From NCBI GenBank assembly GCA_030390025.1, contig CM059432.1, forward strand, positions 94,242,001 to 94,306,000: 64,000 nucleotides of DNA, in the 5' to 3' direction. How positions within the stretch are numbered: position 1 is the first letter of the stretch; every line of letters starts with the position of its first letter. Positions 1-64,000 of this stretch are shown here, piece by piece. The position numbers and the translations under genes were made by a program. Source of the stretch: Squalus acanthias (lineage: Eukaryota). The notes under the pieces are model-generated. The model saw only the letters and a list, made by a program, of their open reading frames with translations, was not told the DNA's origin and made no database searches.

Positions 1-1278
1 GGAGGAAGTGTAGTCCAAGTAGCTTCACATGGTCCATCTCCGACTCTTCCCTTCCCTTCCTTAACTTCTCCGTCTCCATTTCTGGCGATCGGCTTTCGAC
101 AAACATCCACTACAAGCCCACTGACTCCCACAGCTACATGGACTACACTTCCTCCCACCCCGCCTCCTGTAAGGACTCTATTCCATTCTCCCAGTTTCTC
201 CATCTCCGCCGCGTCTGTTCTGACGATGCCACCTTCCATACCAGTGCTTCCGACATGTCTTCCTTTTTCCTCAACCGAGGATTCCCCTCTACTGTGGTTG
301 ACACGGCCCTTGACCATGTCCGTTCCATTTCCCGCACTTCTGCTCTCACCCCTTCCCCTCCCTCCCAGAACTACGATAGGGTTCCTTGTCCTCACCTTTC
401 ATCCCACCAGCCTCCACATTCAACGGATAATCCTCCGCCATTTCCGCCACCTCCAACGTGATCCCACCACCAAACACATCTTCCCCTCACCTCCCCTTTC
501 AGCATTCCGAAGGGACCGCTCCCTCCGCGACACCCTGGTCCACTCCTCAATCACCCCTAATAGCCCTTCTCCTTCGCCTGGCACCTTTCCGTGCAAGCGC
601 AGGAGATGTAACACATGCCCTTTTACCTCCTCCCTTCCCACTGTCAAGGGCCCCAAACACCCCTTCCAGGTGAAACAACGATTTACTTGTACTTCTTGCA
701 ATTTAATATACTGTATTCGCTGCTCACGATGCGGTCTCCTCTACATTGGGGAGACCAAATGCAGATTGGGTGACCGCTTTGTGGAACACCTCCGTTCAGT
801 CCGTAAGGGTGACCCTGAGCTTCCGGTCGCCTGTCACTTTAATTCTCCGCTTCACTCCCACTCTGATCTCTCTGTCCTCGGCCTATTACACTGTTCCAAT
901 GAAGCTCAACGTAAGCGCGAGGAACAGCACCTCATCTTTCGATTAGGCACTTTACAGCCTTCCGGACTCAACATCGAGTTCAACAATTTCAGACAATAAT
1001 CCCTGCCCCCATTTTTCATGCTGTATGATTTTGCCATTCCCATTTGCAACATTTTATCTTTCCTGCCTCTTACATAAGCACAGTATGTTCTTTCAATTCC
1101 TTCCTCCCCTCCTAAACCCCCCCCCCCCTGTCTCTGCACCTGCTTAATATCTGTTACATCTCCAGCTTTTTCCAGTTCTGATGAAGGGTCCCAGACCTGA
1201 AACGTTAACTCTGTTTCTCTCTCCACGGATGCTGCCTGGCCTGCTGAGTATTTCCAGCATTTTCTGTTGTTATTTCAA
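1..1278 (+). mobile_element. Penelope-like retroelement, 3' part (RT C-terminus, GIY-YIG endonuclease, terminal region with hammerhead motif)
   Basis: ORF 226-999 has C-x2-C linker motifs and GIY-YIG signature (NLIYCIRCSRCGLLYIGETKCRLGDRFVEH...PVACHFN); ORF 138-461 continues RT/thumb-like sequence across a frameshift; CTGATGA...GAAA core at 1178-1202. Confidence 0.9.
1174..1210 (+). ncRNA. Minimal hammerhead ribozyme motif in the Penelope-like terminal region
   Basis: AGTT-CTGATGA-AGGGTC cca GACCT-GAAA-CGTT-AACT: core boxes, stem II, stem I AGTT/AACT, palindromic AACGTT in place of stem III. Confidence 0.75.
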
Positions 1279-4254
1279 CTTTATGACATTGGTTGGAGAG
1301 TGTTCTCTTCCTATTGAGAGTATACAATAATCTTTTGACTCTGTCATAAACCACAGAACTGTCCACTAACTGCTAAATTCTAGTGCAAGTGGCAGAATCT
1401 CCCAGTGAGACTACTCTTGTTGACACGATGACAATTCCCTTCCAAATCAATATTATATGATAAACATGTAACTTTTCATTCTTTAGACATTGATATGTAA
1501 GTAAATATATTTGATATAGAGGACCCTACATATTAAAGCTTTTGATATGATTGTTTTACTTTATGTGTAAACCTAACTACAAGACTTATAACTGAGAAAT
1601 GTGGTATTTGTTATAATTTTTATAAATCAAAATTTTTATTAAGTTATCAGCATATGGGAGGAGTGAATGCTGTGGTTCACAATTAACCAGCAGAAAGATA
1701 GGACCACATGCAAAAGTTTTATTTTATATTAATAAAGGTCTAATTCATTTTGTTTTAAATCATACAACTGTGCATGGATGGGAACATACAATGACAGAAT
1801 TTCTCTCCACATATCTGGTGTAAATGTAAATTTAGGCAGGAGAGAATTACACATTTGTATATTGGTCCAAGTTTATCATGGGCCAATATATGCAGAAGGC
1901 CCATACAGCTGCAACTCATCACCAACCTATTATTTTGCATTAAGTGTACAATGTACTTTTACCTTTTATTTCCATCAATGGTTGACTGAATAGGTGAGGA
2001 GTTTTTAGTAATTAAAACACTGAATGTGTGATGTCACAGACACAAGGTGATAATGGATGTCTGACAGAGGATTAACACAAAAAAATCTGATTTAGAGATA
2101 TAATTTTTAATATACTAAATAATAATACAACAAAATAATACAAAAATAAAGTTTGATTGACTATATATGTAACTTGAGACTAAATCTTATATTGGATATT
2201 GTATGTGAACATGAATAGCATACACAATATTTCCACATTTGCAAGACATTTTAATAATAGTTTCCTTAAGTTTTAATTACTATCTTAATTAAAAATGCAA
2301 AAGGTTTATGCTATCTGCAGACCACTAATTATATTTTTTATTGTTGAAACAGCAAGATCTGCCTTTCCCCACTCATCTTATTAATGACACCTGATACCTG
2401 ATATTGATGACCTGAGCCTCTCCGGTCTGTGGATTACTGTCTTTAATAATTTCAAATAAACACTTAAAAAATAAAGGCTTAAAAACTTAACCTCAGAGCA
2501 TGTAATAGAAAATATAAGTCTGATGTTGGCTTTTGTGGTATTTCTAAAATTATTTTAATAAAGAGTAAAATTGTAATCTACGTAAAATAGATTTAGAGGG
2601 AGCAGCAGTTGTTGTGATGATGATGAGGACAGATGGAAAACGAGAGAGAGTAAACTGGGTCCACACACAGGCAACAAATGCAGTGGTGTTAGTTTTGCTT
2701 GTTATTTCTATTTTGCCACTTTTAAATTCTCTTCCACTATTTTTCTTGCCTCCAGGCCTTCGCTGCTATATCAATTAACCAGCAGAAAGATAGATCCACA
2801 GACAAAAGTTTTTTTAAGCCTGATAGAATACCACTAATTGTGCTGTCAAACATGCTTTCTATCACCAAGATGCAGTAATGTTGCTCCAGTTGACTTTCCT
2901 TACTTTACATCCACCTTACAGTCTTTCTACCTGTCTCTATGATGTGTACAGCCTGTGTGTCGTCAACACACACAGCAGGCAATGTGCAAGTGAGTTGATG
3001 AGCTTTACCTTTTGTTTCCCAAAGCTGTGAACTCTTGAGATGGGTGGTAGAATTTCAAGTACACCGTGTAAGCAGAATTAATTATCATTCTTTCTGGGTA
3101 AGACTCAATATTACGCTACCATTTGTTTCCAAGTAAATATAAAGTGATACATTTTTATATGCATAACTAAAAATATACACACATGTATATATTAGATTTA
3201 TGGACCCTCAGATAGGCACATACACAGATTATATACTTAGAATGGGTAAATGTTTCACACTGAATATATCTGGCAATAGATTACACATTGAGGAACAAGA
3301 TAGTTTTATTTTCAAGAAATTGGGGACATTGAGTTTGGATAATTGTTGAAAACGGAACTAATGCTAATACCAAATCACTGTTGATATTTATAATGTATAT
3401 GCATCAGTATCTTTATTGGGGATAGACGAACTGTACTGACAACACAATTCTTTGTCAATGAAGTGAGAGCCTATGGCTTTGCAATGAAAGAATTAGTGAG
3501 TAGTTTTTAGCCTTTTATATCAGCTGCAAAACAAAAGACATTTGAATGTGAAGAATGCTGTATTTCAAGTGCATACTGTGTAAAAATGCACACTATAAAC
3601 AGAAAATAATTACTGTTTTGCATTTACTTTAAAATAAAACATTGCTAATAAATTGGGTCAGTAGAAATTGTTAAACCACTGATAACAAATCGATTTAGTC
3701 TTAAAAAGATATCCCAATGAATTTAGAGAGTTTATCAACATAGAAGTCAAGCAGATCCAACTCCTGTTTATGTCTGGTCAAGCACTTTTACATAGATTAT
3801 ATTTATTATAAAAACAAATATATATAGGAGACAGATTGATAAATGGTAGGATTTATTTTACCAACAAATATTTTCTTAGTTAAGCTTTAGATTTAGATTC
3901 CAGGTTTGTTTAATGTTTTTCTGTCAGATGTGCTGCTGAACGACGACACTGGGGACATCAGCTACAGATACATGTGGCACATTATGTTACGTTTCCCGTT
4001 TGTTGACTTGTTTAAGTCTTTTGTTTGAAAGCGTACGAAAACAAAAAAATTAATATGGATTTATGGTAATTAAAATAAATTTGTTGCGATGTTACTATTG
4101 TAAAGATTTTTAGGCAATTTCCTGAAAATGAAAACCTCTAATTATCCACTTTACATTTTTAAACAAATGTTTATTTACAAATTTTAAACCGTAAACGATG
4201 ATAAAAACAGAGCACCAAATTCGATTATCGCTTTTTATGCATATACACGATGAA

Positions 4255-4700
4255 AACAGATTTACCGCTCGTCTCTCCCCCCCCACCCACCAAAAAAAAA
4301 GATTCACAAATTATCACATCCAGAAAAGAATTGATTGAACTTCGGAACACAGAATAAAAAACATTACCACAGGCTGCTGTCAGTAAACGCGCTCTTCAAA
4401 ATGGAGGGTCGGCCATGGCGGCAAGGACTCGCACTTACCCGGGAAGAGGCGAGCGACCCGGGGCTCTCCGAGGCCAGCGGCGGGGGCAGGGGGGCTCGGC
4501 GATATCGACAGGCCTGTCAGAGCCGCACATGGCGATGCTCGACCCCAGCGGCCATTCTCGCCGTCTTCACTCGCCCGGTGGAGCTGAGGCGGATCTGGAC
4601 CAAATCCATCTTGTGTGCTCAGCAGAGAACTAGTCGAAAAGTAGATGTGATCATCTCCGTAGTTTTATTTATTTTTTTTGCTCGCCGTCCTTGACCAAAA
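4255..4700 (-). promoter_or_regulatory. CpG island / probable first (non-coding) exon of a minus-strand gene, donor GG|GTAAGT at 4433-4438
   Basis: CpG-rich island in AT-rich unique DNA; consensus donor on minus strand; several YY1-like CCATNTT/ATGGCG motifs. Confidence 0.55.
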
Positions 4701-5960
4701 GGTGTCCCTTGTGGTTGGTCTTTATTTGGGGGTTGTCCCCCCTCACTGGCGGCTGGCAGCCTGATGTGGCTGATGCTACCCTGGCTCTGCGGTTGCTACG
4801 ATACCAGCCTGAGTCACTCTCAATTGCTGCAGGATGTGAATAATTGCCTTTTAAACTCTCCTCTTCACTAACAAAACCTCTCTCCCTCTCTCTCGCTCTA
4901 TCTGCACATTCAAACCTCGTTCTCCACCGCCTGAAAAGCAGAGATTTTTTTTGTACAGGATTAACCAGCTAGGTAGGGAAATCGCTCACACCATTTCTGA
5001 TTCCGCAGTTTCAAAAAGAAGCGCTACACCAGGCAGATCTGAGGGTCCCACAAAAAAATACGCTATCGTATATAGTGATGGAAAATTGTCCTATAGCTGA
5101 ACAGGAACTTCATGAAGCGAAATATACTCCTGAGTTTGTACTGGTACAGTAAATGGCAATATCTTTGGGAAATGGAAAACAACATGTTAGAAAACCCCAT
5201 TTCCCACCCCACCCCTTCACTGAATCAAAATCATGCTTACCCTAAATCTTTCATAGCATGTGTTCTTATACCCACCCATGGATCTTACAAAGATAAAATA
5301 CACAGGCTGCCACAGGCTTTTTGTGTGTTTACTCATCATGCTATTTCCAGGAATATGCTCATTATCTTCTCATTGCATTAAAAACCATAATCAGCAAACT
5401 GAATGACACCCAAATGCATTAACTCCTTCTCTGACCGGTTTATTCCATCGATGTCATCAGCGCCTAATCTGCACTTTTACTTTCACCATCGTCTGAGCTT
5501 CCCGGTGGAAATCGTTACCTTATCCAAGAAAAATCCCTGTTGTCAAATCATTGTGAATAATTTTGGTTCAAATGTCTTTCTGTAACATTTGCTAAAAAAG
5601 CTTCAGACATCTAAGCATAATAGAAAGATCATTTAGAAACTGGGTTTTTGAGCATCTCATAACTTAGAAGGGAGCTCATCAAAGCTTTTAGCCTATAATT
5701 AATTCACTTTGCCTTGATAATTATTTGAAACGTTCCTAATTTATTATTCTCTAATTCCAGAGTTTATTTTATTACTGAAGCTTATCTGTCAATTCATTAA
5801 TTATTCTTGTTTTTATTTCATACCGCATCTCAAAAACTCATTATTCCAGAATTTACATCACAAGGCCTGCCAATAATATGCAGTGGAAAATACAGTTGGT
5901 TTAGGTTACCCATCCCTTCAACAGCAAGTGAAAACATGCAAACACAAAAATAAGAGTCAG

Positions 5961-8850
5961 ATAGAATCATAGAATCATAGAAAGTTACAGCACGGAAGGA
6001 GGCCATTTCGGCCCATCGTGTCCGTGCCTGCCTAATCCCATTTCCCAGCTCTTGGTCCGTAGCCCTGCAGGTTAGAGCATCCCAAGTGCACATCCAAGTA
6101 CTTTTTAAATGTGGTTAGGGTTCCTGCATCTACCACCCTTTCAGGCAGTGAGTTCCAGACCCCCACAACCCTCTGGGTGAAGAAATTTCCCTCAAATCCC
6201 CTCTAAACCTTCCACCAATTACTTTAAATGTGTGCCCCCTGGTTTTTGACCCCTTTGCTGAGGGAAATAGGTCCTTTCCATCCACTTTATCTATGCCCCT
6301 CATAATTTTATACACCTCAATAAGGTCTCCCCTCAGCCTCCTCTGTTCCAAGGAAAACAGACCCAGCCTATCCAATCTTTCCTCATAGCTAAACATAGAA
6401 GATAGGAGCAGGAGTAGGCCATTCGGCCCCTCGAGCCTGCTCCGCCATTTAATGAGATCATGGCTGATCATCCAAATTCAGTACCCTGTCCCTGCTTTCT
6501 CCCCATATCCCTTGATCCCTTTAGCCTTAAGAAATATATCTAACTCCTTCTTGAATATATTTAATGAATTGGCCTCAACTGCCTTCTGTGGTAGAGAATT
6601 CCACAGGTTCACCACTCTCTGGGTGAAGAAATTCCTCCTCATCTCAGTCCTAAATGGCTTACCCCTTATCCTTAGATTGTGACCCCTGGTTCTGGACTCC
6701 CCGGCCATCGGGAACATCCTTCCTGCATCTAGTCTATCTCGGCCTGTTAGAATTTTGTAAGTTTCAATGAGATCCCCTCTCATTCTTCTAAACTCCAGCG
6801 AGTATAAGCCCAATCGACCCAATCTCTCCTCATACGTCATTCCTGCCATCCCAGGTATCAGCCTGGTGAATCTTCGCTGCACTCCCTCCATGGCAAGAAC
6901 ATCCTTCCTCAGATAAGGTGACCAAAACTGCATACAATACTCAAGGTGTGGTCTCACCAAGGTCCTGTACGACTGCAGCAAGACATCCTTGCTCCTGTAC
7001 TTGAATCCTCTCGCTATGAAGGCCAACATACCATTTGCCTTCTTAACCGCCTGCTGCACCTGCATGCTTACCTTCAATGACTGGTGCACAAGGACTCCCA
7101 GGTCTCGTTGCACTTCCCCTTCTCCCAATCTATTGCCGTTCAGATAATAATCTGCCTTCCTGTTTTTGACACCAAAGTGGATAACCTCGCATTTATCCAC
7201 ATTATACTGCATCTGCCATGCATCTGCCCACTCACCCAACTTGTCCAAATCATACTGGAGTTTCTCTGCATCCTCCTCACAACACACACGCCCACCCAGC
7301 TTTGTGTCGTCTGCAAACTTGGAGATATTACATCTAGTTCCCTCGTCTAGATCATTAATATATATTGTGAATAACTGGGGTTCTAGCACCGATCCCTGCG
7401 GTACCCCACTAGTCACTGCCCGCCACTCGGAAAAAGACCCGTTTATTCCAACTCTTTGCTTCCTGTCTGCCAACCAGTTCTCTATCCAAGTCAGTACCTT
7501 ACCCACAATCCCATGTGCTTTAACTTTGCACTCTAATCTCTTATGCGGGACCTTATCGAAAGCCTTCTGAAAGTCCAAATACACCACATCCACTGGTTCT
7601 CCCTTATCTATTCTACCAGTTACATCCTCAAAAAATTCCAGTAGATTAGTCAAGCATGATTTACCTTTTGTAAATCCATGTTGACTTTGTCCGATCCTGT
7701 CACTGTTTTCCAAGAATCTCTACTCCCGACAACATCCTTGTAAATCTCCTCTGTACCCTCTCTAGTGCAATCACATCTTTCCTGTAATGTGGTGACCAGA
7801 ACTGCACGCAGTACTCTAGCTGAGGCCTAACTAGTGTTTTATACAGTTGAAGCATAACTCCCCTGCTCTTGTATTCTATGCCACGGCTAATAAAGGCAAG
7901 CATTCCATATGCCTTCTTAACCACCTTATCTACCTGGCCTGCTACTTTCAGGGATCTGTGGACATGCACTCCAAGGTCCCCTTGTTCCTCTGCACTACTC
8001 AGTGTCCTACCAGTGTCCCTTTCCTTGTTAGCCCTCCCCAAATGCATTACCTCACACTTCTCTGGATTGAATTCCATTTGCCACTGTTCTGCCCACCTGA
8101 CCAATTTATTGATATCTTCCTGCAGTCTACAGCTTCCTTCTTCAGTATCAACCACACAGCCGATTTTAGTATCATCTGCAAACTTCTTAATCATACCTGC
8201 TATATTCAAGTCTAGATCATTGATATATACCACAAAAAGCAAAGGACCTAGTACTGAGCCCTGCAGAACCCCACTGGAAACAGCCTTCCGGTCACAAAAA
8301 CACCCATCAACCATTACCCTCTGCTTCCTGTCTCCGAGCCAGTTTTGAATCCAACTTGACACTTTGCCTTGGATCCCCTGGGCTTTTAACTTCGTGACCA
8401 GTCTGCCATGTGGAACCTTATCAAAAGCCTTGCTAAAGTCCATATACACTACATCAAACGCACTACCCTCATCTACCCTCCTTGTTACCTCCTCAAAAAA
8501 TTCAATCAAGTTTGTCAGACACGACCTTCCCTTAACAAATCCGTGCTGACTATCCTTGATTAATCCCGTGTCTTTCTAAATGAAGATTTATCCTGTCCTT
8601 CAGAATTCTTTCCAATACTTTTCCCACCACCGAGGTTAGGCTGACTGGCCTGTAATTACTCGGTCTATCCTTTTCTCCCTTTTTAAACAAGGGTACCACA
8701 TTAGCAGTCCTCCAGTCCTCCGGCACCACACCTGAAGCCAGAGAGGATTGAAAAATGATGGTCAGGGCCTCTGCTATTTCCTCTTTTGCTTCGTTTAACA
8801 GCCTGGGATACATTTCATCCGGGCCTGGGGATTTATCCACTTTTAAAGCT
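5961..8850 (-). mobile_element. CR1 LINE, 5'-truncated, interrupted by a nested CR1
   Basis: RT ORFs 8550-8840 and 7700-8509 (QGSVLGP, FADD); 3' tail read as atagaatc repeats at 5961-5980. Confidence 0.9.
6392..7714 (-). mobile_element. Young CR1 LINE 3' fragment nested in the previous CR1
   Basis: Uninterrupted 411-aa RT ORF 6478-7713; nearly identical to copies at 26.4, 48.5 and 53.6 kb. Confidence 0.92.
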
Positions 8851-8874
8851 TTTTAAAGAAAAATGTATGTTTTG

Positions 8875-9165
8875 TTATTATTTGTATTTGGGATGTGGGC
8901 GATGTTGGCAAAGCTAGATTTCTTTCCCATCCTTAGTTGTCCTGACAAAATGGTCCTGGGCCTTTTTGAACTGCTGCAGTCCTTGTACTGATGGTACTCC
9001 CACAATGGTGTTAGGTCGGACATTTTACGATTTTGACCCAGCACCGATGAATGAACGATAGCATATGTCCAAGTCAGAATGGTGGGTGACTTGGAGGGGA
9101 ACTTGAAGCTGGCAGTGTTCGCATGATCTTGCTGCTCTTGCCTTTTGATGGTAGAGGTTGTGGGG
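8875..9165 (-). mobile_element. 3' end fragment of the CR1/L2-group LINE family seen at 18252-19880
   Basis: Reverse complement of the family 3' end (gggatgtgggc...gtgacttggaggggaacttg). Confidence 0.7.
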
Positions 9166-9332
9166 CTGTTTAATACCTCATCTGAAAGATGGCACCTTCA
9201 ACAGTGTAGCATTCCCTCAGGGCTGCACTGAAGTGTCAGACGAGATTATGTGTTCAGGTCCTAAAGTGTGGCTTTAATCCATGCCCTTCTTACTCAGAGG
9301 CAAGAGTTCTACCACTGAGCCAAGGCTGACAC
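9165..9332 (-). mobile_element. DeuSINE (SacSINE1-like) 5' fragment
   Basis: Reverse-complement similarity to the tRNA head and start of the SINE at 42893-43310. Confidence 0.6.
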
Positions 9333-9904
9333 CCTGTTGTAACTAGCAGGTGGAGAAGGAGAAGTCAGCGCCAGACCCATTGTACATTTACGTCAGACAG
9401 GTGAGAAGACGGTAAACCTCACTGCTCAATTTCGTCCCCTTTTCCACCGGTATCCTGCCTGATTTTGGACAGGATAGGAAAGGAAAATTCACCATGTAGG
9501 AATTTAAATAAGGAAATTCACAACATGTCACAATTTTTATTACATTTGGTCATTTGTCTCTATTAATTCCCTTTATGATCATTTCTACTCCACTTGAACT
9601 CGTTTAAAAAGATACAGCACCCTCAACATGGCAGAAAATGCCCAATTCAAACCATTTCTAACTTGTAAGTGTAATAAAATCACAGAGCTTTGTGTGTTGT
9701 GCCTGCTCTATAAGATCTGAGCTATCCGGAATCTGTGTCATATTCGTGCTGTTTTCATAATTTAGTGCTCACTAACCTTGTTGCTTTTGGTGTTCTTGTT
9801 GAGATAATTAATAGTTAAGCTCTTAAAAATCAAACAGGGCTCAGCTGCTGTAGACAAAGCCTGACCTAGAATAAGGTTTTGAGCTTCCTGTAGGTATTTA
9901 AGGG

Positions 9905-10222
9905 AATGGTAGCGTAGTGGTAATGTCACTGGGCTAGTAATTCAGTAGGCCTGAGCTAATGATCCAAGAGACTAGTTCAAATCCCACGACGGCATCTGGG
10001 GAATTTAAATTCAGTTAATTAAATAAATCTGGAATAAAAAGCTAGTATCAGTAATGGTAACTATCAGATTGTCATTAAAAACTCATCTGGTTCACTAATG
10101 TCCTTTAGGGAAGGAAATCTGCTGCCCTTACTTGGTCTGGCTTATCTGTGAGTCCAGACCCACAGCAATGTGGTTAACTCTTGACTGCCCTCTGATATGG
10201 CCCAGCAAGCCACTAAGTTGTA
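9905..10222 (+). mobile_element. tRNA-derived SINE
   Basis: Pol III A-box (TAGCGTAGTGG) and B-box (GTTCAAATC) at the 5' end followed by SINE body. Confidence 0.7.
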
Positions 10223-10229
10223 ACAAACA

Positions 10230-11388
10230 CACTAAGAACGAGACCGGACGGACCACCTGGCAGTGACCTTGGCATTGGCTACGGAAAGGGCAATGGCACA
10301 CCCAGCCCAGTTGACCCTGCAAAGCCCTCCTCACCAACATATGGGGACTTGTGCCAAAATTGGGAGAGCTGTCCCACAGACTAGTCAAGCAACAGAATTA
10401 TACCTTTACAGCCAAGGTCCCAAACATCACCATCCCTTGGGTATGTATTGTCCCACCGGCAGGACAGACCCACCAGTGGTATACAGTCAGGAAGGAGTGG
10501 CCCTGGGAGTCCTCAACATTGACTCTGGACTGCATGAAGCTTCAGGGCAAGGAAACCTCCTGCTGATTACCACTGACTGCCCTCCCTCAGCTGATGAATT
10601 ATTACTCCTACCATGTTAAGAAGCACTGTGAGTAGCAAATGTACTCTGGGTGGGGGGACTTCAATAACCATCACCAAGACTGGCTCAGTAGCACCACTGC
10701 TGGCTGTGTCCTGAAGGACATAACTGCCAGTCTGGGCCTGCGACAGGTGGTGAGAGAACCTACTTGACCTCATCCTCACCAATCTACCTGTCCATGACAG
10801 TACTGGTAGCAGTGACCACCGCACAGTCCCGTCTTCACATACACCCTCCATCGTGTTGTGTGGCACTATTACCGTGCTAAATGGGATAGATTCAGAACAC
10901 ATATAGCAGCTCAAAACTGGGCATCCATGAGGTGCTGTGGGGCAGCAGCAGAATTGTATTCCACCACAATCTGTAACCTCATGGCCTGGAATATCCCTCA
11001 CTCTGCCATTACCACCAACCCTGCTTCAGTAAGGAGTATACAGGAGCAGCACAAGGCGTACCTAAAAATGAGGTGCCAACCTGGGGAAGCTGCAACACAG
11101 GACTACATGCATGCTAAAAAGCAGAAGCAGCATGCTATAGACAGGGCTAAGCGATCCCACAATCAATGGATCAGATCAAAGCTCTGCAGTCCTGTCACAT
11201 CCAGTCGTGACTGGTGGTGGACCATTAAACAACTAACGAGAGGAGGAGGCTCCAAGAATATCCCCATCCTCAATGATGGTGGAGCCCAGCACGTGAGTGC
11301 AAAAGACAAGGCTGAAGCATTTGCAACTATCTTCAGCCAGAAGTGACAAGTGGATGATCCATATTGGCCTCCTCCTGAGGTCCCCATC
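10230..11388 (+). mobile_element. CR1/L2-group LINE ORF2, 5' half (APE endonuclease/linker), degenerate; continues at 18252
   Basis: WVGGDFN-like endonuclease remnant; ORF 10858-11346 (WHYYRAKWDRF...KDKAEAFATIFSQK); homologous to 35960-37340. Confidence 0.8.
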
Positions 11389-14300
11389 ATAAGAACATAA
11401 GAAATAGGAGCAGGAGTAGGCCAATTGGCCCCTCGAGCCTGCTCCGCCATTCAATAAGATCATGGGTGATCTGATCCTAACCGCCAATCTACTATCACAG
11501 AACCATCTCCTGAACCTAACAGAATTGGACACACGAAATAGGAGCAGGATCAGGCTACACGGTCCCTGGGCCCGCTACGCTACCCACAGGGCCATGACCG
11601 ATCCGAACCTAGACTCATGTCCAAATTCCTGCCTGCTCCCCGTAACCCTTAATTCCCTTTACTTCTAGGAAACTGCCTATTTCTGTTTTAAATTTATCTA
11701 ATGATGTAGCTTCTACAGCTTTTTGGGGCAGCATATTCCATGGACCTACCACCCTCTGAGTGAAATAGTTCCTTCTCATCTCAGTTTTGAAAGAGCAGCC
11801 CCTTATTCTAAGACTATGCCCCCTAGTTCTAGTTTCACCCATCATCGGGAACATCCTCCCCGCATCCACCCGATCCAACCCCTTCACAATCTTATATGTT
11901 TCAATAAGATCGCCTCTCATTCTTCTGAACTCCAATGAGTAGAGTCCCAATCTACCCAACCTCTCCTCATATGTCCATCCCCTCATCCCCGGGATTAACC
12001 GAGTGAACCTTCTTTGTACTGACTCGAGAGCAAGTATGTCTTTTCTTAAGTATGGACACCAAAACTGTATGCAGTATTCCAGGTGCGGTCTCACCAATAC
12101 CTTGTACAACTGAAGCAATACCTCCCTATTTTTATATTCTATCCCCTTAGCAATGAAAGCCAACATTCCATTGGCCTTCTTAATCACTTGCTGCACCTGC
12201 ATACTAACCTTTTGAGTTTCGTGCACCAGGACCCCCAGATCTCTTTGTACTTCAGTACTCTCCAGTTTCTTGCCATTTAGATCATAACTTGCTCTACTAT
12301 TTTTCCTGCCAAAGTGCATAACCTCACACTTTCCAGTATTGTATTCCATCTGCCAAATCTCTGCCCACTTACTTAGCCTGTCTATGTCCCCTTGCAGATT
12401 TTTTATGTCCTCCTTACTCACTACTTTCCCTCCCATCTTAGTATCATCTGCAAACTTTGATATGTTACACTTGGTCCCCTCCTCCAAATCGTTAATATAG
12501 ATTGTAAAGAGTTGGGGACCCAGCACTGACCCCTGCGGAACACCACTAGTTACTGATTGCCAGTCTGAGAATGAACCATTTATCCCAACTCTCTGCCTTC
12601 TGTTAGATAGCCAATCCTCTATCCATGCCAGAATATTACCCCCAATCCCGTGATTTTTTATCTTAAGCAATAATCTTTTGTGTGGCATCTTGTCAAATGC
12701 CTTTTGGAAGTCTAAATACACCACATCCACTGGTTCCCCTTTATCCACCCTGTGTGTTACTTCCTCAAAGAACTCCAGCAAATTTGTCAAACATGACTTC
12801 CCCTTCATAAAACCATGCTGACTTTGTCCTATTAAATTATGATTATCCAAATGTCCCATTACTGTCTCCTTAATAATGGACTCCAAAATTTTACCTACCA
12901 CAGATGTTAGGCTAACCGGTCTATAGTTTCCAGCCTTCTGTCTACTGCCCTTTTTAAATAAGGGTGTTACATTAGCAGTTTTCCAGTCTGCCGGGATCTT
13001 TGCTGAGTCCAGGGAGTTTTGGAAAATTATTACCAATGCATCCACAATCCCTACCGCCACTTCCCTCAAGACCCTAGGATGTAAGCCATCAGGTCCAGAT
13101 GATTTATCCGCCTTGAGTCCCATTATTTTACCGAGTACCACTTCCTTAGTGATTTTGATCGTGTTTAGCTCCTCCCCCCCCTATAGCCCCCTGTTTGTCC
13201 AGTGTTGGGATATTCTTAGTGTCCTCTACTGTAAAGACTGATACAAAATATTCATTCAGTGTATTTGCCATCTCCATATTTCCCACCATTAATTTCCCGG
13301 TCTCATCCTCTAAGGGACCAACATTTACTTTAGCCACCCTTTTTCTTTTTATATAACTATAAAAACTCTTACTATCTGTTTTTATATTTTTTGCTAATTT
13401 ACTTTCATAATCTATCTTCCCTTTCTTAATCAATCTTTTTGTTATTTTTTGCTGTCTTTTAAAGTTTTCCCAATCCTCTATCCTCCCACTAGATTTTGCT
13501 ACCTTATAAGCCCTTGTTTTTAGTCGAATATTATCCTTAATTTCTTTACTTAGCCATGGATGACTGTCTTTTCTTTTACACCCTTTTCTTCTCAGTGGAA
13601 TATATATTTTTTGGAAGTTGTAAAATAACTCCTTAAATGTACACCACTGATCATGTATCGTCTTACCCTTTAATCTATTTTCCCAATCCACTGTACTCAA
13701 TTCTGCTCGCATACCTTCATAGTCTCCTTTATTCAAGCTTAGCACGCTTGTTTGAGATCCAACCTTCTCACCCTCTAATTGAATATGGAATTCAACCATG
13801 TTATGGTCACTCATTCCAAGGGGATCCTTTACTAAGACATTTTTAATTAATCCTGTCTCGTTACACAGGACCAGATCTAAGGTTGCTTGCCCCCTGGTCG
13901 GTTCAGTTACATACTGCTCAAGAAACCCATCCCTAATACACTCAATGAACTCATCTTCAAGGCAGCCCTGCCCAATTTGATTTGTCCAATTAATATGATA
14001 GTTAAAATCCCCCATAATTAAAGATGTTCCCTTATTACAAGCCTCAACTATTTCCTGATTGATACTCCGTCCAACAGAGTTGCAACTGTTCGGAGGCCTA
14101 TAGACTACGCCCACTAATGTTTTTTTCCCCTTATTATTCCTTATCTCCACCCAAACTGTTTCATTATCCTGATCTTTTGACCCAATATCATTTCTCTGTA
14201 TTACAGTGATTCCTTCCTTTATTAACATAGCCACCCCACCTCCCCTTCCTTCCTGCCTGTCCTTCCTGATCGTTAAATAACCTGGTATGTTTAATTCCCA

Positions 14301-16050
14301 GGCATTGTCACCCTGCAGCCATGTTTCTGTAATGGCCACAAGATCATACCCATATGTAGTTATTTGTGCCATTAACTCATCTATTTTGTTACGAATGCTA
14401 CGTGCATTCAGATAGAGAACTTTCAAATATGTTTTGTGACACTTAGTTCCTGCTTTTGCCCTTTTTATTACTTTACCTTTTACTCCATACCTTCTGCCCC
14501 TTCCTGACACACTCTGGTTTTTAATTTCCCCACTGCTACCTAAGTCTATGACCTTCTCTGTTGTCATTTTTATTATTTGCTCTCTAGGAACCTCCCCCCC
14601 GCTAATTAGTTTAAAGCCCTCTCTACAGCCCTAGTTATATGATCCGCCAGGACTCTAGTCCCAGCACTGGCCAAGTGAAGCCCGTCCCAACGGAACAGCT
14701 CCCTCCTGCCCCAGTACTGGTGCCAGTGTCCCAGGAAGCAAAACCCATTTCTCCCACACCAGTCTTTGAGCCACTCATTTAACTCTCTAATTTTATTTGT
14801 CCTAGCCAAATTCGCTCGTGGCTCAGGTAATAATCCAGAGATTAATACCCTTGAGGTTCTGTTTTTTAATTTGACCCCTAGCTGCTCATACTCCTTTAAC
14901 AGAACCTGCTTCCTTGTCCTATCTACGTTGTTTGTACCAACATGGACCACGACAACTGGATCCACCCCCTCCCACTGCAAGTTTCTTTCCAGCCCAGAGG
15001 AGATGTCCTTAACCCTGGCACCGGGCAGGCAACACAGCCTACGGGACTCTTGCTCTCGGCTGCAGAGAACTCTATATATCCCCCTAATAATACTATCCCC
15101 TACCACTACAACATTTCTATTTACTCCCCCCTCTTGAATGGCCCCCCGTTCCACGGTGCTGTGGCCAGGTTGCTCATCCTCCCTGCAGTCCCTGCTCCTG
15201 TCCCCACAGGGAGTAAGAACCTCGAACCTGTTGGACAAGAGCAGGGCTGCGGCTCCTCCAACACTACCTCCTGGATCCCCGTACCTGCCTCACTCGTAGT
15301 CACACCGTCCTGTCCCTGACCATGGGCTACATCTGAATTAATTAACTTCATAGGTGTGACCACCTCCTGAAACACAAAGTCCAGGTACTTCTCCCCCACC
15401 CTGATGTGTCGCAGTGTCTGAAGCTCAGACTCCAGCTCATCAATACGGAGCTGGAGTTCCTGTAGCAGCAGACACTTGTCACAGATGTAATCACCGTGAG
15501 CCTCAATGGGGTCCACCGGCTCCCACATCTCGCAACAGTAACACATCACCTGCTCCATTCTATGTAATTAATTAAAAAAATTTATTGTTAGTTATGGACA
15601 CTCTGCCCGATTATAGATGCTAGTATCCCCTCTAATTAATTGGATTTAAATTAAATCAATCCCTCTAAATTACACCAGTTAAATGGTTTACCAACAGTCA
15701 CTCTGCACCAGAAAGGCCTTATTAACTATAACCCACAGAGTTTAAGTTTAAAAAGAGAGAAATACTCACCAACCAATTACTTACCTGCTTTCTGGTGACG
15801 TCACACCTCGATTTTTTTTACCTCTCTCCCTCCCTCCGAGTTCGGAGACTGGTCCCGCCTTACCTGGTCTCTGGAGCCTTTTAAACCCTTTGCCGCCGCC
15901 TCGCCTCACACAGGTCCGCCGCCGCACCAGGAACCTGACAAAGATGGAAAAAGGAAGGCACACCTCCCTCCCCGAACTCCCTCACTCACCAAACTCGCAG
16001 CTTAGCACTCTATTCCAAATCTGCACTCCGTGATAAACTGCACTCTAGTC
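11389..16050 (-). mobile_element. Near full-length CR1 LINE (5'UTR, ORF1 with zinc finger/coiled coil/SGNH esterase, ORF2 APE+RT)
   Basis: ORF1 pieces 15121-15558 and 14606-15238 (VVVGDS, HVGTN, DGLH); ORF2 pieces 13146-14567 and 11615-13141; one frameshift in each ORF; tail read as ataagaac repeats at 11389. Confidence 0.95.
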
Positions 16051-16109
16051 TCTCTTATTTATACTGCTGAGATTTAAATAAGTGAGCTCTCTGGCAGTTA
16101 CAGAACCCA

Positions 16110-17350
16110 ATTGATTGAATATTTTGAGGGGATGACTCGGTGTGTGGATGAGGGTAGTGCAGTTGATGTAGTCTACATGGACTTCAGTAAGGCTTTTGAC
16201 ACGTGGGAGACTGGTCAAGAAGGTAAGAGCCCATGGGATCCAGGGCAATTTGGCACATTGGATCCAAAATTGGCTTAGTGGCAGGAGGCAGAGGGTGATG
16301 GTCGAAGGTTGTTTTTGTGACTGGAAGCCTGTGTCCAGTGGTGTACCGCAGGGATCGGTGCTGGATCCTTTGCTGTTTGCAGTGTACATTAATGATTTAG
16401 ATATGAATGTCGGAGGTATGATCAGTAAGTTCGCAGATGACACGAAAATTGGTGGAGTGGTAAATAGCGAGGAGGGAAGCCTCAGGCTACAGGACGATAT
16501 AGACGGGTTGGTCAGATGGGCAGAACAGTGGCAAATGGAATTTAACCCTGAAAAGTGTGAGGTGATGCATTTTGGGAGGACTAACAAGGCAAGGGAATAC
16601 ACAATGAATGGTAGGACCCTAGGAAGGACAGAGGATCAGTGGGACCTTGGTGTGCATGTACATAGATCCCTGAAGGCAGCAGGACAGGTAGATAAGGTGG
16701 TTAAAAAGGCATATGGTATACTTGCCTTCATTAGACGAGGCATAGAATATAAGAGCAGGGAGGTTATGATGGAGCTGTACAAAACGCTAGCTTAGGCCAC
16801 AGCTGGAATAGTGTGTGCAGTTCTGGTCGCCACACTGTAGGAAGGATGTGATTGCATTGGAGAGGGTGCAGAGGATATTCACCAGGATGTTACCTGGGCT
16901 GGAGCGCTTCAGCTATGAAGAGAGACTGGACAGGCTGGGGTTGTTTTCCTTCGAGCAGAGAAGGCTGAGGGGGGACCTGATTGAGATGTACAAAATTATG
17001 AGGGGCATAGATAGGGTAGATAGAAAGGAACTTTTCCCCTTAGTAGAGGGGTCAATAACCAGGGAGCATAGTTTCAAGTTAAGGGGCAGGAGGTTTAGAG
17101 GGGATTTGAGGAAAAACTTTTTCACCCAGAGGATGGTTGGAATCTGGAACTCACTGCCTGAAAGGGTGGTAGAGGTAGGAACCTTCACAACATTCAAGAA
17201 GCATTTAGATGAGCACTTGAAACGCCATAGCATACAAGGCTACGGACCAAGTGCTGGAAAATGGTATTAGAATAGATAGGGCTTGATGGCCGGCGCGGAC
17301 ACGATGGGCCGAAGGGCCTCTTTCTGTGCTGTATAACTCTATGACTCTAT
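16110..17350 (+). mobile_element. CR1 LINE 3' fragment (RT)
   Basis: RT ORFs 16196-16795 and 16815-17270; (atgactct)n tail split by the following MITE. Confidence 0.9.
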
Positions 17351-18244
17351 GGGGTAAAAATTCACTTGGTTGCGCCACCCGTTAGCGCCTTAAGAGGGTG
17401 CTAATGGGGTGCAAAGCCGCTAACGCCCGGGCGCAGCGATGTTTGCGCCGCTCGAGAACTTAACTTGAGATTGTGCGGTGGCGCTAAAACTTACCGCTGC
17501 GACCACCTGCGCACGCTGATTGTGACGTCATTCCATGGTGCAACGCCCTTGGGGCGCCCCGTAGCGGAAATTGAGTGGCGCCCCCTGCCTTACTGCCTGG
17601 CGCTTCCAACGACCAGAAGACTGGAACGCTATCAATCGCTGTGGGGCTGGGGGGGGGCGCTATTTAAAGGGGGCCTCTTCCTGTCTTTTATTGTTGGTGG
17701 CATTTTTGAACTACGCATTCTGAGAGAGAGAGGGAGAGACTTCTGGAGAGATTCAACGTTGTGTGAAGGAGTTTTGGGTACTGAGCAGCACTTTGCAGGT
17801 TCATTTTGATTTGCCATTCCTTGTATCGATTTAGCAGAGTCCATAGGAGCTGCACTCTGAGCTCTTTGCCTGGTGCTCTCCATTGTTCTTTCCAGCACAT
17901 TTGATGTGCAAGTCTCTCCAGGCCGAGATTCAAGGCAGCAATGAACAGGATGTGGATGGAAAGCAAGATTAACCATCCCCTTTAAGAACTGGCCCGTGCC
18001 ATTGTGTGTGTGTTCCATTGCTGACTGACATTACATGAGCTTCGCCAGCGCTCCGAGTTAGCGCCTCACTGCTCGGCCTTTGCGCCTTAAGAGAGGTGTG
18101 CAGCACCTGCTTTAGCGCTCCACTCACCTCCCGGGGCGGTAAAAGTGAAGTTTCCCGTCAGTGCCGATAATTAGCGCCAGGCGCTAATATTTGCGTCCGG
18201 ACGATATTTGCGCCCCAAATGGGGCGCGACCTAATTTCTACCCC
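17351..18244. mobile_element. Non-autonomous PIF/Harbinger-like element (MITE)
   Basis: TIRs GGGGTAAAAATT / AATTTCTACCCC, 3-bp TAT duplication on both sides, many GCGCC/GGCGC subterminal motifs. Confidence 0.75.
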
Positions 18245-18251
18245 TATGACT

Positions 18252-19880
18252 CTATCACAGAAGCCAGTCTTCAGCCAATTCGATTCACTCCACATGATAT
18301 CAAGAGAAGGCTGAGTGCACTGGATACAGCAAAGGCTATGGGCCCCGACAACATCCCGGCTATCGTGCTGAAGACTTGTGCTCCAGAACTAGCCATGCCT
18401 CTAGCCAAACTGTTCCAGTACAGCTACAACACTGGTATCTATCCGACAATGTGGAAATCTGCCCAGGTATGTCCGGTCCACAAAAAGCAGAACAAATCCA
18501 ACCCGGTGAATTACCGCTCCATCAGTCTACTCTCAATCATCAGCAAAGTGATGGAAGGTGTCATCGACAGTGCTATCAAGCGGCACTTACTCACCAAAAA
18601 CCTGCTCACTGATGCCCATTTTGGGTTCCGCCAAGACCACTTGGCTCCCGACCTCATTACAGCCTTGGTCCAAACATGGACAAAGGAGCTGAATTCCAGA
18701 CGTGAGGTGAGAGTGACTGCCCTTGACATCAAGGCAGCATTTGACTAAGTGTGGCATCAAGGAGCCCCAGTAAAACTGAAGTCAATGGGAATGGGGGGAA
18801 AACGCTCCACTGGCTGGAGTCATACCTAGCACAAAGGAAGATGGTTGTGGTGGTTGAAGGTCAATCATCACAGCCCCAGGACATCGCTGCGGGAGTTCCT
18901 CAGAGCAGTGTCCTAGGCCCAACCATCTTCAGCTGCTTCATCAATGACCTCCCCTCCAACATAAGGCCAGAAATGGGGATGTTCGCTGATGACTGTACAG
19001 TGCTCAGCGCCATTCACAACTCCTCAGATAATGAAGCAGTCCATGCCCGCATGCAAGAAGACCTGGACGACGTTCAGGCTTGGGCTGATAAGTGGCAGGT
19101 AACATTCGCGCCACAGAAGTGCCAGGCAATGACTATCTCCAACAAGCGAGAGTCTAACCACCTCCCCTTGACATTCAACAGCATTACCATCGCCGAATCC
19201 CCCACCATCAACATCCTGGGGGTCACCATTGACCAGAAACTTAATTGGACCAGCCACATAAATACTGTGGCAACAAGAGCAGGTCAGAGGCTAGGTATTC
19301 TGTGGCGAGTGTCTCACCTCCTGACTCCCCAAAGCCTTTCCACCATCTACAGGGCACAAGTAAGGAGTGTGATGGAATACTCTCCACTTGCCTGGATGAG
19401 TGCAGCTCCAACAACACTCAAGAAGCTCGACACCATCCAGGACAAAGCAGCCCGCTTGATTGGCACCCCATCCACCACCTTAAACATTCACTCCCTCCAC
19501 CACCGGCGTACCGTGGCTGCAGTGTGTACCATCTACAAGATGCACAGCAGCAACTCACCAAGGCTTCTTCGGCAGCACCTGCCAAACCCGCGACCACTTC
19601 CACCTAGAAGGACAAGGGCAGCAGGCGCATGGGAACACCACCACCTCCAAGTTCCCCTCCAAGTCACACACCATCCTGACTTGGAAGTATATCGCCGATC
19701 CTTCATCGTCGCAGGGTCAAAATCCTGGAACTCCCTCCCTAACTGCACTGTAGGAGTACCTTCACCACACGAACTGCAGTGGTTCAAGAAGGCGGCTCAC
19801 CACCACCTTCTCAAGGGAATATAGGGATGGGCAATAAATGCTGGCCTTGCCAGCGACACCCACATCCCATAAACAAATAA
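18252..19880 (+). mobile_element. CR1/L2-group LINE ORF2, 3' half (RT) and 3' end
   Basis: ORFs 18191-18748 and 18751-19824 (GPDNIP, FGFR, ALDIKAAFD, GVPQ.SVLGP, MFADD); family 3' end ggcaataaatgctggccttgccagcg. Confidence 0.9.
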
Positions 19881-19889
19881 TTTTTTTTT

Positions 19890-22800
19890 TAATTTGAGAA
19901 TTGAATGGGTATAAAGTGAAATCCCACTTTTGTAAATAAACACTGAAGGTTCTTTTTCTTTTTAACAGGAGTTCTTAAAATCTGTACTAAAGTATAAGTA
20001 TTAAGTTTTAAGTTTATTTCTGCTGGGTTAGTTCTTAGTCTATTAAATAGAGGCATGGCAGGGCAGCTCAGTCCCGTGGAGTGCACATCCTGTGCCATGT
20101 GTGAAGTCAAGGACGCTTCGCGTATCCTGGACGACCACATGTGCAGGAAGTGTCACCAGCTACAGCAAATCGAGCTCCGGGCTTTGGAGCTTGAGCGGCG
20201 GCTGGAGTCACTGCGGTGCATCCGCGAGGCTGAGAGTTTTGTTGATAGCACGTTTCTAGAGGTGGTCACCCCGCAGCTTAAGAGTTTGCAGGCAGAGAGG
20301 GAATGGGTGACCGCCAGACAGAAGAGGAGGACCAGGCAGGTAGTGCAGGAGTCCCCGGAGTGCATCACGCTCTCCAACCAATATTCTGTTCTGAGTACTG
20401 GTGAGGGCGATGGTTCCTCTGGGGAGTGCAGCCAGAGTCAAGTCCATGGCACCACGGGTGGCTCAGCTGCACGGGGGGAAGGAAAAAGAGTGGAAGAACA
20501 ATAGTGGTAGGGGATTCAATAGCTAGGGGAATAGACAGGCGTTTCTGCGGCCGTAGACATGACTCCAGGATGGTATGTTGCCTCCCTGGTGCCAGGGTCA
20601 AGGATGTCACTGAGCGGCTGCAGGACACTCTGAGGGGGGAGGGTGAACAGCCAGAGGTCGTTGTCCATATCGGTATCAACGACATAGGCAGAAAGAGGGA
20701 TGAGGTCCTGCAGGCAGAGTTTAGGGAGCTAGGAGAGACATTAAAAAGCAGGACCTCAAAGGTAGTAATCTCCGGATTACTCCCAGTGCCACGTGCTAGT
20801 GAGTACAGGAATAGGAGGATAGAACAGATGAATACGTGGCTGGAGAGATGGTGCAGGAGGGAAGGCTTTAGATTCCTGAGGCATTGGGACCATTTCTGGG
20901 GAAGTTGGGACCTGTACAAGCCGGACGGGTTACACCTCAACAGAGCTGGGACCAATATTCTTGCGGGGAGGTTGGTTAGTGCTGTTGGGGAGGGTTTAAA
21001 CTAGCTTGGCAGGGGGATGGGCACCAGCATATAGGAGTAGAAAAGAAGAATAAGGTGCATAACAGAGTGAGTGTGTTGGATAGTACTAGAGAAGATAGTA
21101 CTAGAGGCGGTAGTAGTACCATATAAGATAGGAGCAGACTAAGAAAGACTACGAAAAATTCAAAAATGGGTTTAGAATGCATGTACGTAAACACACAAAT
21201 GTGGTGAATAAGGTTGGTGAGCTTCAAGCACAATTAGCCGTATGGAAATATGATATTGTGGCAATAACGGAAACGTGGCTTAAAAATGGTGAGGACTGGG
21301 CACTTAATATTCAAGGGTACAAGGTGTTCAGAAAAGATAGGGAAGGAAAAAAGGCAGGTGGGGTGACAGTGCTGATTAAAGAAGACATTGTAGTGTTGGA
21401 AAAGGAGGATGTTCTTGAGGGGACAAGGACAGAATCCACTTGGTTAGAGTTAAGGAGCATAAAGGGTATGATCATGCTATGGGGGTATTCTATAGGCCTC
21501 CAAATAGAGAGAGGGAGGTAGGGGAGCAAATCTGCAGGGAAATCGCAGAGATATGCAAGAGCTATAGAGTGGTGATATTGGGGGACTTTAATTACCCAAA
21601 TATTGATTGGGATAATGCTAGAGTAAAGGAAAAGGAGGGGGAGGAATTTCTGAAATGTGTTCAGGAGAATTTCCTTGATCAATATGTTCTTGGCCCAGCT
21701 AGGAAGGAGGCATTGTTGGATCTGGTGCTGGGGAATGAGGTGGGCCAGGTCGACCAAGTGTCTGTGGGAGAACACTTGGGTACGAGTGATCATCATATCG
21801 TAAGATTTAGATTAGCAATGGAGAGGAGCAAGGAACAATCTAGAGTGGAACTTCTAAACTGGAATAGGGCTAACTTCAATGGGATGCTAAAGGATCTAGC
21901 CAGGGTTAAATGGGACCAAAGACTGACAGGAAAAACTGTAATGGAGCAATGGGTGATCTTTAAGGAGGAGATGTTCCAAGTACAGGCTAGGTACATTCCA
22001 GCAAGAGGGAAGGGTAAGGGATCCAAAGCAAGGGCTCCTTGGAATACGAGGGAGATAGAGAAGATGATGAAACAAAAAAAGAGGGTGTATGATGAATGTC
22101 AGGTGAATTCTTCAAGGGAGAACCAGATCAAATACAATAAGTTGTGCGGGGATGTGAAGATGAAAGTACGATTGGCAAAGAGAGAATATGAGAGTAGAAT
22201 GGCGGTTAACATAAAAGGGAACCCAAAAATCTTCTACCGGCATGTAAACAGTAAGCGGGTAATAAGAGGCGGGGTGGGGCCTATTAGCGACAAAGAAGGT
22301 GATATATGCTTAGAGGCGCAGGGCAAGGCTAGAATACGCAATGAGTACTTTGTATCGGTGTTTACTAAGGAGGTGGATGCTGACAAAATATTGGTAGAAG
22401 TGGAAAAGCTAGAAGCAATGGAAGGGGTGAAAATTGATAGACAGGATGTACTAGAAAGGCTGGATATGCTTAGAGTGGACAAGTCGCCTGGTCCAGATGG
22501 CTTACATCCCAGGTTGCTAAGGGAATTGGGAGAGGAGATAGCGGAAGGGCTTGCCATAATTTTACAATCTTCCCTAGATGCGGGGGAGGCGCCTGAGGAT
22601 TGGAAAGTGGCAAATGTGACACCATTGTTCAAGAAAGGGTGTAAGGACAATCCTTGTAACTACAGGCCGGTCAGTTTAACATCAGTGGTGGTTAAAGTTT
22701 TAGAAACAATAATCAAGGAAAAAATTAACGGGCACTTGGAGAGGTTTAAGCTAACTAAGGAGAGCCAACACAGATTTGTAAAAGGCAGATCGTGTTTGAC

Positions 22801-24034
22801 TAATCAAATTACATTTTTTGATGAACAGAGAGGATTGATGAAGGGAATGCAATGGATGTTGCTTACATGGATTTTCAGAAGGCGTTTGACAATGTACCAC
22901 ATAGAAGGCTGGTTAACAATATTGAGGCTCATGGAATAGGTGGGTCAGTGGCAGCTTGGATAAGGAATTGGCTTAAGGACAGAAAACATCGAGTTGTGGT
23001 AAATGGCTGTTTTTCAGATTGGAGGATGGTAGACAGTGGTGTTCCCCAAGGGTCAGTGCTGGGGCCACTGCTTTTTTTGATATATATAAATGACCTGGAT
23101 ATTGGAATACAGAGTAGAATTTCTAAATTTGCCGATGACACTAAACTTGGGGGTGTGGCAAACAGTGATGATGATATCAATTGACTGCAACAGGACATAG
23201 AAAGGCTAGCAGAATGGGCAGACTAGTGGCAGATGGAATTTAATACAGAGAAGTGTGAGGTGATGCATTTTGGCAGAATGAACAGGGAGCGGCAATATAC
23301 ACTTAATGGCACAGTTTTAAAGAGTGTGCAGGGATAGAGGGACCTGGGAGTTAATGTGCAGAGGTCCCTGAAGGTGGCAGGACATATTGAGAGAGTGGTT
23401 AACAAAGCAAATGGGATCTTGGGCTTCAATAATACAGGTATTGAGTACAAAAGTAGAGAAGTTATGCTGAACCTTTATAAAGCACTGGTTAGGCTACAAC
23501 TGGAGTATTGAATCCAGTTCTGGTCACCACACTTTAGGAAGGATGTGAAGGCCCTTGAGAGGGTGCAGAGGAGATTTACCAGAATGGTTCCGGGGATGGT
23601 GGATCTTAGCTACAAGGACAGGTTGGAGAAGCTGGATTTGTTTTGATTAGAGCAAAGGAGGTTGAGGGATGATTTGATAGAGGTGTACAAGATTATGACG
23701 GATTTGGATAGGCTAGACGGAGAAAGGCTGTTCCCACTAGTTGATGGTACAAGGACTAGGGGACACAGATTTAAGATTTTGGGCAAGAGATACAGGGGGA
23801 ATGTGAGGAAAAACTTTTTAACGCAGCGAGTGGTGATGACCTGGAATTCGCTGCCGATGGAAGTGGTGGAAGCGGAGACACTCAATGTTTTCAAGGGGAG
23901 ACTGGATAGGCACTTGAGGGAAATAAACTTGCAGGGCTACGAGGATTGAGCGGGCAAATGGGACTGACTGGATTGCTCTACAGAGAGCAGGCACGGACTC
24001 GATGGGCCGAATGGCCTCCTTCTGTGCCATATTC
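19890..24034 (+). mobile_element. Near full-length CR1 LINE, decayed
   Basis: ORF1 20055-21004 (CTSC/CRKC zinc finger, GDS esterase); ORF2 fragments 21177-23949 with several stops and frameshifts. Confidence 0.93.
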
Positions 24035-24856
24035 GGTATCGCAAAGTTTAGCGCCTGCTGCTAATTATCGCCTCCGACTGCAAACTTGGCTTCTATCGTG
24101 GCTGGAGGTGATTGGAGCGCTAAATCAGGCGCTACACACCTCTCTTAAGGTGCTAACGCCGAGGAGCGAGGCGCTACCTCAGAGCACTGGTGAAGCTCAT
24201 GTGATGTCAGTCAGCAATGGAACACAGACACACTGGCGCTGGCCAGTTCTTAAAGGGGAGGGTCGATCTTGCTCTCCATCCACACCGTACTCATTGCAGC
24301 CTTGAATCTCAGCCTGGAGAGACCTGTACATCAAATCTGCTGGAAAGAACAATGGAGAGACCCAGGGAAAGATCTCAGAGTGCAGCCCCCATAATCTCTT
24401 CTAAATCGATACAAGGAAGGTCAAATCAAAATGAACCTGCAAAGTGCTGCTCAGTACCCAAAACTCCTTCATCACAGCATTGAATCTCTCCAGAAGTCTC
24501 TCTCTCTCTCGCAGAATGCGTTATGCAAAAATATCGGCGACAAAAAAAGGCAGGAAGCAGTTGCCTTTAAATAGCGCTCCCCCAGTCCCTTCTCGACTGC
24601 AAAACTTTCCCCTCAACCTGTCGTTGCCAGCGGCAGGCGGAAAGGCAGGGGGGGGCACTCAATATCCGGTCCGGGGCGCTACCGGGGCGTTGCATGATCT
24701 GCGGGCGCAGGATGTCGTGGCGGTAATGTTTAGCGCTGCCACAAAATATCTGGTCAATTTTGTGAGCGGCGCAAACATCGCCGTGCCTGGGCGCTAGTTG
24801 CTCTGCGCCCCATTAGCGCCCTCTTAGGAGGCACAAAGCAACCAAATTTTTCCCCC
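24035..24856. mobile_element. Harbinger-like MITE related to 17351-18244, opposite orientation, one end missing
   Basis: Internal 24217-24510 is the reverse complement of 17720-18020; terminus AAATTTTTCCCCC followed by TAT. Confidence 0.75.
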
Positions 24857-25824
24857 TATGACTATAAGTGTAATACATCAATGGTAGTTAGGGAGGCACT
24901 GAGAAATTTATGTGATTAGGGATCTCAAAGACCACAATCAGACTACAGTTCCCAGCATAGTCATCAGACTTAAATGCTGAATGGTTTTAAAATGGCAGAT
25001 GATAGTAAAGTTCATAATTAAACAGAAATACTATTATAATTTTTAGTGATAGAACATATTAATAAATGCTAGTAACTAGAGATAATGAATTAAGTTAATT
25101 AGAATATACTTTTCCTAATCGTTCAAAATCTTTAAATTCTATTTTTATTGAAGTTGAAAATATAATTGTTGTGCTTTAGTGGCACATGTATAAACAATTA
25201 TGATATTTAAACCTAATTCACATGGCCATTCTTTTTCACAGGCTACACAGATTCCATGCATCAGCAAAGTCCAGTGAATGTGAAGAGTATTGAGAACCTG
25301 TGCTGGGAAGTTTGGATGGGAGCAGCAGGTTTTCAGTAGGAGCAGCAGCAGTTGGACTTCAGGTGAGCAATTTGTACACATAACATAATGACATTATTAA
25401 ATAGCTGCAGAGAATAATTGAAGATTTCTGTAATTTCATTTCCCCATTGTTAAGCAACAAATCCACTTCTGTTCAGTGTGCTTTATGGAGTTACTGTGTA
25501 GCTTGGGAAATGTATTTTATATTGAATAATTTAAGAGAAACTGTTGCGGTAAGTCACTTTTCATTTTCTCATGCCTGAGATAAAGCTAATGTAAATTTAT
25601 CTTTGCTTTGTTGGTGATATCCAAAGATAAACATTATGGCATTTTGTATAAAGAAAGTCGTGAGTTTGTCAGTGAAATCTTGCAGAAAACAAGGACTGTG
25701 TTTTGCTGATATGTTAGCTTCATACTCAAATTAAAAAAGAAATTCTAAGAACCTAATGAACACTTTCCCAGGGATTGTACATAATGAATACATCAACTTT
25801 AATGTATTTTATTTTAATTAAGTC

Positions 25825-26435
25825 ATAGGAATATAGGAATTACTAGATGAAAAAAGACCAAGGTCTATTTAGTTTGCCTTCTACCATCCTGGCAGTCACA
25901 TGATACAATGATAATGGAATGGTTGACTAATTATACCAATCAATCTCTATCAATTAGTCTACAACAGACCCAGGCATGACACAAGGAACATCCTAGTGGT
26001 GGAGAGCTTTGGGAACAATAGGTCCAAAGTCACCTGTTCCTCCCAAGCATGCTACACTTACCACATGTCATGTCTCAAATTACTCATATCCCAAAATGTT
26101 ACTTTTCTGAAAGAAATCTATCCAATTTGCATTTGAATGAATGAATACTAACTGCTTGCTTCCACCATCTCCCTAGAGAGCCTATTCCATAGATTGACCA
26201 CTCGCTCACTGAAATATTGTTTTGAATTTACCCCCCTTCCAGCGCAGGCCATGTCCTCTGGTTGTACTGTTCTGGACAAGGTGAAATAGCTTGTCATGGT
26301 CTACATTATCTAATTGCTTTAGAATCCTAAAAACAGCAATCATCTCACCTCTCAACTTTCACTTTTCCAGTGAGAACTTGCCCAATTTACATAATTGCTC
26401 CCAATAATCCATTCCCTCCATCCCCTCAATCATTC
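25825..26435 (-). mobile_element. Old, diverged CR1 3' end; continues at 30529-30925
   Basis: ataggaat-repeat tail and degenerate RT C-terminus; its RPHLE...IERIQKTATR continuation lies beyond the nested younger CR1. Confidence 0.65.
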
Positions 26436-29400
26436 ATAGAAACATAGAAGATAGAAGCAGGAGTAGGCCATTCGGCCCTTCAAGCCTGCTCCGCCATTCA
26501 ATGAGATCATGGCTGATCAAACAAATTCAGTACCCTGCCCCTGCTTTCTCCCCATATCCCTTGATCCCTTTAGCCTTAAGAACTATATCTAACTCCTTCT
26601 TGAATATATTTAATGATTTGGCCTCAACTGCCTTCTGTGGTAGAGAATTCCACAGGTTCACCACTCTCTGGGTGAAGAAATTCCTCTTCATCTCAGTCCT
26701 AAATGGCTTACCCCTTATCCTTAGACTGTGACCCCTGGTTCTGGACTCACCGGCCATCTGGAACATCCTTCCTGCATCTAGTCTGTCTAGTCCTGTTAGA
26801 ATTTTATAAGTTTCAATGAGATCCCCTCTCATTCTTCTAAACTTGAGCGAGTATAAGCCTAATCAACCCAATCTCTCTTCATATGTCATCCCTGCCATCC
26901 CAGGTATCAGTCTGGTGAATCTTCGCTGCACTCCCTCCATGGCAAGAACATCCTTCCTCAGATAAGGCGACCAAAACTGCACACAATACTCAAGGTGTGG
27001 TCTCACCAAGGCCCTGCACAACTGCAGCAAGATATCCCTGCTCCTGTACTTGAATCCTCTCGCTATGAAGGCCAACATACCATTTGCCTTCTTAACCGCC
27101 TGCTGCACCTGCATGCTTACCTTCAGCGATTGGTGCACAAGGACACCCAGGTCTCGTTGCACCTCCCCTTTTCCCAATCTATTGCTGTTTAGATAATAAT
27201 CTGCCTTCCTGTTTTTGCCACTAAAGTGGATAACCTCACATTTATCCACATTATACTGCATCTGCCATGCATTTGCCCACTCACCCAACCTGTCCAAATC
27301 ATACTGGCGTTTCTCTGCATCCTCCTCACAGCACACTCGCCCACCCAGCTTTGTGTCGTCTGCAAACTTGGAGATATTACATCTAGTTCCCTCGTCTAAA
27401 TCATTAATATATATTGTGAATAGCTGGGGTCCCAGCACCGATCCCTGCGGTACCCCACTAGTCACTGCCTGCCACTCGGAAAAAGAACCGTTTATTCCAA
27501 CTCTTTGCTTCCTGTCTGCCAACCAGTTCTCTATCCAAGTCAGTACCTTACCCCCAATCCCATGTGCTTTAACTTTGTATGCTAATCTCTTATACGGGAC
27601 CTTATCGAAAGCCTTCTGAAAGTCCAAATACACCACATCCACTGGTTCTCCCTTATCAATTCTACCAGTTACATCCTCAAAAAATTCCATTAGATTTGTC
27701 AAGCACGATTTACCTTTTGTAAATCCATGTTGACTTTGTCCGATCCTGTCACTGTTTTCCAAGTGCACTGCTATTACATCTTTTATAATGGACTCTAGCA
27801 TTTTCCCCACTACCAATGTCAGGCTTACCGGTCTATAATTCCCCGTTTTCTCTCTACCACCTTTTTTAAATAGTGGGGTTACATTAGCTACCCTCCAATC
27901 CATGGAAACTGTTCCAGAGTTTATAGAATTTTGAAAGATGACCAGCAATGCATCTACTATTTCTAGAGCCACTTCCTTAAGTACCCTGGGATGTAGATTA
28001 TCAGGCCGTGGGGATTTATCGGCCTTCAATCCCGTCAATTTCCCTAACACCATTTCCCTACAAATACTGATTTCATTCAGTTCCTCCCTCTCATTAGACC
28101 CTATGTTCCCCGACCTCTCTGGGAGGTTATTTGTGTCCTCCTTTGTGAAGACAGAACCAAAGTATGTATTTAATTGGTCTGCCATTTCTTTGTTCCCCAG
28201 TATAAATTCCCCTGATTCTGACTGCAAGGGACCTACGCTTGACTTCACTCTGCGTCTTAATGAAGAATTCTGTCATATTATGATCGCTCTTCCCCAAGGG
28301 ACCTCGCACAACAAGACTGCTAATGAATCCTTTCTCATTACATAATACCCAGTCTACGATGGCCTGATCTCTAGTTGGTTCCTCGACATATTGGTCCAGG
28401 AAACCATCCCGTATACACTCTAGGAATTCCTCCTCCACAGTATTGTTACTAATTTGGTTAGCCCAATCTATATGCAGATTAAAGTCACCCATGATAACTG
28501 CTGTGCCCTTATTGCACGCATCTCTAATTTCCTGTTTAATGCCATCCCCAACCTCACCACTACTGTTTGGGGGTTTGTATACAACTCCCACTAACATTTT
28601 CTGCCCCTTGGTATTTCGCATCTCTACCCATACAGATTCCACATCATCCGAGCTAATATCCTTCCTTACTATTGTGTTAATCTCCTCTTTAACCAGCAAC
28701 GCTACCCCACCTCCTTTTCCTTTTTGCCTGTCCTTCCTGAAAATTGAATACCCCTGGATGTTGAGTTCCCAGCCTTGGTCACCCTGGAGCCATGTCTCCG
28801 TAATCCCAATTATATCATATCCGTTTACATCTATTTGCGCAGCTAATTCATCTACCTTATTACAAATGCTCCTCGCATTAAGACACAAAGCCTTCAGGCT
28901 TGTTTTTTTTAACACTCTTAGTCCTTTTGAATTATTTTTAACTGTGGCCCTGTTTGATTTACACCCTTGATTTCTCTGCTTCCACTTTTGTTTTTCTCCT
29001 TCCTATCTTTTGCTTCTATCCTTGTTTCCCTTTTCTCTGTCTCCCTGCACAGGTTCCCAACCCCCTGCCATTTTTAGTTTAAACCCTCCCCAACAGCACT
29101 AGCAAACACTCCCCCTGGGACATCGGTCCCAGTCCTGCCCAGGTGCAAACCGTCCAGTTTGTACTGGTCCAATCTCCCCCAGAACCGGTTCCAATGTCCC
29201 AGGAATTTGAATCCCTCCCCATGCACCATTCCTCTAGCCACGTATTCATCTGAAATATCCTGCTATTTCTACTCTGACTAGCACGTGGCACTGGTAGCAA
29301 TCCTGAGATTACTACCTTTGAGGTCCTATTTTTTAATTTACCTCCTAACTCCCTATATTCAGCTTTTAGGACCTCATCCCGTTTTTTACCTATATCGTTG

Positions 29401-30528
29401 CTACCAAATGCACCATGACAACTGGCTGTTCACCCTCCCCCTCCAGAATGCCCTGCAGCCGCTCTGAGACATCCTTGACCCTTGCACCAGGGAGGCAACA
29501 TACCATCTTGGAATCTAGTTTGCGGCCGCAGAAACGCCTGTCTATTCCCCTTACAATAGAATCCCCTATCACTATAGCTCTCCCATTCTTTTTCCTCCCG
29601 TCCTGTGCAGCAGAGCCACCCACAGTACCATGAACTTGGTTGCTGCTGCCTTCCCCTGATAAGCCATCCCCCCCAACAATGTCCAAAGTGGTATATCTGA
29701 TTGAGAGGGGGATGTCCACAGGGGACTCCTGCACTACCTGCCTGCGCCTACTACTCTGCCTGATGGTCACCCATTCCCTTCCTGCCTGTGCAGCCTTTAC
29801 CTGCGGTGTGACCAACTCACTAAACGTGCTATCCACAACGTCCTCAGCTTCACGGATGCTCCAGTGTATATCCATTCACAGCTCCTGTGCCGCAATGCGG
29901 TCTGCCAGTAGCTGCATCTGGATACACTTCCCGCACACATGGTCGTCAGGGACACAGGAAGTGTCCCTGATTTCCCACATAGTGCAGGAGGAGCATGCCA
30001 CGGGGCCGAGCTGTGCTGCCATGACTTACCCTTTAATTAACTTAAATTAAATTGCATCAAATCAAAGACCACTAATTACACTACAATTAAATGATATTAA
30101 TTACTCAAGGGCCCTTGTTTACTAGCTCTCACCGCTACACAACAGAGACCTTAGAAACTATAAACCACAAAAATTAAGACCTTCTAAACCTTATACACTA
30201 TTAACCTTAACTGTCAAACTATAGAGTAGTATAAATACTCACCTGGCCGTACTCACCCAATCAGCTGCTTCCTCTTGCCCGCATCACTTTTTGAATCGTG
30301 ACGTGACTCTGGAACGCCGCCACCGGTCTGTGAGATTGGTAAGCCTCTGAAAAAACCCACGAAACTGAGTATAAATACTCTCCGGCTGCTCCTGACACTG
30401 GGCCTCTGAAAAAAACCCGCGAAACTGAGTATAAATACTCACCGGCTGCTCCTGACACTGGGCCTCTGAAAAAAACCCGCGAAACTGAGTATAAATACTC
30501 ACCGGCTGCTCCCGACACTGGGCCTCTG
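26436..30528 (-). mobile_element. Young CR1 LINE, near full length with an internal ORF2 deletion (~28245) and tandem 5'UTR repeats
   Basis: ORF1 (ATG near 30021; ORF 29390-29875 with GDS esterase), APE 28127-28915, RT 26863-28248 and 26527-26832. Confidence 0.93.
30343..30527. repeat. 60-bp tandem repeat, ~3 copies, in the CR1 5'UTR
   Basis: Unit ggcctctgaaaaaaacccgcgaaactgagtataaatactcaccggctgctcctgacactg. Confidence 0.95.
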
Positions 30529-30925
30529 GTTGCTGTCTTCTGTATCCTTTCAATAGCTGCAATATCCTTTTTGTACTGTGGCAACCAGAACTGTGCAGAG
30601 TTTTCTAAGTGTGGTCGCACCAATGATTTATAAAGTGGCAGGATTACTTAACTATTTCGGCTCAATATTGACTTTTAATACGTCCCAACATCTGATTTTC
30701 TTAACTCACTGCCACTGAGCATTGTTACAATAGCTTCAATTTATTGTCAATCAAGACCCCCAGATTTCTTTCACTTTCCATGCACATTATTTTCTTTCCA
30801 TTTAAGTAATAGTCCCTTCCTCGATTTTTTTGTCCCCATGTGAAGCACTTTGCATTTCTCTATGTTGAACTTGATCTGCCACCTGTTTGCTCAATAATCT
30901 CTGAAATTTGTCTTTTCCAATCATG
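30529..30925 (-). mobile_element. Old CR1 RT fragment (partner of 25825-26435)
   Basis: MVRPHLENSAQFWLPQYKKDIAAIERIQKTATR. Confidence 0.7.
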
Positions 30926-30929
30926 TAAA

Positions 30930-31190
30930 GGCAAGGGCAGCAGGCGCATGGGAACACCACCAGCTCCAAGTTCCCCTCCAAGTCACACACCATCCTCTTA
31001 GAAGTATATCGCAGATCCTTCATCATCGCTGGGTCAAAATCCTGGAACTTCCTCCCTAACAGCACTGTGAGAGTACCTTCACCACATGGACTGTAGCGGT
31101 TCAAGAAGGCGGCTCACCACCACCAAGGATGGGCAATAAATGCTGGCCTTGCCAGTGACGCCCACATTCCATAAAAACGAATGAAAAAAA
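30930..31190 (+). mobile_element. CR1/L2-group LINE 3' end fragment
   Basis: Matches 19612-19880. Confidence 0.85.
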
Positions 31191-31469
31191 TATTGAATTA
31201 AAAATGTTGTAGAATAAAGAAACAGCCCATAAATTCATAAATGTTAGCTTGGTCAAATGAAAAGCAAACTATTCCGTTGCCTGTTGGACCGAGAGATTGT
31301 GCTCCCTCACCACACTGCTAAACAAGTGGACGAGTTCCCTTGATGGCTCAGTGAAAAAATGAAAAGGTTTTGAGCAGTTTGCTTTCTCCCTGCAGGAAAG
31401 CATTGAGGATAGAATAGGTACTTTCTCATTGCAACATGGTTAGGGCTTAGTGAGGCGTTTTTTTTGTTA

Positions 31470-31800
31470 GTTTTTTCTCCTCCTCTGAAAGCACTGGTAT
31501 TTCCTGGGATATGGTTCCATGGGTGTTGGCAGCCCTCCTCACCCAAGTGCCCATTTTTTATGTGAGAGCCTAGACAGTCTGTGTTGACGGGCTATTCAAC
31601 TTTGGTACCATCAGAGTCTAGCCCAATCCTATCCTAACTCAGCATGCATACATATTCACTTTCCACCAGGAGTCACTGGGCAGTAGTCTGGAGTAGAAAC
31701 TCTGGTTCAACTTTCTCTTCCCTAGCTCAGGGATGCTGAGGCCAGTTGTTCCACCAGTACTGCCCCCTTCACTGAGAGCAGCCAAGCTCAGCACAAAGTA
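31470..31800 (-). mobile_element. LF-SINE-like element, diverged
   Basis: Reverse complement of LF-SINE-type motifs (ctgtctaggctc, cacttggg, gagcttggctg); similar to 38385-38770. Confidence 0.6.
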
Positions 31801-31933
31801 GGAATCTCCTTCTGATTTTTGTGCTCCACTCGGTGCTTCTTTTATTTCCTAGGGGGAGCTTGCAATGAGAGTGTTTGAATCTGTGCACCCTACTGCTGTT
31901 GCAATGTTCTGATGAACTGCATATGATCTATTT

Positions 31934-32017
31934 CTGGAAATACTCAGCAGATCAGGCAGCATCTGTGGAGAGAGAAACAGAGTTAACGTTTCAGGTCAAT
32001 GACCTTTCGTCAGAACC
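31934..32017 (-). mobile_element. Penelope-like terminal fragment containing a hammerhead motif (31981-32017)
   Basis: Reverse complement of 1174-1257: GGTT-CTGACGA-A-AGGTC att GACCT-GAAA-CGTT-AACT. Confidence 0.8.
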
Positions 32018-32019
32018 AA

Positions 32020-32641
32020 CCTGAAACGTACAGCGTACGCGGTCGTAAGTGCCCCGCAAATTCCGGGTTTCTGCATGCGCTGACTTGCGATCTGTCAAGT
32101 TTCAGCTTGACAGATCATCCGCATGCCCAGGAACTGGACATTCGCTGGCGGAGAGTTGGGCTATTTGCCCAACTACTGCCCAGCCAATGCCCACAAAACT
32201 CTTATGCCTGGTAAAAGCAGGCATAGGGCCTTCTTTTACCAGCGTAAGGGTGAAAATAAATACTAAAATAAATTTTTAAAAATCATTTAAACATTCAAAA
32301 ATCTTTAAAATTAGTTTTGGTTATTTTTGGCCCCTTTAAATTAAATTTTTGCTTTAAATGTTCAATTAAATTGTATTTTTATTAATGTTAAATGTGGTGA
32401 TTTATTTTTATTTAGGTTGTGTGAAAGTGTGCTTTTTATGTCATTCCGATTCATGCTTATGGGGATTCCGTACGTAAATGGAATCCCCATAAGCATAATG
32501 GGAATCCCCCTTTTGATTGGTTGGGCCAGCCCACGTGACCCCAGGGATGCTTGCGAAGATACGAAGGCACCAGGAAGGTGCGTACTTTTCTTGCTGATCG
32601 GAGGCATTCACCCGCGGGAAGCTTCCGACCACAATTTCAGG
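32020..32641. mobile_element. MITE-like element with internal 17-bp perfect hairpin (32453-32496)
   Basis: Termini cctgaaa / tttcagg; stem atgcttatggggattcc / ggaatccccataagcat. Confidence 0.5.
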
Positions 32642-34261
32642 TCCATTATGTACTCCTGGCTGCGTGCCAGAGTGCAATTTTTAAAATTTATTCAAGGTTT
32701 TATTCTCAGAGACACCACCAATAGCATTGCACTAAAATGGTGACGATTGCCAGGGTGTTAGAGATCGCTGAGATTTGGAGAGAATCTTGGGCATTGAAAT
32801 TATACTGTGGGATAATAAATGTTCCATGGAGCTGATTTTATAAATTTGCACTCCGGCACGCAACCTAACCCACTGGGAGTACATAATGGGAAATTACAGG
32901 TGTGTTCCCCACAATTTTCCTTCCATTACAATTTATGGATGAAACATTGTGGGAAGCACGCCCATGTTTGACCAACATGTGTGATTCTAGCAGAGAGGGA
33001 GCACACATTTAGAAAATTGTCTCGGATGAATTTGTCTGAAATTTTTCTCTTTAATATTTTAGTGGAGCTTTCACTAAATAGCAGAGCGAGAGAGAGAGAA
33101 ATTTACGGCAAATGAGCTAACAGTCGCTCACATCCTAGTATCCCCTCAGTATAATTTCAGAGCTTTGGAGTTTGAAGCTATGGGTTGTGTTCCAATCAGA
33201 AAGTCTGTGGTGACCGTGAAATCGCTCACAGAGCTCATAAGGATATAGGAAACACACCTGTGCAGTAGGGGTTGCTGCTTCGATTTTGGGGCCAAGGCAA
33301 GTTGTTAGAGCAGATTGGAGGGAGCTTTACTTTGTATCCATTTTTGACAATTATTCCAACATCGTTAATGTAAAAACACATTTTAAATGACTGTAAAATG
33401 ATAGTATAATAGCAGTTAAAAGATCTATTTATGTGTCTCTTGAGTTTACAGTGCACGGATGTAGTGAGGATATGGCGAAAAACATAGATAAATGTTGGGG
33501 GGCTAGAGCCAGGAGATCATGGGGATATGGTCACACGCATGAGAAAATGTAGACACTTTTTATAAAGCAACATTTTTTGTAATTTATTTTGTAATTTTTG
33601 TTCCCTGCAAATCTCCCCACCCACCAGCGCAAACAGGCACAGAACCTACTTTACGGCCTCTGTAAATGGAGTTCTGCAAATAATCCTTCGGCTCAGTTCC
33701 TGTGGAGGAGCACCGAGTCCCTGCTCAGTGCTTTCCCTTAACAGCACAGCTAAAATCCACACACAAACCAGTCATCTGGGCCATCAACACTGGGAAATCA
33801 GTAGTGACATTTATTCTTAAGCAAGAGTGACTCAGATCGCAATTCCATTTGACATCTAAATATATTGAGCTGTATTAAGTGACAAAGCAAAATAGATCAG
33901 AAGGGTAATTCTAATGTCGGGTACTGCAACAGGGGAGCGGTGCTTGCAGGAAGTGCATCATGGGTACCAGCAGGCCTGTAGCCCGTGATTTTCTGTCCGC
34001 TAGATTGCAGACTCACCCCTTGGATTGTTGATCCAAAGTGAGTATTGAGTAATCCTTGATAGTCTGCCCACTATTCTGTGGCACAGTGCGATGACGTGCA
34101 ATGCATTATGCCACAAACAAATAGAATTGAGATAATCAATATTTAAGGTGCTTTTACGTTTATAAACTGCAGCCCAATGGCACTTCTGCCGTCCTGGAGA
34201 TGCCCACCTGATCCCTGTCATATTTTTGTCCCTGGGATCATTACCGTATGGGAGGAAGGTT

Positions 34262-37200
34262 CTTTTTTTAAATTCATTCATGGGATGTGGGCGTCGCTGG
34301 CAAGGCCAGCATTTATTGCCCATCCCTAATTGCCCTTGAGAAGGTGGTGGTGAGCCGCCTTCTTGAACCGCTGTAGTCCGTGTGGTGAAGGTACTCCCAC
34401 AGAGCTGTTAGGTAGGGAGTTCCAGGATTTTGACCCAACGACGATAAAGGAATGGCAATACATTTTCAAGTCAGGATGGTGTGTGACTTGGAGGGGAACT
34501 TGCAGGTGATGGTGTTCCCATGCACCTGCTGCCCTTGTCCTTCTAGGTGGTAAAGGTCACGGGTTTGGGAGGTGCTGTTGAAGAAGCCTTGGCGAGTTTC
34601 CACAGTGTATCTTGTAGATGGTACACACTGCAGCCACAGTGCGCTGGTGGTGGAGGGAGTGAATGTTTAGGTGGTGGATGGGTTGCCAATCAAATGGGCT
34701 GCTTTGTCCTGGTGTCGAGCTTCTTGAGTGTTGTTGGAGCTGCACTCATCCAGGCAAGTGGAGAGTATTCCAACACACTCCTGACTTGTGCCTTGTAGAT
34801 GGTGGAAAGGCTTTGGGGAGTAAGGAGGTGAGACACACGCCGCAGAATACCTAGCCTCTGACCTGCTCTTGTAGCCATAGTATTTATGTGGCTTTTCCAG
34901 TTAAGTTTCTGGTCAATGTTGACCCCAGAATGTTGATGGTGGGAGATTCAATGATGGTAATGCTGTTGAATGTCAAGGGGAGGTGGTTAGAATCATAGAA
35001 ATTTACGGCACAGAAGGAGGTCATTCAGCCCATTGTGTCTGTGCCGGCCAAATAAGAGCTATCCGGCCTAATCCTACTTTCCAGCATTTGGTCCGTAGCC
35101 TTGTAGGTTGCGGCACTTCAAGCGCATATCCAAGTACTTTTAAAAATGCAATGAGGGTTTCTGCCTCTACCACCCTTTCAGGCAGTGAGTTCCAGACCCC
35201 CACCACCCTCTGGGTGAAAGAAGTTCTTCTCAACTCCCCTCTAATCCTTCTACCAATTACTTTAAATCTATGCACCCTGGTTAATGACCTCTCTGCTAGG
35301 GGAAATAGGTCCTTCCTCTCCACTCTATCTAGGCCACTCATAATTTTATACTCCTCAATCAAGTCTCCCCTCAACCTCCTCTGTTCCAAAGAAAATAACT
35401 CCGGACTATCCAATCTTTCCTCATAGCTAAAATTCTCCATCCTGGCAACATCCTCATAAATCTCCCCTGTACCCTCTCTGGTGCAATCACACTTTTCCTG
35501 TAATGTGGTGACCAGAAGTGTACACAATACTCTAGCTGTGGCCTAACTAGTGTTTTATTCAGTTCAAGCATAACTTCCCTGCTCTTATATTCTATGCCTC
35601 GGCTAATAAAGGAAAGTATCCCGTATGCCTTCTTAATCACCTTAGCTATCTGTCCTGCTACCTTCAGGGATCTGTGGACATGCACTCCAAGGTCCCTTCT
35701 GTTCCTCTACGCTTCTCAGTATCCTACCATTTATTGTGTATTCCCTTCCCTGGTTAGCCCTCCCCAAATGCATTACCTCATACTTCTCCGAATTGAATTC
35801 CATTTGCCACTTTTCTGCCCACCTGACCAGTCCATTGATATCTTTCTGTAGTCTACAGCTTTCTTCCTCAGTATCAACCACACGGCCAATTTTTGTATCA
35901 TCTGCAAACTTTTTAAGCATGTATTGAAGTCTAAATCATTGATATGTACCACAAAAAGTTAGACTCTCTCTTGTTGGAGATGGTCATTGCCTGACACTTG
36001 TGTGGCGTGAATGTTACTTGCCACTTATGCCAGTGTTCTGGCTGTACTGGAACAGCTTGGCTATAGGTGCGGCTAGTTCTGGAACAGAAGTCTTCAGCAC
36101 TACAGCCGGGATGTTGTTGGGGCCCATAGCCTTTGCGATATCTAGTGTGCTCAGCCGTTTCTTGATATCATGTGGAGTGAATCGAATTGGCTGAAGTCTG
36201 GCTTCTGTGATGATGGGAACCTCAGGAGGACGTCAAGATGGATCATCCACTTGGCACTTCTGGCTGAAGATGGTTGTAAATGCTGCAGCCTTGTCTTTTG
36301 CACTCAACTGCCATCATTGAGGTTGGGGATATTCATGGAGCCTCCTCCTCCCATTAGTTGTTTAATTGTCCACCACCATTAACGACTGGATGAGGCAGGA
36401 CTGCAGAGCTTTGATCTGGTCCATTGGTTGTGGGATCACTTAGCTCTATCTACAGCATGCTGCTTCTGTTGTTTAACACGCATGTATTCCTGTGTTACAG
36501 CTTCACCAGGTTATTTCCTCATTTTTAGGTATGCCTGGTACTGCTTTTGGCATGCTCTTCTACACTCCTCATTGAACCAGGGTTGTCATCTGGTTTGATG
36601 GTAATGTTAGAATGAGGGATATGTTGGGCCATGAGGTTACAGATTGTGGTGGAACACAATTCTTCTGCTGCTGATGGCCCATAGTGCCTCATGGATGCCC
36701 AGTTTTGAGCTGCTAGATCTGTTCTAAATCTATCCCATTTAGCACAGTGGTAGTGCCACACAACATGATGGAGGGTGTCCTCAGTGTGAAGACAGGACTT
36801 CATCTCCACAAAGACTGTGTGGTGGTCATTCCTACCAATACTGCCATGGACAGATGCATCTGCGATGGGTAGATTAGTGAGGATGAGGTCAAGTAGGTTT
36901 TTCCCTTGCGTTGGTTCTCTCACCACCTGCCGCAAGCCCAGTCTGGCAGCTATGTCCTTCAGGACTCTGCCAGCTCGGTCAGTAGTGGAGCTACCGAGCC
37001 ACTCTGGACATTGAAGTCCCCCACCCAGAGTACATTCTGTGCCCTTTCTACCCTCAGTGCTTCATCTGAGTGGTGTTGAACATGGAGCAGTACTGAAATT
37101 TCAGATTTCCAGCATCCGCAGTATTTTGCTATTGTATGGAGCAGTACTGATTCATCAGCTGAGGGAGGGCGGTAGATGATAATCAGCAGACGTTTTCCTT

Positions 37201-37340
37201 GCCCATGTTTGACCTGATGCCATGAGACTTCATGCGGTCCGAAGTCAATGTTGAGGACTCCCAAGGCCACTACCTCTAGTGGGTCTGTCCTGCCAGTGAG
37301 ACAGAACATAACCAGGGATGGTGATGGAGGAGTCTGGAAC
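34262..37340 (-). mobile_element. CR1/L2-group LINE (family of 18252-19880), degenerate, with nested insertions
   Basis: Family 3' end at 34270; ORFs 34690-34878, 36525-36935, 36959-37309 (YRPPS, VGDFN). Confidence 0.85.
34992..35957 (-). mobile_element. CR1 3' fragment nested in the previous LINE
   Basis: RT fragments (KFADDTKIG, RPQLEYC); flanked by GTTAGA duplication at 34986-34991 and 35958-35963. Confidence 0.88.
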
Positions 37341-38384
37341 GTTATTTATAGAAAGCGCAAAGTTCAAATTGTTTACAATTTTGAACACAGAATAATTCAA
37401 GTAGGCTGAACTTTAAATTCCTCCCCTCCCTTCCCTACTGGTACAGCATTAAACTGTTTGCTACCAATTGTTGGAATGATGAAATAAAAAGTCAGGATTC
37501 TTACATGTTGTACGAAATAGACAAAGTATAATTGAGATACCAAACAGAATAGTCAATTGGCTGTTTGGAATTTTAGAACAGTACCCAATTTATTTTTTAC
37601 ATTTTCAGATTCTTTTTCTAACTTGTCACTGATAAATTTCATAATACCTAACAAATGGCCTTTTTATTTTAATTACTATTGAATATAAATTATTAGACTG
37701 TTCCCAGGTAGAAATTTGCCCATTAATTGCTTGAGCTCGTCTTTTGTATCTACTGATCTGAGTGTATTGCTACACATTGATTATTTTAGTTCAGTGGCAT
37801 TTCCCTATTAATATTGTCAGTGGATGGCCTAGATTCCAATTGACATTTTGGCTGAGTAATTCAGATGAATAATGGAGCAGAAATCTGATGGACTTGCAGA
37901 AGAGAGGATAAAAATTGGGGCTGAACCAATTTCCACTCGGTATCCGTCCTTTACTTGGTCCCACGGTAACTTCTGATGGGGGGAAAGTGCTTCTTTTGAT
38001 TGCTTCCCTTCTATCCCGACTTCACTTCTGGGGAATATCTGCAGGATCCTCGACTCCCCCAGAAATCCCACCAGTTATGCCATCTGTAGGACCAGCAGTA
38101 AGTATAACTGGATGAAGTAGATGTACTTGCAGTACATGACTATATGTGAGGCTTACAATGCCTTATTCAAATGGTAATCGATCCCAGTGAGATCGACAGC
38201 TGTTTTAATTGGGGCCCTGAAAGCAAGGGAGTAGCAGCAGTGTATGTTTGGGCCCGAAAAATCTTTGGCCAGACTAGCCTGTGTAATTACCAGTGGAGCA
38301 GCAAGTGGCTGTGGGGATTGGAGACTGGTTCGTGGTGAGGACAGGTGGACGTCCAGCCCCATCACACTCCTGTAGTTTAAACGA

Positions 38385-38770
38385 CATGACTCAGTTGGTT
38401 AGTGATCTACTAACTGCAGGAAGTGAGATATACAGACAAGAAGGTTCCAGTACTGTGTTGAGTTAGCTGATTTCAACTGGAGCAGCAATAGGGACATTAT
38501 AACTGACCTCAGTGACTTTGAACAGAGTTAGGAAATCAACAATGTTCCCTCTTCTGATTGCTCCTCATTGACTCCTGCTGGAATAGTGCACTGTTTGGAT
38601 ACTGGGCGAGGACAGGATCAGACACATCTGTGATACCCTTCCTAGTAAAATAACCTGCTGACATTCACTGTCTAGGATACTACATTAAGTATGGGCACTT
38701 GGTTGAGGTACTGGAGGCTGGCTGGTGCTCCAGTATGAATGGGCACCTTCAGGAGATGAGAGGCGGGAAG
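38385..38770 (+). mobile_element. LF-SINE-like element
   Basis: Recalled LF-SINE motifs in order: tgagttagctgat, cctgctggaa, gggcgaggacaggatc, cactgtctagg, gcacttggttgaggtactggagg, ccttcaggaga. Confidence 0.7.
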
Positions 38771-39049
38771 AAAATAAATAAAGACTCTGAAATTCAGCAG
38801 TTCTCTCAGTGGAACCCCAGGAAAAATGGCATCAATGGCTATTTATGTTATTTCTTTGGAGATTCCACTGGTATCCCCTCGAAGTTACAGTGGAAGACTG
38901 GAACAACCCTGTGGAATTTCATAGCTAAAATCTTTGTTAGCTCAGATACATAAACTGTGAAGTTGGACACGCTATACATAAGCTATCTTTGTGTTTTAAA
39001 TGATCAGTTAAAACTAGCACACCATGGAATGGAGATCAGAGCATAGTAA

Positions 39050-41878
39050 GAAGTCTGAACTTAACAGGACTTTATTTAAAAAATTTGCAAGCTCACTTTT
39101 GATAAACATCACAGTTAAAAAATGTATTCAATTGAAGGTAAAATACAGCATGCCAGAATAAGAGAAATTATTTTTAAACATTCCCTGCAAAACAGTTAAC
39201 TTTTTTAACAATGAATTTCAACATTTAAATATGTAAATAACAAACACCGTCTAACAAATATAACAAACTTTTTCCATGAACTGAGGAGTTTTGGACTTAG
39301 TAGCACAATGTATTAAAGTTTATGGCTCTGTGTTCATTGAATGGGAAAAATGTGATTTATTAATAATGAAAACTTTACTCAATCACAGTATAAAAAGCAT
39401 TCAGTGCCATTTTACCATCTCTTCCTAACTATGCAAGTTGAAGCATTTGAGGTTTTTTCGTTGAAGCCTTCATTGTCAGCACCGATACTGAAGGGTAATA
39501 TATAGTCGCTGGTGATGTTAAAGTAGAAGTATCCTCAGGTTGTCACATCAGTTACTGTATATCATATAAACTTTATAAAAGATGTGCTCTGTCACTAAAA
39601 AAAAACTCACTAGGTGTAAACTCCAGTGATGCCTAATTGATAATTTTGGTAAATGGTATTTACTGATTGATGTTTAAGTAGCCAGATCTATGTTTTCTAT
39701 ATTTTATATCCATCACATTTCCTGATGTATCTAAAAAGTAAGAATTCTTTCAAATTTTGCTGATTTTTATAAATTGTTTCTTTAGTTGCCAAATTCCACA
39801 GCAAATGTCAAGGCACAAATTCTGAGTCAGAGAAATAACTTTCTGTTCTAGATGATGTGAAGGAAGAAGAAAAGCTAACTTACAAAACTTTTTTCAGAAT
39901 CACATCCATTTTTGATTTTTTTTTAAATAAAAACCTTAAAATGGGTTTTCCACAAAAATAGATGCTACTGTTTAAACTGGTCTATTTTTCTTTATTCCAT
40001 GTGCTGTATTTTAAGAAGTACAAAATCAAACCTATCCATTAAGCTTCTTCTCATACCTCAGCTCTCTCATAAAGTCCTACATACTTCTGGATAATTTAAA
40101 CTAACACAACAATAACAATGTTGGTTGTGTCCTACATCATGAGCTATTAACAAACAAAAACTGAGGCTAGCTGAAGGAGAGGTTGTGCAGAGTTGATTCC
40201 TGATCAAATTATACCAGAGTTTTATACGCACCATATTGCATTCCTGCTCTGTAAGACATTTATTTTTTAAAATTAATGTTCTATCTTTGTAAGATACTTT
40301 GTAGTTTATAATTAACCATTAGTTTTAAGAATAAACATGCCCTAACCCATTATAGATATTGTATATATTACTTATACAATACATAATAAAACACCGTATA
40401 CATCAGAGTAAACCTTTTTAAGGTAAAGTATAACATTTTGGAATGATCAAATTTTGTGCAAACATAAATAACAAACACAATATCAACTGCAATGTACTGT
40501 TAATTACACTAAAAACGAAATATACAAAACAGCAAAACCCTACAACTTGATAATACAAATCATAAAGCAACCACTGGATAAAAGCAAGCAACATGCCATG
40601 GCAGCATGTTTCCATCACTACAAAACACAATTATCTTTCTAAAAAAAATCACTAATTTATTATTGAGCTCATGGCCAATTTGGAGCACCTATTACTTATG
40701 GCAATCGTGCACTTTGTCCCTTCAGGGGTAAGTTTTCAATACCCTAGGAATTCATCATGAATAGGTTATGAAAACTATAATAAAGCTCCATGGAACACTA
40801 GACAACAGCAGAGTTTCAAAATTTATGAACTCAGTATGGTATAAATTCATTCTGAGTCTATGCAATATTGCTTTCTTCCACAGATATGAACTGCAGATGT
40901 AGGGAGGATACAAGCTGCAGTCCCATTGGAAATTATATTTATCACACAGACAGCACAATGCAAAATTAAGAAAAGTTAATTCTTGCATTATCCTGTCAGG
41001 TCAGCTTATTGGACAAATGATGCATTTAACAGCATTCTGATGTATTTTTGGTTTGTACCCTATATTCTGCTAACATGGCTACCCATTGTTCTATGTGAGT
41101 TGGAGTGCCAATACCAGAGGGAAGAGGTGCTCTGTGTGATGCTGGCCTACAGTCAATGGGGAGGACCAATTTGCTCATCTAGCAGCTCATTTCCAAGTTC
41201 TTGGTCACATGATCATATGCAGCAGTAAAATGTTCATTAAAAAAATCTGACTTGAAAATACGAACTATGGAATAAACAATCAACTACATCTGCAACAGTA
41301 TTTCACTACCTAAACATATCTGCTTAGATAAAGGTATGCTTATAGTGGTGATTGAAAAGCCTATATGCAATTTTAGTTTATTTCAATATATACTCGAACG
41401 TGATTAATTTATTGTGCTCTATTTGCAGATTATCTCCCGCCATGCTCCAAGTTTTAGGTAACATCCAAATACTCAACACTTTTAAAGTGCGTAGATCCAT
41501 TTTATACTTTAAATATGTCATCTCACAGGCAGTCAAGTACTTTTGCTCAACTCTATTGTTTTTTACCTTTCATGTTGTAAAATTGTAATTTGATCTCAAT
41601 TGCATGAGAAATCTACTGTACAAGTGCAACTTCCAAATGTATCTTCATCTTATATTACTTCACAATTTAATGACTTCATATTTTATTAACAAGCATTTAT
41701 AACTGAAATTTCTTTAAATCAACAATATCTCAGAATATCTCAGTATACCCTGTTAATCTTGCTGATAAATTGATCTACAGTTTAATGTGCCATTCATCAT
41801 GACTAGAGATTTATTTTATTAGTAGTTGGCAGAAAAGAATAGCATCACTTAGCAGCTGCCTTTTCCAATCCTCAATGT
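39050..41878 (-). other. Probable 3' UTR of the L3MBTL gene (~2.8 kb)
   Basis: AT-rich, no recognisable transposon, lies between stop codon and AATAAA. Confidence 0.55.
39071..39076 (-). terminator. Candidate polyadenylation signal (AATAAA) of the L3MBTL gene
   Basis: tttatt on plus strand at the distal edge of the repeat-free AT-rich block downstream of the stop codon. Confidence 0.5.
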
Positions 41879-42013
41879 CTACTCCAAATTATCTTCAGAA
41901 TTCTTAAACATTAGAATGGAGTTGTAAATCTTCAAGGCTGGGCCTAATTTGATGCTCATGATCTTAACTATGTCCATCTGTGTCAGCAAAAGAAATGCTT
42001 CTCCATCAATCTG
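41879..42013 (-). CDS. L3MBTL4: Last coding exon, SAM domain C-terminal part of lethal(3)malignant brain tumor-like protein
   Basis: QIDGEAFLLLTQMDIVKIMSIKLGPALKIYNSILMFKNSEDNLE*; acceptor ttttgttttacag; phase 0. Family assignment is secure; the paralogue (L3MBTL4 rather than L3MBTL3/L3MBTL1) is inferred from EQIDG, KIYNS and VAxFVQ and is less certain. Confidence 0.9.
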   Translation of the reverse strand, partial: QIDGEAFLLLTQMDIVKIMSIKLGPALKIYNSILMFKNSEDNLE

Positions 42014-42892
42014 CTGTAAAACAAAACAAACGTGGCTGGTGAAAACAGCATATCTAATTTAATTATACTCAAAATAGGTAGAACTTTATTATCTACTTTG
42101 ATCATATTATTGATAAATATACCTTGATGCGCCAAATGTAATTATTACAAGTAAATTATTTGTGAAGGGGCATTCTAACCTGACACTTCAATATAGTACT
42201 AAGGGAATGTTTTTTGGTCTCCTTATAAAGTGATGCAGGTGTGCACTATTGATATTCTAATGAGGGAAACTCCCCTTAACCAATGAAAATCTAGAAGAGT
42301 CAGCAGCAGATGTTCCTAGTGCACTGATGATCAAAGGCTCATGGATTATTGGCCCCAGGATAAGTCAATTTCTGAATGCAGTGCTAACATCACTGGATTG
42401 AAGCAAACAAAGCTCCTGCTCAGCTCGCATGATTTCTCCAGGTCAGCCAATTTAAGTGTGACTGTGAGCTTCCTGTGCAGATTGGACCAGGCACTGGAAG
42501 ATTGCTGATTTTGATGGTGGGATATCCAGTGCAGCAGTTCTTAAAGGGCCGTTGCTGCTATTTAAAGGAGAGCAGCATGCAGTATGGAACTTTAAAATCT
42601 TCCCTGCTGAAATGGTGCAAAGAAAGGGTGTCATAGGACAGCACATTTTTAAGATGTTGCCCTTGAGGTGCTGCTGGACAAGTATCAGCAAAGGAGGATT
42701 GCCCTCTTTGGGACTGAGGCCACTCCAAACATCTGCCATCAATGCGTTGGGAGAAGGTGACAGAAAGAGTGAAGACCTTGCTCATCTCAAGAGTTTTTGG
42801 AACAAATCTGCATATGGTTAGCAGCCTCAGGAATATTGCCAAGGCAAGAGTACCTAGCATTTGCCTACACAAAGTATGCATGCTACAAAAAG

Positions 42893-43310
42893 TCAGCCAA
42901 GGCTCAGTTGGTAGCACCCTCACCTTTGAGTCAGAAGGTTGTGCGTTCTAGTCCCACTCCAGAGACTTGAGCACAAAAATCTAGGCTGACAATCCAGTGC
43001 AGTACTGAGGAAGTGCTGCACTGTCGGAGGTGCTGTCTTTTGGATGAGACGTTAAACCAAGACTTCATTTGCCCTCTCAGGTGGACGTAAAAGATCCCAT
43101 GGCACTAGTTCGAAGAAGAGCAGGGGAGTTATCCCAGGTGTCCTGGCCAATATTTACCCCTCAATCAACATCACTAAAACAGATTATCTGGTCATTATCA
43201 CATTGTTGTTTGTGGGAGCTTGCTGTGTGCAAATTGGCTGCGTTTCCTACATTACAACAGTGACTACACTTTGGGATGTCTGGTGGTCATGAAAGGCGCT
43301 ATATAAAAAA
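42893..43310 (+). mobile_element. DeuSINE (SacSINE1-like) tRNA-derived SINE, near full length
   Basis: tRNA head (GGCTCAGTTGG, GTTCTAGTCC) and Deu core (ggatgagacgttaaacc...ggtggacgtaaaagatcccatggcac...cctggccaatattta). Confidence 0.8.
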
Positions 43311-44490
43311 ATACAAGTCAAAATGCAAGTCTAAACCTAATGCAGTTTCACTGGCGCAGCATGCAAAACACTCAGGCAACCTTTCAGCTCTTTTATACAA
43401 TCACGAGCATTGCTGCAGGACAGAATTTGTAGATGGCACTGAAATATACAACTCCTGTGGTACAGAAATCCTGCAAGCTGTGTCCACAAAGCATGTTTCC
43501 AACAAAAGGCAGCTCACTAACTTGCCCAAGTTGGGATGTAGGGTGAGCACTTGGCTGTCAAAATTCCAGTATCATTACACTTTGCTTGCAGGAGTAGGTG
43601 GCTCAATACAGACATGAGCAATGAAGTTCCAAGGGAGGGGCATTGCAATTTCTGGCCCTTAACTTTTTTATACAGCACTCTTAAACATCTTGCCATTGTT
43701 GGAGTAAGTTACACAGGTGGTGGGTTCATTGTGTTACACTGGCATTTGCTTCTGGGTCTTCCTGGAGGCATACAGAAGCAGAAGATAAGCATATATTAGA
43801 ATACTGGCAGAAAAGCACCCCTTCATACAAAATGTACAGGGCAAGATATAGTGGGTGGAAATCCATAGAAGAAGTGGGGGAGGTGAAGTTGGAGGCCTCC
43901 CCAAGCTCTGGGATAGTACCATCCTTTTCTTATTATTCTTCCTCCGACTACTCATTCACTGTATACAGGTATAGACTGGAAGTAGCAGCATGACGCATAT
44001 TGCATTGCAGTGTATGCCTGTATGCGAGTCATTGAGTAGGAAAATTCCACCACTATATCTTGCCATGTAAATTCTGTAAGTCTTTCTGCTAATTTTCTAA
44101 CACATGTTCCTCTATTGTTTCTGTAGGCATCCAGGGAAGACCTGGAAGCATATGCCAGTAGACACAATGAACCCAGCACCTTGCTGCACCTGTATCACCT
44201 ACTTCAACAATGGGAAGCACCAGTGCAGGTACATCCACTTCAAGGGATTTAAGTAGAGAGTTTGAGGAGAGAACGCTGGCTGAAGCAGTGAGCAAGAATA
44301 GAAGGAGCAAATTGAGATGAGACTAGAGGAGCAGAAACTGCTGACCAAATGCTAGCTTGAGTCCTTCCTTGGCTGCTGAATGCAAGGAGTGGAACTTCAT
44401 GGGGCCTGCATATAAAAGAAGTCTGGTATTTGAGAGTGTACAAAGCACCCTTCAAGTTCTGGCAACAAGTATAGAATTCAACGCCTACAT

Positions 44491-45390
44491 CTAAGAACAT
44501 AAGAATAAGGAGCAGGAGTAGGCTATATGGCCCCTTGAGCATGCTCCGCTATTCAATAAGATCATGGCTGATCTTCCACCTCAACTCCACTTTCCTGCTC
44601 GATTCCCATATCCCTTGATTCCCCTAGAGTCCAAAAATCTATCTATCTCAGCCTTGAATATATTCAACAACTCAGCATCCATAGCCCTTTGGGGTAGAGA
44701 ATTCCAAAGATTCACAACCATCTGAGTGAAGAAATTCCGCCTCATCTCCGTCTTAAATGGCCGACCCCTTATCCTGAAACTATGCCCCCTCGTTCTAGAC
44801 TCTCCAGCCAGGGGAAACAACCTCTCAGCATCTACCCTGTCAAACCTCCTCAGAATCTTATCTGTTTCAATGAGATCACCTCTCATTCTTCTAAACACCA
44901 GAGAGTATAGGCCCAATCTACTCAATCTCTCCTCATAGGACAACCCTCTCATCCCAGGGATCAATCTAGTAAACAGACATTGCACCGCCTCTAAGGGAAG
45001 TATATCCTTCCTCAGATAAGGAGACCAAAGCTGTGCACAGTACTCCAGGTGTGGTCTCACCAGAGCCCTGTACAATTGTCGTAAGACTTCCTTACTCTTG
45101 TACTCCATCCCCCTTGCAATAAAGGCCAACATGTCATTTGCCTTCCTAATTGCTTGCTGTAGCTGCATGCTAACTTTCTGTGTTTCCTGTACGAAGTTTG
45201 CAGACTTAACCTGTCTATATCCCTCTGCAGGCTCTTTGTGTCTTCCTCACAGCTTACTTTCCCACCTAGCTTTGTATCGTCAGCAAACTTCAATACATTG
45301 CACTCGGTCGGTCCTTTCATCTAAGTCATTAATATAGATTGTAAATAGCTGAGGCCCAAGCACTGATCCATGTGCCACCCCACTAGTTAC
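44491..45390 (-). mobile_element. CR1 LINE 3' fragment
   Basis: RT ORFs 44581-45168 and 45057-45320. Confidence 0.9.
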
Positions 45391-46239
45391 TGCATCTGTT
45401 TAGTCATACATGACCACTTAATGGCAACTCCAGGGCCATCCACAGCAGAGCCCCCACTGACGAAGGTCTTTGAAGATCTTGGGCACTAATAAAGAGAAGT
45501 CTCTTTTGTCCACGATCAACATGTTGCAGGAGTTGAATTGAGTAAACTTTGAGACAAGACTTTACAGATCCCACTGTAGCTCTGCTCATACACAGATCAC
45601 TAGAAATGCCTCAGGAATGCCCGGTGGAAGTGGCATGCAAGAAGCTGGCTCTCAGGGTGACTCCATATTTGACTTAATATGCAAATTCCACAAAATATGG
45701 CAAAAAATGGGAGGGATAAAGTTGTAGCAGATTAACGCAGTATCCACGGTAGTTGAGGTAGTGCAGAGGGCACTGTGGATGATGTATTGGGCCATTGAAT
45801 TGTGTAGATATGGACAGGCTTGTTTGCACATTGGGTGAATCAGCCACTTAGTTGAAAATGCCTATATTCAGGTAAGATTCTTCCTGGCTTCAGTCAACCA
45901 TTTTTTCCTGTTTGGTTTCAGTGTCCTGCTGTGCCAAAGGTTTCAGCTGGGCCTCCTCTTCTACCTATTCATGGTAATACCTCTTTGTATGGTGAAGTTG
46001 CAGTTTTTCCTTTTGCCTTACTCATTGGGGGTGGGGGTGGGGGAAAAGTTTGCTCCTACATTTTCCAACTGTGGCTTTTTGAGTGCTGCATTTCTGGAAC
46101 AACCAAAACCTAAAAGATTGAAATTCTTTCTTGTTTTTCCTCTCTTACTGGTTGTGTTGAAGGAGCATGAGGAGGACAGAGGCAGGTCTTCTTGCACCAA
46201 AGAAAGATTACCCTTATCACCCTTCCATTTAACCAGCTG

Positions 46240-46990
46240 TGTCTATAGATTAAAGGACAGCTGCACTGACATGTTTGAGGACGTCTCTCTTCACCAACTA
46301 TGCTTCATGAGGGAGGTAGTCAGCAAGCTATGCTGTTTCCTCCAGCGTGACCTTCAGACAAAATCAACAATGGGGATGGCTGTGCCATTGACTCTGAAGT
46401 GACTACAGCCTTGATTTTTTATGCTACTGGATCATTCCATGCCACCACAAGGGTTGTATACCAGATTAATCAATCAGCAGTGCACCAATGCATTTGGCCA
46501 GAAACAGAAGCCTTTTTGCTAAGGCAAACTCTTTTATTGCATTTGCCATGGAAAACAGCAACAGGCAAGAGAGGAAGCTGAATTTTTTCCACATTGCAGC
46601 CTTCTCTAGTGTGACCATGTGGGCGCTGTCACAAATCCCATGGTCTTCATGAACAGTAAGGAGTTCCATTACTTTAATGTAAACTTGGTCTGTGACCACA
46701 ATCACCAAAGTATGCATATTAATACCTATTACCCTGGTAACAGCTACCTCCACTTTATGTCAATCCACTATGCCACCATTATTTGAAAAGAAGACTAGAC
46801 GAATAGCTCTTTGGTAACTAAGGATAACCTCTTCAGCTTTGGCTTGTGACCCCTTGAGACAAACTCAAACAAGAGGCGAAAAGCATTATAATGAGGTACA
46901 TATGCCCGCCAAGATCAAGGTAAAAACATATCATCAGAAGGTTGAAACAAAGATTCTGATGCTTGGACAGAACCGGAGTTGGTTTTATAA
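46240..46990 (+). pseudogene. Decayed PIF/Harbinger (HARBI1-like) transposase
   Basis: Fragments LKVTTALIFYATGSF...QSAVHQCI, MNSKEFHYFNVNLVCDH...YPG, LQLWLVTP, RF.CLDRT with stops and frameshifts. Confidence 0.75.
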
Positions 46991-47272
46991 CACAGCTTAG
47001 CTCTGAAAGATCACAGTAGTTTGTAACAGTAAAAGCACAATCAAATTTAAGCAATAACTGCAAATACTGGCAGAAGTTCTGATACTGCATTATCCGCCAC
47101 TTTAAATGGCTGCACTAAATGTAGTGCATATTCCCGGTGAGAAAGCATAGAATTTATTTATTCTAATCATCTCAATAAATTAAATTAAACTTTGAGCCTT
47201 AATGAGTCCATTGCACATTTTGTGAGACGTCCCAACAGAAGAAAATTCATCTGTCTGGGAAAGAGAAGAAGC

Positions 47273-47478
47273 TGAGTGATACTGAGGCCCACTTAACTGA
47301 TCTCCCCTACACCATTCACATTGAGTGATACTGAGGCCTGCTTAACTGATCTCCCCTACACCATTCACATTGAGTGATACTGAGGCCCACTTAACTGATC
47401 TCCCCTACATCATTCACATTGAGTGATACTGAGGCCCGTTTAATTGATCCCCCCTACACCATTCACATTAACTGATCC
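47273..47478. repeat. 49-bp minisatellite, 4 copies; resumes at 51548-51620
   Basis: Unit tgagtgatactgaggcccacttaactgatctcccctacaccattcacat starts at 47273, 47322, 47371, 47420. Confidence 0.95.
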
Positions 47479-48533
47479 AGGTTGAGACCAGTGTCCTGGC
47501 AAATCCAATACCTAGGGCTGTAGATAGGGCTTTAAACTAAATAGTGGGGAGGAATACGCTGACTTTAAAAAGTCAAAGAAAAATGAGAAGGCAAAAGTGC
47601 AGGGTAGCGATAGGGGTACTGATAACCAGAGTGTGACAGGAAGGGACAGAGCGTATACACATAAGAGTGCATCAAAAAGTGGGGTCAGAGTAGGGAAAAA
47701 TGATAAAAAGACAACATTAAAAGCTCTATATCTGAGCGCACGCAGCATTCGTAACAAGATAGATGAGTTGACAGCACAAATAGAAATAAATGGGTATGAT
47801 CTGATAGCCATTACAGAGACGTGGTTGCAAGGTGACCAAGGCTGGGAACTGAATATTCAGGGGTATTTTGCCATTTCGTAAGGATAGGCCGAAAGGAAAA
47901 GGAGGTGGTGTAGCTCTGTTAATAAGGGATGAGATCAGTGCAGTAATGAGAAATGATATTGGCCTAGAAGATCAAGACGTACAATCAGTTTGGGTGCAGA
48001 TAAGAAATAATAAGGGTAAGAAGTCACTGGTGGGAGTGGTCTACAGGCCCCCAAACAGTAGCCACACTGTAGGACAGAGTATAAATCAAGAAATAATAGA
48101 GGCTTGTAAGAAAGGTACGACTATAATCATGGGAGATTTTAATCTTCATATTGATTGGACAAAGCAAATTGGCAAAGGTAGACTTGAGGAAGAGTTCTTA
48201 GAGTGTATACGGGATGGTTTCTTGGAACAATACGTTGTGGAACCAACCAGGGAGAAGACTATTTTAGATCGGGTAATGTGTAACGAGGCTGGATTAATTA
48301 ATGATCTCGAAGTGAAGGATCCTCTTAGGAAGAGTGATCATAGCATGGTAGAATTTCAAATTCAGTTTGAGGGTGAGAAAGCTAGGTCTCAAACTAGTGT
48401 CCTGAACTTAAACAAAGGTAATTACAAAGGTATGAAGGCAGACTTGGTTAAAGTGAACTGGGAAAATATATTACAGGGTAAAACTGTAGAAAAGCAGTGG
48501 CAAACATTTAACGAGATATTTCATAACTCTCAG

Positions 48534-49424
48534 CTGTGAGGAGGATGCAGAGAAACTCCAGTATGATTTGGACAGGTTGGCTGATTGGGCAGGTGCATGG
48601 CAGATGCATGTGGATAAATGCGAGGTTATCCACTTTGGTGGCAAAAACAGGAAGACAGATTATTATCTGAACGGCAATAGATTGGGAAAAGGGGAAGTGC
48701 AACGAGATCTGGGAGTCCTTGTGCACCAGTCGCTGAAGGTAAGCATGCAGGTGCAGCAGGCGGTTAAGAAGGCAAATAGTATGTTGGCCTTCATAGCGAG
48801 AGGATTCGAGTACAGGAGCAAGGATGTCCTGCTGCAGTTGTACAAGGCCTTGGTGAGACCACACCTTGAGTATTGTGTGCAGTTTTGGTCGCCTTATCTG
48901 AGGAAGGATGTTCTTGCCATGGAGGGAGTGCAGCGAAGATTTACCAGACTGATACCTGGGATGGCAGGAATGACGTATGAAGAGAGATTGGGTCAATTAG
49001 GCTTATATTCGCTAGAGTTTAGAAGAATGAGAGGGGATCTCATTGAAACTTATAAAATTCTAACAGGACTAGACAGACTAGATGCAGGAAGGATGTTCCC
49101 GATGGCGGGGGAGTCCAGAACCAGAGGTCACAGTCTAAGGATAAGGGGTAAGCCATTTAGGACTGAGATGAGGAGGAATTTCTTCACCCAGAGAGTGGTG
49201 AACCTGTGGAATTCTCTACCACAGAAGGCAGTTGAGGCCAATTCATTAAATATATTCAAGAAGGAGATAGATATATTTCTTAAGGCTAAAGGGATCAAGG
49301 GATATGGGGAGAAAGCAGAGACAGGGTACTGAATTTGGATGATGAGCCATGATCTCATTAAATGGCGGAGCAGGCTCGAGGGGCCGAATGGCCTACTCCT
49401 GCTCCTATCTTCTATGCTTCTATG
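48534..49424 (+). mobile_element. Young CR1 3' fragment nested in the previous CR1
   Basis: ORF 48568-49332; host frame NSQ|QRYIP resumes after its ttctatg tail. Confidence 0.9.
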
Positions 49425-49711
49425 CAAAGATATATTCCAGTGAGAAAGAAACACTCTAAGAGAAGGATGAACTATCCGTGGCTAACTAAGGAAGTAAAGG
49501 ATGGTATCAAATTGAAAACAAAAGCATACAATGTTGCGAAGAATAGTGAAAGGCCAGAGGATTGGGAAATTTTTAAAAACCAGCAAAGGATGACTAAAAA
49601 AATGATAAAGAGAGAGAAGATAGCTTATGAGAGTAAGCTAGCAAGAAAAATAAAAACAGACAGTAAGAGCATCTAGAGGTATATAAAAAGGAAGAGAGTA
49701 GCTAAAGTAAA

Positions 49712-49781
49712 ATAACAACAGAAAACGCTGGAAAAACTCAGCAGGCCAGGCAGCATCCGTGGAGAGAGAAAGAGAGAAAGA
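49712..49781 (-). mobile_element. Short Penelope-like terminal fragment with 12-bp TSD
   Basis: Reverse complement of ~1214-1274; agctaaagtaaa at 49700-49711 and 49782-49793. Confidence 0.8.
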
Positions 49782-52149
49782 AGCTAAAGTAAACGTTGGT
49801 CCCCTAGAGGATGGGTCTGGGGTATTAATAATGGGAAACAGGGAAATGGCAGAGACTTTGAACAAATATTTTGTATCGGTCTTCACGGTAGAAGACACTA
49901 AAAGCACCCCAATAATGGATAATCAAGGAGCTATTGGGGTGGGGGGGGGGGGGGGAACTTAAAACAATCACTAGAGAGAAAGTACCAGGCAAACTAATGG
50001 GACTAAAGGTGGACAAGTCCCCTGGACCAGATGGCCTGCATCCTAGAGTCTTAAAAGAGGTGGCTGCAGAGATAGTGGATGCATTGGTTATAATCTACCA
50101 AAATTCCCTGGATTCTGGAGAGGTCCCAGCGGACTGGAAAACCGCAAATGTAATGCCCCTATTTAAGAAAGGAGGGAGACAGAAAGCAGGCAACTATCGA
50201 CCAGTTAGCCTAACATCTGTCATTGGGAAAATACTGGAGTCCATCATTAAGGAAGTGGTAGCAAGACATTTAGAAAATCATAATATAGTCCAGCAGAGTC
50301 AGCATGGTTTTGTGAAAGGGAAATCATGTTTGACAAATTTGCTGGAGTTCTTTGAGGATGTAACTAGCAGGGTGGATAAAGGGGAACCAGTAGATGTCGT
50401 GTATTTTGATTTCCAGAAGGCATTCGATAAGTCGCCACATAAAAGGTTACTACACAAGATAAGAGCTCACGGGGTTGGGGGTAATATATTAGCATGGATA
50501 GAGGATTGGCTAACTAAGAGAAAACAGAGAGTCGGGATAAATGGGTCATTTTCAGGTTGGCAAACTGTATCTAGTGGGGTGCCGCAGGGATCAGTGCTGG
50601 GGCCTCAACTATTTACAATCTATATTAATGACTTGGATGAAGGGACTGAGTGTAATGTAGCCAAATTTGCTGATGATACAAAGATAGGTGGGAAAGCAAA
50701 TTGTGTGGAGGACACAAAGAATCTCCAAAGGGGCATAAGTGAGTGGGCAAAAATTTGGCAGATGGATTTTAATGTGGGAAAATGCAAGGTTATCCACTTT
50801 GGCAGGAAAAATAAAAAAGCAAATTATTATTTAAATGGGGAGAGATTACAAAATGCTGAGGTACAGAGGGATCTGGGGGTCCTTATACATAAATCACAAA
50901 AAGTTAGCATGCAGGAAGGCAAATGGAGTGTTGGCCTTTATTGCAAAGGGAATGGAGTATAAAAGTAGGGAAGTCCTGTTACAACTGTACAGGGTGTTGG
51001 TGAGACCACACCTGGAGTACTGCGTACAGTTTTGGTCTCCTTATTTAAGGAAGGATATACTTGCATTGGAGGCAGTTCAGAGAAGGTTCACGAGGTTGAT
51101 TCCGGAGATGAAGGGGTTGTCTTGAGCAGGTTGGGCCTATACTCATTGGAGTTTAGAAGAATGAGAGGGGATCTTATTGAAACATGTAAGATTCTGAAGG
51201 GGCTTGACAGGGTAGATGCAGAGAGGATGTTTCCCCTTGTGGGAGAATCTAGAACTAGGGGGCATAATTTCAGAATAAGGGGGCACCCTTTTAAATCGGA
51301 AATTAGGAGGAATTTCTTCTCTCAGAGGGTCGTGAATCTTTGGAATTCTCTTCCCCAGAGAGCTGTGGAGGCTGGGTCATTGGCTATATTTAAGGTAGAG
51401 ATAGACAGATTTTTGAAAGGTAAGGGAGTGAAGGTTTATGGGGAGCAGGCAGGGAAGTGGAGTTGAGGCCAAGATCAGATCAGCCATGATCTTATTGAAT
51501 GGCGGAGCAGGCTCGAGGGGCCAAATGACGTACGTTTTATGTTCTTATGATCCCCCCTACACCATTCACATTGAGTGATACTGAGGCCTGCTTAACTGAT
51601 CTCCCCTACAACATTCACATGGCACTTTCCTGTGTTATTGGTGAGAACCATCAGAGTCACTTGTGTCAGTCTTATTTGTGGAGATATTTATTCTAATCTT
51701 CCTGCTAGCCATGACACATCTCTATAGGTGTATCCTTTCTCATAGAAGCAAATTTCAAAAGTGCTAATAATTATGTCATTCAATTGCACAGGTTTTACAT
51801 ACTACAAAAGGAATTCAATTAAATCCTATCTTTTTTACCTATTAGATTTATTGCTGGGTAATTAAACCCATGCACTAAAATTATTCTTAATTGGGGCTTT
51901 TGTAGTCATGAATGCAAAAGTCAATGAACTGAATAGACTCGATCATTGCAGCAACATTAAAGTCAAATATATAATTTAGTGAAATCCAATAATCTCACAA
52001 AATTCCACATTTTATGTTTCACACATTGAACAGATAGGCATATAACATTGTCATGAAAACACACTGTTGCAATATTTATCTCAATGATTTGTAAATAGTA
52101 ATTAAGTGGAAAACAGCCGGCGTGCTTGTAGTGTTTTTCATTTCATCAC

Positions 52150-52540
52150 CAATTTTCTTTCCTCTACTTTCGTGAAGGCACTGACTCCATGCAGGGGCAC
52201 AGTTCCACAGGTTGTGGGTGCTCTCCAGTACATTGCTTAAGTGGCGATTATTCATGTGTGTACCTTTAGAGTGAGTAATGGCAGGTTATTTAACCACTGA
52301 AGGCATAACAGCTGAGCCCATTCGTTTACTCAGCCAATGATCACATACATGCACTTCCAGCATGATAGCAATAAGGAATGGGAACCATAGCCAACTTTCT
52401 CTCATTGTGCTGATGCCATTCTAACACCTCTACAACTGTCTAGGCTATATTCAGCTACCTCAGAACTGACCAGGGATTGAACTTGGGACATTCCTGATCT
52501 GTATGGCTCAGCTTCTCACTGCTTAAACCCACTGGGATAA
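52150..52540 (-). mobile_element. LF-SINE-like element, diverged
   Basis: Reverse-complement similarity to 38385-38770 including tRNA-like head (gggattgaacttgggac). Confidence 0.6.
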
Positions 52541-52550
52541 TTTTGTATGT

Positions 52551-52959
52551 CTGGTTATAGCATATATAGTAATATAGCTAACATAGATAATAAACAGATT
52601 GGAGCCTAATATCTGAGTTAGAGTCATTCTGTGTTCCATCAAGAAAAATACTAAAGGCGTCCCCAGTGACTCAGTGGGGGTAATTTTCACCATCACCCTT
52701 TGGCCGGTAATCTGGTGGAGTAGATTGCCCACCCATTGTAGAATTTTAATGGGATGAAATCGGGCGGGTTCTACAACTGGTGGGCAATCTGCCAGCTGCC
52801 AGATTACTGCCCAAAGGGTGAAGGTGAAAATTACTCAGAGTCACTGGGGACGCCTTTAATATTTTTCTTGATGGAACGCAGAATGACTTTTACTCAGATA
52901 TTAGGTTCCAATCTGTTTACTATCTATTGTAGCTATCTTACTACATAAACTTTAACCAG
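52551..52959. repeat. ~410-bp imperfect palindrome (fold-back) with MITE-like core
   Basis: Arms 52551-~52745 and ~52768-52959 are reverse complements, e.g. taaaggcgtccccagtgactc / gagtcactggggacgccttta. Confidence 0.9.
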
Positions 52960-53562
52960 GTCACAGTTACATTTTAGATGAGGAAGAAAATCGCTCCGAA
53001 ATGAGAAATTTTGGACATAAAACAATCTTTATTTTTGGCATTCTGTCTGCCAAATGATCTATCCGTTCCCACATCCAATTCCACAATAACACGACAGACT
53101 TTAAGTTAAATCACATATATCCTGCAGAAAATCCTTTTTTCCTACAAATTTATAGGAATAGTAGTAACTAAAATAAATCCAATGATCTGAATTGCAATAG
53201 GCATTCGTATGTTCCCACCTATTTCAGTCCTCCTGCTGCCTCTGACCTCACTGCTTCTATTCCCCATGCTTCCACACTTATCTACATAAATGAATGGTAT
53301 TAAAAAAGCTTAAGAACTGCTGATGAATTCTGAATCATTTCCACATAATTATGACATGGCATCGCTACCACTCAAAATGTTTAGAATTAGAAAATCCACC
53401 ATGGAACATTCACATCCCAGTCTAAACTTGGATTTAGAGAGTAGATTTTCCTTGTCCTCACTCGGTGCAAGCCAAGTAACTGGAACTCACTTTGGCAAAG
53501 TACCAGCTGCCCCGATTTTCTGATCCTTACTTCTGGTGGTCCATGTAATTGCCGCAAGTGAA

Positions 53563-54850
53563 GACAAAAGGTAAATCGTGCTTGACTAATCTACTAGAAT
53601 TTTTTGAGGATATAACTGGTAAAATAGATAAGGGAGAACCAGTGGATGTGGTGTATTTGGACTTTCAGAAGGGTTTCGATAAGGTCCCGCATAAGAGATT
53701 AGCGTGTAAAGTTAAGGCACATGGGATTGGGGGCAAGTTATTGACTTGGATAGAGAACTGGTTGGCAGACAGAAAGCAAAGAGTTGGAATAAATGAGTCT
53801 TTTTCCGAGTGGCAGGCAGTGACTAGTGGGGTACCGCAGGGATCGGTCCTAGGACCCCAGCTATTCACAATATATATTAATGATCTAGACGAGGGAATTG
53901 GATGTAATGTCTCCAAGTTTGCAGACGACACAAAGCTGGGTGGGAGTGTGTGCCATGAGGAGGATGCAGAGAAACTCCAGTATGATTTGGACAGGTTGTG
54001 TGATTGGGCAGAAGCATGGCAGATGCAATATAATGTGGATAAATGCGAGGTTATCCACTTTGGTGTCAAAAACAGGAAGGCAGATTATTATCTGAATGGC
54101 AATAGATTGGGAGAAGGGGAAGTACAACGAGACCTGGGTGTCCTTGTGCACCAGTCGCTGAAGGTAAGCATGCAGGTGCAGCAGGCGGTTAAGAAGGCAA
54201 ATGGTATGTTGGCCATCGTAGCGAAAGGGTTCGAGTACAGGAACAAGGATGTCTTGCTGCAGTTGTACAGGGCCTTGGTGAGACCACATCTTGAGTATTG
54301 TGTGCAGTTTTGGTCGCCTTATCTGAGGAAGGATGTTCTTGCCATGGAGGGAGTGCAGCGAAGATTCACCAGGCTGATACCTGGGATGGCAGGAATGACG
54401 TATGAGGAGAGATTGGGTCGATTGGGCTTATACTCGCTGGAGTTTAGAAGAATGAGAGGGGATCTCATTGAAACTTATAAAATTCTAACAGGACTAGACA
54501 GACTAGATGCAGGAAGGATGTTCCAGATGGCCGGGGAGTCCAGAACCAGGGGTCACAGTCTAAGGATAAAGGGGAAGCCATTTAGAACTGAGATGAGGAG
54601 GAATTTCTTCACCCAGAGAGTGGTGAACCTGTGGAATTCTCTACCACAGAAGGCAGTAGAGGCCAATTCATTAAATATATTCAAGAAGGAGTTAGATATA
54701 TTTCTTAAGGCTAAAGGGATCAAGGGATATGGGGAGAAGGCAGGGACAGGGTACTGAATTTGGATGATCAGCCATGATCTCATTGAATGGCGGAGCAGGC
54801 TCGAGGGGCTGAATGGCCTGCTCCTGCTCCTATCTTCTATGTTTCTATGA
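53563..54850 (+). mobile_element. Young CR1 LINE 3' fragment
   Basis: Uninterrupted RT ORF to 54757; near-identical to 6392-7714. Confidence 0.93.
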
Positions 54851-55331
54851 CTTGGAAAATCTACCTTTATATTTCTTAATTAGATATCAGGTGATGCTAC
54901 ACTATGCACCAAATAATCATATATAGGAAGTATAAATTTATGTTTCTGACCAGCTAGAAGAACCTATGGTCTGACATTTTGTTCCTTTATATTTCGATTT
55001 CCAAGTGCTGTTCCCACTGGGTGCAAGGCTCTTAGTGTTAAAATGATTTGATCACAAATTGCAACCAATGCTTAAAATGAAGGTGGAAATAGAAAAACGC
55101 AGTCACATTTGCAACTAAAATACATACTTGTTTACACCTTTGCTATAAATAATATTTTCTATGAGAAAGCCAAATTAAGAACTGTCAGCCTGGCTTATAC
55201 TGGAACTGCGTACCACAGAATATTAAAGCAGCTACACCAGCTCAATATTATGATATATAGTGATCCAATAATTATTAGAAGATTTCACAGTTTGTGAAAT
55301 TCCAGGAGATGGAGGTTTCATTATTTCTTAC

Positions 55332-55394
55332 CTCTTCTTTAAAAATCTTTGCTTGTTCTTCACAACCAGGGAGAGTCTGTACAAAGTTTGCTAC
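55332..55394 (-). CDS. L3MBTL4: Penultimate coding exon, SAM domain N-terminal part of L3MBTL protein
   Basis: tag|VANFVQTLPGCEEQAKIFKEE|gtaag, 63 nt, phase 0/0, joins in frame to the QIDGEAF exon. Confidence 0.88.
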
Positions 55395-55439
55395 CTAAAA
55401 TATATAACAAAAAAACATGTTTTGAAATACAAGAAAGAA

Positions 55440-56405
55440 TTTTCATTTATATAGTGCCTTTCTCGACTTCAATACGCCCCAAAATGCTTTAGAGCCAATA
55501 TTAAGTACTTTTGAAGTGGATTCACTGTTGTAATGTAGGAAATGTGGCATCCAATTTGCACACAGCAAGGCCCCACAAACAGAAATGTGATAATGAGCAG
55601 ATGATCTGTTTTTAGGTATCGGTTAATGGATAAATATTGGCCAGGACACCAGGGAAAAAACCCTTCTCTTCTTTGAAATAGTGCCATAGGATCTTTTGCG
55701 TCCACCAAAGAAGGCAGACAGGGCCTCAGTTTAACATCTCATCCAAAAGATGGAAGCTCCAACAATGCAGCACTCCTTCAGTACTGCTTTGGAGTGTCGG
55801 GGAAAAATTTGGTTGCTTTGCACCTCCTGTTAGCGCCCTAATAACGGGGCGCAAAGCAACTAGCACCCGGGCGCAGCGCCGCCAACGCGTCCCGCAAAAT
55901 TGAGATGACGTCATCGCCGTGCACAGCGCCCCGCTCGCGCCCCGGCTGTGATCTTCGGGAGCGCGCCCTGACTTACCGCCGGACGCTATGTCCGACGGGG
56001 TCAGGGTAGCCTACCTGTGGCCGGGGAGGCGCTATTTAAAGGCGAGGTGCGGGGCGGCCATTTTTGTTGCTGGGCGCCTGCCAGCACCTGCCTCTGCTCC
56101 CGTCCCCGGCCTCCTTACCTGCCCCCCCGCGGAGTGCCAGCTGCGCTCCATGAGCTCCGGGCTCTTTTGCCGGCACTCCCGATCCCCGCGGCGCGACGTG
56201 CCGCAGCGTGATATTCCCTCACAGCGCTCCAAGAGGGAGGCGGGGTGCTTCCAGTAGCGCCCCGCTTCCCTCTTGGGGCGCTACCACTCAATTTCCGTTG
56301 CGGGGGCGCTACTCAATTTTTAGCCCTCAGTCTCTGAAGAGAGACTTGAACTCACAACCTTTTGACTCAGAGACAAGAGTGCTACTCACTGAGCCACAGC
56401 TGACA
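55440..56405 (-). mobile_element. DeuSINE (SacSINE1-like) split by a MITE
   Basis: Reverse complement of 42893-43310 on both sides of 55799-56326. Confidence 0.8.
55799..56326. mobile_element. GC-rich Harbinger-like MITE
   Basis: Terminus GGGGAAAAATTTGGTTGCTTTG shared with the 24856 end; other terminus AATTTTTAGCCC. Confidence 0.7.
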
Positions 56406-57671
56406 CTGAAGTTAATGTAAAAGTTTTATCCAGACCCTGAAAATAAATTACATTTCTAAGTAAATAATTCAAGAAAATCTTGACGGAATCAACATTCTCA
56501 AGCCTACAGGACAAAAATGGATAAAATACTAGAGAAATATTTTTCTGTTTCTCATGGGAGAAGTACAGATGTGACTGATGCCAATGATTGGAGAAAAAAA
56601 GAACTGAAGCTGACCTCCAGTCTATACAGGATACAGAAAGCTCATATGATTCAGCCTGAAATTAAATGGATAGACATCCCTAGAGACTTCCACGCCATTG
56701 ATAGGTTAACTTTACTCATGGCATATGGAAGGGAAATAACAGAATAAACACGCTTTCAAGGACCTGTGATTATTATCTGTTGCTGAAAAATTGATTTGTT
56801 TCTGTGTCTGGCTTTGTAGTGCTACTGGTCTTGGAAATTCCTGTTGCAAGCACAGAATTGCACTGTGATAGTTAACTAGAATTGAACAAAATAGCCCTGA
56901 TATTTACTGGGGCGGGGTTTTGGAGCAGTGGGGAGGAATTATGGTCAGGAAACTTGGAAGTCCAGGTTTTCACAAACAATTCCATGGCATACGTGTTTTT
57001 TTTTGGAACAGATTCCCCATCCAGAAGCCAGCCTGATTGACAGGCTTGGCTGCCTGTTGGGCGGGGAGTGCTCCAGAAAAGGCCGCAGCCCTGAAGCAGG
57101 TAGGTTTTGTGGTTGTTGGGGGTAGAGATCGCCCTGGGGTGTGTGGGTACAGCGTGGTTGGGGGGAATTGATCGGAGAGAGATCGGGGTGGGGGGGTGGT
57201 TGGAGATCAGGGGCAGATTTTGGGGGTGGGGGGGTTGGGGGGAAAATGGAGATCAGGGGGAAGGTCGGAGATCGAGGACAGAGATGTGTGTCTTCAGGTG
57301 GGGGGGTGGGGGAGAGTTGGAGATCGAGGAGACGGAGAGATCAGAGGGGGTCGGAGATCGGGGAAAGAGATTGGGGTAGAGTTGGAGGGGGCGCGATGAT
57401 CACGAGGAGGGAGTCAGTGATGGGGGATGGTCGGGGAAGATTGCGGAGGTGAGGGGGGGGTGGGGCAGGGTTTACAGGTTAGCTTGGTGGGCCTAGAGGA
57501 AACACCTCTGCTCCTCCTGGCCCACAATCAGTGCTGCAAAGGCACCTATCTGATGGATCCAGCCCTTCTTGCCTCCTTTTACCTGCCGGGTTTCTGGTCA
57601 ACGTGCGTTAAGAATAGAAATCCTGTAAAAAATGGTGGCACGGAGCTTCCTTAAAAGGTTTCAACAACCGA

Positions 57672-57835
57672 CCTGCCTCCTGAGAGCGGATTGGTCACTT
57701 GCCCTGCCTCCTGAGAGCGGATTGGTCACCCGCCCCTTGCCCTGCCTCCTGAGAGCGGATTGGTCACCCGCCCCTTGCCCTGCCTCCTGAGAGCGGATTG
57801 GTCACCCGCCCCTTGCCCTGCCTCCTGAGAGCGGG
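57672..57835. repeat. 38-bp tandem repeat (~4.5 copies) in a probable MITE-like element (~56890-57900) with a G-rich core
   Basis: Unit cctgcctcctgagagcggattggtcacccgccccttgc; starts at 57672 (shorter), 57703, 57741, 57779, 57817 (partial). Confidence 0.9.
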
Positions 57836-59495
57836 TTGAGTTCCTGTTTCAGATTTTTAACATTTTAATTTCCCACCTGTTTTTGGGGGTTGAAATTACA
57901 CCTGAAGTGTTTGTAGCAGAACATTTCTGTCATAAGGCATGACATCAACAGTAAGTGGCTTTCAGTTGACTACTGACTGTAATTGGGGTTTAGTTCCATT
58001 ATTTGCTTCTTAATGAACCAAAACTGCAAGAATTAACATGCTAGTGTTGTCATTGTTACTGTAATACTGATGAAACAAAGTCATGACCAGCATTATAAAT
58101 TTATGAAAAAGTTTGGCTTTCAAAACAAATTCTACATATAATGCTAGCTTATTAAACATATTTGCCTTCTTTAAAAGCAGGGTTACAGTCGTGGACCTGC
58201 CAATGGTCATTCATATTATTTCAAAAATGTGTGTTATTTTAATACAACAGAAAAATATGAACACAGCCCTTAAACTCACTCATGCGCATCATAAATCTAA
58301 TTCCTAATATTACCTGTTGATAATACTCTCCTATATCTATAGCACTTGCTTCAAAACGTCAGATAGATTGTTTTAGTCTGGCTCCAAACCCATATTATCA
58401 TCTACATTGTAAGGGATAGCTGGAGGTTCTGCCACTTTTAAGCCAAAAAAAGAAACTCCTGGAAATGGTGAAGACCCAGCACACGCAACAGGTCTCGGCT
58501 GTTTTCTGGCAAGGTTCCGCCGGTCACTCGCTTGAGTTATTGCAGACCAGCAAAACCCCTGAGCAATTCCAGCCCCAATATCTTTTGAGTTTTTAAAAGC
58601 TAAAGCAACTAGTTGGCCACCAATAGCAGGTTGGCATTTGATAAGTGCAAAACTAACTGGCTCACTGAACCCTTTAACCTCCAGCTGTGAATGTTTGAAA
58701 AGAGCAAATACATTTAAAAATCTGATCAGATACTGGGGAGCATCTGTGAATACAAGCAGATGACTAGTAGTTTTCCCAGTGGGTCTTATGAAGCACTATT
58801 TTCAAATATATATATTTTGCACCAACCATCACTGCAAACTGAATTAGCTGCAAAGGCAAACATTCAACATGATCAAATAACCTGTTGCCACTCACTGTGT
58901 AGACTTACACAAAAGAATACCTAATAAGCAAGATAATGAAGGGCTGCAGGTGTTCATGAAACCAGACATCTGATGATTCAGTACCTTCAGGAGAAAAGCA
59001 AATTTCAGAAAAGGAGATGGGATACCAATTTTGAACAATTTTTCTTCCCTGCCTTCCCCCCCTACATGGTTGCATCTCCATTCTCTCTTCTATTTGCATT
59101 TGCATTTTTTTAAAGTTTATAATTACTTTGTAACTAGTAAAAATAATATTTATTCCACATCTTTAGAAAAAAATTTCCTCCGAGTTCAACTGCCTATTAT
59201 ATATTGGGATCTGTAGGGGAATTATTGTTTTTTGATTGGCTGAAGTCAGCTCCAAAGTCTATTTCAATCAATTGAGTGACTAAGGCCCCGATATTTGGGA
59301 CCCGCGCTGGGAGCGAGTTTTTTTTAATGCAGACACCTCACTATCATTTTACTTCCGGGTTTTCCGTCCAATCAGCGGCAGGGGATGTGATGTGGACCTG
59401 CATAATGCGATCTCAACTTCAGTATTGAAAGGGAGAATCCAAAGATGCAAGTTGGAGGAGTTGGAGTTGGCAGGAAGAGAAGAGGGAGTCTCACA

Positions 59496-61146
59496 ATGGA
59501 GTCCAGATGCTCAAAGGCTGCGCCCCACTTTACTGACGCCTCCCTGATGTGCTCAGGCAAGGTGAGTACAGTGGCACATTCACCTACATCCACCCCCTCA
59601 CTCTGCCTTCTTAAGCCTATTCCATCACATCACATCACTCCTCATACCCACTTACCTTGCAAGCGCGGCCATCCTTCTCTTTCTATGCACTTCCTCACAC
59701 TCCCATCTATCCATCCACCACTGCCACTTACCATCATCCTTATGCAATTTCATGCCTGTTCCTGATAGTCATCTTTACCAAATGCACTCCATCCATCGGG
59801 TGAACACATACCATTACAGTCACTCATAGGTCTGTTCTTTCCCCCTTTGCAGGGAGGAGAGCACAAAACACAAGGGAGAGAACTGGAGGTGGCCCTCCAC
59901 AGATCTCACAACTGACAAGGAAGAAGCGCTAGAGATCAGTGGCATCTCAGCGTCCCTGGCCATCAGAGATGGGAGATAGGGAGCGCCTAGCTACCTAGTG
60001 ACAGAATGAAATATCATCGACCCACATGTAATACAACACACAAGTCATGTTGACTTTATTTCAGCAGTGAAATATGATCACTTTCATAATGATAAGTTGC
60101 AACATTCTTACCTTGCCAGAACTAATTCATGTCTTTTCTCTCCAACAGGGCCTTCATGCGTGCAGCAGGAGTCCATGGACCTTGCGGATGACAAATCCTT
60201 AGAGGAGCTGATTCCTTCTGAGGGTGCACCATCACAGAACTCAAGCTTACCATGCACCAGCTCAGATACTCGCACTTCGGTGGGACCAGTTAGTTGGGTT
60301 TTCACCTGTTGACTCTCACTTCACAAGTGAGCAAGAGCAGATGGTGGTGGCAGGGACAGCAGTGCAGAGTCCACGTCAGAGGATGCAGCCCTCGCCAAGC
60401 TCTGCTCAGCTGGACACAGATGCTGTACCCCGGGGGCCGTCGATGAAAAATATAATCATTGAGGAGCACCAGAAAATGTGAAATGTACTGACAGGCCTTC
60501 CAAGCACACTATCCATGACTGCAGAGAGAATGGAGGAAGCATGAGTGGGTTGATGTCGCAGGGCATTGCGACGATATCGTCATACATGGATAAAGTGGCC
60601 AACTCCGTGGAACATCAAATGCTCCAATCAAATGAGTCCATGCATGCCTTGACCATGGCCGTGCAGACTCTCTGGATGCCAACATGTCTGGTACCTTAAA
60701 TAGGATGACAGACACGTCTCACTGACCTGCACCAAAGTGCTCACTACCACAGTGATAGCAGTGAAGTGCGGCTGGTCCATGAGAAGGATGATGGCAAAAG
60801 GGGACATGGAAGTGGAGACTCCATATAAGGCGCTATCACTTCTCACCCGTTGCCCCTCCCCAACACCCAGTCAGTAGCCCACATGCTACCTCCTCTCCTG
60901 ATGGCCGAGTCTGCCCCTGCACATGTGCAGGTGGAGCAGTCTTTGGTGGGGCCCTCACGGGCTCCACACCCAGCGGTCGTCGGGCAAAAGCATCTCAGCA
61001 GTCAGAGCAGGGATCTGAGCAGACTGCCTCTACATCTGCTGAAGCTACAGGGGCTGTACCACGTAGCAGCGGTAGGAAAAGGGAGAGTAAAGCTTTGTAG
61101 TTCACCAAGGGTATGCATATGGCTGCATGAGAAAATGTGGTTGTGA
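59496..61146 (+). pseudogene. Harbinger ORF2 Myb/SANT-like DNA-binding protein, spliced, decayed
   Basis: MESRCSKAAPHFTDASL start, intron 59562-59852 (GTGAGT...tttgcag), RERTGGGPP motif, second acceptor at 60148. Confidence 0.6.
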
Positions 61147-61339
61147 AGTTTCCGTTCTTTAGTAGAATCACACCAAATTTATTACCTTGCACCACTTTCT
61201 CGTGTTGCTCATTCTTGGTTGCTGGGTGGCAACTCACCTTTTCAGTTGCTTGTTGATGAATGGGAAGACATGAATTGACTGGACCAATGGGGGCGGGATG
61301 TGCAATGGGTGGTTGGTTGTTTACATGACTGCATTGTGT

Positions 61340-62650
61340 CAGTGGCATGGTGGGGGGTGGCTGGGGGGTGAAGAGTGGGCATTGCATATGGTTCTGATAT
61401 CGGTCCACTGGTGGTAACTAACTGAAACTTGTATTAATAAGGGCATCCCTGGCAGCAATGTGAGCAGCTGGTGCTGCTTTGGTGTCGTCACCTTCCTCCT
61501 CCTTGTCTTCCTCCTCTTACTCCTTGGATTCGTCCACAGACGATGTGCGCTCTGCGCCTTGTTCCATCTGTAGCTCCAATCCTCACTGCTGTGCAATGTT
61601 GTGCAGAGCGCAGCAACAGCACAACCTTTCTGGACATTCTGGCTGGTGCCTACTGAAGGGCGCCTCCAGATCTGTCCAGGCACCTGAAGCGTGTCATGAG
61701 CATGCCAAACACTTGCTCAATGACACATCTGGTGATTATCTGGCTTTCACTGTAGTGCTCCTGGGCTTCATTGGTCGGGTTTCTCACGGGTGTCATCAGC
61801 CAAGTTTGAAGGGGGTATCCCTTGTCTCCCAGCAACCACCCTTAAACGTGATTCCAGGTTCAAAGATGTCTGGGAGGGTGAACTGCTGCAGGATGAAAGC
61901 ATCATGGCAGCTCCCTGGGAATTTTGCGCACACCTGCATCAGTATCTTTTTGTGGTTGCACTCCAGTTGTACATTGATGGAGTGGAAGCCCTTGCGGTTC
62001 ATGAATACTCATGGTGGATCTGGGGGTGCTCGGATTGCCACGTGTGTGCAGTCGATGACACCCTGCACCTGTGGGAAGCCAGCCAGAGACGCAAACACGA
62101 GCGCCAGCTCATTCTGACTGGTATCATCAGAGGCGAAGTCACACAATTGCCGACCCTGGCAAACAACAAATCAGTCATTTTCGTTATGCATTTGTGAGCC
62201 GCCGGCTGGGAGAGCCTGGATATGTCTCCGGCAGAGCCCTAGAAGGATCTGGAGGCAAAACAGTTGAGGGCGGTGTGACAGCCACTGGTAATGCGTGGCC
62301 ACCAGGTCCAGCAGGGAGCAGGTCTTCTTCTAGGAGGCTGCAGATGCCTGCCACCACCTGACGCGACAACCTGATCCTCCGGAGGCACTGCTGTTCCGAC
62401 AGGTCAAGAAAGCTCAGCCTCTGCCTGTACACGCTGTTTCGCGGGTAATGCCTCCTGCGAGCTGCACCCCTCTGCTGCTCCCTTCGCAGATGTCCAGCTG
62501 CAGATCTGTCAACAGCAGGCTGTCGCTGCTGGTGCTCCCGCTCTGTGTTGTTCAGCTCCAGGTCTGTCAAGGGCAGGCTGTGGCTGCTGGTGCTGGTCAT
62601 GTTGCTCCTCATCCAAGGACCAATCTGAGGCAGCCAAGGCGCCACCCACC
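61340..62650 (-). pseudogene. Harbinger DDE transposase (HARBI1-like), frameshifted
   Basis: [35 protein letters not shown]...[51 protein letters not shown]. Confidence 0.9.
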
Positions 62651-63299
62651 TTGATCTGATTCAGAAAACCTCCAAAGTGTAGAAAGTAAACTCTCAGCAA
62701 AAGTACTGTGAACAAACCCTTTCCCACTAGTAGGTAAGAAATTAGCTGTGAGCACTGGGTATCTATTAAAGTATTTGCATCACTTTTAATCAGCCCCGTC
62801 AATTGCCATTATATTCTCGCCTTGGTTTCAATGGCGAGTTTCAGAACGCCTGGGAAAGCTGTGGATGCGCCGTTTATCCTAGGGGGTTGCGCACAACCGA
62901 GTTAAACGCGGAGGCCGGTGCGTTGGAACTGTCTTCCAGACACACTTGCATTTTTGCCAACTGTAATAACCCACCCGCACCTAATCCCACATGGTTCTCC
63001 ATGTTAAAATTCCACCCTAAGTGTCTGGGGATGTCGGGAGGGTTGTTACAAGTCACTCTCCATTTGGGTATTTACACTTTCCAGGTGGTGGCTCAGCAAG
63101 TGACCTCAGGCCCTGACCACTGTCATCACTTACATGTGGCAGGTGAACAAGGAGCAAGCAGTGGCGGTCCCAGTGGGGGAGATCCCGAGGGAAATCATAG
63201 GCCTAACCGCCCAATATGTCCAAGAATTTCCACAGCAATCTTGCCCCAGTTTTCTCATTTGTAGCACCAGAAACCCAATCTGGAGGGTTCTGGTGTTTT

Positions 63300-64000
63300 T
63301 TTTTATTCGTTCATGGGTTGTGGGCGTCGCTGGCAAGGTCAGCATTTATTGCCCATCCCTAATTGCCCTTGAGAAGGTGGTGGTGAGCCGCCTTCTTGAA
63401 CCGCTGCAGTCTGTGTGGTGAAGGTATGGAGTTCCAGGATTTTGACCCAGTGACGATGAAGGATCGCCGATTACTTCCAAGTCAGAATGGTGTGTGACTT
63501 GGAGGGGAACTTGGAGGTGGTAGTGTTCCCATGCGCCTGCTGCCCTTGTCCTTCTAGGTGGAAGAGGTTGCGGGTTTGGGAGGTGCTGCCGAAGAAGCCT
63601 TGGCGAGTTGCTGCAGTGCATCTTGTAGATGGTACACACTGCAGCCACGGTACGCCGGTGGTGGAGGGAGTGAATGTTTAAGGTGGTGGATGGGGTGACA
63701 ATCAAGCGGGCTGCTTTGTCCTGGATGGTGTCGAGCTTCTTGAGTGTTGTTGGAGCTGCACTCATCCAGGCAAGTGGAGAGTATTCCATCACACTCCTTA
63801 CTTGTGCCTTGTAGATGGTGGAAAGGCTTTGGGGAGTCAGGAGGTGAGACACTCGCCGCAGAATACCTAGCCTCTGACCTGCTCTTGTTGCCACAGTATT
63901 TATGTGGCTGGTCCAGTTAAGTTTCTGGTCAATGGTGACCCCCAGGATGTTGATGGTGGGGGATTCGGCGATGGTAATGCCGTTGAATGTCAAGGGTCGG
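63300..64000 (-). mobile_element. CR1/L2-group LINE 3' part (family of 18252-19880), runs off the window
   Basis: ORF 63346-63993 nearly identical to the C-terminus of ORF 18751-19824. Confidence 0.92.

What the first reader, a model, noticed from the sequence alone, without database searches (positions are those of the whole stretch)
14565..14615. Candidate programmed -1 ribosomal frameshift joining CR1 ORF1 to ORF2 (U_UUA_AAC directly before the ORF1 stop)
Seen: ORF1 ends GCT TTA AAC TAA on the minus strand (heptamer 14615-14609), an X_XXY_YYZ heptamer in the correct phase. The -1 frame is open from there (CTA ATT AGC GGG GGG GAG ... AAA ATG) into ORF2. Three other, divergent CR1 copies in this window show the same heptamer, phase and adjacent stop, each followed by a G-rich stretch, while the rest of the linker is not conserved. 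Known: U_UUA_AAC is the coronavirus slippery site; ORF2 of L1 and SART1 LINEs is instead explained by termination-reinitiation. Inference: these CR1s may make a gag-pol-like ORF1-ORF2 fusion. I cannot tell whether this has been reported before.
Basis: partly seen in the sequence, partly recalled or inferred. Interest (0 to 1): 0.85.

Follow-up and report, generated by a model that had tools for sequence, protein, structure and literature searches.

The report
Frameshift signal joining CR1 LINE genes
In an abundant jumping gene of this shark-like genome, and in most related elements that likely come from other animals, a virus-style slippery sequence sits where the first gene overlaps the second one base out of step, usually with no usable start codon for the second, so the copying enzyme is likely made when ribosomes slip back one base.

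Summary
All four CR1 junctions in the window end ORF1 in U_UUA_AAC plus stop. Genome-wide, 103 of 114 copies carry it, and all 10 recurrent linker lengths put ORF2 in the -1 frame. The strongest evidence comes from elements found by their endonuclease alone in other organisms' contigs. Of 30 families, 28 have an in-phase slippery heptamer in the ORF1/ORF2 overlap (10 expected, at most 19 simulated). The heptamers are of five types, so the slippery form is conserved, not a peptide. 23 of the 30 have no in-frame AUG before the endonuclease. One intact copy has a 962-codon -1 frame whose first Met lies past the catalytic Asn. Against: the focal family has an AUG 41 nt after the stop, one family has UAAUG, and no strong 3' structure is seen in this genome, only a G-run. 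Ten literature searches found no CR1 frameshift report, but the 1990s CR1 papers could not be read. A review states -1 frameshifting for Dictyostelium TRE LINEs. The scan noted this idea before, in this genome and in another.

The parts
14609..14615 (-). Slippery heptamer U_UUA_AAC, in phase X_XXY_YYZ, last 7 nt of ORF1
   Evidence: 103 of 114 genome copies
14606..14608 (-). ORF1 stop codon TAA directly after the heptamer
14609..14630 (-). 22-nt overlap of ORF1 with the open -1 frame; a -1-frame TAG lies at 14633-14631, so any shift must fall inside this stretch
   Evidence: the same boundary is seen in members of shark families 0-7 and 10
14591..14600 (-). G-run starting 9 nt after the heptamer; candidate stimulator (inferred)
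   Evidence: no strong hairpin; no special pairing with the 3' tip
14409..14605 (-). Open -1-frame linker leading to the first conserved Asn of the endonuclease (codon 14408-14406)
14565..14567 (-). In-frame ATG 41 nt after the start of the stop codon; position not conserved among families
14606..15558 (-). ORF1 (Cys-rich start, SGNH esterase end); this copy is 1 nt short of the 317-aa form
11615..14630 (-). ORF2 frame (endonuclease, reverse transcriptase); broken by a frameshift near 13146-13180 in this copy
11388..11480 (-). 3' tail with hairpin-like arms (read by eye) and two 8-bp repeats
20995..21004 (+). Second CR1 junction: same heptamer plus TAG
29074..29083 (-). Third CR1 junction: same heptamer plus TAA
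47531..47540 (+). Fourth CR1 junction; only the ORF1 tail is left upstream

Best explanation
These CR1 LINEs overlap ORF1 and ORF2 at a conserved slippery heptamer, and ORF2 is likely made by programmed -1 ribosomal frameshifting as an ORF1-ORF2 fusion, as in retroviral gag-pol. Shown: heptamer, phase, overlap, open -1 linker, nucleotide-level conservation and frequent lack of an AUG. Inferred: most ribosomes stop and release ORF1p, and a minority slip on UUA/AAC and continue through the linker into endonuclease and reverse transcriptase. This would set the ORF1p:ORF2p ratio and tether the enzyme to the ORF1 particle. The pause is inferred to come from a 3' hairpin in one subgroup of the non-shark elements. 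In this genome it likely comes from the adjacent stop plus a G-rich element about 9-20 nt downstream, read as a bound protein or a weak quadruplex; this step is the least certain.
For: (1) Loci found by endonuclease alone: 28 of 30 families have an in-phase canonical heptamer in the overlap. Synonymous resampling expects 10.0, at most 19 in 2000 runs, for the literature-defined set. For the narrower set chosen after seeing the data it expects 3.5, at most 10. Upstream ORF1 windows hold one in 31 and 3 of 485. (2) Five types occur: UUUAAAC 6, GGAAAAC 12, GGGAAAC 2, AAAAAAC 6, UUUUUUA 2, on esterase and non-esterase ORF1s. Atkins 2016 lists three of them among the shiftiest and G_GA as an allowed XXX. 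(3) The wobble base before the site follows the heptamer type: G in 34 of 34 in-register loci across 9 amino acids. In 49 proteins ending xLN, x lacks a U-ending codon once, against 18 and 17 times at the two positions before. (4) No in-frame AUG before the endonuclease in 23 of 30 families. One intact copy has a 357-aa ORF1 and a 962-aa -1 frame, with the first Met 14 residues after the catalytic Asn. (5) This genome: 10 of 10 recurrent linker lengths are -1; median stops 0-1 in that frame against 3-9 and 1-12 in the others. (6) The motif sits at ORF1 ends of published crocodilian, coelacanth, bowfin and shark consensuses.
Against: No measurement of frameshifting or of a fusion protein. The focal family has an AUG 41 nt after the stop, another family at 14 nt, and one family has an overlapping UAAUG. 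Within this genome alone the synonymous test is weak: 37 of 116 third bases are invariant anyway, and both other invariant Asn codons are fixed too. Only 1 of 9 shark junctions has a downstream fold with z below -2. Two of 30 families lack a canonical heptamer: L121, which has AUGs, and L145. The families are related, so the counts overstate independence (tree poorly resolved). None of 20 full-length shark regions had an intact ORF2.
Confidence: 0.8

Rival explanations
1. ORF2 is made by termination-reinitiation or AUG-independent initiation after the ORF1 stop, as described for SART1 and L1. The heptamer would be a by-product of a conserved Leu-Asn protein end.
For: AUG 14-41 nt after the stop in two families and UAAUG in one. 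This is the textbook route for LINEs. L1 ORF2 initiation is described as independent of its AUG.
Against: The peptide is not conserved (LN, GN, EN, KN, FL) while the slippery form is. In many families the heptamer lies 60-300 nt inside ORF1, not at its stop. Reinitiation does not predict a fixed -1 phase. In several families ORF1 ends at or past the start of the endonuclease fold.
Confidence: 0.07
2. Frameshifting is ancestral and used by AUG-less families, but the focal family now makes most ORF2p by reinitiation at the AUG at 14567, with the heptamer as a second or vestigial route.
For: The AUG is present in 21 of 26 focal-family copies at the same place. No strong stimulator fold follows the site.
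Against: The 16 codons from the heptamer to the AUG stay open and in phase, and 23 of 25 scored copies keep the 200-nt spacing. The G-run is kept as in AUG-less families.
Confidence: 0.07
3. The frames are joined at the RNA level, by polymerase slippage that adds one base or by splicing, or ORF2 starts from an IRES-like element in the linker, as proposed in PMC3894237.
For: Homopolymer runs lie at and after the site. An IRES in LINE spacers has been proposed in print.
Against: In two raw RNA runs of a related species no insertion or joint was among the listed rows at 14565-14640; 14 indel rows and 16 joint rows were not shown. The runs are short, and the X_XXY_YYZ phase rule is a tRNA re-pairing rule. 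Many families have no spacer at all.
Confidence: 0.06

Closest known systems
Retroviral gag-pol and coronavirus/arterivirus ORF1a/1b -1 frameshift (Atkins et al. 2016, PMC5009743; passages read)
   Same: [quoted passage not shown]
   Different: The host is a non-LTR element with no protease seen. No pseudoknot or strong hairpin follows the site in this genome. Activity is untested.
Dictyostelium TRE5-A / TRE3-A LINEs (PMC5911963; figure legend passage read)
   Same: APE-type LINEs said to need a -1 frameshift for ORF2.
   Different: Amoebal elements with another ORF1. I saw only the review's statement, not the primary evidence, and did not compare sequences.
SART1 and L1 ORF2 translation (PMC2881922, PMC3708506, PMC3894237; passages and one section read)
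   Same: Bicistronic LINE RNA with ORF2 made at low level and dependent on ORF1 translation.
   Different: They use stop-start coupling or a spacer and give a separate ORF2p. Here the frames overlap at a slippery site and the AUG is often missing.
PRRSV protein-stimulated frameshift, C-rich motif 11 nt 3' of the site (PMC5009743; passage read)
   Same: A short unstructured motif at a fixed distance: GUGGUAGG 12 nt after the heptamer in one clade, a G-run at about 9-15 nt in sharks.
   Different: G-rich rather than C-rich; no binding protein is identified. This is an analogy only.
Vertebrate CR1 with esterase ORF1 (PMC13343379, PMC4316615; passages and supplement hits read); zebrafish LINE esterase PDB 4C1B
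   Same: Esterase ORF1 (E 1.9e-37 to 4C1B), endonuclease plus RT ORF2, 8-bp 3' repeats.
   Different: Neither main text contains the words frameshift or overlap.

Membership tests
CR1 LINE | Esterase-type ORF1 upstream of ORF2 | tested here: met
   PF13472; 4C1B
CR1 LINE | ORF2 with APE endonuclease and reverse transcriptase | tested here: met
CR1 LINE | 3' hairpin and octamer microsatellite tail (PMC4316615) | tested here: met
   8-bp unit twice at 11388-11403; hairpin arms read by eye
CR1 LINE | RT phylogeny inside the CR1 clade with named references | not tested
   Only an endonuclease tree without named references. Junctions resemble published shark CR1 consensuses. The non-esterase elements are CR1-group by endonuclease likeness only.
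Programmed -1 frameshift | X_XXY_YYZ heptamer in phase inside the overlap | tested here: met
Programmed -1 frameshift | Downstream ORF in the -1 frame, open from the site | tested here: met
   95 of 114 copies in -1, 85 of these 95 open; 10 of 10 recurrent lengths
Programmed -1 frameshift | Site conserved as nucleotides beyond amino-acid need | tested here: met
   weak within this genome alone
Programmed -1 frameshift | Downstream ORF has no usable start of its own | tested here: inconclusive
   None in 23 of 30 outside families and in shark family 7 (3 of 3 copies); present in the focal family
Programmed -1 frameshift | 3' stimulatory structure about 5-9 nt downstream (spacing recalled) | tested here: inconclusive
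   9 of 49 downstream windows have z below -2 against 2 of 49 upstream; 9-bp hairpin, 2 pairs with double changes, in 4 loci; 1 of 9 shark sites
Programmed -1 frameshift | Measured frameshifting or a trans-frame peptide | not testable with these tools
   needs a reporter, ribosome profiling or mass spectrometry
SART1-type termination-reinitiation | Overlapping UAAUG stop-start | tested here: not met
   Absent in the focal family and in families 0-10 as listed; present in one further family, L291-L293

The most novel reading that the evidence does not exclude
Programmed -1 frameshifting is the general, ancient route to ORF2 across two-ORF CR1-group LINEs of animals. The heptamer has been swapped among at least five types, and the stimulator among hairpins and short G-rich motifs at a fixed distance that are read by a protein, possibly ORF1p itself as a feedback. 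The active retrotransposase would be an ORF1-ORF2 fusion, and the supposed intergenic spacer a coding linker.
Probability: 0.55. Interest if true: 0.9.

Novelty: new variant of a known kind. Interest (0 to 1): 0.8.

Why it matters
How LINEs translate ORF2 is called an open question in a review devoted to it (PMC3894237). That review considers reinitiation and IRES and does not contain the word frameshift. CR1-group elements fill 22-34% of shark and ray genomes (PMC13343379). If true, their enzyme is a gag-pol-like fusion, ORF2 annotations that start at the first Met are wrong, and engineered CR1 tools should be built accordingly. The elements would also supply a large natural set of animal frameshift signals. 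A short reporter makes it directly testable.

Tried and rejected
Scans with the esterase found no related loci in viral, metagenome or genome contigs; the endonuclease query worked (one viral locus, not used). Twenty random 10-kb stretches gave few junctions. Long-range pairing of the G-run: no consistent partner. Against each element's own 3' tail, 7-70% of G-matched windows pair as well or better in 9 elements, so this is rejected for these families. It could not be tested for the GUGGUAGG clade, whose 3' ends are not held. A G-quadruplex is possible: 9 of 9 shark sites score at or above the 95th percentile, but the sense strand is G-rich, so it is not shown. Fused esterase-endonuclease proteins in databases (P0024, P0025) were set aside as probable one-base mutants or prediction artefacts. 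No run is on record as an RNA holder. In one search the strand of transcription could not be read. The endonuclease tree has 13 of 39 forks open, so the number of heptamer switches was not counted. Five papers asked for were not held.

Full report
Observation. The minus strand reads GCT TTA AAC TAA at 14617-14606. The frame ending there is an SGNH esterase. The -1 frame opens at 14630 after a TAG and runs through the heptamer and an ATG at 14567 into an APE endonuclease, with RT beyond a copy-specific frameshift. The 3' end has 8-bp repeats at 11388-11403. This is a dead copy of a young CR1 family; 30 of 30 fetched loci share its junction almost letter for letter. Three further junctions in the window have the same heptamer and stop, and one match (40095) is unrelated.

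This genome. Copies came from four searches and fetches. Three of the four queries included the ORF1 protein end, which favours Leu-Asn but not its codons. Anchoring on the esterase DGLH motif gave 149 unique anchors, 131 with an endonuclease start, in 12 clusters. Of 114 copies with the stop at the expected codon, 103 have the exact heptamer and 11 have one or two substitutions. 95 have the endonuclease in the -1 frame and 85 of those are open. All 10 linker lengths seen in at least two copies (149-206 nt, 8 families) are 2 mod 3; median stops in the linker are 0-1 in the -1 frame, 3-9 in frame 0 and 1-12 in +1. The first in-frame AUG wanders: 64, 53, 34, 24, 9 or 8 codons before the catalytic Asn, or absent (family 7, 3 of 3 copies; family 10, one copy). 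One further family has UAAUG. The synonymous test here is weak alone: 37 of 116 third bases and 14 of 46 invariant residues' codons are invariant across 8 families, though only 1 of 10 other Leu codons is. None of 20 long regions had an intact ORF2; the longest open frame was 727 aa.

Other organisms. An endonuclease-only profile returned 80 metagenome and 28 GTDB loci, likely animal host DNA (inferred). 57 of the 108 had an upstream ORF of at least 200 aa: 42 with ORF2 in -1, 15 in other frames. They formed 39 families at 80% identity, 30 with a member whose frames overlap in -1. Of these 30, 28 hold an in-phase heptamer in the overlap. Resampling synonymous codons expects 10.0 (maximum 19 in 2000) for the set defined from Atkins 2016, and 3.5 (maximum 10) for a narrower set I chose after seeing the data. 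Out-of-phase registers give 3 and 9 (broad) or 0 and 3 (narrow); upstream ORF1 windows give 31 or 3 of 485. The types are U_UUA_AAC 6, G_GAA_AAC 12, G_GGA_AAC 2, A_AAA_AAC 6 and U_UUU_UUA 2. The exceptions are L121 (AUGs present) and L145. Of the 9 families set aside, 7 still contain one of these heptamers upstream of the endonuclease, and 2 do not. 23 of 30 have no in-frame AUG before the endonuclease. ORF1s are esterases in 8 of 20 scanned and another type in the rest. In one clade, anchoring on a downstream motif gave 36 loci: 33 have G_GAA_AAC or G_GGA_AAC exactly 12 nt upstream, one has it 9 nt upstream, one lacks it and one match is unrelated. The codon before ends in G in all 34 in-register loci across 9 amino acids, and 32 of 32 protein-anchored Val-Val-Gly motifs use GUG GUA GG. 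One of 12 fetched regions was intact: 357-aa ORF1, heptamer, stop, and a 962-aa -1 frame with endonuclease and RT whose first Met follows the catalytic Asn by 14 residues.

Proteins and published consensuses. Of 103 esterase homologues ending 20-60 residues after DGLH, 49 end in LN, 10 in GN and 3 in KN. The residue before LN lacks a U-ending codon in 1 of 49, against 18 and 17 at the two positions before; helix position could contribute. Turtle, frog and mormyrid fish proteins end in LN. In Supplementary Table 2 of PMC13343379, 17 of 20 hits for heptamer plus stop lie at ORF1 ends by eye, in rows whose labels I read as alligator, crocodile, coelacanth, bowfin, bullfrog, chimaera, rays, sharks and a halosaur. 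This was a search for the motif in the first 400 characters of each row, so it shows presence, not frequency.

Stimulator. Downstream 60-nt windows fold below z -2 in 9 of 49 sites against 2 of 49 upstream. A subgroup of outside esterase elements has hairpins; four U_UUU_UUA loci share a 9-bp stem with 2 doubly changed pairs. Shark sites mostly do not fold (1 of 9). They have a G-run at about +9 to +15, shared with some outside families and the crocodilian rows. Pairing with the element's 3' tip, suggested by an earlier scan note, was no better than G-matched windows in 9 elements. The stimulator is therefore unresolved here; a protein-bound motif or a weak quadruplex plus the adjacent stop is my inference.

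RNA-level rivals. Two raw RNA runs of a related species cover the junction, and no insertion or joint there is among the listed rows, though some rows were not shown.

What is known. Ten searches found no report of frameshifting in CR1; two searches listed only 30 of 1,023 and 30 of 244 papers. Term searches inside PMC3894237, PMC3708506, PMC13343379, PMC4120745, PMC4316615 and PMC2881922 gave no occurrence of frameshift. The held first 300,000 characters of PMC5009743 never name CR1. In PMC11835228 (first half held) frameshifting concerns retroviruses. PMC5911963 states that Dictyostelium TRE5-A and TRE3-A need a -1 frameshift, and PMC2718515 notes -1 and -2 overlaps in Drosophila R1 without a mechanism. 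The original CR1 papers of the 1990s and Repbase notes are not in the library and may have remarked on the overlap. The scan recorded the same idea in this genome and a related one in another genome; I did not count these as support.

Verdict. The feature is real and the -1 frameshift reading is the best explanation (0.8), with reinitiation alone (0.07), a mixed route in the focal family (0.07) and RNA-level or IRES routes (0.06) as rivals. The mechanism is of a known kind, but its general use by CR1-group LINEs was not found in print and would answer a stated open question. New variant of a known kind; interest 0.8.

Noticed in passing
L104, L107, L116, L127, L136 and about 30 related loci, 12 nt after the heptamer: An invariant GUGGUAGG at a fixed distance (32 of 32 protein-anchored loci): either an RNA motif or a dual-coding constraint.
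   Followed up: partly
window 14633-14631 and the same place in other shark families: A -1-frame UAG 22 nt before the ORF1 stop is shared by families with different residues there, fixing a 22-nt overlap.
   Followed up: no
window 11620-11388; also L283, L292, L293: The 3' UTR looks doubled: a diverged first tail-like unit precedes the final one.
   Followed up: no
L291-L293: One shark family has both the slippery heptamer and a SART1-like UAAUG stop-start; a natural test case for switching mechanisms.
   Followed up: no
L184-L202, L182, L183, L188-L190, L195, L203-L209: GTDB bacterial and archaeal assemblies contain animal-type CR1 DNA; one MAG has 23 matches. Likely host contamination.
   Followed up: partly
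Proteins P0073, P0075, P0078, P0083, P0110, P0154, P0100, P0176: Other esterase ORF1s end in QGN, xKN or FF/FL motifs, which match other slippery heptamers at protein level; no DNA available.
   Followed up: no
window 47273-47476: A 49-bp tandem array (4.2 copies) lies directly upstream of a CR1 copy that keeps only its ORF1 tail and junction.
   Followed up: no
window 30343-30528 and 57672-57838: Tandem arrays of 60 bp and 38 bp; the first lies just upstream of the CR1 copy whose junction is at 29074.
   Followed up: no

What the first reader, a model, noticed from the sequence alone, without database searches (positions are those of the whole stretch)
47531..47760. Third CR1 family: slippery heptamer with an open, AUG-free -1 frame into the endonuclease
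GCT TTA AAC TAA (heptamer 47531-47537). The -1 frame (LNSGEEYADFKKS...TTLKALYLSARSIRNK) is open with no in-frame ATG before the APE motif, which is hard to explain by AUG reinitiation and fits frameshifting.
Basis: partly seen in the sequence, partly recalled or inferred. Interest (0 to 1): 0.7.

Follow-up and report, generated by a model that had tools for sequence, protein, structure and literature searches.

The report
Conserved frameshift signal in CR1 retrotransposons
This dead jumping-gene copy keeps a ribosome-slipping signal that related elements from sharks to invertebrates also keep at the same spot, so these elements probably make their copying enzyme by a virus-style frameshift, which is predicted here and not yet tested.

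Summary
Observation confirmed. T TTA AAC (47531-37) is followed by the ORF1 stop, and the -1 frame runs open, without ATG, into the endonuclease. The copy itself is a dead, 5'-truncated CR1-type LINE, probably from a shark. The comparative data carry the case. All 4 window junctions, and 25 of 30 distinct copies fetched through ORF1 alone, keep TTTAAAC+stop, although their linkers are only 32-83% alike. Six different linker lengths all keep the -1 frame. An intact invertebrate-type copy reads 962 codons from the heptamer, with its first Met behind the endonuclease's first conserved Asn. ORF1 proteins of snake, turtle, lizard, bird, ray and teleost end in LN. A G-tract sits at +9 to +16 in 10 of 10 families, with no conserved hairpin. 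Against: one ray family has UAAUG at the stop, shark ORF1s carry a TURBS-like UGGGA, and the linker shows no codon-position bias. Best reading: programmed -1 frameshifting yields an ORF1-ORF2 fusion (0.75, untested). Ten literature searches found no such report, but three key older CR1 papers were not read. This scan noted a frameshifting LINE once before, on other DNA (e1-7349909).

The parts
47273..47476 (.). 49-bp minisatellite (4.2 copies) into which the element inserted; further units follow the element at about 51550-51620
47445..47469 (+). Left target-site duplication (25 nt; right copy 51548-51572). It lies inside a tandem repeat, so its exact ends are uncertain
47470..51549 (+). 5'-truncated, dead CR1-type LINE copy
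47483..47540 (+). Last ~19 codons and TAA of ORF1 (esterase C-terminal helix, ...RAVDRALN*)
   Evidence: homology to the -14615 ORF1 end, which is a GDSL/SGNH esterase
47531..47537 (+). Slippery heptamer T TTA AAC (U_UUA_AAC)
   Evidence: consensus X_XXY_YYZ from PMC3542737
47538..47540 (+). ORF1 stop codon directly 3' of the heptamer
47546..47549 (+). G-tract at +9 to +12 after the heptamer (4 G here, 5-7 G in the other nine families); candidate stimulator
47531..47881 (+). Open -1 frame: ATG-free linker, then the start of the APE endonuclease
47597..47599 (+).
47714..47746 (+). First APE motif (L-Y-L-x-A-R-S); the conserved Asn codon 47735-37 is Ser in this copy only
47853..48536 (+). Rest of the APE domain, in another frame after a one-base break near 47866
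48537..49424 (+). Nested 3' fragment of a younger CR1 family (94-95% identical to three other window copies)
49703..49776 (.). Second small nested repeat
49916..50962 (+). Reverse transcriptase part of ORF2
14609..14615 (-). Same heptamer+TAA in a related copy with a full esterase; -1 frame open for 489 codons, one linker ATG
20995..21001 (+). Same heptamer+TAG in a third family; APE motif in the -1 frame, one stop and a Met in the linker
29077..29083 (-). Same heptamer+TAA in a fourth family; decayed linker, probably two offsetting one-base indels
   Evidence: comparison with P0169/P0170

Best explanation
The site is the relic of a programmed -1 ribosomal frameshift by which this lineage of esterase-ORF1 CR1 LINEs expresses ORF2. 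Most ribosomes read UUA AAC and stop at UAA/UAG, giving ORF1p that ends in Leu-Asn. A minority slip back one base on U_UUA_AAC, read CUA in the -1 frame, pass a free-evolving 30-65-residue linker and make an ORF1-endonuclease-RT fusion, much like Gag-Pol. Shown: the sequence anatomy and its conservation. Inferred: that slippage happens, its rate, and the fusion protein. The stimulator is probably the adjacent stop plus the G-tract at +9 to +16, acting through a bound protein or through pairing with the element's 3' end; neither is shown.
For: (1) TTTAAAC+TAR in 4 of 4 window junctions and in 25 of 30 distinct copies located by their ORF1 tail without the heptamer; the other 5 depart from the motif by one or two bases (18 of the 30 are one family in G001). 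(2) TTTAAACTA is invariant in 10 of 10 family representatives whose linkers are 32-83% identical. Codon-usage chance for T|TTA|AAC is 0.007-0.035 per family (families not independent). (3) Heptamer-to-Asn distances of 105, 117, 132, 195, 204 and 207 nt are all multiples of 3. (4) Of 24 outside copies with heptamer and APE motif, 16 keep the -1 frame; 15 of these 16 are stop-free and 16 of 16 are Met-free. (5) L089 reads 962 codons from the heptamer to the ORF2 stop, first Met 14 codons behind the APE Asn. (6) 14 of 17 ORF1 homologues and 60 of 150 cluster representatives end in LN, 10 in GN and 2 in KN. These fit U_UUA_AAC, G_GGA_AAC and A_AAA_AAC, three of the four shiftiest heptamers named in PMC5009743; DNA for the GN/KN families was not seen. 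The residue before LN can end in T in 59 of 60 (background 0.80). (7) LN ends occur in snake, turtle, lizard, bird, ray and teleost proteins. (8) Contrast: a related esterase LINE without the heptamer has an AUG three codons after the stop, in frame with its APE (L037/L038, one family).
Against: No experiment. No conserved 3' hairpin at 5-9 nt: +1..+70 folds at only -2.5 to -10.4 kcal/mol, z -2.9 to +0.6; pseudoknots were not modelled. Linker differences fall 45:45:44 on the three codon positions against 14:14:64 in APE, so the linker shows no amino-acid selection. 8 of 24 outside copies are out of frame, read here as decay. The representatives L041 and L045 were picked as in-frame copies (11 of 16 and 1 of 2 in their families). 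A ray family reads FKLM, which implies UAAUG, in 3 of 3 cluster members. UGGGA lies 55 nt upstream of the stop in 3 of 3 full window ORF1s. The ORF1 profile itself ended in LN, which may favour LN-ending hits.
Confidence: 0.75

Rival explanations
1. Termination-reinitiation. Ribosomes stop at the ORF1 stop, stay tethered by an upstream UGGGA (TURBS-like) motif and restart at an overlapping or nearby AUG or non-AUG codon in the -1 frame, as in SART1 (UAAUG). It may act alone or beside frameshifting in some families.
For: Ray family FKLMWQG implies UAAUG (P0170, P0203, P0204). UGGGA at -55 in the three full window ORF1s, and implied for this family by a loose-end consensus. TURBS-driven reinitiation can use non-AUG codons (PMC3542737). 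Linker Mets occur in W14615, W20995, P0169, P0171 and P0010.
Against: No AUG before the APE motif in 16 of 16 in-frame outside copies or in this copy. Near-cognate codons share no position. UGGGA is absent from -55 in 6 of 6 non-shark families and there matches Ala-Gly-Thr codons. Gene callers need a Met, so Met-led proteins are over-sampled. This reading does not explain the exact heptamer or the LN/GN/KN ends.
Confidence: 0.13
2. TTTAAACTAR and the G-tract are conserved for another reason (an RNA packaging or ORF1p-binding site, or a required C-terminal Leu-Asn), and ORF2 is made by an IRES or other non-AUG route.
For: The linker shows no codon-position bias. An intergenic IRES with non-AUG start has been floated for non-LTR elements (PMC3894237).
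Against: A protein-level need does not fix TTA, AAC and the preceding T. An RNA site does not require frame-keeping lengths or stop-free linkers (shuffle chance 0.006-0.22 per intact family). The linker is unstructured.
Confidence: 0.07
3. The frames are joined at RNA level, by splicing or by polymerase slippage adding one base at TTTAAA.
For: Database models P0010 and P0203 run through ...GG-FKL... into APE.
Against: Those models are most simply single copies with an upstream indel. The homopolymers are only 3 nt long. The six joints listed in the laid contigs are each seen in one contig. A reverse-transcribed joined RNA should leave fused copies, and none of the 25 heptamer copies lacks the stop (selected on the stop, so a weak test).
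Confidence: 0.05

Closest known systems
CR1-clade LINEs with an esterase ORF1 (ZfL2-1 ORF1p, PDB 4C1B; PMC3905857, passages read; shark/ray HER1 listed in PMC3747384, table passage)
   Same: SGNH esterase ORF1 (profile hits 4C1B at E 1.4e-42), APE and RT in ORF2, RT 49% identical to a swallow element.
   Different: The passages read say nothing on how ORF2 is expressed ('frameshift' 0 times in PMC3905857). Whether this family is HER1 itself was not tested.
Viral and retroviral -1 programmed frameshift signals with U_UUA_AAC (coronavirus IBV; HTLV-1 pro-pol, search listing only)
   Same: Same heptamer, in the right phase, joining an abundant structural ORF to a polymerase ORF.
   Different: No local pseudoknot or hairpin was found; a stop follows at once; a single G-tract sits where the stimulator should be.
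Protein-stimulated frameshifting of arteriviruses (nsp1beta with PCBP) and long-range stimulators (barley yellow dwarf virus)
   Same: Precedents for a stimulator that is not a local fold (PMC5009743; PMC3542737). That PCBP binds a short C-rich motif about 10 nt downstream is recalled.
   Different: Here the motif is G-rich. No binding partner is known, and the 3'-end pairing shows no covariation.
SART1 UAAUG termination-reinitiation and L1 unconventional ORF2 translation
   Same: Same problem: ORF2 from a bicistronic LINE RNA (PMC3894237, PMC3708506). One ray family may have UAAUG.
   Different: These give a separate ORF2p; most families here have no AUG before the endonuclease. That L1 tolerates loss of its AUG is recalled.

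Membership tests
-1 programmed ribosomal frameshift signal | Heptamer X_XXY_YYZ in phase with the upstream ORF | tested here: met
   definition
-1 programmed ribosomal frameshift signal | Downstream ORF open in the -1 frame from the heptamer | tested here: met
   (15 of 16 in-frame copies stop-free; 8 of 24 out of frame)
-1 programmed ribosomal frameshift signal | Heptamer conserved beyond protein need | tested here: met
-1 programmed ribosomal frameshift signal | Local stimulatory hairpin or pseudoknot 5-9 nt downstream | tested here: not met
   (nested folds only; pseudoknots not modelled)
-1 programmed ribosomal frameshift signal | Alternative stimulator by long-range pairing with the 3' end | tested here: inconclusive
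-1 programmed ribosomal frameshift signal | Measured frameshifting or trans-frame peptide | not testable with these tools
   needs a reporter, ribosome profiling or mass spectrometry
CR1-clade LINE | ORF2 with APE endonuclease and reverse transcriptase | tested here: met
CR1-clade LINE | ORF1 with SGNH esterase (also found in RTEX and Penelope-like elements) | tested here: met
   on sister copies; only the last ~19 codons remain in this copy
CR1-clade LINE | Short tandem-repeat 3' end, 5' truncation and target-site duplication | tested here: met
   that these typify CR1 is recalled
CR1-clade LINE | RT tree placement in CR1 proper rather than L2 or Crack | not tested
   no named reference set on hand; only 49% RT identity to a bird element and recalled motifs
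TURBS-type termination-reinitiation | UGGGA 40-90 nt upstream of the stop | tested here: inconclusive
   at -55 in 3 full window ORF1s, -81 and -79 in 2 outside families, none in range in 4
TURBS-type termination-reinitiation | Start codon overlapping or next to the stop | tested here: not met
   absent here and in 16 of 16 in-frame outside copies; implied in one ray family

The most novel reading that the evidence does not exclude
A whole animal-wide lineage of CR1 LINEs, including the dominant retrotransposons of birds, reptiles and sharks, makes its reverse transcriptase only as an ORF1-ORF2 fusion by -1 frameshifting. The shift is driven not by a local RNA fold but by a G-tract that binds a host or element protein or pairs with the RNA's own 3' end, so that only full-length RNA makes the enzyme. 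Sister lineages swapped the heptamer for G_GGA_AAC or A_AAA_AAC.
Probability: 0.3. Interest if true: 0.85.

Novelty: new variant of a known kind. Interest (0 to 1): 0.66.

Why it matters
How LINEs translate ORF2 is named as an open question in PMC3894237, which discusses reinitiation, IRESs and 2A but, in the two thirds read, not frameshifting. A 7-nt signal kept from invertebrates to birds makes the question testable with one reporter. If true, CR1 ORF2p is a fusion with an esterase and coiled-coil domain, annotations that start ORF2 at a Met are wrong, and LINEs have converged on the Gag-Pol strategy. A frameshift without a local fold would also be a rare kind of signal. The locus itself is an ordinary dead copy.

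Tried and rejected
No genome is held for the window, so no genome-wide family alignment was possible. Viral contigs gave nothing for ORF1 or for heptamer+stop+G-tract (0 matches). Run search: no RNA holder listed on record; X15 is only guessed to be RNA, so nothing is said on expression. Raw-read runs X21 and X22 gave 6 and 0 reads, no test. Local hairpin: not found. Pairing of the G-tract with upstream ORF1 sites: best partners lie at differing positions, rejected. Pairing with the 3' end (lead from e1-7349909), probe +6..+20: the last 70 nt rank among the best windows in 5 of 6 elements (0-4 of 123-145 windows as good) and fail in this copy (133 of 191), whose 3' UTR lacks the pyrimidine tract. 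But shuffled probes did as well in 54-132 of 300 for four elements (6 of 300 for L092), own pairs were not better than swapped pairs, and the tract sits in a local hairpin: inconclusive. Amino-acid selection on the linker: none. Stop readthrough: rejected because APE is in the -1 frame. Rows left out: of 58 loci, many are bacterial esterases or other elements without an APE downstream; they were not counted as CR1 junctions. Literature: searches found no paper on CR1 frameshifting. Kapitonov and Jurka 2003 is not held. Haas 1997 was seen only as a reference title and Kajikawa 1997 is only recalled; any of them may have noted the overlap. No supplements were opened.

Full report
1. What is at the coordinates. 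The window reads ...GAT AGG GCT TTA AAC TAA: TTTAAAC at 47531-47537, TAA at 47538-47540. The -1 frame is open from 47528 to 47881 and has no ATG; it runs through a 60-codon linker into the first endonuclease motif. The site lies about 60 nt inside a 5'-truncated LINE, 47470-51549, flanked by a 25-nt duplication inside a 49-bp minisatellite. The copy is dead: about 19 ORF1 codons remain, the conserved Asn of the first APE motif is Ser, the frame breaks near 47866, and a younger CR1 fragment is nested at 48537-49424. Pfam finds APE and RT in this copy and a GDSL esterase in the ORF1 of two sister copies; the ORF1 profile's best solved relative is the ZfL2-1 esterase. The named close relatives are shark and ray proteins. 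I call the element CR1-type from this architecture and recalled motifs; no RT tree was built.

2. Is it chance? TTTAAACTAR occurs 5 times in the window against 0.53 expected, and 4 are ORF1 ends of CR1 copies. The open linker arose in 0.8% of shuffles, the lack of ATG in 26%. So the missing ATG is weak alone; conservation has to carry the case.

3. No genome is held, so I laid public contigs on 47478-47900 (4217 records of X5, 258 of X15; the two raw-read runs gave 6 and 0 reads). No other letter is listed across the heptamer and stop or at GTG 47597. 44 rows were hidden; shown rows all have about 27% share or more in some run, from which I infer that no majority change is hidden. None of the listed majority changes makes an in-frame ATG (my reading of the table). 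Minority changes at 47651 and 47652 could make one if they occur together, and a ray protein starts at about that place (P0171). 47553-47567 is thinly covered and differs by insertions, so it stays open.

4. Relatives. Scans with ORF1 esterase motifs that exclude the C-terminus returned 40 metagenome and 18 genome loci, and 30 more, largely overlapping, from three of those genomes. The CR1-like ones look like animal DNA inside microbial assemblies (inference), 29-43% identical in ORF1 for those used as family representatives. Located by the ORF1 tail alone, 25 of 30 distinct copies have TTTAAAC+TAR; 18 of the 30 are one family. Of 24 with an APE motif in reach, 16 keep the -1 frame, 15 of these are stop-free and all 16 Met-free; 8 are out of frame, 4 in each other frame. 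L089 is open for 962 codons from the heptamer, with its first Met 14 codons behind the APE Asn; that this Asn is catalytic is recalled. Across 10 family representatives TTTAAACTA is invariant while linkers are 32-83% alike, and six linker lengths all keep frame. Two representatives were chosen as in-frame copies, and the ten fall into about four independent lineages. Codon usage gives T|TTA|AAC a chance of 0.007-0.035 per family.

5. Protein-level breadth. 14 of 17 ORF1 homologues end in LN. Of the best 150 clusters at 50% identity, 60 end in LN, 10 in GN and 2 in KN; the profile ended in LN, which may bias this. LN, GN and KN are what U_UUA_AAC, G_GGA_AAC and A_AAA_AAC encode, and these are three of the four shiftiest heptamers named in PMC5009743. 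The residue before LN has a T-ending codon available in 59 of 60 cases (background 0.80; binomial 2e-5, not independent). Named LN-ending members come from a snake, turtles, two lizards and a swallow, and from rays, a shark and a teleost. No DNA was seen for these. One heptamer-less relative has an AUG three codons after its stop, in frame with APE.

6. Stimulator. No conserved hairpin follows the site. A run of 4-7 G starts 9-12 nt after the heptamer in 10 of 10 families, against a 3.8% chance per 8-nt window in these elements, and in 23 of 25 outside copies. Here the 3' end is among the best partners in 5 of 6 elements, but shuffles and swapped pairs do about as well. Unresolved.

7. Evidence against. 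The linker has no codon-position bias (45:45:44; APE 14:14:64): it fits a free linker but gives no proof of coding. A ray family reads FKLM, implying UAAUG, in 3 of 3 members, and the three full window ORF1s have UGGGA at -55. Together these match the TURBS pattern described in PMC3542737. Both are missing from the six non-shark families at that position. Linker Mets occur in 3 of 4 window copies, one of them probably made by an indel.

8. Mechanism. Most likely a programmed -1 frameshift gives a minor ORF1-linker-APE-RT fusion, setting a low ORF2:ORF1 ratio (0.75). Reinitiation 0.13, another role for the motif 0.07, RNA-level joining 0.05. Anatomy and conservation are shown; slippage, fusion protein and stimulator are inferred.

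9. Literature. Ten searches listed no paper on frameshifting in CR1. PMC5009743: passages only, first 300,000 of 449,034 characters held; 'CR1' 0 times. PMC3894237: parts 1-2 of 3 read. PMC3708506 and PMC2881922: passages; 'frameshift' 0 times. PMC3905857, PMC3542737, PMC4255032, PMC5408684, PMC3747384: passages. The original CR1 descriptions were not read (for one), so the overlap may have been remarked before; I put the chance that the heptamer claim is unpublished at about 0.6.

10. Verdict. Real feature, in a dead copy, pointing to a widely conserved and apparently untested recoding signal. New variant of a known kind; interest 0.66.

Noticed in passing
window 20994-21001 (+) and 29077-29086 (-): In these two families the bases before the heptamer are GGG, giving G GGT TTA AAC: a G_GGU_UUA heptamer one codon upstream of U_UUA_AAC, so two overlapping slippery sites.
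   Followed up: no
proteins P0074, P0088, P0093, P0096, P0101, P0106, P0109, P0117, P0144, P0153: Ten ORF1 clusters end in GN (nine in QGN), predicted G_GGA_AAC; three others end in FR (FFR, GFR). No DNA seen.
   Followed up: partly
proteins P0015-P0017 and relatives (L045/L048 family): An invertebrate-type CR1 ORF1 carries an SH3 domain in front of the esterase (precomputed Pfam PF00018).
   Followed up: no
G001 (L041-L088), G002, G003: Assemblies filed as bacterial genomes hold many near-intact CR1 copies, i.e. host DNA; G001 has at least 18 copies and one with an intact 962-codon ORF2 (L089).
   Followed up: partly
window 6384-7281, 26435-27332, 48537-49424, 53956-54849: Four 3' fragments of one young CR1 family, 94-95% identical to the nested one, all matching over the same ~895 nt.
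   Followed up: no
I did not test whether they are the same.
   Followed up: no
protein P0010: A ray gene model named 'hydroxyacid oxidase 2 isoform X1' is in fact a CR1 ORF1-ORF2 read-through; P0011 ('40S ribosomal protein S24 isoform X2') is a CR1 ORF1.
   Followed up: no
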